Source: a virus (lineage: Duplodnaviria; Heunggongvirae; Uroviricota; Caudoviricetes). From it: a stretch of 38,315 nt of DNA. The stretch lies in the IMG/VR virus record IMGVR_UViG_3300013132_000019, one strand, 5' to 3'. This document shows, one piece after another, positions 1-38,315 of this stretch. A program made the translations under genes and the position numbers. The stretch's first letter is position 1. Every line of letters starts with the position of its first letter. The notes below the pieces were generated by a model, which saw only the letters and a program-made list of their open reading frames with translations, ran no database searches and was not told where the DNA came from.

Positions 1-214
1 CAAAGTCATAATGTTTTTTATGCCCTTTCTTTTCAAACATAAATTGCCTACACACCCCACCTTTTTTACGTATCTCAATATATTGCATAGTTGGGTAAAA
101 TTCAACGCTCATTCCAAGTTCATCTTTATGCCCACACACGTCAATGAAGTTATTTTCTTTATAGTCTGCGGTGATTCGCATTCTTTCTTCTGAGTTTAAT
201 CTTAATTTTGCCAT
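1..214 (-). CDS. Hypothetical protein, partial (runs off the left edge); probable cassette gene
   Basis: Manual translation from ATG at 214: MAKLRLNSEERMRITADYKENNFIDVCGHKDELGMSVEFYPTMQYIEIRKKGGVCRQF..., open to position 1. A-rich leader; same position relative to a hairpin element as the next three genes. Confidence 0.65.
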   Translation of the reverse strand, partial: MAKLRLNSEERMRITADYKENNFIDVCGHKDELGMSVEFYPTMQYIEIRKKGGVCRQFMFEKKGHKKHYDF

Positions 215-228
215 AATTTTTTACAGAT

Positions 229-320
229 TGCTAACATGGTGTATAAGCCATGCCAATTAAAAGCCGTAGTAAATTCGATAGTTCCGAACAGGCACGGCTC
301 ATACACCTGTTCCGTTATCG
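229..320 (+). repeat. attC-like hairpin element 1
   Basis: TGCTAAC(229-235)...GTTATCG(314-320); 17-bp inverted arms GGTGTATAAGCCATGCC (238-254) / GGCACGGCTCATACACC (291-307) with 2 mismatches. Confidence 0.75.
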
Positions 321-325
321 GAAAT

Positions 326-628
326 TCATTTTTCTTCCGACTCCTGCTCAGAAGAAGGTTCTTGCTTTTCAAAATCTTCCCTGATTTTATTTAGTCTTGC
401 AAATTCAGACTCCCAAGCATCCAATGTCATTCCATTTACTGAAATATTTTCAAGTCTATCTCTACCATCACCATCCCAATCAATTACCACTTCTCTACTA
501 CTTCCCATTTGTCCAAGACTTCGTAGTCTTGAAAATAATTCTAATAGCGGTTTTACTGCATCATCAGAACAAGTAAATGAAATGACATTTTGAAAAGCAA
601 TGTTTGGTGTTTTAAATTTTTGTTCCAT
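326..628 (-). CDS. Hypothetical protein (about 100 aa), cassette gene
   Basis: ORF track 326..649 starts at TTG; ATG at 628 (MEQKF) is more likely. Fills the space between elements 1 and 2. Confidence 0.75.
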   Translation of the reverse strand: MEQKFKTPNIAFQNVISFTCSDDAVKPLLELFSRLRSLGQMGSSREVVIDWDGDGRDRLENISVNGMTLDAWESEFARLNKIREDFEKQEPSSEQESEEK

Positions 629-669
629 TTTTAAATTCTTAAATGCCAACCCACGAAAAATGAACTATC

Positions 670-766
670 CGATAACACGGGTTTGGCGTAATGCCACCAG
701 ATAGTTTGTGCCTAAATTTAAAGTTCTTGCAAGGTGGCACTAACGCCAAGCCCGAAACCGTTGTGT
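670..766 (+). repeat. attC-like hairpin element 2
   Basis: CGATAAC(670-676)...GTTGTGT(760-766); arms CGGGTTTGGCGTAATGCCACC / GGTGGCACTAACGCCAAGCCCG with mismatches and one bulged base. Confidence 0.75.
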
Positions 767-773
767 GTAATAG

Positions 774-989
774 CTACGGTTTTACTATCTTGCAACTCCA
801 TCGCCAAAATTTTTGAAGGCTATCAAACCAAATATCAATTTCATCAGCAACCCAACCCTCTCCACCTAATAAGTGTTGAATGTCGTGTTCTTTTGGTTCT
901 AAACCTTCTCCGCTTCCAATGCTTGTACCTTCTGCCCACATTTGGTGTGCTTGGTCAAAAATTTCTGTATGTTCTCTATCTACTGTCAT
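774..989 (-). CDS. Hypothetical protein (71 aa), cassette gene
   Basis: ATG ORF filling the space between elements 2 and 3. Confidence 0.7.
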   Translation of the reverse strand: MTVDREHTEIFDQAHQMWAEGTSIGSGEGLEPKEHDIQHLLGGEGWVADEIDIWFDSLQKFWRWSCKIVKP

Positions 990-1014
990 CTTTCTGTTAT
1001 TAAACCGCTACTAC

Positions 1015-1110
1015 ACACAACAATGTGTATAAGTAATGGCACGTTAAAGTTTGTGGCATAATTCAAAGGTTCGGTGTATGTGCCACTACCCATACACTCG
1101 TCCGTTGTAC
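1015..1110 (+). repeat. attC-like hairpin element 3
   Basis: ACACAAC(1015-1021)...GTTGTAC(1104-1110); 18-bp arms GTGTATAAGTAATGGCAC / GTGCCACTACCCATACAC with 3 mismatches, all G.T pairs on the minus strand. Loop resembles that of element 2 (AGTTTGTG...AATT.AAAG). Confidence 0.75.
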
Positions 1111-1116
1111 ACAATA

Positions 1117-1530
1117 CTACTCTGTGCCTAACCTTTTAAGTTTCTGCACTAAATGTAAAGCAAGGGTCATATACTCTTTAACTTGTTCATTTGTTGGTAG
1201 GTCATAATCGTACTCACTAATCGCTTGAAGAGTATCGCAACCACTACAACTACCGTAATAAGTGTCAGTCATTACATAATCTTCCACACTTGGTTGGTAA
1301 GTGTCAGTAGGCACAATAAATATTTGTGTACCTTGATAATCACCATCATCAATTACAGTCATTTTATCCAAAGCCCATCCGTTATAAGTGGTTGCTTCGG
1401 GTATGCACAATTCAAATATCTTCTTTACAATAGCTTCATAGCTATCGTATTCATCTTGTTTTGTCGTTTTGAAATACTCTTCAAGCTTATGCTTGTTTTC
1501 TTCCCATTGCTTTACTAATTCCGTTATCAT
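1117..1530 (-). CDS. Hypothetical phage protein (137 aa) with YGSCSGCD motif, cassette gene
   Basis: ATG ORF filling the space between elements 3 and 4; DDGDYQG and YYGSCSGCD motifs (possible CxxC metal or redox site). Confidence 0.8.
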   Translation of the reverse strand: MITELVKQWEENKHKLEEYFKTTKQDEYDSYEAIVKKIFELCIPEATTYNGWALDKMTVIDDGDYQGTQIFIVPTDTYQPSVEDYVMTDTYYGSCSGCDTLQAISEYDYDLPTNEQVKEYMTLALHLVQKLKRLGTE

Positions 1531-1563
1531 AATTTTATTTTTAATTCATTAAACCCGTACTGT

Positions 1564-1616
1564 GTACAACACTGTATAAGCCACATTAAAACGATGGCTT
1601 ATACTCACCGTTATGC
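1564..1616 (+). repeat. attC-like hairpin element 4 (short), overlapping the nrdA stop codon
   Basis: GTACAAC(1564-1570)...GTTATGC(1610-1616); perfect 10-bp stem GTATAAGCCA(1574-1583)/TGGCTTATAC(1595-1604). Confidence 0.75.
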
Positions 1617-2225
1617 ACTACAACCAAAACATTCAAATGGACTATCTTTTGGTTTTTCTGGTGTTTCGTTTATTTTTGACGTTGCTAACTTTGTATTTGT
1701 ATCTAATTTTGACTTACTTCTTGTGTAATAAACTCCAGTTTTAAGTCCACCTTTCCAAGCATACATTAAAGCACTGGCAATCTTTGAATACTTAGCATCT
1801 GAGTGATATACATTTAATGATTGTGATTGGTCAACATATTTATTTCTAATTATTGATAGGTCTAATAATACTTTTTGTGGTATCTCCCAAACATCCTTAT
1901 ATCGATATCTAACATCTTCTGGAATTTCCATTATGGTTTGTATACTACCCTTATTAGAAATCACCTTATCAATCATATCAGAATCCCATAAACCCAATTC
2001 AATCAATTCATTTACAAGATACTTATTAACCACTAAGAATTCACCTTGACCAACTCTTCTGGTAAATAGATTAGCTGTAACTGGTTCAAATGATTCAAAA
2101 CTACCTAATAAAATCGCAGAATTATGACTCACACAACCGTTACCTGTTATGTATTCATGAATTTCTGGTACTTCAATGTCCCATGTTGGTTTAACACCAT
2201 TTTCTTTAATACTTTTAATCTTCAT
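1611..2225 (-). CDS. nrdA: Ribonucleotide reductase alpha subunit, C-terminal fragment, preceded by split-intein C part
   Basis: First 35 aa are an intein C part ending SHN, followed by Ser. The rest has ESFEP, DQSQSLN, GLKTGVYY (radical-transfer YY pair) and terminal CFGC (CxxC) of class I RNR alpha. Confidence 0.95.
   Translation of the reverse strand: MKIKSIKENGVKPTWDIEVPEIHEYITGNGCVSHNSAILLGSFESFEPVTANLFTRRVGQGEFLVVNKYLVNELIELGLWDSDMIDKVISNKGSIQTIMEIPEDVRYRYKDVWEIPQKVLLDLSIIRNKYVDQSQSLNVYHSDAKYSKIASALMYAWKGGLKTGVYYTRSKSKLDTNTKLATSKINETPEKPKDSPFECFGCSA
2121..2225 (-). mobile_element. Split intein, C-terminal part (IntC, 35 aa)
   Basis: MKIKSIKENGVKPTWDIEVPEIHEYITGNGCVSHN/S: block F (TWDIEV...H.Y), block G HN, Ser+1. 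Confidence 0.95.
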
Positions 2226-3441
2226 ATATTTTATTTTCTTTTAAAAAATTATTTACTCTTTCTTTATTTATTTCTAATTTATCTGACGACCACAAAGTTA
2301 AAATTTTATACCCATGTTCTTCAGCAATTTTTATTTTATTTTTATCTTTATTTATAAAGTGAATTGCATCTTTTTTACTTCTTTTATGACACCAGTTTTC
2401 CATTAACCAGTCAGTTGAAAACTTCATATAGTTAGGGTGCCATGCTTCTCCATTATATTCTATTATTATTTTTTTACTTTTAATCGCAAAATCATATAAA
2501 TATGGTCTTTTAGTATCAACATCATAAATAACTAACTCATAGTTATTTTCAACACCCATTTTAATATCACCAATTTTATAACCACAATTAATAAGTTTTT
2601 CATAAAAAGGTTTTAAAATCTTTAACGATTCTTTACTAGCCCTACCTATTTTAACAGTTTTACTATTAATTATTTTTTCATATTCTATAGTAGCTTTTTC
2701 AACATCACCATCAAACTTTTTAAGAATTTTTTCAAAAGTAGTTTTAATACTTTTTTTCCTTTCTTTTAAAAGTTTATTGGCTTCGGAAACATTACCATTA
2801 CATTTTTTTAATGCCCATTTATAACTAGTCGAATCTTTAGATTGTGTATAACTCAACCATTTTTTTTCACCAATTTCTTCCCCATATTTATCGATAAACT
2901 TATCATATGTGTGTTTTGATGTTTCTTGAAATTCTTTGAATTTTTCACTTCCTAATTTTTTACCATGTCTCTTTATAAAACCTTTTAATGAAGTTGATTT
3001 TTTGGTTTTATATTCTTTAACCTTTAAAATAGATTCATCGTGTGTATAACCTTTTTTAACCCAATAGTCTATTTTATATGGTGAATTAATAAGTCTTTTT
3101 AAATCTTTTTCTTTAAATAGTTTTACACCTAAATCATTACCATATTTTAATTTATAAAATTCTTCATTAACAACAAATTGGTTATTATTTTTAAATTCGA
3201 TAAATTTAAAATATCTGGCCATATTAAAATCATCAATTTCATTTAAATCATTTGTTATTTTAGTTAAGGTTAAACCGTTATACTTCATAAGAAGTATTCG
3301 ATAAAAAAATAACATATTATTGTCAATCTCTTTATTTAAACCTAAAGTTTTTCTAATAATACATAATTCTTCACCATTTAAGTTTATTTTATCATTCTCT
3401 TTTAGGTATTTAGTAATATTTCGTTTGTAATTAAAATTCAT
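2215..3441 (-). CDS. Free-standing putative homing endonuclease with C-terminal Vsr/DUF559-like PD-(D/E)XK domain
   Basis: Lys-rich 408 aa protein with YG..G..K repeats and C-terminal YDFAI..KKIIIEYNGEAWH...DKNK...GYKILTLWSSD. Lies between the two intein halves and overlaps the IntC start by 11 nt. Confidence 0.85.
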   Translation of the reverse strand: MNFNYKRNITKYLKENDKINLNGEELCIIRKTLGLNKEIDNNMLFFYRILLMKYNGLTLTKITNDLNEIDDFNMARYFKFIEFKNNNQFVVNEEFYKLKYGNDLGVKLFKEKDLKRLINSPYKIDYWVKKGYTHDESILKVKEYKTKKSTSLKGFIKRHGKKLGSEKFKEFQETSKHTYDKFIDKYGEEIGEKKWLSYTQSKDSTSYKWALKKCNGNVSEANKLLKERKKSIKTTFEKILKKFDGDVEKATIEYEKIINSKTVKIGRASKESLKILKPFYEKLINCGYKIGDIKMGVENNYELVIYDVDTKRPYLYDFAIKSKKIIIEYNGEAWHPNYMKFSTDWLMENWCHKRSKKDAIHFINKDKNKIKIAEEHGYKILTLWSSDKLEINKERVNNFLKENKIYED

Positions 3442-3451
3442 ATATAATACG

Positions 3452-3508
3452 TTTTAACAGTTATTATCGTTATTATTATTATTATATAAATATATTTAAC
3501 TGTTAAAA
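3452..3508 (-). promoter_or_regulatory. Hairpin with TATTTATA motif in the loop, upstream of the endonuclease gene
   Basis: Perfect 12-bp inverted repeat TTTTAACAGTTA(3452-3463)/TAACTGTTAAAA(3497-3508) ending 10 nt before the ATG; loop contains TATAAATA (+ strand 3485-3492). Confidence 0.6.
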
Positions 3509-3524
3509 AGTGTTATGCCCACTA

Positions 3525-5507
3525 CTATTTTTCTATAATATCATCATTTTCATTTAACTCATCGGCTCTCAACCAAACCTCTTTACCATCACGATTAACA
3601 AGAAATTTATGATTATGTGTGCATTCAAATATTTCACCATCTTCCATTTCTATTGCTAATGTTTCTACTTTACCGTTATAGATAATATTATGTATATCCC
3701 TATATCCATATCTACTATCGACCTTTAATGGTACTTTTAATTTAAATACTTGTTGTTCATTTAGTGTTTCAATAGTTTCGTAATCAATACCGTTCATTTT
3801 TAAGATATCTTGATATGATAAAACACCCTTATCAGTCTTGATTTTACCTGTAGAAACAAAACAACTTGCAGTCGGCATTAGTCCCAATAAAAGGCTATTG
3901 TACATTGGTATTGGTTCACCCTTTTCATTTGGTGACCAACCATCAATATATGTTTCACCTCTTGAGTATCTACTACCTTCCCATGCTGGATAATTCTCAC
4001 CAGTTTCTTCAGCAATTTTAGAAGATTCAAGTACCGCAGCTTTATACATTGTTTCAAAAATGTCATTATTCCATTGTTTGGCTTCTTCTGATTCATAAGA
4101 TATTTTTTTCTTTGCAAAGAAATCAGCCATACCAGCAACACCGATTGCTAATGCTCTTTGGTTAACACCAGCGTTCTTACTCCATTCATCAGACCACTTA
4201 TTCTTATCAATAACACGATTTAAAGCTCTAACCAGTACTCTGGTACTTTTAGCTATTGATTTCAAATCTGAATGTTCAGCTAAATTTAATGATGCTAATG
4301 TGCATTGCGGTGTGTAATTTGGTTTGCTTGCTTGAAAAATTTCTATGCAAAGATTACTTTGTTTAATAACACCAATATTGTCTTGCATGTTTCTTTTATT
4401 GGCGTTATCTTTGAACATAACATATGGCTTACCACTTTCCACTTGTGATTTAATTATCGCATCAAATATCTTTTTAGGGTTAATTGCTTTACCTATACCC
4501 AATTCAACAGCTTTATTATACTCCATAACAAATTCGTCACCATATAAGTCATATAGTGGTCTTAAACCAGCTTTTTTAATGTCGTTTGGACAGAATATAT
4601 ACCAATCTTCCCCTGATTGTAATTTCTCCATGAATAGGTCATTTATTACAACAGCCGTAAACAAATCTCTAGTTCTTAATTGCTCATCACCAACAGGAAG
4701 TGTTAATTCAAGAAAATCAATGATATCTCTATGCCATACTGATAGATACAAAGCACAACTTCCAGAGCGTGAACCTTGCTTATAGAATCGCATCTTAGAT
4801 TGAACCATATCAGCTAACCTTACCACACCACCAGCTTTACCATTAAAAGAACTTACATAACTATCTTTGCTTCTGATTGGGTCAATAAGTAAACCAATAC
4901 CAGAACCTTCTTTTGAGGCATAAGAAATCTTTGTTAATGTTTCTTCGATTCCTTCAATAGTGTCAGATTCTAAATGAGTCAAGTTGCAGCTAATCATACC
5001 ACCACGTTTTTCTATACCAGCATTGGTATATGTTGGTGTTGCAAAGTTAACCCTTTTTGAATTTAATTCGTCTAATAATTTTCTCTTTTCAATTGGTGTT
5101 TCGGATAAAAATGAAGCTACCCTATTATACATACAAGATGGTAATTCAATTGGTGAATTATCGTCACTCTTCATTGAATATTTGGTTAAGAATGTTGTAG
5201 CACCAAAAAAGTCATAAGTTAGGTCAACCTCTTGTAATTCTTTACCTATTAGTTTTGATTGTCTACTTAACAATATTCTACCACCTAATAATGAATAGTC
5301 TGGGTGTTGGATGATTTTATCAGCAGCTTTGAACGCTATAATTTCATCAACCTCAGTGGTTGTTATATTATCAGAAATTAATGGTATTACCTCCTGAAAT
5401 AATAAATCAGGATTAACGTTTAACCCTTTAGATTGGGTTTTAATTCTAGTCAATATTTTGTTTGGTGCAAAATTTTGTTTCGTACCGTCTCTTTTTACAA
5501 TTTTCAT
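3525..5507 (-). CDS. nrdA: Ribonucleotide reductase class Ia alpha subunit, N-terminal fragment, fused to split-intein N part
   Basis: ATP-cone start (MKIVKRDG), ATPT, ISCNL, QSNLCIEI (catalytic N-x-C-x-E), CTLASLNL and LMPTAS, followed by a 112-aa intein N part and a stop codon. Confidence 0.95.
   Translation of the reverse strand: MKIVKRDGTKQNFAPNKILTRIKTQSKGLNVNPDLLFQEVIPLISDNITTTEVDEIIAFKAADKIIQHPDYSLLGGRILLSRQSKLIGKELQEVDLTYDFFGATTFLTKYSMKSDDNSPIELPSCMYNRVASFLSETPIEKRKLLDELNSKRVNFATPTYTNAGIEKRGGMISCNLTHLESDTIEGIEETLTKISYASKEGSGIGLLIDPIRSKDSYVSSFNGKAGGVVRLADMVQSKMRFYKQGSRSGSCALYLSVWHRDIIDFLELTLPVGDEQLRTRDLFTAVVINDLFMEKLQSGEDWYIFCPNDIKKAGLRPLYDLYGDEFVMEYNKAVELGIGKAINPKKIFDAIIKSQVESGKPYVMFKDNANKRNMQDNIGVIKQSNLCIEIFQASKPNYTPQCTLASLNLAEHSDLKSIAKSTRVLVRALNRVIDKNKWSDEWSKNAGVNQRALAIGVAGMADFFAKKKISYESEEAKQWNNDIFETMYKAAVLESSKIAEETGENYPAWEGSRYSRGETYIDGWSPNEKGEPIPMYNSLLLGLMPTASCFVSTGKIKTDKGVLSYQDILKMNGIDYETIETLNEQQVFKLKVPLKVDSRYGYRDIHNIIYNGKVETLAIEMEDGEIFECTHNHKFLVNRDGKEVWLRADELNENDDIIEK
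3528..3863 (-). mobile_element. Split intein, N-terminal part (IntN, 112 aa)
   Basis: Starts CFVSTGKIKTDKG (block A, Cys1), contains ECTHNHKFLV (block B TxxH) and ends W.RADELNENDDIIEK*. Confidence 0.95.
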
Positions 5508-5519
5508 TCTTATCTTTTT

Positions 5520-6473
5520 TTAAAAATCTTCATCAAAAACACCATCCATGGATGAGGGTATCTCTACTCGTGTATATTCACCATCTCTCTTTTCAAAGAA
5601 ATTATTTTTAGCTGAAAGACCTATTCTGGCCATATACTCCAATGGATTATTAACATTAAATTCTCGTTCACAACCAAAATCACTTAAAACAATATCTGTT
5701 ACATACTGAACATATTTAACCATATCTGATTTTGTTAGTCCTTGAAGTCCGTCTGGCATACTTTCTTCAACAAAAATCTTCTCAACCTCATAACAACCAA
5801 GTATTATATTTCTAAGTTCTGATTTTGATAGTTTATAATTATCTTTTAGATATTCCTTATAAAGATTAAGAGCGAACTCATAATGTGTTGTTTCGTCTCT
5901 AAGTATTAGTTCATTCATACTTCCAAGACCTGGCATTTTATTACGACTTCTGAACCAAAATACACCAGAAAATACGCTGGCAAATGAAATACCCTCTACA
6001 CACGCAAACGCCACCAATCTATGGGCAAATGACGGGTGTTCAATCCAATTTTCAGCCCAAGCAGCTTTTTTATTAACTGCTGGATTTGTTTCCATTGAAT
6101 TAAATAATGCGTCTCGTTCAATTAAGTCCTTAATATATGTATCTATTAATAATGAATATCCATTGGCATGTACTTGTTCAATGAAAGTTTGATGACCGTA
6201 AAAATATTGGGCTTCCAATATCTCTACTTCATTTAGAAAATTAGTTGCAAGATTGTCAATGACTAAACCATCAGATATGGCAAAAAACGCCAATATATTC
6301 TTAAGATAAGTTTTTTCATTATCTTTAAGTTCATCAAACCTATCTTTACTTAGGTCTATCTCTTCAGCTACCCACGTTTGTGATTCAGCATTCTTATATC
6401 TTTCCCAAATGTCATTATGGGTTATTGGGAATATCGAATATCTCTTACCTACGTCTTTATTTCTTAAATACAT
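5520..6473 (-). CDS. nrdB: Ribonucleotide reductase class Ia beta subunit
   Basis: WVAEEIDLSKD, FFAISD, EQVHANGY (ExxH plus radical Tyr), VEGISF, RDETTH and NFFEKR motifs. Confidence 0.97.
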   Translation of the reverse strand: MYLRNKDVGKRYSIFPITHNDIWERYKNAESQTWVAEEIDLSKDRFDELKDNEKTYLKNILAFFAISDGLVIDNLATNFLNEVEILEAQYFYGHQTFIEQVHANGYSLLIDTYIKDLIERDALFNSMETNPAVNKKAAWAENWIEHPSFAHRLVAFACVEGISFASVFSGVFWFRSRNKMPGLGSMNELILRDETTHYEFALNLYKEYLKDNYKLSKSELRNIILGCYEVEKIFVEESMPDGLQGLTKSDMVKYVQYVTDIVLSDFGCEREFNVNNPLEYMARIGLSAKNNFFEKRDGEYTRVEIPSSMDGVFDEDF

Positions 6474-6488
6474 TATATTTTTTTTTTA

Positions 6489-7898
6489 TTAATCAATTAT
6501 TTGACCGCTTTCAAGTTGTTTTGCGGCTTTAATTCTATCTAAAGCATTACTAATAATAGCTTGGTTACCACCATTTATACCAGTCTTAGCTTCAAAGGAT
6601 GTTACAGCGTTTTGCTCTTCACCGATTTCAATCTGAATTTTAGAGTTATCAAAAATGCAATCTTGGAACACCAAACCGTCTCTACCAAATCTAGATTTAA
6701 GTATCGCAATATTAGCATGGCCACTTTCTTTTTGTGTTAAACTTTTAGCTATACTCATAATAAAGTGACCAATTTGACCTTTTTTAATTGAACCACCAAT
6801 TTGGTCAGCCTCAACAACATCAGCCTTTATTGAACTTCGATTACCTTGAACAAATGTCCATCCAGCCATATTAAGGTCTAATATCATTGTTTCAAATTCA
6901 CGCATAACATTACCTTCACCAGCATAATAATCATCGAATTTCTTAGATGGTTGAATACAATCAATATAATCCAATATAATTAAATCTGGTCTGAAACCTT
7001 CTGAAATTTTCTTATCAATATATTTTCTAATTGTTTTAATCGTTGTTCCATCACTAGCAAATCTTTTCAGTTTAAGGTTACCTTTAGAGTTTTGCTCCAT
7101 TTCCTTTACTTTGGTGATAACCTCATCCCTAAATAACCCTAAATTATTTAATTCAATCTTGGTCCAACACGAATAGTGTTTTCTTTTAATTACTTTAGGT
7201 TGGTCTTCAAAGAAGATTTGAAGTACATTGTAACCGTTATTAAATGCGCTATTTGCCAGTTTAGTAGCTAAGGTAGTTTTGCCAATCCCGAATGGCGCAA
7301 CAACAACCGCTAATTCCGTCTTTGACAGACCACCATTCATAATTTCATCCAATTTTGGTATACCAGTTGAGATTGGATTTCGATAATCATCCGCTAAAAC
7401 CTCTTCCATACCATCAAATAAGGTCGTATCGTCCTCTTTAGTATATCCAACATCCAACGCTTTTTTTATAATTTCATTGGCGGTATCAAAATCACTAGAT
7501 TTACCACCATCAATTAATTTTTGTATTTTTTTGACAGCTTTACTTAACTCTTGTTGTTTACAGAATTTAATAGCCTCTTCCTGTATTAATTTAGGTGTTT
7601 TTACTGTTAAACCCCTAACTTTATCTAAACTAGCTAAAACAAAGTTAAGTACAATACTATCGTTACTTTGCTTTAATTTCAACTCTAAGGTCGGATAGTC
7701 TGGTATTGAACCGTAAGAATCTTTAATATTCCTAATCTCAGCAACAATATTTTTAAGGTCCACTGTTTCAAAATAATTTGGGTCAATAGCGTCTATGATA
7801 CCCTCACCAAATTTAGTATCAACAATGATTTGGTTTATCAAACTATATTGATAATCAACACCTAGATAATTAAAATTAGTTTTTTCAATTTTACTCAT
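6489..7898 (-). CDS. dnaB: Replicative DNA helicase, DnaB/T4 gp41-like (SF4)
   Basis: Walker A APFGIGKT, LIILDYID, QGNR and LKSRFG motifs; 469 aa. Confidence 0.92.
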   Translation of the reverse strand: MSKIEKTNFNYLGVDYQYSLINQIIVDTKFGEGIIDAIDPNYFETVDLKNIVAEIRNIKDSYGSIPDYPTLELKLKQSNDSIVLNFVLASLDKVRGLTVKTPKLIQEEAIKFCKQQELSKAVKKIQKLIDGGKSSDFDTANEIIKKALDVGYTKEDDTTLFDGMEEVLADDYRNPISTGIPKLDEIMNGGLSKTELAVVVAPFGIGKTTLATKLANSAFNNGYNVLQIFFEDQPKVIKRKHYSCWTKIELNNLGLFRDEVITKVKEMEQNSKGNLKLKRFASDGTTIKTIRKYIDKKISEGFRPDLIILDYIDCIQPSKKFDDYYAGEGNVMREFETMILDLNMAGWTFVQGNRSSIKADVVEADQIGGSIKKGQIGHFIMSIAKSLTQKESGHANIAILKSRFGRDGLVFQDCIFDNSKIQIEIGEEQNAVTSFEAKTGINGGNQAIISNALDRIKAAKQLESGQIID

Positions 7899-7926
7899 AT
7901 TAGAACATTAAATATTGTTATTATAA

Positions 7927-7946
7927 ATACCATATATATATGGTAT
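7927..7946. promoter_or_regulatory. Perfect 20-bp palindrome upstream of the helicase gene
   Basis: ATACCATATATATATGGTAT is self-complementary and overlaps TATAAATA at 7922-7929. Confidence 0.45.
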
Positions 7947-7970
7947 AATTGACTTAATTTTCAGGTTTTT

Positions 7971-8456
7971 TTAAACGTTACTCGTATGTTCCCTGATAGT
8001 TCTAATGATGTCTGGTATAATGTCCTTAATGTTAATTTCATAGCGAACTTTTGGTGGGAAAAAGTTACCACTGAACTGTGTTTCACCAACTAAACGCTCT
8101 TCATTTCTTCTAAAATCAAAAAATGTTACTTTAAAACCGATAATATCTTCATTTTCAAACACGTCACGTCTGTCAATCATATCTTCAGTTTGTTTATAAT
8201 GTGGATTATATGTTCTCCACAAAAAATCAACACTTTTATCTTTCAGAAATGTCGGGATAATACCCATGCTACCGAATCGGTCATTGTTCATACCTGAAAG
8301 TTCATCCATCATTGGTTTAATGTCTTTTAGTTTTTCAAAATCAACATCTCTAACTGAGAAATATCTTTTACATAAAATATTACCATTAATTGTTAACAGA
8401 AATTCGAAATTTTGATGTGGTTTTCTTTCGTAATTGTGAGTTTGTTTTTGTTCCAT
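7971..8456 (-). CDS. Hypothetical protein (161 aa) in the replication module
   Basis: Intact ATG ORF co-oriented and tightly packed with its neighbours. Confidence 0.85.
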   Translation of the reverse strand: MEQKQTHNYERKPHQNFEFLLTINGNILCKRYFSVRDVDFEKLKDIKPMMDELSGMNNDRFGSMGIIPTFLKDKSVDFLWRTYNPHYKQTEDMIDRRDVFENEDIIGFKVTFFDFRRNEERLVGETQFSGNFFPPKVRYEINIKDIIPDIIRTIREHTSNV

Positions 8457-8461
8457 TTTTT

Positions 8462-9505
8462 TTAATTTTTATATTCTCTATCATTTAATTTTTTGAACGG
8501 TAAGAAATAGTCTGACATATAATATTCCTTTATTACATCATCTAAACTATCCCGTTTAACCATTTTATATACATTCATAATGCTTCTGTCATCACTTAAA
8601 GGTGTGTCAATAACATCATAAAAATGTTTTATTGATTTCTCGGTCATTTTTGGTTTACTCAAATTAACCAATTCATCGTTTATTTCATATATCTTTTCAC
8701 CTTGAATACCATCAGTAACTGAATTTATCAGATTATCCAAAGCTTTAAGTGGTTTCTTCTTATCTAAAACCCTATTCTCTTGTATCTGTTTAGCTTCATT
8801 TAGTATCTCATCAAGTTTAACAGACCTTTCAGTTATCTGTGGAAAATGCTTTAGTAACGTGTTTTCTTTAACACCTTTAATACCTTTAATGCTATCTGAA
8901 TTATCACCAGCGATAGTTTTAATTAACGCAATATTTGTATAGTGGTGGTTGAAATATTCACTATAATTTTCCTTAGTTAGATATACTTTCTTATCACAAA
9001 GATATATTTTAATTTGGTCATTTACAAGTTGACAGATGTCTCTATCGCTAGTACAAATTGTAATATCTTCATTATCAGCACGATTAATGCAATAAAAAGC
9101 TATATAATCATCAGCTTCTACAACGTCATCTTCAATTTGACGAATGGATAAGTGGTATAGATATTCTTTAACCATGTACTGTTGGAGTTTTTCATCCATA
9201 TCGTCTGGTTTGGTGCCAGTCTCATAGTTTTTACCCCTATCAGATTTATAGTCTGGATATATTGCATACCTCAGTTTACCACTGAACTCACCGTCCCAGA
9301 AGACGTATACTCTATGGTATACATCTTCGGACAGCAATTTTTTAAGAATAGTTATGAATTGATATAATCCACCAATATGTTGACCCTCTTTGTTATAAGC
9401 GTCATGGCTACCATGGTAACCTCTTTTGAATAGCGCATTACCATCTATCAAAAGCGTGTTAATCCTATCAATACGTTTACCTTTTTTTGGAGGTAATTTA
9501 GGCAT
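8462..9505 (-). CDS. 5'-3' exonuclease / flap endonuclease (T4 RNase H or Pol I N-terminal-like)
   Basis: LLIDGN, VFWDG, YKSDR, EADD, TSDRD and GDNSDSIKGIKG (H3TH) motifs. Confidence 0.93.
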   Translation of the reverse strand: MPKLPPKKGKRIDRINTLLIDGNALFKRGYHGSHDAYNKEGQHIGGLYQFITILKKLLSEDVYHRVYVFWDGEFSGKLRYAIYPDYKSDRGKNYETGTKPDDMDEKLQQYMVKEYLYHLSIRQIEDDVVEADDYIAFYCINRADNEDITICTSDRDICQLVNDQIKIYLCDKKVYLTKENYSEYFNHHYTNIALIKTIAGDNSDSIKGIKGVKENTLLKHFPQITERSVKLDEILNEAKQIQENRVLDKKKPLKALDNLINSVTDGIQGEKIYEINDELVNLSKPKMTEKSIKHFYDVIDTPLSDDRSIMNVYKMVKRDSLDDVIKEYYMSDYFLPFKKLNDREYKN

Positions 9506-9541
9506 TTACATTAGTTAAAATGGTTAAACATTCTATTAATT

Positions 9542-10663
9542 TCAGTTTAAGGTTTGCGCCAAATCTTCTTCAGTTAAACCTTGTTCTTCTTTAACGATTT
9601 CAAAATCATTATAAGGTACATTCAATCGACTTAAAATGAAGTCTCTATGTTTAGATTTATAATCGTTGATTTTATCTGGGTTCCAATATCCGTGTGGCGT
9701 TGAAGCTAACTTACCTTGTTCTTCGATACCATTGACTTGGTTTTTCTCGCACCTAACCTTTGTTTCAATACCAAATTGGTATGTTTCACCACCAGATGTG
9801 GCTTTAAGTTTGCTTGTTGAATGCGTTAGTATACCGCCAAAATGTACGATAACTCTAGCTGAATAGAATAAAGCCTCGCCACCCTTGTGTTTGACTACTT
9901 TATTTTCATTATCCAACCATATTTTTTGAACAACAGCAAGCGTATTGGTAAATTCTTTACCTTCTTTTTTAGAAGCTGGTATTCTATAATTTACCAAAGT
10001 TTTGAAAGCTGATTCCATAGCGCCAGCGTTCCATTGATTATTATTGTTCTTTGATGTTGCTGAACGATAACCGTTTATTGAACCTACAGAATCCCAAAGG
10101 AAACAAAGATTTCTTGGTAGGTCACCATTTTCCTGTGCATCCAATAAATCATTGATTAGTTTAGCAACATCTTCAATTACTGGCTCAAATCTTAACGGTT
10201 TTGTACCCTCTTTACCAGATGAATAATCATAGTTTTGATATCTTTTGACTAAATCATCACCACTGATAAAGATGAAATCACCATCATAATCATAGATTTC
10301 ACCTGTTGACTCGTCAACGATTTCGGTGAATTTTACACCAATATTTTTGGCATGCTCCCAATTCCAGTTACCTTCAGTTTCAATAATCACTGGTAAGTCA
10401 CCAATTTTTTGTGCGCCAGCAACAGCCTCATAAATTGCTGTTGATTTACCAGTATTACTATAACCTCTAAATGCCGTTACATAACCTCTGGCTAAACCTG
10501 GCATTTTTAATGCGTCATGATAGGCTTCTGACATTGGTATCCAAGATATTTCTTTTTCTTTTACCGTTACATCGTAACCATTATTTTTCTTAAATGAATC
10601 TAAATCGAATTTTTTGTTAGCTGTGTTTGTTTCAGAACTTTTTTTAGGTGCTTTTTTAGCCAT
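9542..10663 (-). CDS. uvsX: RecA/UvsX-like recombinase
   Basis: Walker A GYSNTGKS, IETE, Walker B FLWDSVGS, GGEALFYSA and KNQV. Start placed at ATG 10663 (MAKKAPKK) because the longer ORF runs through a terminator hairpin. Confidence 0.88.
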   Translation of the reverse strand: MAKKAPKKSSETNTANKKFDLDSFKKNNGYDVTVKEKEISWIPMSEAYHDALKMPGLARGYVTAFRGYSNTGKSTAIYEAVAGAQKIGDLPVIIETEGNWNWEHAKNIGVKFTEIVDESTGEIYDYDGDFIFISGDDLVKRYQNYDYSSGKEGTKPLRFEPVIEDVAKLINDLLDAQENGDLPRNLCFLWDSVGSINGYRSATSKNNNNQWNAGAMESAFKTLVNYRIPASKKEGKEFTNTLAVVQKIWLDNENKVVKHKGGEALFYSARVIVHFGGILTHSTSKLKATSGGETYQFGIETKVRCEKNQVNGIEEQGKLASTPHGYWNPDKINDYKSKHRDFILSRLNVPYNDFEIVKEEQGLTEEDLAQTLN

Positions 10664-10703
10664 AATATACTTTTTAATTAAAATGTTATTTTTTTTTGAA
10701 TAA

Positions 10704-10735
10704 AAAAATAAGTGGTTTTTACGCCACTTATTTTT
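10704..10735 (-). terminator. Intrinsic terminator after the SSB gene
   Basis: AAAAATAAGTGG / CCACTTATTTTT inverted repeat ending in a U run on the minus strand. Confidence 0.65.
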
Positions 10736-10751
10736 CATTCAAATTAAATGA

Positions 10752-11651
10752 TTAGAACGGTAAATCGTCTTCGTCATCATCAGTACCAGCTGCTACAGCT
10801 GTAGGTTGCATTGCTTCATCACTAGTCAATTTACTATTTGATGAACCGATTGATAATTCACTTTCCAAATCATCAGTTGTTGATTCTGAATCATTATTTT
10901 CGGATAGTGATTCCTTATCAACCCAACATTCTTTAACTTTATCCCAAGCTGGAACACCACCTCTAACAACCACTTCCAAGTAGTCGTATGATTTAACAGC
11001 ATAAATACCGTCTCTCCAAGTTCTAGTATCACCCAACCACTCAGTAACTTTAGCTTTATCTTCAGATAGTGGGGTTTTATCCAATTGAATAATTGATTGA
11101 ACAACTGGTGAGCCGTTAGCGTTTCTAGCTAAATTAATCTGAAGGTCTCTACCTGTTTCTGGGTCAGCAATATCATGCTTAACAGCCTTATAGATACCAA
11201 CAATCTTATCGAAGGTACCAGTTTTTTGCCAGTTATCTGCGAATCGCCAGAATTTAACACCCTCGTTCTCTTTATCTCTATCAATAACTTTTACAATATA
11301 GAATTTACGAACGTTGAATTTTTTAGCAAGTTCTTTGCTTTCTTCGGTACCTTCGGCTCTTAAAGCATTTCTTGTCTCACAAAATGGACAATCTTTACCC
11401 TCTTCTTTGTCCAAACAAGGAAATGTTTTCCAATCACCATCAAGTTTATACTTATGGGCATGCATTTCTACGAATGGGGTTGCTTGACCTTCAGCAGCTG
11501 GAAGGATTCTAATTGTTTTAGTACCTTCTTTAACACCGTCTGGAAGGTAGGTGCTGAAATAATTTGCTAAGTCATATGTCTTAGCCTCGAAATTTGAATT
11601 ACTACCAGATTTACTATACTGGTTTAAAATTGCGTCTAATGGATTACTCAT
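10752..11651 (-). CDS. Single-stranded DNA-binding protein, T4 gp32-like
   Basis: IRILP, H...C-x8-CPFC zinc site, G.D..I motif, acidic tail ending DDLPF; adjacent to the recombinase. Confidence 0.88.
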   Translation of the reverse strand: MSNPLDAILNQYSKSGSNSNFEAKTYDLANYFSTYLPDGVKEGTKTIRILPAAEGQATPFVEMHAHKYKLDGDWKTFPCLDKEEGKDCPFCETRNALRAEGTEESKELAKKFNVRKFYIVKVIDRDKENEGVKFWRFADNWQKTGTFDKIVGIYKAVKHDIADPETGRDLQINLARNANGSPVVQSIIQLDKTPLSEDKAKVTEWLGDTRTWRDGIYAVKSYDYLEVVVRGGVPAWDKVKECWVDKESLSENNDSESTTDDLESELSIGSSNSKLTSDEAMQPTAVAAGTDDDEDDLPF

Positions 11652-11715
11652 GTTTTTAAAATTTAAATGTTAATAATTATTATTGTTATGTTATATATGT
11701 TCGTATAACACACAT

Positions 11716-11748
11716 TGCAAATGTACCACAAAATTGCAGCGGTGTCAA
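11716..11748 (-). promoter_or_regulatory. Host-sigma-type promoter upstream of SSB
   Basis: Minus strand TTGACA-N17-TACATTTGCA; contains the Bacteroidetes -7 consensus TAnnTTTG. Confidence 0.7.
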
Positions 11749-11772
11749 CAGTTATGTTAAAAAAATTTTTTT

Positions 11773-12465
11773 TTAGATGTCTTCCTCTTCAAAATCACCG
11801 AAACTATCCTTTATATCGGTATTTGAAAAGTCATTAACGTCAGCTTTGGTTAAAACATATTCCTTTGGTTTTGTTTCACCCATATTACTTTGTGAACTTT
11901 GAACCGTTGTCACCTTATCTGAATGGTCAGACCAAAAATCACTAAGCTTAATGTTATATGGGAATGAATCCAATGAACGCATTTCAATCTTTTCCGTTGG
12001 TGTTGGATTACGTTTGGCAATCTCAGCACTCATTTTTGTTAACTCATTATCCAAAGAATCAATCTTTTTTGTCATTTGACTCATAGAGTTAACTTGTGCA
12101 GCCAATTTATTGAAGTTATCCAGAAGCTCGGCCATTTTAGCGCTATTCTCTTCTGAAGAAGCTTTAAGGTCATTTGATGTATTTACTAAATCTGTCACAT
12201 CAAGTTCAACCTCATCACCACCCATATCATCAACAGGTTCTTCTTCACCAAATGATTCTTCACCACCCATATCATCAACAGGTTCTTCTGGTGTTTCTGA
12301 GTTTTCAGCATCATCTGCTGGTGGTAATTCCTTTTCTAAATCAGCAAGTTCTTTATCTAACTCATCATCCTCAGCTTCATTAACACCAATGAAAGAGTAT
12401 TCTGATATTTGCATAAATCGTTTAGCTTCTTCAGTGATAAGCTTATTTTTATTCTCTATCTTCAT
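11773..12465 (-). CDS. Acidic coiled-coil hypothetical protein (possible head/scaffold-associated)
   Basis: 230 aa, very D/E-rich, with a duplicated EEPVDDMGG. Confidence 0.8.
   Translation of the reverse strand: MKIENKNKLITEEAKRFMQISEYSFIGVNEAEDDELDKELADLEKELPPADDAENSETPEEPVDDMGGEESFGEEEPVDDMGGDEVELDVTDLVNTSNDLKASSEENSAKMAELLDNFNKLAAQVNSMSQMTKKIDSLDNELTKMSAEIAKRNPTPTEKIEMRSLDSFPYNIKLSDFWSDHSDKVTTVQSSQSNMGETKPKEYVLTKADVNDFSNTDIKDSFGDFEEEDI
12215..12289. repeat. Intragenic 30-bp direct repeat (period 45)
   Basis: TCACCACCCATATCATCAACAGGTTCTTCT at 12215-12244 and 12260-12289. Confidence 0.8.
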
Positions 12466-12466
12466 A

Positions 12467-12649
12467 TTAAGTAAGTAATTGTCTTCCGTCCTGTGTTATT
12501 ACTTTTTTATTGACAACTTCAATAAGACTTTTGTCGTTTTTGATTATGCAAACGTCATCTTTACATTCGATGGTTTTATTATCTTTGTTTTCATTCTGAG
12601 CTAAGAACTCATCCAATTCAGTGAAAAGTTTTTCTCTTTTATTTTCCAT
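12467..12649 (-). CDS. Hypothetical protein (60 aa)
   Basis: ATG ORF abutting the next gene. Confidence 0.75.
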   Translation of the reverse strand: MENKREKLFTELDEFLAQNENKDNKTIECKDDVCIIKNDKSLIEVVNKKVITQDGRQLLT

Positions 12650-12697
12650 AACTAATTAATTTTAAATAATGTTATATAAGTAAATATCTCAAAATGA

Positions 12698-13102
12698 CTA
12701 AAAAATTCTTTTTATATCATTAATAATGAGTTCATTTTCAAAAGAGGTTATTAATTTATTCTGATATTCCGACCAATCTATTTTAACTGATGTATAATCA
12801 ATATTACCAATCGCGTTTGGATTAAGGGTTTCTATCAATCTATTCAGACCGTTTATTGTGTAAAGACAATCACCCTTTTTATGTACAATAAGTGAATTTG
12901 TGAAATCTTTGCTTAGATTAAGTTTATCATCTTGCGGAACTGAATATCTGAATGTCATAACATAATGCTCTGGATTATCGTTATTAACATATGTGAATAT
13001 ATGTTTTTGTTTGATGTTGAACCTGCCCTCCATAAAACCATAAAACCATTCTATCTTGTTTTTTTCAACAAATGTGGCTATGATTACTTGTTTGTCATTC
13101 AT
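12698..13102 (-). CDS. Hypothetical protein
   Basis: ORF track 12698..13150; ATG at 13102 (MNDKQV) overlaps the upstream stop codon and is the more likely start. Confidence 0.8.
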   Translation of the reverse strand: MNDKQVIIATFVEKNKIEWFYGFMEGRFNIKQKHIFTYVNNDNPEHYVMTFRYSVPQDDKLNLSKDFTNSLIVHKKGDCLYTINGLNRLIETLNPNAIGNIDYTSVKIDWSEYQNKLITSFENELIINDIKRIF

Positions 13103-13703
13103 TTTTACGTATAGAATATAAATATGGAATGTATTTATAATCATTTTCATACATATCCATAAAATCTTTATATTCTATAATTATCTCGTTACCTTGCAGA
13201 AAGACATCCGATACTTTTTTTATTTTAGATATTATTTTTTCTCTGTCATCACCAATAAATTCATAGAACATTATATTAATACCTAAGATAACACCCATGG
13301 TATAGATATAAAGCATATCCTTATTGTGATAAGTGATTATTTTATCATCGGTTTTTTCTATTTTATCAAACATTCTCTGATGTTTATCTTCTGACATCAG
13401 TAATGGGTCAATAAAATAATAATCAGTATCTTTAATGATTAAGTTATAGCAATACTTCTTAAATTCATATAAATCTAAGTCATGATAACTTCGGTGTTCA
13501 TCTATTGTGAAAGTCCAATATTTATTGTTATCAAGCTTTCTATCTAAGATATCAATAGACTCACCAAACATTGTTTTAACGTCTTTAAATCCAATAAAAA
13601 TAGCTGGTGAATGTATTAATTCATTATAGTCAGCATAGGATATCACCTCGAAATTATTTTCGGGCTTTATTCGTTCATCTGATATAATATAACCAATTGT
13701 CAT
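13095..13703 (-). CDS. Hypothetical protein (202 aa)
   Basis: Intact ATG ORF with its own promoter-like motif. Confidence 0.8.
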   Translation of the reverse strand: MTIGYIISDERIKPENNFEVISYADYNELIHSPAIFIGFKDVKTMFGESIDILDRKLDNNKYWTFTIDEHRSYHDLDLYEFKKYCYNLIIKDTDYYFIDPLLMSEDKHQRMFDKIEKTDDKIITYHNKDMLYIYTMGVILGINIMFYEFIGDDREKIISKIKKVSDVFLQGNEIIIEYKDFMDMYENDYKYIPYLYSIRKNE

Positions 13704-13705
13704 CT

Positions 13706-13738
13706 TGCAAAGATACTAAATAATATTAAACTTATCAA
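13706..13738 (-). promoter_or_regulatory. Host-sigma-type promoter
   Basis: Minus strand TTGATA-N17-TATCTTTGCA; same architecture as the SSB promoter. Confidence 0.6.
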
Positions 13739-16700
13739 GCAGTATATTCGGTTATCTGACCAGCATTTAAAGCTGCTACAGCTTCTGATGTAAAGGCATC
13801 ACCTTCGTTACCACCATTTTTATCATAAGAAATATGGAAATGGGAAGCTGTTGCTGTTGGTGATGGGTATCTATATTCATCCAAAAATTTAAATTGTGGG
13901 TTTTGACCAACCACAAACCCTTGAAGTATCTTTTTAACATTGTTTATTATTATCTCATTCTGTGGGGAGTATGTTACAGCTGTTTGTTGGTTTAATGGTT
14001 TTGATTTATTGTCGTTACGAATACTTATATAATTACTCGGTGTTGGTATTTTTTGTCCATTACCTATTACAAAATCTATTGCGTTACCCTTTGCATGTCT
14101 ACTTTTGGCGCTATCTTTATGTGATTGGTCGTTACCAGCGGTAACCTGAACATAATATGTTGGGTATAGTTGTTTAATTTTATTAAATACGGCTGATGCG
14201 TATCTCTCAATATCAGTACTTATGTCATTACCAGAGTTATCTATCGCTCTACCATTTTCAGTGTAATCTAATTTATTTAAGGTTTCTCTTAACTTATCAG
14301 CATTGGGTGTTTTCGGTACATCTAGCGATGGTTTATATTCTTTTGTTATTTCATAATAAGCAGCATCAATTCTACCACACCAACCGTTATACCAATCAAG
14401 ATATATTTTAAGATTGTCTATTTTATCATATAACGGTTTGTTATTATTCATTCTACCCGATAAATCACTACCATCACTCAATTCGGACAAATTATTTTTT
14501 ACAATTGTATTATAACCACTCTTACCTTGTTGATGACTCAAATATGCGTCCCTAGTATTTTGTAGTGATGTTGGGTTAGTATCAAGATTAAATATTGCTA
14601 ATTGTGAAGCTGCAATGATAGAAATTAAATCATCAAATAATGAATTTGTTATTCGATTATTATCAGCTGGGTTTGCATTATATTTATCACGGATAGGTAT
14701 TTTTAAAGATTTTCTTTGTTGGTCAACATTAGCAAAAAATGTATATTGATTGAAATCCTCCAGTTTATTGAATAATAAATCTGAAACCGATTTATTCACT
14801 TGATTTGCCGCATCAACACCAAACTGCATTAACCCAACATACCCAAGTGGGTTCATGCCGTCACCTATACCACCCTTATTAACACCAACAACGGTTTCTA
14901 ATACTGATATGGTTTTTAGAACGTTTATATCAACTTTAGTTAACTTAGCCGCGATGTCGAATATTTGATTATAGGTTAATCTTTGACCATTTTTAATTGT
15001 ATTTGATTCTCTATCAAATAATGAATTGTTAAAACCATATTCTCTATTTGAGTTTTGGAAGTTGTATTGATAGATGTTCGTATTTGTACTATTTGTAGCT
15101 TGATTTTTACCAGTAGCGGTATCTTCATTGGCATTTTTAACTGGAACTGGTTCATTACCTGTAGTACTATCTGTATTCACAGCTGGCTCATCTAAATCAT
15201 ATTTGATTGATGCTAAATCTTCTGACCCAGCTATTAATGACTTGATTTCGTAAAGGTCTTGATTTAGTTCAGTGTCAATATCTTTAATTCTAACACCAGT
15301 AAATTGAGTAGTCATATGGTTCGGCTTGATATTATGCGTGGTATTAATTATAATATACCCACCCCTAAACATTGGTATATTGTTCAACTGAAAATACATC
15401 ATAGGTTGTATCATCGGCATACCTAAAGCCTCAACTTTAGCACTATAACTTCTAGTTTGATACACATTATATAAATTTTGACCCTTAAATGCTGGATTAT
15501 TTTTATCCCCGCTATTACTTAACTTATCAATTATGACCAATGATTCTTCAGTTTCAACAAATTCTTTTTGGTCTAAGGTTAAGTCTTTGAAGAAGTTTTG
15601 ATTTTGTTGTGCATAATTTACCTCAAATATTGGTATTGCCCTTTCACTTTTGCTTAAATCAGTATTAAAAGCTGAACTTTTTATTTGTTTGCCACACGGA
15701 CTAAAATCAACACCATCATCAATAAAATCACTATTTTCACCTAAATCTAAATTTGTTGAGTTTTGACCAATATAGACACAAACGAATGATGGTCCATATG
15801 TTATATTCTCGTCATTAGTCACCATGTCCAAATAACTAATTGGTCTAAATACAGACTTAAGACCTGCTTCATTTTTAAAATTAACAAAAGTGGGTAACGG
15901 AATGAAGTTAAAATTATTATTAGCTAAAATATTACTAATAATATCAAAAAAACTTTGATTGTAATTTTTAATTAATAATTCAGAAATAACATCAGGATTG
16001 AGTATAAACTTATCGCTAATATCATTGTAGCCTTTATCTAAAAAGATAAAGGAATCAAATAAGTTATCATATTCACCAGTATAGCCATAATTTGAACAGG
16101 GATAAAACATTTGACCACCTATTTCCCCCGAACCAATCCATTTATTATTTATTGCTGATAAATGTCGATAAATTTGTAATTTAATTAAATCATTTGAGGT
16201 GCTTTTAAAAATACCATTTTTAATTGTGTCCTCATCGATTTTTTGTTCACGGTACTCATCATAAAGTCTTCTAAATTCTTCAACAAATACTTCTAAGAAT
16301 TTTTTAAATGTCGTTTTTTTAACCGTGATTGGTTTATAAGGGCCTGTCAATTTGTTATCCTCCCTTTGACTTTGATAAAAAGTATACGGTGATGCATTAA
16401 GTATTACCAACTGTTTACTAAATAACTTCATCAACGGGTTGTTTAATTCTGGTTTAAAATCAAAAGTTAATGAATAGAATCTACTATCCCCACCAACTGG
16501 TGGTTTATTAGGGAATATATACTTATAATTACTGCTATTTATCGGTTCATTAGAATACCATGGGTTATCTATACTAACATTAGCTGTCATAGCTGAATAG
16601 TTTATAACACTACTTCCTTGCCATGTCGTTAGGTTAGCTAAGTTATTACTATTTGTAATGTATCCATCTGGAAACACCTCTAAAAGTGTTCTTAAATATT

Positions 16701-19700
16701 TAAAGCCAGAGTCTATTGAAATATCATTGTATGACCAACTTTTAAATCTTTCTATGAACTCATCTTTTACTTGTTTTGGTAACTTTAATAATGTTTCATC
16801 AACCTTACGATATTTACCAGTCGGACTAAAAAACATTGCTGGTTTATCCTCATTATCAATTTCTTTTGTTGATAAATTAAAAAATAACTCATCTGGTTTT
16901 GGATATACTGTTATACCAGGCACTAAATTAACATTAGTATCTACAGTTTTTGTTATTATGAGGTCTTCCCCAGTTTTTTTAAACTCTTCGTATCGCCATA
17001 ATATACTACCAACCCAATAAACCCACAATGCTGGAGCATTAATAAATGCTGATGAACTAGTGAACATTCCCATTACACTACGATAATTACCTAGTGAAAA
17101 ATTATTGGACAGCGTGTTTTCAGTAAAGTTATTTTCGGTACCATCAATTAAACCTTTTAATGGTAATGTGTTTAAAAATAAAAATGATTTAGCTAAATCG
17201 GGGGACTTAGATATTGATTGTGCATAATACAAAGGGCTACCGAATAAGCTCACACCCCATAAATAACTTGAACTCGCTCCAGTTTTTGAAAAACCAAAAC
17301 TAATATCTGTTACTACATTATTTTCGGTATTATTATTAGTTATTTGGTTATTAACGATTTGTATATTACTACCGTTACTTTCAAACTCATATAAAACAGG
17401 CCTTTGTGGAACGCCACCAGTAACAGTTAATTTATCACTACCTACGTATTTTGGATTTACACCTAATTTTGTACCATAGTTACTTTCTGTGTTTGAAAAA
17501 AATAATGGTGACATTAACGAATAACCTTCACTGTTAGATATTGATTTAGCTTCATCATATGTCGCTTTGACTTTAGAAAAATTGGTAACGCCAAATTTGT
17601 CCCTCTCAATCGGGTTGGTATTTTTTACTAATCTTGGTCTATCTGTTGATGCACCGCCAGATTCATTTAACGAGTTTTCCTCTGGATATTTACCATATAG
17701 ATTACTTGATTTATAGTCATCATAGGTCTTTGTGGCTTTTTCTACTGGTAATGTATAATCGCTATTAGCATAGGTAGTATAATCAATTATACGCAAATAA
17801 GTTGCACCATCATCAACTTTATTATCTTCAGAAGTGCCATTAACATAGTTACCTAAATACGTGGAAGTTACATTACCAGATAGTGCTGGGTTATTAATCA
17901 GCTTAAATCCATTATAGAACGCAATACCATCATAATCACCATCTATCGGTATGTAGGCTCTACCAGTATCTTCAGTGTTAATATATGTATATTTATATTC
18001 ATCTGCAACCTCATCCATATATATAGTACCACCTGCTGGATGTTTTAAATCACCAGAAATCATAAATTCACCCTTTGTATATGAATTGATAACAGAATCT
18101 GCTGTTTTATAAAAATCGACAAGTGCTGATTTTTTAGTAAAATCGGAATCATCATACCCTATACCATCAAACATGTTCCAAGCCTCAAACTTTGCCATAA
18201 ATTCTAACAGGTCTGGATTTGGTACGTTATTATTATCATAACCTGCGTTACCAATACCTAAATAAATAAACATTCGATACATTAATAACCTAAAATATTC
18301 GTCAGGTTTGGCTTTATTACCTAATCTGAAATATGGGTTTTTATTGTAACCAAAAATGCTTATTGGTGTATCTAAGGGATTTAAACAAAACCAAGTGCGT
18401 GGAGGGTTGTTTAAAAATGACGAAAGATTAATATCATCCCGTTTACTCTTTATTAAAGCCTCTAATAATTCTTCAACAAATTTTAACTCATCAACTTCGT
18501 TGGCGTCAACTACAGAACCAAGCCATGTTTCATTACCATCTTTATTATATTCTGGCCAAGGATAAATGTCCGAATTTTGTTTAATATTTAAACTACCAGC
18601 TTTAAGTAATGATTCCAGTTGTTTTATTCTATCGTTAGATTTAGATGCTTTATCAGACACTCTAGCTATTGTTCTTAAAAAAGTATCACAACTAGCAACT
18701 AATGTTCTAAATATGGTTCCAATCGTAGGGTCTATATCAAAATTTCGCTTACCGTATCGTCTAATCTCTTTAGAAAATTCTTCCCGTAATTCTTTATCGT
18801 ATACCTCATTAGCATCGATAATTTCATTTATCTCTATTGCATTCTTTTTGAGGTCATAAACATAAAAATTACCAGTATACTTTGATAATTTACTGTCATT
18901 AGTTCTAATCAAATTTGTTACCCTATCTTTATCCGTATCTATTGTCTTATCATAACCATTATTTGACGCATTAATAAAATTATCAATTGAAGTTTCAATA
19001 TTACTCGCTGAATCACCAATTTTTATTTTTTGATATGTAAGTGGTCCAGAAATAATTGGTAACATATTTTCTGGTTCAAATTTAGTAGATTTTAAATATT
19101 TGTTTATTTCGGAAATTTTTTCGTTTAGTTTAGATTTATAGTCGTTTAATACATCATCTTTTTTTTCTTTTACATATACAAAATCATTACCGCTTATACC
19201 ACTACCGATTCTATTAGCATCATCACCTAAACTTAAAATAAATTCTCGATTAAGTGATTTTATCTGTGATAAGATTTGATTGACTTTGTTTAACGAAGCT
19301 AATTTTTGGAAACTTTCACTATTTTGTTTTATATCTGGTATTGCACCCTTTAATTTTGCAAGTTTTTCTAACAAATCATTTATAGTGTTGGTTTGCTTTG
19401 AAGCATCAGCATCAACTATCTTTTTATCATAATCTGATTTTACATTTATAAATTCTTCACTACCAATGGTTGTATATGGTATGGCCTTTAAATAACCAAT
19501 TAACATATCGGTTAACATTGCATAAGTGTAACCTATGAATTCAGCCTCAATTTCAAAATTTCCAGTTTGTGAATTAAATTTGGCATTCCATTTGGTTAAA
19601 TGTAAACAATAACTGACCGCTTTACCATAATAACCCTTAACCGTCAAATTAAATAATGGGTATGGTAATTCAAAAAACATACTGTATTTTGAATTATTTC

Positions 19701-20115
19701 CTCTAGCTATCATATTACCCCTAGTGTCAATAAAATTAATTTTAACTAATGGTGTATATGCGGTATCAAATGATATGTCGATAGATGTAATACCAAAACC
19801 TTCTAAAGAATCATCACCTGATGGTTTATCAAAAGTTGTACTAATATCAGTATAACTAGTCGTAAGTGACCTATCGCAATCGTCAGAGCCAACTTTACTT
19901 CCGTGTATGAAATTTATAAAACCAATATTATTACCACTATTTGTTAGGGTATCATTAACAATTCTAGAACGAGATTTTGATGTTGTGGTTAAACTGACAT
20001 ATATCGATAAATCTTCATGATTAATAGGTGTATTAGTTAATATATTATCATCCAAATTATTTGGGTCAACATATAAAGCTCTAGGTATTTTTGGTGTATT
20101 ATCCATGTCTATCAA
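13735..20115 (-). CDS. Giant baseplate hub-like virion protein with C-terminal lytic transglycosylase-like and peptidase M15-like domains
   Basis: 2126 aa in the tail module; hub-like segments (FGITSIDISF; YSAKVEALG...IQPMMYFQL...H.I...MTTQFTGVR); SLT-like VLET...GLMQFG...AYLSHQQG; SRHAKGNAIDF and HFHISY (H-x6-D...HxH). Confidence 0.7.
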   Translation of the reverse strand: MIDMDNTPKIPRALYVDPNNLDDNILTNTPINHEDLSIYVSLTTTSKSRSRIVNDTLTNSGNNIGFINFIHGSKVGSDDCDRSLTTSYTDISTTFDKPSGDDSLEGFGITSIDISFDTAYTPLVKINFIDTRGNMIARGNNSKYSMFFELPYPLFNLTVKGYYGKAVSYCLHLTKWNAKFNSQTGNFEIEAEFIGYTYAMLTDMLIGYLKAIPYTTIGSEEFINVKSDYDKKIVDADASKQTNTINDLLEKLAKLKGAIPDIKQNSESFQKLASLNKVNQILSQIKSLNREFILSLGDDANRIGSGISGNDFVYVKEKKDDVLNDYKSKLNEKISEINKYLKSTKFEPENMLPIISGPLTYQKIKIGDSASNIETSIDNFINASNNGYDKTIDTDKDRVTNLIRTNDSKLSKYTGNFYVYDLKKNAIEINEIIDANEVYDKELREEFSKEIRRYGKRNFDIDPTIGTIFRTLVASCDTFLRTIARVSDKASKSNDRIKQLESLLKAGSLNIKQNSDIYPWPEYNKDGNETWLGSVVDANEVDELKFVEELLEALIKSKRDDINLSSFLNNPPRTWFCLNPLDTPISIFGYNKNPYFRLGNKAKPDEYFRLLMYRMFIYLGIGNAGYDNNNVPNPDLLEFMAKFEAWNMFDGIGYDDSDFTKKSALVDFYKTADSVINSYTKGEFMISGDLKHPAGGTIYMDEVADEYKYTYINTEDTGRAYIPIDGDYDGIAFYNGFKLINNPALSGNVTSTYLGNYVNGTSEDNKVDDGATYLRIIDYTTYANSDYTLPVEKATKTYDDYKSSNLYGKYPEENSLNESGGASTDRPRLVKNTNPIERDKFGVTNFSKVKATYDEAKSISNSEGYSLMSPLFFSNTESNYGTKLGVNPKYVGSDKLTVTGGVPQRPVLYEFESNGSNIQIVNNQITNNNTENNVVTDISFGFSKTGASSSYLWGVSLFGSPLYYAQSISKSPDLAKSFLFLNTLPLKGLIDGTENNFTENTLSNNFSLGNYRSVMGMFTSSSAFINAPALWVYWVGSILWRYEEFKKTGEDLIITKTVDTNVNLVPGITVYPKPDELFFNLSTKEIDNEDKPAMFFSPTGKYRKVDETLLKLPKQVKDEFIERFKSWSYNDISIDSGFKYLRTLLEVFPDGYITNSNNLANLTTWQGSSVINYSAMTANVSIDNPWYSNEPINSSNYKYIFPNKPPVGGDSRFYSLTFDFKPELNNPLMKLFSKQLVILNASPYTFYQSQREDNKLTGPYKPITVKKTTFKKFLEVFVEEFRRLYDEYREQKIDEDTIKNGIFKSTSNDLIKLQIYRHLSAINNKWIGSGEIGGQMFYPCSNYGYTGEYDNLFDSFIFLDKGYNDISDKFILNPDVISELLIKNYNQSFFDIISNILANNNFNFIPLPTFVNFKNEAGLKSVFRPISYLDMVTNDENITYGPSFVCVYIGQNSTNLDLGENSDFIDDGVDFSPCGKQIKSSAFNTDLSKSERAIPIFEVNYAQQNQNFFKDLTLDQKEFVETEESLVIIDKLSNSGDKNNPAFKGQNLYNVYQTRSYSAKVEALGMPMIQPMMYFQLNNIPMFRGGYIIINTTHNIKPNHMTTQFTGVRIKDIDTELNQDLYEIKSLIAGSEDLASIKYDLDEPAVNTDSTTGNEPVPVKNANEDTATGKNQATNSTNTNIYQYNFQNSNREYGFNNSLFDRESNTIKNGQRLTYNQIFDIAAKLTKVDINVLKTISVLETVVGVNKGGIGDGMNPLGYVGLMQFGVDAANQVNKSVSDLLFNKLEDFNQYTFFANVDQQRKSLKIPIRDKYNANPADNNRITNSLFDDLISIIAASQLAIFNLDTNPTSLQNTRDAYLSHQQGKSGYNTIVKNNLSELSDGSDLSGRMNNNKPLYDKIDNLKIYLDWYNGWCGRIDAAYYEITKEYKPSLDVPKTPNADKLRETLNKLDYTENGRAIDNSGNDISTDIERYASAVFNKIKQLYPTYYVQVTAGNDQSHKDSAKSRHAKGNAIDFVIGNGQKIPTPSNYISIRNDNKSKPLNQQTAVTYSPQNEIIINNVKKILQGFVVGQNPQFKFLDEYRYPSPTATASHFHISYDKNGGNEGDAFTSEAVAALNAGQITEYTA

Positions 20116-20426
20116 CCATATAAGTTTTTATACCTATTAACAGCACTGATATATCTTTCAACAGCACTGTCAAATGGAAATGGAACCCTAATTATATCCC
20201 TATCTTTAATATCAAACTCCAAACCACCATATTGTGGATTCGCAGCCATAATTAGAAATCCATGATAACCATTACCATAATAGGTTTGACTCAATATGTC
20301 AAGCCTTGTTTCACCAGCTTTGTATAAAACTTGTTTATCTGTATTCGCAATAGGTATCTTTATACCAGGCACTGGCTTAACAGTACCATTCACTTTAAAT
20401 TTTTCATATCTATCAAAATAAGGCAT
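20112..20426 (-). CDS. LysM/gp53-like baseplate wedge protein
   Basis: RLDILSQTYYG...IMAANP...IIRVP pattern; position among baseplate genes. Confidence 0.7.
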   Translation of the reverse strand: MPYFDRYEKFKVNGTVKPVPGIKIPIANTDKQVLYKAGETRLDILSQTYYGNGYHGFLIMAANPQYGGLEFDIKDRDIIRVPFPFDSAVERYISAVNRYKNLYG

Positions 20427-20439
20427 TGGTTATTAAAAA

Positions 20440-23400
20440 TTAATTAGTTGTTATGTTAGCTGTTAATGGTGTATCTATACCATCTAAAGTAACCGTTAGT
20501 TTATTTAATAGACCAGGAAACTCAAACTGGTTAACATCATAATTTTGGTTATCACTGGTTCCATATGTAATAGCGGTGATTTCTAAAATATATGTCTGAG
20601 CTAAATCAACGCTGTTAAGCTGTTGGTTAGGATATTGGACATCTTGAACCGCAGCCGATACATTAACTGTGGTGCTATCATCAACCTTAACAGATATTAT
20701 ATAATCTTTAGACAATGCTGTATTATCAGTACCCTCAACTCTAGTTATTGAAAAATTAAGAGTGGTGCCATCCCAGAACGCTCTACTGATTGTTAATCGT
20801 TCAAAATCAGATTGTTCTGGCGAAACCTCGACTGGTGGTTGATTAGCATCATTTGCTGAATCTGCTTCTTGTTCTTGATTTGTATCTGGAACAATTGTGT
20901 TATTTGTATCAATACCTTCAGTATCAACTGGGTCTTCATCAATTGGGTCAACCAATGTTGTTGGGTATTTACCTCTATTAATTGTAGCATTACCAAACTC
21001 ACCATCAACCGTGTCAGATTGTGGACTGTACATTTCAGTGTTTGCAAAGAAGTTATATGATACCGCATTTTGTAATCTATTTATAGGTGCGCTCAAACTA
21101 GAACCACCAATAAATGCGAAATTAAGGTCTACAGTACATATCATAGGTTGTACACCAACACCCTCTGGGTTTAAATCCCAAACTAATGGGTCAAAACTGA
21201 AGTTCATTGAGTCAATCACAATCTTTGTGTGGTAAAAATCACCAATTCTTAGTATACAAATTGGTGGTCGACCGAAAGCTAAATTGTCAGGACTACAATT
21301 TCTAGTAGCGTTTGATACATTATTTAAATTGGTTATCGTGTTACCAGCTTCATCCTTAAAAAACCCTGTTGGTCCTTGTCTGGTACATTGCTGTAAGAAG
21401 GTTAATCGACTATTAAAACCTTCTGGTGTTATTGAATGAAATGATGGGTGAAAAAATGATATTTTCTCACTTATTGAGTTATAGACAAATTTATTTTCCT
21501 GAGCTAATTTTTTAAAATACAACGACTCATTATACCATCTACTTTTAACTTTTTGATTAAGATTAAATTCAATCGTTTCTCTTTGAGGTTGTTTTTTGTT
21601 TGGATTTATTAATTCGGCTAATACAGAATCAAATTTGAATTGGACTGTTACCTTTATATTTTCTTTGAAGATTTTGTTATCAGTTCTCAAAGGAACTCCA
21701 TTAAAATCAACTAATGGTACATTAATTGTACCTCCATCAACTAATTTATAACGTTTATTAACTAATGATGCCCCATTGCTATCAACATCTTGAAACTGTA
21801 TTATTTCATTTTCAAACCAATTCTGTATTTCAACACCACGACCCCTTCTAGCTAAATCAGATTCACCAGTAACGCCATATGTTGTTATTATTACTCTACA
21901 GGCTTGGCAATTTGTCATACCTTCAGCTAAACTTTCAAAAAATTGAATTGATGATTTACCTTCGTTTAGACCATAATTTGTAAAATCAGTTCTAGTAATT
22001 CCATCTTCGTCACCATAACTACCTAAACCAGCACCATAACCATTTGGGTTTTGTTGATAATTTATGTCAGTACTGCCACTTAAACCATCTTCAAAACCAT
22101 TATCTAAAACATCACTTAATAAACTATCATTATATGGGAAATATATTGTGAATTCAGGTGGCTCTGGTTGAGGTGTATTGTTGACTTTATCAATTGCTTG
22201 GTTGTTAGCTATTTCAAGAGCTTGCAATTCATTTGCTGATAGTCGGCTTCTAACTCTATCATCAACTTCAAAACCACCAGCAAAGAATGAACTTATCAAC
22301 TCATCACTTTCACCTTTTAAACTATTCAAATACGCTGGATGGTCAATAATCATTTTGAACTGTAATGTACCAGTTCTAGTTGTATTATTGTATGTATAAA
22401 TTGGTTCACCTCTACCAATAAAATCTGTTTTTTCCCAATTAACTGATGTGTTATCAGTAAACGCCATATCATAAGGTGGAAACCACATTATTCTACCTCG
22501 TTTACCTGTCGTTGGGTCACCATTACCAATTTCTTCTGGAATTAAATTTTGTTCATAACCAGCCCATGCCAAATTCTCAATTGAAAACATATATTTTTTA
22601 GTTTCAACAGCTGGAAGTATTGAAAGGTCACCTTGTCTACTAAAATCTGATGGTTGGTCACTATATGGTGTTATTTTAACAAAACCATTATCATCTAATA
22701 CCGATTTTTCAGTGTTACGTCTTTGATTGGTACCAGCATTACCTAAAACACCACTATGTTTCTGTAATCTATTAACCCTATCATATCTTCTTGATGAATT
22801 AAACGTTCTGAAAAACATTGTTTCTGGGTCACTTTCCTGAGTTTGACCATTGAATTTAACCTTATTACTACCCCTAGAAGCATAGCTAAACCCGTTATTA
22901 TTAACAACAGCTGAATTAACCTCTGTCTTATCTTGAATCCTAAAACGGTCATTGACCATAGTTTTCATCTTTTCATTTTGAATAGAATCAATACCAGCAC
23001 CAGCATTAAATAATTGTTGAGTTTTACCCAACATTGATTTCTTATCAAAATTTCTACTATCCAACCCCCATGTAAATGGTATCGTTTCACTACCACCATC
23101 ACCGTCATCGACTGTTATTGTCTTATCAGCTAATGATTGAAAACCAGAATCCCTAACCATCCCTTCCAATTGATAGTTACTTCTTGATATCGGATTATTC
23201 TCTGAACCAAATTCAATATCAATCACTTGACCATCAGTGGTTTGAAAAGCATATATATTAGCATTTAAACCTTGATTTGGACTTCTTGGGTCTCTGAAAC
23301 CTGGTGCATATCCGCTTTTTCTATCGTTAGAACTTAATAAATTTTGACGTAAATTGAAAAATAAAGCTTCAATCTGACCTCTACCAGTATTCTCAATCAT

Positions 23401-24468
23401 ACTGTTAGCCCTTTCAATATTACCAATAGGGTTCTCTGATGAAAATATAGATGACGTTGTTGATAATAGACTTACTGGTGTTTGAAATCCTAATATGCGT
23501 TCCGCATAATCCAAAAATCCTCCAGCAGTACCCTTTGCAACGGTTATACTATAATTTGGTATTAGAAAACTATCACCTTGAAGTATACTTATTGGATTGG
23601 TATTGATATTACCTAATGTTTCTTCAACTAAATTGAATGCAGCATTCTGTCTTATTGCAAAACCTAATCTATCAGCAGCAATAATACCTAACGGTGTTTC
23701 TGGTGTATCAGTGCTTCTACCACCACTTAAAAGGCTTGTAACGTCAAATAACGGGTCTGTGCCACTAACTGAATAATTTGGAACAATACCACCTAAAAGA
23801 TTATCTATGACCGTAGAAGCGTTGTTAGAGGGTCCTCCGCCAACAATACCAGCCATTCTTTCAGCATAATTTGGTAAATTCTTATCAGTAACAACTGGTG
23901 TAGTTATAATATCAGCTAATATTTGAGATTCAAAATCTAAATATTTGTTCTTAGTAGTAATATTTTTCCTATATGATTTTGAATCATCACTTGTACCTAA
24001 ATCAGCTAAACTATAATCATAATTGATAAAGGTCTCTTCAGTTGGTTGATATGTAACTAAAGATATTGTTGTATTATTCTCTAATAAACCTTGATATTTG
24101 TTCTTTAAAGCATTGAACTCTTTATAAAATTCACTGTTTTGAACTATTGGACTATTTGCTGGTTCTGGACTTGTATTATACGGTTGTCCGTCTGAATAAT
24201 TAATTGGTGTTGTTACTATGGATACTCTTTGGTAATCTGTTAGTTCACCTTGAAATTTATTATTGATTATCAATAAATCCTTATATAAATCACCAAGTTC
24301 TTCTATATTGTCAGAAGGTCTAACATTCTGTGTACCATTGGTAGTACTTGCTAACTGACCAATATCAAATAATAAACCAGAAAGACCATTTTCTTCAACA
24401 GTATCTGAAATAATATTCCTTGCAAGTAAACTTTCTCTAATACTTGGTGATAAACTACTTATATCCAT
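20440..24468 (-). CDS. Large baseplate / tail-tube-initiator-like structural protein
   Basis: 1342 aa; tube-initiator-like segments (VNW...FIGRGEPIYTYNNTTRTGTLQF; PPICILRIGDFY...WDL...PMICTVDLNF); downstream of the tape measure. Confidence 0.65.
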   Translation of the reverse strand: MDISSLSPSIRESLLARNIISDTVEENGLSGLLFDIGQLASTTNGTQNVRPSDNIEELGDLYKDLLIINNKFQGELTDYQRVSIVTTPINYSDGQPYNTSPEPANSPIVQNSEFYKEFNALKNKYQGLLENNTTISLVTYQPTEETFINYDYSLADLGTSDDSKSYRKNITTKNKYLDFESQILADIITTPVVTDKNLPNYAERMAGIVGGGPSNNASTVIDNLLGGIVPNYSVSGTDPLFDVTSLLSGGRSTDTPETPLGIIAADRLGFAIRQNAAFNLVEETLGNINTNPISILQGDSFLIPNYSITVAKGTAGGFLDYAERILGFQTPVSLLSTTSSIFSSENPIGNIERANSMIENTGRGQIEALFFNLRQNLLSSNDRKSGYAPGFRDPRSPNQGLNANIYAFQTTDGQVIDIEFGSENNPISRSNYQLEGMVRDSGFQSLADKTITVDDGDGGSETIPFTWGLDSRNFDKKSMLGKTQQLFNAGAGIDSIQNEKMKTMVNDRFRIQDKTEVNSAVVNNNGFSYASRGSNKVKFNGQTQESDPETMFFRTFNSSRRYDRVNRLQKHSGVLGNAGTNQRRNTEKSVLDDNGFVKITPYSDQPSDFSRQGDLSILPAVETKKYMFSIENLAWAGYEQNLIPEEIGNGDPTTGKRGRIMWFPPYDMAFTDNTSVNWEKTDFIGRGEPIYTYNNTTRTGTLQFKMIIDHPAYLNSLKGESDELISSFFAGGFEVDDRVRSRLSANELQALEIANNQAIDKVNNTPQPEPPEFTIYFPYNDSLLSDVLDNGFEDGLSGSTDINYQQNPNGYGAGLGSYGDEDGITRTDFTNYGLNEGKSSIQFFESLAEGMTNCQACRVIITTYGVTGESDLARRGRGVEIQNWFENEIIQFQDVDSNGASLVNKRYKLVDGGTINVPLVDFNGVPLRTDNKIFKENIKVTVQFKFDSVLAELINPNKKQPQRETIEFNLNQKVKSRWYNESLYFKKLAQENKFVYNSISEKISFFHPSFHSITPEGFNSRLTFLQQCTRQGPTGFFKDEAGNTITNLNNVSNATRNCSPDNLAFGRPPICILRIGDFYHTKIVIDSMNFSFDPLVWDLNPEGVGVQPMICTVDLNFAFIGGSSLSAPINRLQNAVSYNFFANTEMYSPQSDTVDGEFGNATINRGKYPTTLVDPIDEDPVDTEGIDTNNTIVPDTNQEQEADSANDANQPPVEVSPEQSDFERLTISRAFWDGTTLNFSITRVEGTDNTALSKDYIISVKVDDSTTVNVSAAVQDVQYPNQQLNSVDLAQTYILEITAITYGTSDNQNYDVNQFEFPGLLNKLTVTLDGIDTPLTANITTN

Positions 24469-24509
24469 TTAACTTATCCTTTACCATAAATAGTTTAATC
24501 ATTGAAAAT

Positions 24510-24680
24510 TGAAAACTACTATACTCAAAATAAGTCACTATACTATAAAAGTATATAATATATATTATATTATTATTTATATTATATATTATTAATTATA
24601 TATATTTAGTTATATTGGCCCCCCTTTTATTCCCCCCGTTAGGTTAATGCAAATTAACAATATTTTTTACCAAAAGTCAA
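24510..24680 (-). other. Origin-like non-coding region (promoter, paired G-tracts, pure A/T tract)
   Basis: TTGACT-N17-TTAATTTGCA (24680-24648), then G6-AATAAAA-G6 (24637-24619, minus strand), then 57 consecutive A/T bases (24552-24608) and ACTATACT twice. Confidence 0.45.
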
Positions 24681-24706
24681 GTCTCTTAGTGAAAAAAATC
24701 AAATTA

Positions 24707-27199
24707 TTAGTATCTCGGTATCGGATTTGGTGATAATTTACCACCTGCAAGGTTAGTTCTAAGCTGTTCTTGTATCATAGTTGACAGTTTTCTTACAAAT
24801 TCTGGCTCTCGTGTTAAATCAATATTGGCAACATTTCCACCAGGCATATCTATCGATATCTTACCACCAATTTCAAGCTTTCCGAACTCAATTTTTTGTT
24901 TTTTAACACCTTTACCTTGAACTAATTCATCAATTTTACCCTTATTTGTTGATGCCACAAGACCATCATCCATTGATACAATCTTATCCTGTGGATTGAA
25001 TTTTATGATTGCGTCATCTACAAAATTTGTTGATATCGCGTCACCACCCATCTTACCTAATGCTGAACCAGCCAATGAGCCTATTGCAAACCCAACACCT
25101 GGTATTGGTATCAGTGTTTGACCAATTGCACCACCAATAAGTCCGCCAGCCAATGAACCCGCATCACCAATTGCGGTGTCTTCTAAACCCATAGCTTCAC
25201 TACCTTTACCGCCTAAAAAGTCACCCAAAAAGCCAGCACCTAAACCTGCCGCACCACTTGCCAATTTTGCACCACCAACAGCTAACTTAGTACCAGTTTT
25301 ACCAATTTTTGGTAATAAATTTCTAACCATTTTACCTTTGGTACCCTTACCTAATAGAGTTTTATCTAAAAAAGAATCTTGTAATCCACTTTTACCACCA
25401 GCCTTAGCTACACTATTAAAGCCCATACCCAATTGCACACCTTGAGCATACCATTTAGCGGCATTAAAAAAAACTGTACCACCCAATGCCGTCACTAAAC
25501 TAGCTACAGGGTTTTCAATAATAAACTTACCGATAGAACCTATTAATGTACCGACTTTTTCAGCTAATGATTTAAGATTAGCTAATACATTTTCATTTTT
25601 TAATAATTCTTGTAAATTAGCGATTGGTTGAACCAAAGCAGTATTTAATGCTTCAACAAATGGTAACATCACTGTTTTAAATTGATTAACCAAATTATTA
25701 AAAGCATCATCAAACGTCTGTGCTTGTTTGGCTCTAGCATCTAAGGCTTGTTTTTCATCTTTATATCTTTTAAGCGCATTTGTATCCAATTGATTAAGCA
25801 ACATATCTTGATTATCAATATGTACTCGCCATTGACCATCTTCACCCATTTGTGCCAACGATGATATTAATTGTTTATCATCTTCTTCAAATGTGCTTGG
25901 AACCAATGATTCAATCTTATTGAATTTGGCGGCAGCTTTTGCCATTTCAGATAATTGTTCCTCACTAATACCAGTTATCTTTGCAATCTCTCGCATTCTG
26001 TCCAATTGAAGACCACCAATTTCAAACTCACCAGAATTTTCATTGAATTGCGCCAATTCAGCCGTTGCATTTGCCACATCCTTTGTGAAAGCACCGAAAT
26101 CATTTCTAGCTTTGAACATCAACTCAAATGGGTTACCCAATCTAGCAAAAGACCCACCCATGGTCTGCAATTGTGCCGCCATTTCAACAGCACCCTCTGG
26201 TCTGAATACTTTTCCAGCCATACCAGCTATCGAACCCATATCCACTTTCATTTTTTCAGCGAATACGGCCATCTCAGCCATACCTTTAACACCACCTTTA
26301 AAGTGATACGTATTGGCAATCTTAAGATTCTTACTAAGACCCTTTAACGCTTTTTCAGCATTAACACCCATACTATGTGCAATATCAACAGTCTCTTGAA
26401 CCGCATTTCTTGATGATTCAACACCCAAACCAAAACGCTCCATATCAGCAGCCATTTGAGCAGCACCTTGCATACCCAAAGTTGTACCCTTAGCCATTTC
26501 AGCCATTGCTTGGTATCCAGCCTCAGATAACATTACTGACCTACCTATCTCAGCTGAATATTCAGCTTGTCCTTTAGCCAAATCACTTACACCAACACCC
26601 AACTGTATTGTTGATTCAGAAGCTGTTGAAATTGTCTTTGAAAAGAACTTTGATTGACCATTAAGTATACCCATACTTAATTCAGCAGCTTTAATGTCTT
26701 TTGACATTTGAACCGCTGCCAAATTCTTTAATTTACCATAAAAACTTTGAGCTAGACCTGGTAACTTACTCCAAATTTTACCAGCTTCAACATATGCAAT
26801 ATTAGCTTTATTAGCTTCTTTAGCGATTTGTTGTTGAATTTTTAATTGCTCCTCTAATTTTTTTGTTTGCTTTTTATTGTATTTAACTAAACCTTCGGCT
26901 ACTTTGCTAGCTTTTTTTGCTTCTTTAAGTTTTTGTTTTGCAGCGGCTATAGCTTGGGTATTATTACTATTTTGAAGCGCATTATAAGCCTGTAGAGCTG
27001 CGGCTTCTTCCGCAGCAGACTCACGAGCTTTTTGGTCTAATTCAGCTTGTTGGTCTTTTAATTTTTTTATATTTTGCTCTAAAAGACCAATCTCTTTTAT
27101 TAATTTAAGATATTCAGCCGCACTAGTATTTACTTTATTTTGTAAAGCTTCCTGTTCGGCTAATCTTTTAGCTATATCATCCCAATTATTACTTACCAT
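24707..27199 (-). CDS. Tail tape measure protein
   Basis: 830 aa, Ala/Gly-rich and helical with Gly-rich hydrophobic C-terminal stretches; downstream of tube and chaperone genes. Confidence 0.8.
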   Translation of the reverse strand: MVSNNWDDIAKRLAEQEALQNKVNTSAAEYLKLIKEIGLLEQNIKKLKDQQAELDQKARESAAEEAAALQAYNALQNSNNTQAIAAAKQKLKEAKKASKVAEGLVKYNKKQTKKLEEQLKIQQQIAKEANKANIAYVEAGKIWSKLPGLAQSFYGKLKNLAAVQMSKDIKAAELSMGILNGQSKFFSKTISTASESTIQLGVGVSDLAKGQAEYSAEIGRSVMLSEAGYQAMAEMAKGTTLGMQGAAQMAADMERFGLGVESSRNAVQETVDIAHSMGVNAEKALKGLSKNLKIANTYHFKGGVKGMAEMAVFAEKMKVDMGSIAGMAGKVFRPEGAVEMAAQLQTMGGSFARLGNPFELMFKARNDFGAFTKDVANATAELAQFNENSGEFEIGGLQLDRMREIAKITGISEEQLSEMAKAAAKFNKIESLVPSTFEEDDKQLISSLAQMGEDGQWRVHIDNQDMLLNQLDTNALKRYKDEKQALDARAKQAQTFDDAFNNLVNQFKTVMLPFVEALNTALVQPIANLQELLKNENVLANLKSLAEKVGTLIGSIGKFIIENPVASLVTALGGTVFFNAAKWYAQGVQLGMGFNSVAKAGGKSGLQDSFLDKTLLGKGTKGKMVRNLLPKIGKTGTKLAVGGAKLASGAAGLGAGFLGDFLGGKGSEAMGLEDTAIGDAGSLAGGLIGGAIGQTLIPIPGVGFAIGSLAGSALGKMGGDAISTNFVDDAIIKFNPQDKIVSMDDGLVASTNKGKIDELVQGKGVKKQKIEFGKLEIGGKISIDMPGGNVANIDLTREPEFVRKLSTMIQEQLRTNLAGGKLSPNPIPRY

Positions 27200-27206
27200 A
27201 ACTTAT

Positions 27207-28451
27207 TTAAAAAATATTATTTTTAATGACATTTATTGTAGTTTCTTTAGGTATATGGTTATCAGTATAAACCTCAATACCAAACTTATTACCACCAAGT
27301 TCATTTTTTAATAAGATTTTAACTGTAATAGATTTTTTATTATCTATTTTATACGAATATTTTAAATTTATTTTACCTTTTGATTTTTGAATTTTAGCTT
27401 TAATATCTGAACCACGTCTAAGTAATAGTTTAGATTCGTTTGAACCAGGTCTTGTATTTAAAGTAATATCCTCTAAATATCTAAATTCAACAAATCTATT
27501 ATTGGTAAATTCAGTTCTAATATTATTGACTTCATCGTCATCAGATATAAAACCCTTATCATTTAATATTTGATATACTCTAGACAATCCAGTATAATCA
27601 GCGCCTTCAATAAAACCCAATAGTTTAGGCCTATCAACAAAAAACTTTTTAAGACTAGGGTCTGAATTTATAATATTAAATAACTCTTTCGATGATAATT
27701 TTTCATCTTGATTATCTTCATCATCATCATCAGATTTATCAACCCATTCAGTAACATTATAATCAGTTACATTTACTAACCTATCCGCAATATTATCATC
27801 AACATTAGTTAAATTAATAAATTTATCACCCTCATCTGATTCTTCAATGGCTTCATCATTAAACATTAATTTAAACCGCTTATTGACATCATCTTTATAA
27901 TCTGAATCTTCAGTCTTCATAAGTTGGATAACAGCATAAGCATCTGTTTTTTCGAGAACATTGAAAATAATTTTATCAACATTATCAGTTTCAAAGAAGA
28001 AACCCTCTTCTTCCTTCATTAAAGCTTTTAACCGTTCAATTTCACTTTCTTCTGGATGTTCAACATCCTCACCATCAACTGGAGCCTCATCTTCACCATC
28101 AATGTCTGATGGGTCTTCCAAATCCATTGTTGTAATCCTCTTTAATGTATATGGTCTTTCCTTTTTACTCTTCTTACCTTTTAAAGTTGATTTAATATCA
28201 GCATCACTTACATCCTCGTTCTTTTTAACAACCCAATCAAAACCAGTGAATGTTGAACCCTCGGTTAAACTCTCCAATCTCCAAGAATCACCCAAATCCT
28301 CAACAACCTTGAATTTAAAATCAAAAGGTTCACCGCTCTGTTTACTTTTGGCTGTAATAACAATGATTTTACCTACAGATAAATTCATAAATGGTGACTT
28401 TAAATTCAAAGCCTCCAATAACTGTCTATATTGATTTTCAGTGAGTAGCAT
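27207..28451 (-). CDS. Hypothetical protein (414 aa), probably virion-associated
   Basis: Intact ORF in the tail module with acidic linkers between apparent domains. Confidence 0.8.
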   Translation of the reverse strand: MLLTENQYRQLLEALNLKSPFMNLSVGKIIVITAKSKQSGEPFDFKFKVVEDLGDSWRLESLTEGSTFTGFDWVVKKNEDVSDADIKSTLKGKKSKKERPYTLKRITTMDLEDPSDIDGEDEAPVDGEDVEHPEESEIERLKALMKEEEGFFFETDNVDKIIFNVLEKTDAYAVIQLMKTEDSDYKDDVNKRFKLMFNDEAIEESDEGDKFINLTNVDDNIADRLVNVTDYNVTEWVDKSDDDDEDNQDEKLSSKELFNIINSDPSLKKFFVDRPKLLGFIEGADYTGLSRVYQILNDKGFISDDDEVNNIRTEFTNNRFVEFRYLEDITLNTRPGSNESKLLLRRGSDIKAKIQKSKGKINLKYSYKIDNKKSITVKILLKNELGGNKFGIEVYTDNHIPKETTINVIKNNIF

Positions 28452-28485
28452 AATTAATATATCATTTAAATGTAAATATGTTTAA

Positions 28486-28762
28486 TTAGGCATTTATCTC
28501 ACCATTTCGCAATTTACTCTTTAACTCTTCACCACTGATACTTCTGGTTCTTCTACCTTTGGCAGAATTGCTATGCTCCCTTCGCATATTCTCATAATGC
28601 TCCTCTCTTGCCCTATTTTCAGTTTTAAGCAAGTGAATCTGATAACGTCTACTGTTTATAGACATATCCATTAAATCCTGACGAGACCACCCTATATGCT
28701 TTCTACAGATATAAAGTTCCTCTTCCCAATTGGCTCTATAATCAGAGTTCAGGCCAAAAAAA
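28486..28762 (-). CDS. Tail assembly chaperone, downstream frame (probably expressed by frameshift)
   Basis: Y...HIGWS..DLMDMS...RR chaperone-like pattern; no ATG at its 5' end; overlaps the end of the upstream gene at a U7 run. Confidence 0.65.
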
Positions 28763-29725
28763 GCTTGACTCAATGGGAAGAAATGTAGAAATGGACTCAC
28801 CCCCACTTGTCCGAACTTGTACCTGTAAGTCGATACCTGACTCTATGTTATCTACATACTTTCTAAAGGCTTTTATATCACCTATTCGCATATTCTCAAT
28901 GAACTTCTTTACATTTGAACTATTAAAATCACCATTAATACCAACAATTTGTTTATGTAATGTATAAGTTGAACGGTTATTAACCTCAACACCGTTCTTA
29001 GTTTCTTCAGCTAATTTGGCTTCAATCTCATCCTCATCACCAGCTGTTAAAAACTTGAATTTTAACATATCACCACTAACAGGACATTTGAAATCAAATA
29101 AACCATTCTCATCTGGCTCAGCACCCAATGGTTTATACTTCAATTCAGATAAATCAACCTCACCCTCAACAGGTTCATATTTATCATTGTATACCGAAAC
29201 ATTATAAATATTACCAAACGCACTGGCCCTTAACCAAATCATCAAAGCGTTTCTATCACCAACATGCAAATCCTTATACTTTAAATTTGGCTCTAATAAG
29301 TTTCTACTTATTAATATTTCCAAGAATTTACCACTCTGAACCAAATTAGGTGACGTTAAAATATTCTCATCAGAACCTGTCATATATGAAACCTTAACAC
29401 TTTCCCGTACACCTTTATATAGTTTACCCTTTGATGGTAATGGAACCAAATCAAATGCCGCATCCCACTTAGGTTCAGCCAATGGATGTAATTCCGCTTT
29501 TTTGACATTTACATTAACAACCTCTTTTGGTTGCTCAATAACTTTACTTGCTTCCATAGCAGCTTTTCTTGCAGCAACTTCTTCATCAGCTCTTCTTTTT
29601 AACTCCTCAGCCGCCTTTCTTTGTTCCTCTGGTATTTCAAAAACACCAGGTATCCCAGCATCATTAGTTTCACTTGATGCTTTCCCACCATTCTGCGGAA
29701 AAACATTTGGTTTTGTGTCAGACAT
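28742..29725 (-). CDS. Baseplate hub assembly / tail chaperone protein (T4 gp26-like)
   Basis: VPLPSKGKLY, YMTGSDENILTS, GDRNALMIWLR and terminal FFWP; lies between tube and tape measure. Confidence 0.75.
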   Translation of the reverse strand: MSDTKPNVFPQNGGKASSETNDAGIPGVFEIPEEQRKAAEELKRRADEEVAARKAAMEASKVIEQPKEVVNVNVKKAELHPLAEPKWDAAFDLVPLPSKGKLYKGVRESVKVSYMTGSDENILTSPNLVQSGKFLEILISRNLLEPNLKYKDLHVGDRNALMIWLRASAFGNIYNVSVYNDKYEPVEGEVDLSELKYKPLGAEPDENGLFDFKCPVSGDMLKFKFLTAGDEDEIEAKLAEETKNGVEVNNRSTYTLHKQIVGINGDFNSSNVKKFIENMRIGDIKAFRKYVDNIESGIDLQVQVRTSGGESISTFLPIESSFFWPEL

Positions 29726-29735
29726 TATAAAACTT

Positions 29736-30014
29736 TTATTTCTTATTGTTATTTAAAAACTTCATCATCTCATCAAATAAAGCTTTTGGAATCTGAATAG
29801 TTTCAGTATCGTCAATCTGTTCAATATCCTTTAATTCGTTTAACTTTTTAGGTTCATTATCACCACCGAATTCCTCAAACAAAGCCTTGTGTATTATTGT
29901 CTTGGTTTTTATCGGATTCTTTATATCAGAATACTCAATTAACTTTTTGATATATTCAACATCAAACCTCTCATAGATTTGTTGTTTAGTCAATAACCTG
30001 TAATTTCTATCCAT
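29736..30014 (-). CDS. Hypothetical protein (92 aa)
   Basis: Intact ATG ORF, co-oriented with neighbours. Confidence 0.75.
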   Translation of the reverse strand: MDRNYRLLTKQQIYERFDVEYIKKLIEYSDIKNPIKTKTIIHKALFEEFGGDNEPKKLNELKDIEQIDDTETIQIPKALFDEMMKFLNNNKK

Positions 30015-30052
30015 AACTCTTTTACATTAAATACTGGTAATGAAACATTTTT

Positions 30053-30125
30053 AAAAAAAAATGCTCTACCTTCCACAAATTCTAATAACGAACCTGTAAA
30101 AAGTAAAGCAAGTACTGTTTTTGAT
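30053..30125 (-). terminator. Terminator-like hairpin, repeat copy downstream of the endonuclease gene
   Basis: Minus-strand RNA UGCUUUACUUUUUACA...UGUGGAAGGUAGAGCA pairs over 16 bp (4 G.U) and is followed by U9. Confidence 0.7.
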
Positions 30126-30138
30126 AAGACCTTTTACA

Positions 30139-31032
30139 TTAAGTTAATACAGTCTTCAATATAGACTTAACATTCTTAATGTTATTGTTAATGTCCGATT
30201 CCCAAAACCTGATTAAAGTAATATTATTTTCATGACACCAGTCATTTTTAATTTTATCTTTTTCTAAATTCTTAAATTGACATTCATATAATGGTTCGTT
30301 AAAATCAGTATCTGGATTACAATGCCAAAAATCACCATCAACCTCAATTAATGCATTGTTTTTAATAATTTTGAAATCAAAATAAGATTTAATTGGTCTA
30401 ACATAATATTGTCTTATATAGTCAACGTTCTCAACTAATCCAACGTCTATTAACATATTATTTATAACTTCTTCCAATTTAGACTTAACAGTATAATCGT
30501 TTTCACGCATCCACAACATACGTCTATTACTTTGTTTTTCTCTTTCTTTTGGGTCAGCCCATCGCTCTTTAGCTACCCTTGATAAATTTTCTTTATGTTC
30601 TTTTGATTTTGGTTTATTGGTCAAAGCTTTAGATATATTCTTACCCCTATCTGGATTTGATAACATCTTTTCAATATTATCCTTAATTCTAGGGTCATCA
30701 ATCGTTAAACCTTTATTCCAAACGGTCAATTCTCCAGATTCATACATCTTTTTTTGTGTCTCATGAGATTTTTTAATCGCCTTTGGATTATGACCCCAAT
30801 TGTTATGAACTCTTGATGCATGACCAAGAACGTAATCAACAAAACCCTTACCAAACGACAAAAAACTGGTATTCTCACCACAACCACATTCACACGTTGG
30901 TCTAACACCATTTAACTTATAATCAATATAGGTCTGCTCAGATGATATGTTATGAACCTGAGACCTATGACGTCTTAATGAATCTAAACTTTTAAAATCT
31001 CTATTACAATCTATACAAATAATTTTTTCCAT
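30139..31032 (-). CDS. Putative homing endonuclease (C2H2 finger, CxCGCG, NUMOD3-like, Vsr/DUF559-like nuclease)
   Basis: CIDC...HRSQVH; CECGCG; WNKGLT; KSKEHKENLS; FDFKI...IEVDGDFWH...LIRFWESD. Confidence 0.85.
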   Translation of the reverse strand: MEKIICIDCNRDFKSLDSLRRHRSQVHNISSEQTYIDYKLNGVRPTCECGCGENTSFLSFGKGFVDYVLGHASRVHNNWGHNPKAIKKSHETQKKMYESGELTVWNKGLTIDDPRIKDNIEKMLSNPDRGKNISKALTNKPKSKEHKENLSRVAKERWADPKEREKQSNRRMLWMRENDYTVKSKLEEVINNMLIDVGLVENVDYIRQYYVRPIKSYFDFKIIKNNALIEVDGDFWHCNPDTDFNEPLYECQFKNLEKDKIKNDWCHENNITLIRFWESDINNNIKNVKSILKTVLT

Positions 31033-31035
31033 AAT

Positions 31036-31105
31036 AAAAATGCTTTACTCTTTACACAAATATATAAATAAATATGTAAAAAGTAAAGCAAGTACTGTTT
31101 TTGAT
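31036..31105 (-). terminator. Terminator-like hairpin with promoter motifs in the loop, repeat copy upstream of the endonuclease gene
   Basis: 16-bp stem TGCTTTACTCTTTACA / TGTAAAAAGTAAAGCA (1 G.U on the minus strand) followed by U5; loop has TATTTATA and TATATTTG on the minus strand. 31075-31105 is identical to 30095-30125. Confidence 0.7.
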
Positions 31106-31117
31106 GGGGCGATTCTG

Positions 31118-31606
31118 CTAGAACAAAAGTATAGCGCGGTCAAACCTAAGCGTGGCGGTAATTTCAGCAATACCGTCATCATCCATACCTAAGTCTCCAA
31201 AGTTAACAGTTGTTAACATTGTACCTTGAAGTTCCCATTTCTCAACGACAACGCCAGTTGGGTCAAGCATTTCAAGATAAACATCTCTTTTATATCCAGC
31301 GGCATAACCTTGTCTACCAGTAATTGATTCAGAACCTAATCGAACCCACTCCATAATAGCTTGTGCGGTAGATGGACCAATTGCGTCCCTAAAAGTAACA
31401 TCAATAGCTTCCCAAGTGAAACGACCCAACACGAAAGTTGATGTGTTCAAAAATGGAATTTCAACGTCAGATTGCGTAATTGTAGGTCTAGAAGCTGAAG
31501 CTAACCACCACTCTTGAATACCCAAATCTGAAGGGAATCTCAAGAGCCACCTATTCTTTCTTTTAGGCTCATACGGTGTGGGCATTTTCATTAATAAGTC
31601 TGCCAT
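31118..31606 (-). CDS. Tail tube protein (T4 gp19-like)
   Basis: 162 aa; EPKRKNRW, GRFTWEAIDVTFRD, YKRD..LEMLDPTG.VVEKW.L.G pattern; downstream of the sheath gene. Confidence 0.9.
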   Translation of the reverse strand: MADLLMKMPTPYEPKRKNRWLLRFPSDLGIQEWWLASASRPTITQSDVEIPFLNTSTFVLGRFTWEAIDVTFRDAIGPSTAQAIMEWVRLGSESITGRQGYAAGYKRDVYLEMLDPTGVVVEKWELQGTMLTTVNFGDLGMDDDGIAEITATLRFDRAILLF

Positions 31607-31668
31607 TTTTCTTGTTTTTTAAATATTTATTATTATCTTTGTATATAAATAGTTAGAAATTAAAAAAA

Positions 31669-32484
31669 ATGATAGACCGTAAAGAAAAATTCATAAATAA
31701 ATGTGAATTAAAATTTAATAATAAATTTGATTATTCAGAAATTGATTATATTGATTCAAAAACCAAAATAAAAATACGTTGTAAAAAACATGATTACTCC
31801 TTTTACCAAGCACCTTCGGAACATTTAAGAGGTAAAAATGGTTGTATACATTGCAATGGTAAAATTAAGTGGTCTGTTGAGTCATTTATCAAAAAAGCTA
31901 AAGAAGTTCATTCTAATGCTTACAATTACGATAGTATAACTAAAGTCGATACAGTTAATAAACTTAAAATTAATTGTCCAAAACATGGTGATTTCTATCA
32001 ATTATTACATAATCATTTAAATGGTCAAGGGTGTCCGATATGTGGTACACTTAAAACCTCAATCGAAAATCGGTATGATACTGATGGTTTCGTAAATAAA
32101 GCTAAATCAATTCATGGTAATAAATATGATTATTCTAAAGTAGATTATATTGATTCGAAAACTAAGGTTAAAATAATTTGCGAAGAACATGGTGAATTTG
32201 AACAACAACCATATAATCATTTACGTGGTAAGGGTTGTCCTAAATGTGGTAATAATGAGGTTAAGTTAAAATTAACTTATACTGTTGATGATTTTATAGG
32301 TAAAGCTAAAGAGGTACATAAAGACAAATATGATTATTCTAAGGTTGACTATAAAGATATTCGAAATAAAGTTTTAATTAACTGTCCGACACATGGTGAT
32401 TTTGAACAATCACCTTATATACATATAAATGGTCATGGATGTCCTAATTGTGGTACACTTAAATACAAAAAAAGCCTAGAATAA
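31669..32484 (+). CDS. DUF723-like zinc-binding repeat protein (homing-endonuclease-type DNA-binding repeats, no nuclease domain visible)
   Basis: Four units of F..KAK.VH..KYDYSKVDY....KV.I.C..HG.F.Q.P..H..G.GCP.CG, then a stop; preceded by TATCTTTG (31634-31641). Confidence 0.8.
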   Translation: MIDRKEKFINKCELKFNNKFDYSEIDYIDSKTKIKIRCKKHDYSFYQAPSEHLRGKNGCIHCNGKIKWSVESFIKKAKEVHSNAYNYDSITKVDTVNKLKINCPKHGDFYQLLHNHLNGQGCPICGTLKTSIENRYDTDGFVNKAKSIHGNKYDYSKVDYIDSKTKVKIICEEHGEFEQQPYNHLRGKGCPKCGNNEVKLKLTYTVDDFIGKAKEVHKDKYDYSKVDYKDIRNKVLINCPTHGDFEQSPYIHINGHGCPNCGTLKYKKSLE

Positions 32485-32496
32485 TCTAGGCTTTTT
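32469..32496. terminator. Bidirectional intrinsic terminator
   Basis: AAAAAGCCTAGA-ATAA-TCTAGGCTTTTT between convergent genes. Confidence 0.8.
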
Positions 32497-32519
32497 CTTT
32501 TTATCATCTTTCTTAATTC

Positions 32520-35426
32520 TTATACATTCTCGAAAGAAGCACCAGTATTAAGGATATTGAATTCGATTGAAATATATTCAAGAGAACGAGTAGGTTTCAA
32601 GAATATCTTACCATTCAATTCATTTCTATCGATAGATTCTGGTGTATCAACAAGAACCACACGGAAATCTGTAAGACCTCTTTCACTTCTAATGTTATCC
32701 AATATTGGGTTAACAAGGGTCAAGAATTGATTTCTAACAACATCATCGTTTTGTTCGAATAGCAATCTGATAGATACAGCAGAAATAAGTTTTCTTGCTT
32801 GAAGAAGAAGTCTTCTAACGTTAACTCTATCAAGTGCAGATTCTCTAACTTGCATTGTTTTGTTACCCCAGATTTTAATACCTTCTGAAGCGAAAGTTGT
32901 AACTGGGTTAACTCTTGCGGCATACAATGTATCTCTTTCATCCAATGTAAGTTTCTTTCTAGCCTTAATTGCATCCACGTTACCTCTTTGGATACCAGCT
33001 ACTGCAAACCATGGGAAAGCGATATTATCAGTTAATGCTGTGTTTCTAACAACGTCTCTTGTTGGTGGTAACCAAATATAAACGTTATTTTCGGTATCAT
33101 TAACTTGAATCCATGGGAAGTAAGTAGAAGTATAGCTACTATCATACAAACCATCTAAAGTATCTGATACATCTTCAGCTGTAAGAACTTCACCACCAGC
33201 GTCAACGTCTGGTATTGTCATAATATACCATGAGTCAGCTCTATCTTCTTCAATCATTTCGATTGAAGCTTCGATAAGATTACTGTTTTCAAATCCATCG
33301 ATACCTGGTGTTGCAAACACATTAATGTTAACAGCTTCAGGGTTTCTGAATGTCCAAATACCTTCTAAGTAAGCGTAGTAATCTGAAGTAATACCTAAGT
33401 CACCGTTAGAAAGAACTTTATTTTCGAAAGTTTTATCTAAACCTAATTGACCTTTAACACCATTAATAGCGTATGTGTCGGTATTGGTTCTTCTATCTCT
33501 ATATACATCCCAACCATCGAAACCACCGTATGGTGCCAATGTAAATTTACGGGCATATATTTTTTCGTAAGCAGTACCTTGAATTCCTAAATCAGTTCTG
33601 AATGGGCAGCATCCCGTATCGAATAAGAATACTGGTGAATAGGTATCACCTGAACTATTGATAACGATTTCAACACCGTCAATTGTTGCACCAGTAGCTG
33701 CAAAGTCCATGTGGAAACCTATTGTAAGGCCAGTCCACATATCGATATCTGGACTATCTGGAATACCTTTATAATCAAAGAAATCAGCGTCAATACCTTC
33801 AGTATTTGAAAGACCTAAGTAATACTTACGTTTGTTTTCAAATTCGCCATAAGTTTGTTTATAAAGGATATTTGGTGCTAATACGTTAGTATTTGTTGAT
33901 TGAGTATAATCTCTGATTGGGAATCCTACGAAACCAGCTGGGAATGCCTCACTAGTATCGTTGGTATCATCAAGTTCAATTAAAATATGATTAGATTTTG
34001 ATGCGTATTCACCATCTAATGTACCAATTCTTTTAGCGATAAAGTTATTAGATTGTGGATTCATTGTCAATCTAGAGAATTTCTCCAATACAACTTTATT
34101 AGCGTCAGTATCATAGAAAGCTCTAATTTCAATATCAAACTCTCTTTCATCTGGTTTAATATTTGTTATTGATATTTTAATCAATTCGTTAGCTGAATTA
34201 CCATCAGAAATTGTCCACATTCTGAACAATCTCAATAGGTTTGTACCACGAAGTTCTGATACAACATATGGTGTAACCGCTGGTTTGTATTCTTGTTTAT
34301 AATCATCAAATGGGTTACCTTGTGAGACTGAGTTAGTGTAATCAACCAATGATACAATATTAATTGCTCTAACTTTATTTTCATTTACGAATTTATCAAA
34401 CATTTTTTGATAAAGTTCTTCAACAAATAAAGCTGGTCTACCATCTTTTTCATTTCTACCTAGTACTTTACCGATATAGTTTCGTTTAGTTGTATCAAAT
34501 GAGCATTCATAACTGAAGTTACCCAAAGTTAATGCGTTACCAGTAAGTGAGAAATCACCTAATGGGTCCAATGCTGCGGTTGATGGAGTTGAACCAAATT
34601 CAACAAATGTTACACTTGAGTTAGTGTAACCAGTAACTTCAAATAAGATATTTTCTTGACCATCATATTCGCCTCTTGACCTAAGTAATGCAACCAATTT
34701 ATTTTCAACATCAGCATATCCAGTACCTGTGTAAGATATAGTAACACCAGATGTAAAACCAGTGTAAGCTGTTGAACCAGTTGGGTTTGGTGGTACTGTA
34801 TTAGTAACGGTAACATTGAATGATACACCACTAAATGTGTTATTACTTTGTGTATTAAGATAAGTGGTATTAACGTTTAGTGTTGTTGTTGCTGAAGTAG
34901 CTGTTGACAAATATGTGGTCAAACTATTCAATTGACCTTCAGCCAATAATGCTGAAATTATCGGGTCATTTACAGCATTGTAAGTAACAGTTCCAGCACT
35001 GCTAACACTATAAGTAATCATTGGGTTACCAGTGTTTCCTGTGTAAGTTGTTGTTGATGCACTTGAAACTGTAGATGGGTCCAATGCAGCATCCAAAACA
35101 ATACCCCAAGCTGGTCCAGCATCATAACCAGAAAAACCTAAGATTCTTGATACGAATAATTGGTTTGATTGTGTTAAATATGATTTTGCAATATATGGTA
35201 ATTCATATTGTGGGTAACCAGAATCTTTAAATTTTGTTGGATTCAATCCACCAAAAAAAGTTGTGAATTCGTCATAGTTTGACACGAAAACTGGTTGAAA
35301 AGCTGGTCCTTTAGTAGTCTCACCAACAAGACCAAGAGTAGTAACACCAACTTGACGTGTTACGAATGAAAGGTCTTTTTCTGAGGTATAAACACCTGGA
35401 CTTACGAATACTCTATCTATAGCCAT
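32520..35426 (-). CDS. Contractile tail sheath protein (T4 gp18-like)
   Basis: FVSPGVYTSEKDLS start; TYFPW, PWFAVAG, IWGNKT, LDRVNVRRLL, LFEQND and PTRSLEYI motifs. Confidence 0.95.
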   Translation of the reverse strand: MAIDRVFVSPGVYTSEKDLSFVTRQVGVTTLGLVGETTKGPAFQPVFVSNYDEFTTFFGGLNPTKFKDSGYPQYELPYIAKSYLTQSNQLFVSRILGFSGYDAGPAWGIVLDAALDPSTVSSASTTTYTGNTGNPMITYSVSSAGTVTYNAVNDPIISALLAEGQLNSLTTYLSTATSATTTLNVNTTYLNTQSNNTFSGVSFNVTVTNTVPPNPTGSTAYTGFTSGVTISYTGTGYADVENKLVALLRSRGEYDGQENILFEVTGYTNSSVTFVEFGSTPSTAALDPLGDFSLTGNALTLGNFSYECSFDTTKRNYIGKVLGRNEKDGRPALFVEELYQKMFDKFVNENKVRAINIVSLVDYTNSVSQGNPFDDYKQEYKPAVTPYVVSELRGTNLLRLFRMWTISDGNSANELIKISITNIKPDEREFDIEIRAFYDTDANKVVLEKFSRLTMNPQSNNFIAKRIGTLDGEYASKSNHILIELDDTNDTSEAFPAGFVGFPIRDYTQSTNTNVLAPNILYKQTYGEFENKRKYYLGLSNTEGIDADFFDYKGIPDSPDIDMWTGLTIGFHMDFAATGATIDGVEIVINSSGDTYSPVFLFDTGCCPFRTDLGIQGTAYEKIYARKFTLAPYGGFDGWDVYRDRRTNTDTYAINGVKGQLGLDKTFENKVLSNGDLGITSDYYAYLEGIWTFRNPEAVNINVFATPGIDGFENSNLIEASIEMIEEDRADSWYIMTIPDVDAGGEVLTAEDVSDTLDGLYDSSYTSTYFPWIQVNDTENNVYIWLPPTRDVVRNTALTDNIAFPWFAVAGIQRGNVDAIKARKKLTLDERDTLYAARVNPVTTFASEGIKIWGNKTMQVRESALDRVNVRRLLLQARKLISAVSIRLLFEQNDDVVRNQFLTLVNPILDNIRSERGLTDFRVVLVDTPESIDRNELNGKIFLKPTRSLEYISIEFNILNTGASFENV

Positions 35427-35561
35427 TATTTTTTTTATTTTTTTATTTGATATTATAATACTTTATTATAAATATGAGACAATTGGCAAAAGATTTATTG
35501 AATGTTAAATTCTTCATATATCTTTAATTAGTGTTACAACATATTGAATTGATTGTTGCCA

Positions 35562-35768
35562 TTAATTTAAAGGTTCAATAATTGTACTTAACCATTCAAT
35601 ATATTCTATTGGCGCTTCATCATACCAAGTCCATCCTTCATATGGATAAGTGTATGTGTCTTTAAGTTCACGAAGTAATTCCCACGAACCATACGGACCT
35701 AGTACTGCATTAGGACCAAAAAACCATTGGTCATCTATTAATTTATAAAAACCTGATGTATCTTCCAT
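35562..35768 (-). CDS. Small hypothetical protein, possibly tail-fibre associated
   Basis: 68 aa, aromatic-rich (YTYPYEGWTWYD), directly after the fibre-like gene. Confidence 0.7.
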   Translation of the reverse strand: MEDTSGFYKLIDDQWFFGPNAVLGPYGSWELLRELKDTYTYPYEGWTWYDEAPIEYIEWLSTIIEPLN

Positions 35769-35789
35769 ATTTATAATTTTTTAATTCTA

Positions 35790-38315
35790 TTAAATTATTA
35801 CTGTCCAACCTTTTCCAGTAGCAATTGCTGTATTGCAAGTTGAAGAGCCTGGGTTCTGTGACACCGTTATTGTTTGACCTACAACAATTGCCAGATTAGT
35901 AAATATCTCATCGATTGCTGTTGCATCTAAAGCACACTGATTAAATGATACTGACACCTTTATTCCAGTACCTTGCATCCTCCTTAGATTATAGCAACCA
36001 GAGAATGCTGCTGAAAAGTTGGTACCTGAACTCATACTACAAGGTCCTATTTCAGCTAACGCAGAACAACTTCTTACAAATTCTTGCCAACCAGTCACTG
36101 CACCAGTGTTTATCATATCAAGCCTTCTTAACGAGTACATATTTTGGAAAGTCCTATAATTTCCATACGTATCTGTCGATGTTCCAGCAAAGTCTAAAGT
36201 TGGAAGTTCTGTCAATGAATAGCAACTCGTGAATGTTCCTGAGTTTGGTTGACCCCATCTTGTAACTGATGAAAAGTCTAAATTGCCAACCGATACCAAT
36301 GAATAACAGTTCTCAAACATAAATGTATTATTGGTAACATTTGATGTGTCCAATGTAGGAACCACTCTTAGTCCAGAGCAATTCTGAAACATTCCGCTTG
36401 TAAGTGTACAAGCACCCATATCAAACATATAAACTTCAACGAGATTTCTACATCCACTATACATTGAAGACATCTGTGCGCATACGGAGAATGTTCCAAC
36501 CAGATTTTCTTTCAATGATGCGCACCCAGCGAACATTTGAAGTGCTGATAAAATAGAAGTACAAGTTAAATTATTAGGTGGTAATTCTAATGATAGACAA
36601 TTGTAAAACATACTTACACAAGAAGTGGGTGTTCCTGTCAAATTGGCTTTTCTAAGCGAATAGCATTGATTGAACATATTATCACAACTACCAATAATAT
36701 TTGTTATATTCACATTCATCAATGAATATGCTTGATAAAATGCTGATGCCACAACAGCATTTGGAACATTGGCCTCCAGATACCTCAAACCACTACCTTG
36801 AAAAGCATTTGATAATGTAGTTGCATTTGAAAAATCGTGATTGAAATATTCTATATTACCACAATTGATTAATATTGACCCATAACTTCCAGTTATCGGA
36901 GGAACTTCTAAATGTCTTAATGAACGATTGCCACTCATCAATGATAGATAAGACGTTAACCCAGTAGCAATCATCACATACTTTTCAAGCATCCCAAAAA
37001 ACTTATTGGTACCACCGTTGAATTGGTGGAATGATAAATTAGGAACCGATAGTTTAACATCAAGCCACTGTTCCAAATACAGCCACGTTCTACTTGAATG
37101 TCGATATGGAGTAACATCAAATCTTGTTAAAGTCTGACCAGCTTGAGGCGTTATTGTTATGATGACCTGCCTATATCCACGAGTTGAATATGTTGATGAG
37201 CTAATAGAAGAATACGTGTAGGAATGTTCTGCATTCGTATTTGAAGCGTGTGTTGTAACCGTGCCATCACCCCAATCTACCTGATAATTTCCTTGACATC
37301 TGAATGCCACTACATTTGAATCGCTGTCAAATACAGCAAACAAGCCTACTATTTTTTCATCGCCAGGACTTACCAGACTATCAATGTCCAACCAATCCGA
37401 AGGCCTTTCGTATGGACGAACGATAATATTAAGTTGAAATGTTGAAACCACCTCACTGCTACCATTACTAGCCACACACTCAACATCAAACAACCCATAT
37501 AAATACTCGGAAGCCCAATTAAAATTAATACCAGAACCAACATATATACCATCAACATACCAATCAACCGATGTTAATATTGATTCAGATATGGCTGAAA
37601 ATGATACAGTATCACCAAACACAACTGTAGAAGAACTGGAGGTTGCTGATACTGTTAGTGAATCACAGGTTGTTGCGCTTATCGGTTCACCATATGGTGT
37701 TGAATAATTTGTACCATCCGAATCAGTCCAATTGACATCAGGTATAATATAATTTTCAACTGAAGGTATTGTGGTAATTGTTGTACCCGTAGTATTACTT
37801 ATTGTAATATTGGGTAGTTGAAATGTGCTACCAGCAGACGTACTAGCACTGTAGGTGCTACCTGAATTTATAATGGTTACTGGTTGACAGGTGGTAGCTG
37901 TAAATCCAACCATAGCTGGTGTTAACACAGCACTACCATCACTATCATAATTGGTTACATTTGGTAAGGTATAACCACTTTCAGCTGGTACGCTTATACT
38001 AAATGTGTTACCAGAATTGTTTATTGTCGATGCTGATATATAATATGATGTTCCACTAACAGAACCAACACTATTGAATCCATTGGTAATACCGATATTA
38101 ACATCTTCAACCGAAGGTTGTGAATACAATAGTTGACTATTACCATAAACGTTTATATTAGGTAATTGAAAAATTGAACCTGACGGTGTACTAGCTGAAT
38201 ATGTACTACCTGAATTGATTATCGTTACTGGTTGACAAGTAGTAGCGGTGAAACCAACCATAGCTGGTGTTAATACAGCACTACCATCACTATCATAATT
38301 GGTTACATTTGGTAA
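35790..38315 (-). CDS. Tail fibre / receptor-binding-like protein with Ser/Thr-rich repeats, Ig/PKD-like domains and BspA/DUF285-like leucine-rich repeats; 5' end beyond the window
   Basis: Frame is open to 38315; VDWGDGT (PKD-like); many MF..C..L repeats; terminal IATGKGWTV. Confidence 0.75.
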   Translation of the reverse strand, partial: LPNVTNYDSDGSAVLTPAMVGFTATTCQPVTIINSGSTYSASTPSGSIFQLPNINVYGNSQLLYSQPSVEDVNIGITNGFNSVGSVSGTSYYISASTINNSGNTFSISVPAESGYTLPNVTNYDSDGSAVLTPAMVGFTATTCQPVTIINSGSTYSASTSAGSTFQLPNITISNTTGTTITTIPSVENYIIPDVNWTDSDGTNYSTPYGEPISATTCDSLTVSATSSSSTVVFGDTVSFSAISESILTSVDWYVDGIYVGSGINFNWASEYLYGLFDVECVASNGSSEVVSTFQLNIIVRPYERPSDWLDIDSLVSPGDEKIVGLFAVFDSDSNVVAFRCQGNYQVDWGDGTVTTHASNTNAEHSYTYSSISSSTYSTRGYRQVIITITPQAGQTLTRFDVTPYRHSSRTWLYLEQWLDVKLSVPNLSFHQFNGGTNKFFGMLEKYVMIATGLTSYLSLMSGNRSLRHLEVPPITGSYGSILINCGNIEYFNHDFSNATTLSNAFQGSGLRYLEANVPNAVVASAFYQAYSLMNVNITNIIGSCDNMFNQCYSLRKANLTGTPTSCVSMFYNCLSLELPPNNLTCTSILSALQMFAGCASLKENLVGTFSVCAQMSSMYSGCRNLVEVYMFDMGACTLTSGMFQNCSGLRVVPTLDTSNVTNNTFMFENCYSLVSVGNLDFSSVTRWGQPNSGTFTSCYSLTELPTLDFAGTSTDTYGNYRTFQNMYSLRRLDMINTGAVTGWQEFVRSCSALAEIGPCSMSSGTNFSAAFSGCYNLRRMQGTGIKVSVSFNQCALDATAIDEIFTNLAIVVGQTITVSQNPGSSTCNTAIATGKGWTVII
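37806..38315. repeat. Intragenic duplicated module (about 162 bp, offset 348 bp)
   Basis: LPNVTNYDSDGSAVLTPAMVGFTATTCQPVTIINSGSTYSAST...FQLPNI is encoded at about 38154-38315 and 37806-37967, with mostly synonymous differences. Confidence 0.85.

Follow-up and report, generated by a model that had tools for sequence, protein, structure and literature searches.

A putative array of integron-like gene cassettes at the nrdA stop codon of a T4-like phage

The first 1,616 positions of the window (by which we mean the whole 38,315-nucleotide stretch of viral DNA that was analyzed), together with about 650 bases to their left, are best read as at least five mobile single-gene cassettes, located at the stop codon of nrdA and moving by an integron-like recombination whose chemistry, strand, and enzyme are inferred. 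We give this reading a probability of about three in four. The carrier is a large T4-like freshwater phage whose host is probably a member of the Bacteroidota.

Integrons are the textbook bacterial gene-capture device, and their attC sites are recombined as folded bottom strands. To our knowledge, standard detection tools leave Bacteroidota and lytic phages nearly integron-free. The site family described here is attC-like and specific to Bacteroidota and their phages, and the integron-like system to which it belongs is widespread in both and barely described. A lytic T4-like phage is shown here to carry clean cassettes chained to one another, whose sites belong to a family abundant in the chromosomes of Bacteroidota; in those chromosomes, the start of the arrays lies next to a Xer-like recombinase, missed by the usual IntI and attC models.

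Anatomy of the array in the phage contig

The array lies in a 92.5-kb contig (26% complete according to CheckV), where at least five single-gene units occupy the interval between nrdA and the gp25 baseplate gene (Table 1). The earlier note, made from the letters of the window, had placed four hairpins between small open reading frames (ORFs), at 229 to 320, 670 to 766, 1015 to 1110, and 1564 to 1616. All four were found in place, each between two minus-strand ORFs, and their plus-strand spans from AAC to GTT were refined to 233 to 316 (E1), 674 to 762 (E2), 1019 to 1106 (E3), and 1568 to 1612 (E4). On the coding strand, a unit has the form C-G-hairpin-T-GTT-N(5-11)-ORF-N'(5-11)-AA, and all five genes here are encoded by the strand that folds (the bottom strand), downstream of their sites. 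The stop codon of nrdA lies within the first AAC core and anchors the array; relative L022 has GCATAACGG in common at the nrdA end, and in the array-free relative L023, the nrdA end is GCGCTTAA, followed directly by ATAGTTACA.

Table 1. Cassette units, sites, and flanking gene in the window (window positions; arrow, AAC core boundary)
Feature	Position	Strand	Details
ORF1, cassette gene, 88 aa	1..214	-	Start at window position 214, runs past the left window edge; unit ends at E0
E1, long-type attC-like site of the ORF1 unit	228..322	-	Plus strand: TTGCTAAC-AT-stem-loop-stem-TGTTCC-GTTATCGGA
ORF2 unit	315..760	-	ORF 326-649 and site E2 (668-769)
ORF3 unit	761..1104	-	ORF 774-989 and site E3 (1012-1117, E3-type long hairpin)
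ORF4 unit	1105..1610	-	ORF 1117-1530 (phrog_12588) and site E4 (1557-1618, short type, loop TCGTTTTAATG)
nrdA, C-terminal part	1611..2225	-	TAA stop inside the first AAC core (GCATAA↓CGG)

The outer ends of a hairpin had been reported to match the neighboring hairpin, and each of the three pairs named was recovered. GTTATCGGA (at 314) is exactly complementary to TCCGATAAC (668), and GTTGTGTGTA (760) is exactly complementary to TACACACAAC (1012), a pairing that on the minus strand reaches 15 bp with one G.T; GTTGTACACAATAC (1104) pairs with GTACTGTGTACAAC (1557) at 13 of 14 positions, and the remaining position forms a G.T wobble when the minus strand is read. The prediction that the next element to the left would end in GTTAGCA was fulfilled by E0 (genome positions 27990 to 28055, left of the window), which ends exactly in GTTAGCAA, complementary to TTGCTAAC at the left of E1. 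The left end of E0, GTACTGTGTATAAC, pairs at 13 of 14 positions with GTTATACACAATAC at about genome position 27569, placing a further unit beyond E0. Five chained pairs of 8 to 15 bp each, between the start of a cassette and the inverse core of its own site, were found in this genome. Counted from the G of GTT, position 11 is a G.T wobble in the flank pairs of ORF4, ORF3, and ORF0; the outer stems of ORF1 and ORF2 are shorter and do not reach this position. As had been noticed, the cores are not canonical, with the form GTTRYNN rather than GTTRRRY (they begin with GTTAT, GTTGT, or GTTAG and go on with bases that are mixed or rich in pyrimidines).

The hairpin cluster is unique within the contig. 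The remaining AAC-hairpin-GTT matches (23 in the contig versus 7 to 13 per shuffle) are all isolated and low-scoring and are at the rate of shuffled sequence, that is, at chance level. The site fold of E3 is not its minimum-energy fold under DNA parameters. Folding z-scores calculated for DNA are modest for E2 to E4, and the case therefore rests on comparative evidence and not on folding energy. As arranged in the array, the hairpins have outer stems of no more than AACG/TGTT; these would serve a classical attC × attC reaction poorly and count against an integron-like mechanism. Searches of Pfam and PHROG with ORF1 gave no match, Rfam contained no family matching the hairpins (only IS009 at an E value of 0.1, far below threshold), and GenBank phage records contained nothing similar to window positions 1 to 4000 or to the E3 hairpin.

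Sharing of units between phages

A fixed gene order among relatives would have refuted the mobility of the units. Four different ORFs lie between nrdA and gp25 in the close relatives L021 and L022 (gp25 92% identical), and none in L023 (gp25 83%). Breakpoints unrelated to GTT would have been equally damaging, and in every comparison made, the units break at AAC/GTT. The ORF4 unit was found in five contexts (alignment A1), in all of which its 3' homology stops at AAC; its 5' boundary, AAC↓G, can be seen by comparing L006 with L007. Its flank pairs come in three compensating versions (GTACACA/TGTGTAC, GTGTGTA/TACACAC, and AGGCGTA/TACGCCT), and among the contexts is a phage unrelated to this one, whose complete genome of 39.6 kb has terminal repeats. 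The ORF2 unit is present in three contigs and in one lagoon-metagenome contig, which matches window positions 312 to 762 exclusively. In L045 and L046, the homology extends from directly after AAC to the end of CCGATAAC, and L047 has the compensatory flanks GTTAGCGTT/AACGCTAAC.

About 20 viral contigs contain a nearly identical copy of the E3-type hairpin (∼95 nt), upstream of what are in total at least nine different ORFs; every one of these has TATTACACACAAC after it, with a closing complement of 13 to 15 nt. One 83-aa unit of this type has at least four different downstream contexts, again with breaks at AAC/GTT. E3 itself reaches a depth of 80 to 100× in lagoon metagenomes, where the contigs diverge directly after CCGTT at position 1106. 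Units held in common have amino acid identities of 92 to 95% and are located in unrelated phages and in different neighborhoods. The E1 hairpin alone is present in another metagenome contig. Homologues of ORF0 (L049 to L052) and distant homologues of ORF4 and ORF2 (L011 to L020 and L048) are ordinary phage genes without these flanks.

A recombination event was not observed directly. The sequencing runs found consist of assembled contigs, in which circles or rare deletions are not visible, and the sole joints are short and ambiguous: two that skip 221 to 223 nt (776/778 to 1000) were discounted, with 21 to 23 nt on the shorter side and inverted-repeat sequence. The resemblance of TAGTATTAC, present at some 3' flanks of ORF4, to a nick site of circovirus Rep was judged to be a coincidence.

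Gene turnover of this kind could also be due to shuffling of the PeSL type, with the hairpins serving as conserved promoter/terminator modules and genes being gained and lost by homologous recombination without a dedicated recombinase. PeSLs have been documented in T4-type phages (PMC2839356, PMC4122927), and the setting here is a hyperplastic region between core genes of such a phage. About 10 to 12 nt of stem sequence are common to E1, E3, and E4, the near-identical copies of the E3-type hairpin could support homologous exchange, and truncated and nested copies in L004 and L075 look like the products of recombination inside hairpins. However, breakpoints at AAC cores occur even beside unrelated hairpins: E2 and E0 have no stem sequence in common with other hairpins, and the exchange points seen are at the cores and not in a shared stem. 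Homologous exchange also predicts neither the complementarity of the unit ends nor the compensatory changes, and bacterial chromosomes contain arrays of this site family next to a recombinase gene. We therefore consider PeSL-type shuffling improbable.

Bacterial site family and linked recombinase

The genome search that the earlier note had recommended for Bacteroidetes showed the site family to be abundant there; the motif was found in more than 120 bacterial contigs, nearly all of them from Bacteroidota. A covariance model built from 57 bacterial copies only (model R1) recognizes E4 as its best match (66.3 bits, E = 1.5e-14) as well as E0 (54.7 bits, E = 2.8e-11), both on the coding strand only. 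It also matches three Polaribacter phage sites and scores 55.9 bits for site P12002L_attC1 of Polaribacter phage P12002L; the match to E1 is weak (22.9 bits, E = 0.02, minus strand). The layout of the short type, to which this phage conforms, is AACG, spacer, covarying stem of 10 to 12 bp, loop TCGTTTTAATG, stem, spacer, and TGTT. In the 57 copies, the stems are formed by 10 to 12 continuous pairs without bulges, and the asymmetry of the site comes from spacers of 5 to 6 nt versus 2 to 3 nt and from G.T wobbles, not from extrahelical bases. Double changes were observed at all 12 stem pairs, and the covariation of 0.536, compared to 0.175 for shuffled alignments, was exceeded in none of 500. 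The G.T wobble at position 11 was found in 34 phage and 90 bacterial flank pairs.

In bacteria, chained arrays begin beside a conserved tyrosine recombinase in all five Flavobacteriaceae checked, a link that became visible only once whole arrays were chained. This 375-aa enzyme, found in Zobellia (with at least 31 cassettes), Postechiella, Maribacter, Lacinutrix, and Pricia, is Xer-like, named "integron integrase," and of the NF040815 type. It scores 207 bits against TIGR02249, below the IntI cutoff of 265, and aligns to TIGR02249 and IntI4 (2A3V) in two pieces that leave model positions 179 to 240 unmatched; judging from the alignments only, we infer that the break coincides with the IntI-specific segment. 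Among known structures, archaeal XerA is the closest relative of the enzyme. Because the enzyme is 77 to 90% identical across genera, it could be a housekeeping Xer protein whose adjacency to arrays has another cause. The three best matches to the IntI model in five genomes were not within 10 kb of a short-type loop.

No integrase had been seen in the window, and none was found even in the whole contig, where a PF00589 profile and tblastn revealed no tyrosine recombinase, intact or decayed. Such a gene was also absent from four of five other array-bearing phage records searched (three complete). In one complete phage genome of 45 kb that has such sites, the gene for a 265-aa homologue (41% identical) and degenerate sites are about 2 kb apart or less. 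The pairs detected by chaining around phage-encoded recombinases (L075, L227, and L228) were mostly at chance level, and support for adjacency in phages is therefore only loose. A single-strand (HUH) transposase of the IS200/IS605 kind was also considered for the hairpin-plus-guide logic; it was set aside because no such gene was seen (without a dedicated family search) and because a tyrosine recombinase lies beside the bacterial arrays.

Gene polarity differs between the two settings. Of 40 phage units, 36 encode their gene on the bottom strand, the one that folds, and have the site upstream of it; in bacterial arrays, the genes are mostly on the strand opposite to the folding one (28 of 31 in Zobellia; 68 versus 31 overall). 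This difference bears on the possibility that the phage units are passive relics, ordinary integron cassettes taken once from a host cluster of attC sites without integrase (CALIN) and no longer mobile in phages. The lack of a recombinase in the contig would fit, CALINs are common decay products, and the phage CALINs already published were interpreted as captured integron parts (PMC9892861). Relics of this kind are nevertheless hard to reconcile with the opposite polarity, with highly similar units in unrelated phages and different neighborhoods, and with a cassette content that differs among close relatives at the same site. A sample of 401 Bacteroidota genomes did not contain the full-length E3-type hairpin, and the homologues of the cargo are phage genes. 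We regard this explanation, too, as unlikely. Least likely is a feature of the RNA, in which hairpins and long-range, ORF-enclosing stems act in the transcript (for example, by giving stable monocistronic mRNAs) and travel with the genes: although every stem mismatch is a G.T on the coding strand and the folding strand in phages is the mRNA strand, the antisense orientation in bacteria argues that the structure is not an mRNA feature, no T run follows the stems, Rfam has no match, and the invariant AAC/GTT at unit boundaries is left unexplained.

Proposed mechanism and comparison with known systems

Each cassette has one folded site for the proposed recombination, and the strand of it that folds best is here the coding, minus strand. 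In a circularized cassette, N'-AAC and GTT-N would close the hairpin into one long stem, and a Xer/IntI-like tyrosine recombinase of the NF040815 type may then act on this single-stranded fold at AA↓C, which is G↓TT in the opposite strand, a step modeled on integron integrases. The enzyme might be supplied by the host chromosome, a co-infecting phage, or the unsequenced part of the phage genome. Cassettes would in this way be excised, inserted, and exchanged between unrelated phages. What had been proposed earlier, mobile cassettes moved by a tyrosine recombinase, is supported by the upstream element, the variable gene order among relatives, the breakpoints, and the tyrosine recombinase beside the bacterial arrays; recombination has not been shown, the candidate enzyme is Xer-like, and the genes are inverted relative to the canonical polarity. 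Against the mechanism also stand the lack of a recombinase gene in this contig and the absence of the window's cargo proteins from the sampled bacterial arrays.

A wider reading, for and against which we see the odds as evenly balanced, is that Bacteroidota phages, from 40-kb to T4-like jumbo phages, share their own phage-adapted, integron-like exchange network. It would use attC-like sites of the host type but with genes on the recombinogenic strand, which in this reading makes it a separate cassette pool and not loot from host integrons; it would rely on small Xer-like recombinases without the domain thought to define integron integrases, and it would move DNA methyltransferases and other accessory genes among phages that are not related. 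If the recombinase acts on these sites, integron-type recombination of folded DNA would not need the IntI-specific domain, the hyperplastic regions of phages would have a defined mechanism of gene exchange, and unrelated phage lineages would be trading small accessory genes, including methyltransferases. The question is directly testable, since Polaribacter phage P12002L, which has sites of this family, is in culture.

The novelty originally assumed for gene capture in a phage has to be reduced, as attC clusters in virulent phages are already published (PMC9892861). Qi et al. (2023) described attC clusters without integrase (CALINs) in virulent phages, which resemble the array described here as hairpin-site arrays between small genes in lytic phages. 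They cloned P12002L_attC1, the only one of six sites that IntI1 failed to recombine; it is a short-type site of the present family, with the same loop as E4. This is the sole assay published for a family member, and its negative outcome counts against the proposed mechanism. Sites of Pseudoalteromonas phage PH101, of similar layout (AAC-GC...T-TGTT), did recombine (PMC9892861). Two predicted sites were published for P12002L, and we see more of them between its minus-strand genes. In the sections consulted, there is no mention of chained complementarity, cassette sharing across phages, reversed polarity, or a recombinase link in Bacteroidota.

The PeSL cassettes (Arbiol 2010; Comeau 2014; PMC2839356, PMC4122927), thought to act via homology of a promoter-terminator motif, are likewise small ORFs in hyperplastic regions of T4-like phages, with conserved stem-loops between them, and have been implicated in gene gain, loss, and replacement. 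The units described here are set apart by the exchange at AAC/GTT cores, the complementary unit ends, and the sites common to recombinase-linked arrays in bacteria. Exchange by homology within a promoter-plus-terminator motif, the PeSL criterion, was not met; promoter content was outside this test.

A classical integron has cassette boundaries at the G↓TT of a hairpin site, which the breakpoints of the ORF4, ORF2, and E3-type units satisfy. It also has an IntI-type integrase beside the array, which was not found in the contig and which the bacterial enzyme, below the cutoff, does not qualify as, and GTTRRRY cores with L-box extrahelical bases, which these sites lack. Further differences are the outer stem of 9 to 15 bp with its conserved G.T at position 11 and, in phage cassettes, a gene that is encoded by the folding strand and lies downstream of its site, the bacterial arrays of the family being canonical in this respect. 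Adjacency to an NF040815-type recombinase, as in the five Flavobacteriaceae, is met by the Bacteroidota site family and not by this contig. In layout, the system resembles sedentary chromosomal integrons (IntI, attI, and attC arrays such as the Vibrio repeats, and also the "inverted integrase" group), with which it shares single-gene cassettes with one imperfect hairpin and AAC/GTT bounds, the G↓TT crossover position, pairing between the start of a cassette and the inverse core of that cassette's site, site types that are homogeneous in each pool, and a bias in which strand folds; in the bacterial members of the family, long arrays also follow directly on the gene of a tyrosine recombinase.

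Layout of the array beside nrdA

Window positions 1 to 1616, together with their extension to the left, are a real cassette array that obeys the rules of integrons. The 92.5-kb contig (CheckV completeness, 26%; window, bases 28120 to 66434) comes from a lake-water metagenome, and its phage is marked as a T4-like myovirus by Baseplate_J, gp25, and nrdA. The minus strand holds every gene of window positions 1 to 5500, and no Pfam matches were found for the five small open reading frames (ORF0 to ORF4). The earlier note describes the four hairpins (E1 to E4) and the three pairs of complementary ends exactly, and its prediction of GTTAGCAA as the end of the preceding element was borne out by E0, a site left of the window with the layout GTACTGTGTATAAC-AA-stem-loop-stem-CAGAC-GTTAGCAA, the left end of which pairs at 13 of 14 positions with GTTATACACAATAC further left. 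In a hairpin scan, the array was the sole AAC-hairpin-GTT cluster in the contig, and matches elsewhere were as frequent as in shuffled sequence. Stem mismatches are nearly all A.C on the plus strand, i.e., G.T on the coding (minus) strand.

Features of the array locus in coding direction, followed by other genes (w, window coordinate)
Feature	Position	Strand	Remark
nrdA C-terminal gene	w1611-2225	minus	first in coding-direction order
ORF4, 137 aa		minus	after E4; phrog_12588
ORF3, 71 aa		minus	after E3
ORF2, 107 aa		minus	after E2
ORF1, 88 aa		minus	after E1
E0	genome 27990-28055
ORF0, 115 aa	left of window		after E0
Degenerate terminal site, AT-rich leader, gp25-type baseplate wedge gene	outside window		in this order after ORF0
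nrdA, split	w1611-5507		N-terminal gene ending in intein-like part; separate C-terminal gene
Endonuclease-like free-standing gene	w2215-3441		between the two nrdA parts
540-aa HNH/homing-endonuclease gene, Mom-like C-terminal part	L003:15284-16906 (genome 25284-26906)	opposite	between baseplate genes

The nrdA gene is uninterrupted in two relatives (L022 and L023).

Units and their boundaries in other phages

Copies of ORF4 are 92 to 95% identical in four other viral contigs and 79% identical in a fifth. In their alignment, homology stops exactly after TAGTATT-N7'-AAC in 5 of 5 contexts, and contigs L006 (from a complete phage genome of 39.6 kb that has terminal repeats) and L007 are identical from AAC|G on, including the upstream hairpin. 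Read along the coding strand, the unit is thus C-G-hairpin-T-GTT-N-leader-ORF-N'-AA, which in the ORF4 contexts upholds the plus-strand G|TT boundary proposed earlier. Compensating changes give the ORF4 flanks three versions (GTACACA/TGTGTAC, GTGTGTA/TACACAC, and AGGCGTA/TACGCCT), with one G.T wobble retained in all three. The boundaries of the ORF2 unit are unchanged in a 219-kb contig (L045) and in L046; the L047 copy has a different hairpin and compensating flanks, and in a 7-kb lagoon-metagenome contig similarity is confined to this unit (window positions 312 to 762). The Atlas cluster nearest to ORF4 is viral and automatically named "Imm6 family," a name that serves only as a lead.

Sequence of the E3 core and right arm is present in 29 viral contigs. 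In ∼20 of them, a nearly identical hairpin (∼95 nt) precedes the ORF, with at least nine different ORFs represented; after each ORF follows a 13- to 15-nt complement ending in AAC, with divergence beyond. One such unit, encoding 83 aa, has at least four different downstream neighbors, and both single and double compensatory variants were seen. In related units of the E3 type, the cargo includes a DUF7446 protein and DNA methyltransferases of the N6/N4 and Dam kinds, consistent with an anti-restriction role. Phages whose gp25 is 92% identical have four different ORFs at this same locus, and in a phage with 83% identity the gp25 leader directly follows nrdA, with no ORFs between; nrdA terminates in GCATAA|CGG in both array-bearing phages. 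In a complete 45-kb phage (L075:7433-7813), the left and right arms of one E3-type hairpin are separated by a 70-aa ORF, and the stem thus encloses the whole gene.

The site family and an adjacent recombinase in Bacteroidota

An 11-nt loop, TCGTT(T/G)TAATG, is common to E4, E0, and sites of the cultured Polaribacter phage P12002L, where chained complementarity is present too (e.g., GTTAGGCAC...GTGCCTAAC around a methyltransferase gene). The pattern AACGG-N-TCGTTTTAATG-N-TGTT occurs in at least 120 bacterial contigs, almost all of Bacteroidota, with a roughly estimated chance expectation of ∼27. The loop of these short-type copies is fixed and the stems are variable: among 57 copies, double changes occur at 12 of 12 stem pairs, and the covariation score was 0.536, versus 0.175 in shuffles (exceeded in 0 of 500). 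Choosing copies with stems of ≥9 bp biases the percentage of paired positions, but not the diversity of pair types. A covariance model from the bacterial copies alone had E4 as its top match (66.3 bits); three sites of P12002L and E0 (54.7 bits) were matched as well, with a weak match to E1. Bacterial GTT sides pair over at least 9 bp with an AAC 0.25 to 3 kb downstream at 65 of 117 sites, versus 18 of 353 control GTTs, and chains of such units are common in bacterial genomes.

A 5.7-kb contig binned in a Methanolobus genome (L134) is filled by fourteen chained mini-units of 110 to 860 nt; mis-binning of phage or Bacteroidota DNA is the likeliest explanation. In P12002L, one ∼75-nt terminal sequence (AAC-AAC-GG-ATAAAACAAG...GTTTGAT) closes two separate arrays after the last unit (L082:29166-29247 and 37200-37304); in Qi et al. 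2023 (PMC9892861), it is "attC2," recombined by IntI1.

Zobellia uliginosa has an unbroken chain of at least 31 units over 35 kb (stems of 13 to 17 bp, one wobble), ending 45 nt past the stop codon of a gene for a 375-aa tyrosine recombinase. The same arrangement of a ∼125-aa divergent ORF, the recombinase, and the array on the recombinase strand is found in Postechiella, Maribacter, Lacinutrix, and Pricia, with 77 to 90% enzyme identity between genera. The enzyme scores above the cutoff of NF040815, "site-specific tyrosine recombinase/integron integrase" (237 versus 220 bits), and falls below the cutoff for the classical integrase, IntI (207 versus 265 bits). It aligns in two pieces to the IntI model and to IntI4 (2A3V), and we infer that the break lies at the IntI-specific segment; its nearest solved relative is archaeal XerA.

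The divergent ORF (L220 to L222, about 9560-9950; Maribacter, Lacinutrix, and Pricia) is conserved, without a Pfam match. Units of the Maribacter array contain two transposase genes of the IS110 family (L220:14706-17776), each between the same TGTTTTGTTTT...AAAACAAAACC pair; they recall insertion sequences that target integron sites. In Flavivirga (L218; G008:C29:215000-230000), six small ORFs (65 to 113 aa) in 15 kb around a short-type site match the integron-integrase model only in its C-terminal catalytic part.

Polarity, probable acting enzyme, and known systems

Orientation was set by the asymmetric cores (AACG 5', TGTT 3') plus wobble. Bacterial genes lie mostly on the strand opposite to the folding strand (28 of 31 units in Zobellia; 68 versus 31 over all bacterial loci), whereas phage genes lie on it (36 versus 4, including all five units here). 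The folding strand is therefore common to both, with the genes flipped in phages. From this we conclude that the structure does not belong to the mRNA level and that phage cassettes are not mere acquisitions from arrays of the host.

The 92.5-kb contig encodes no recombinase or remnant of one. P12002L, the 132-kb and 219-kb contigs, and two complete phages of 40 kb likewise lack a recombinase gene. A 265-aa recombinase is present in one complete phage of 45 kb, which has sites of the short type and the E3 type; this protein shares 41% identity with its Zobellia counterpart, has the same best family, and is encoded ∼2 kb away from the closest degenerate sites. From these searches, we infer that a host enzyme or that of a co-infecting phage is the likeliest agent acting on this phage.

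The array belongs to a site family that is also found on Bacteroidota chromosomes, and both the sites of the array and its polarity depart from the canonical form. An integron-like mechanism is well supported by the sequence comparisons and has not been demonstrated. The literature searched yielded no account of these Flavobacteriaceae arrays or the recombinase beside them; one preprint counts Bacteroidota among integron-bearing phyla, and another implies none. Clusters of attC sites without an integrase (CALINs) in virulent phages are described in Qi et al. 2023 (PMC9892861), where a P12002L short-type site, cloned as "attC1," was the only one of six that IntI1 did not recombine. The shuffling of promoter/stem-loop (PeSL) cassettes in T4-type phages has been attributed to homology (PMC2839356 and PMC4122927), a model that does not predict the features found in this array.
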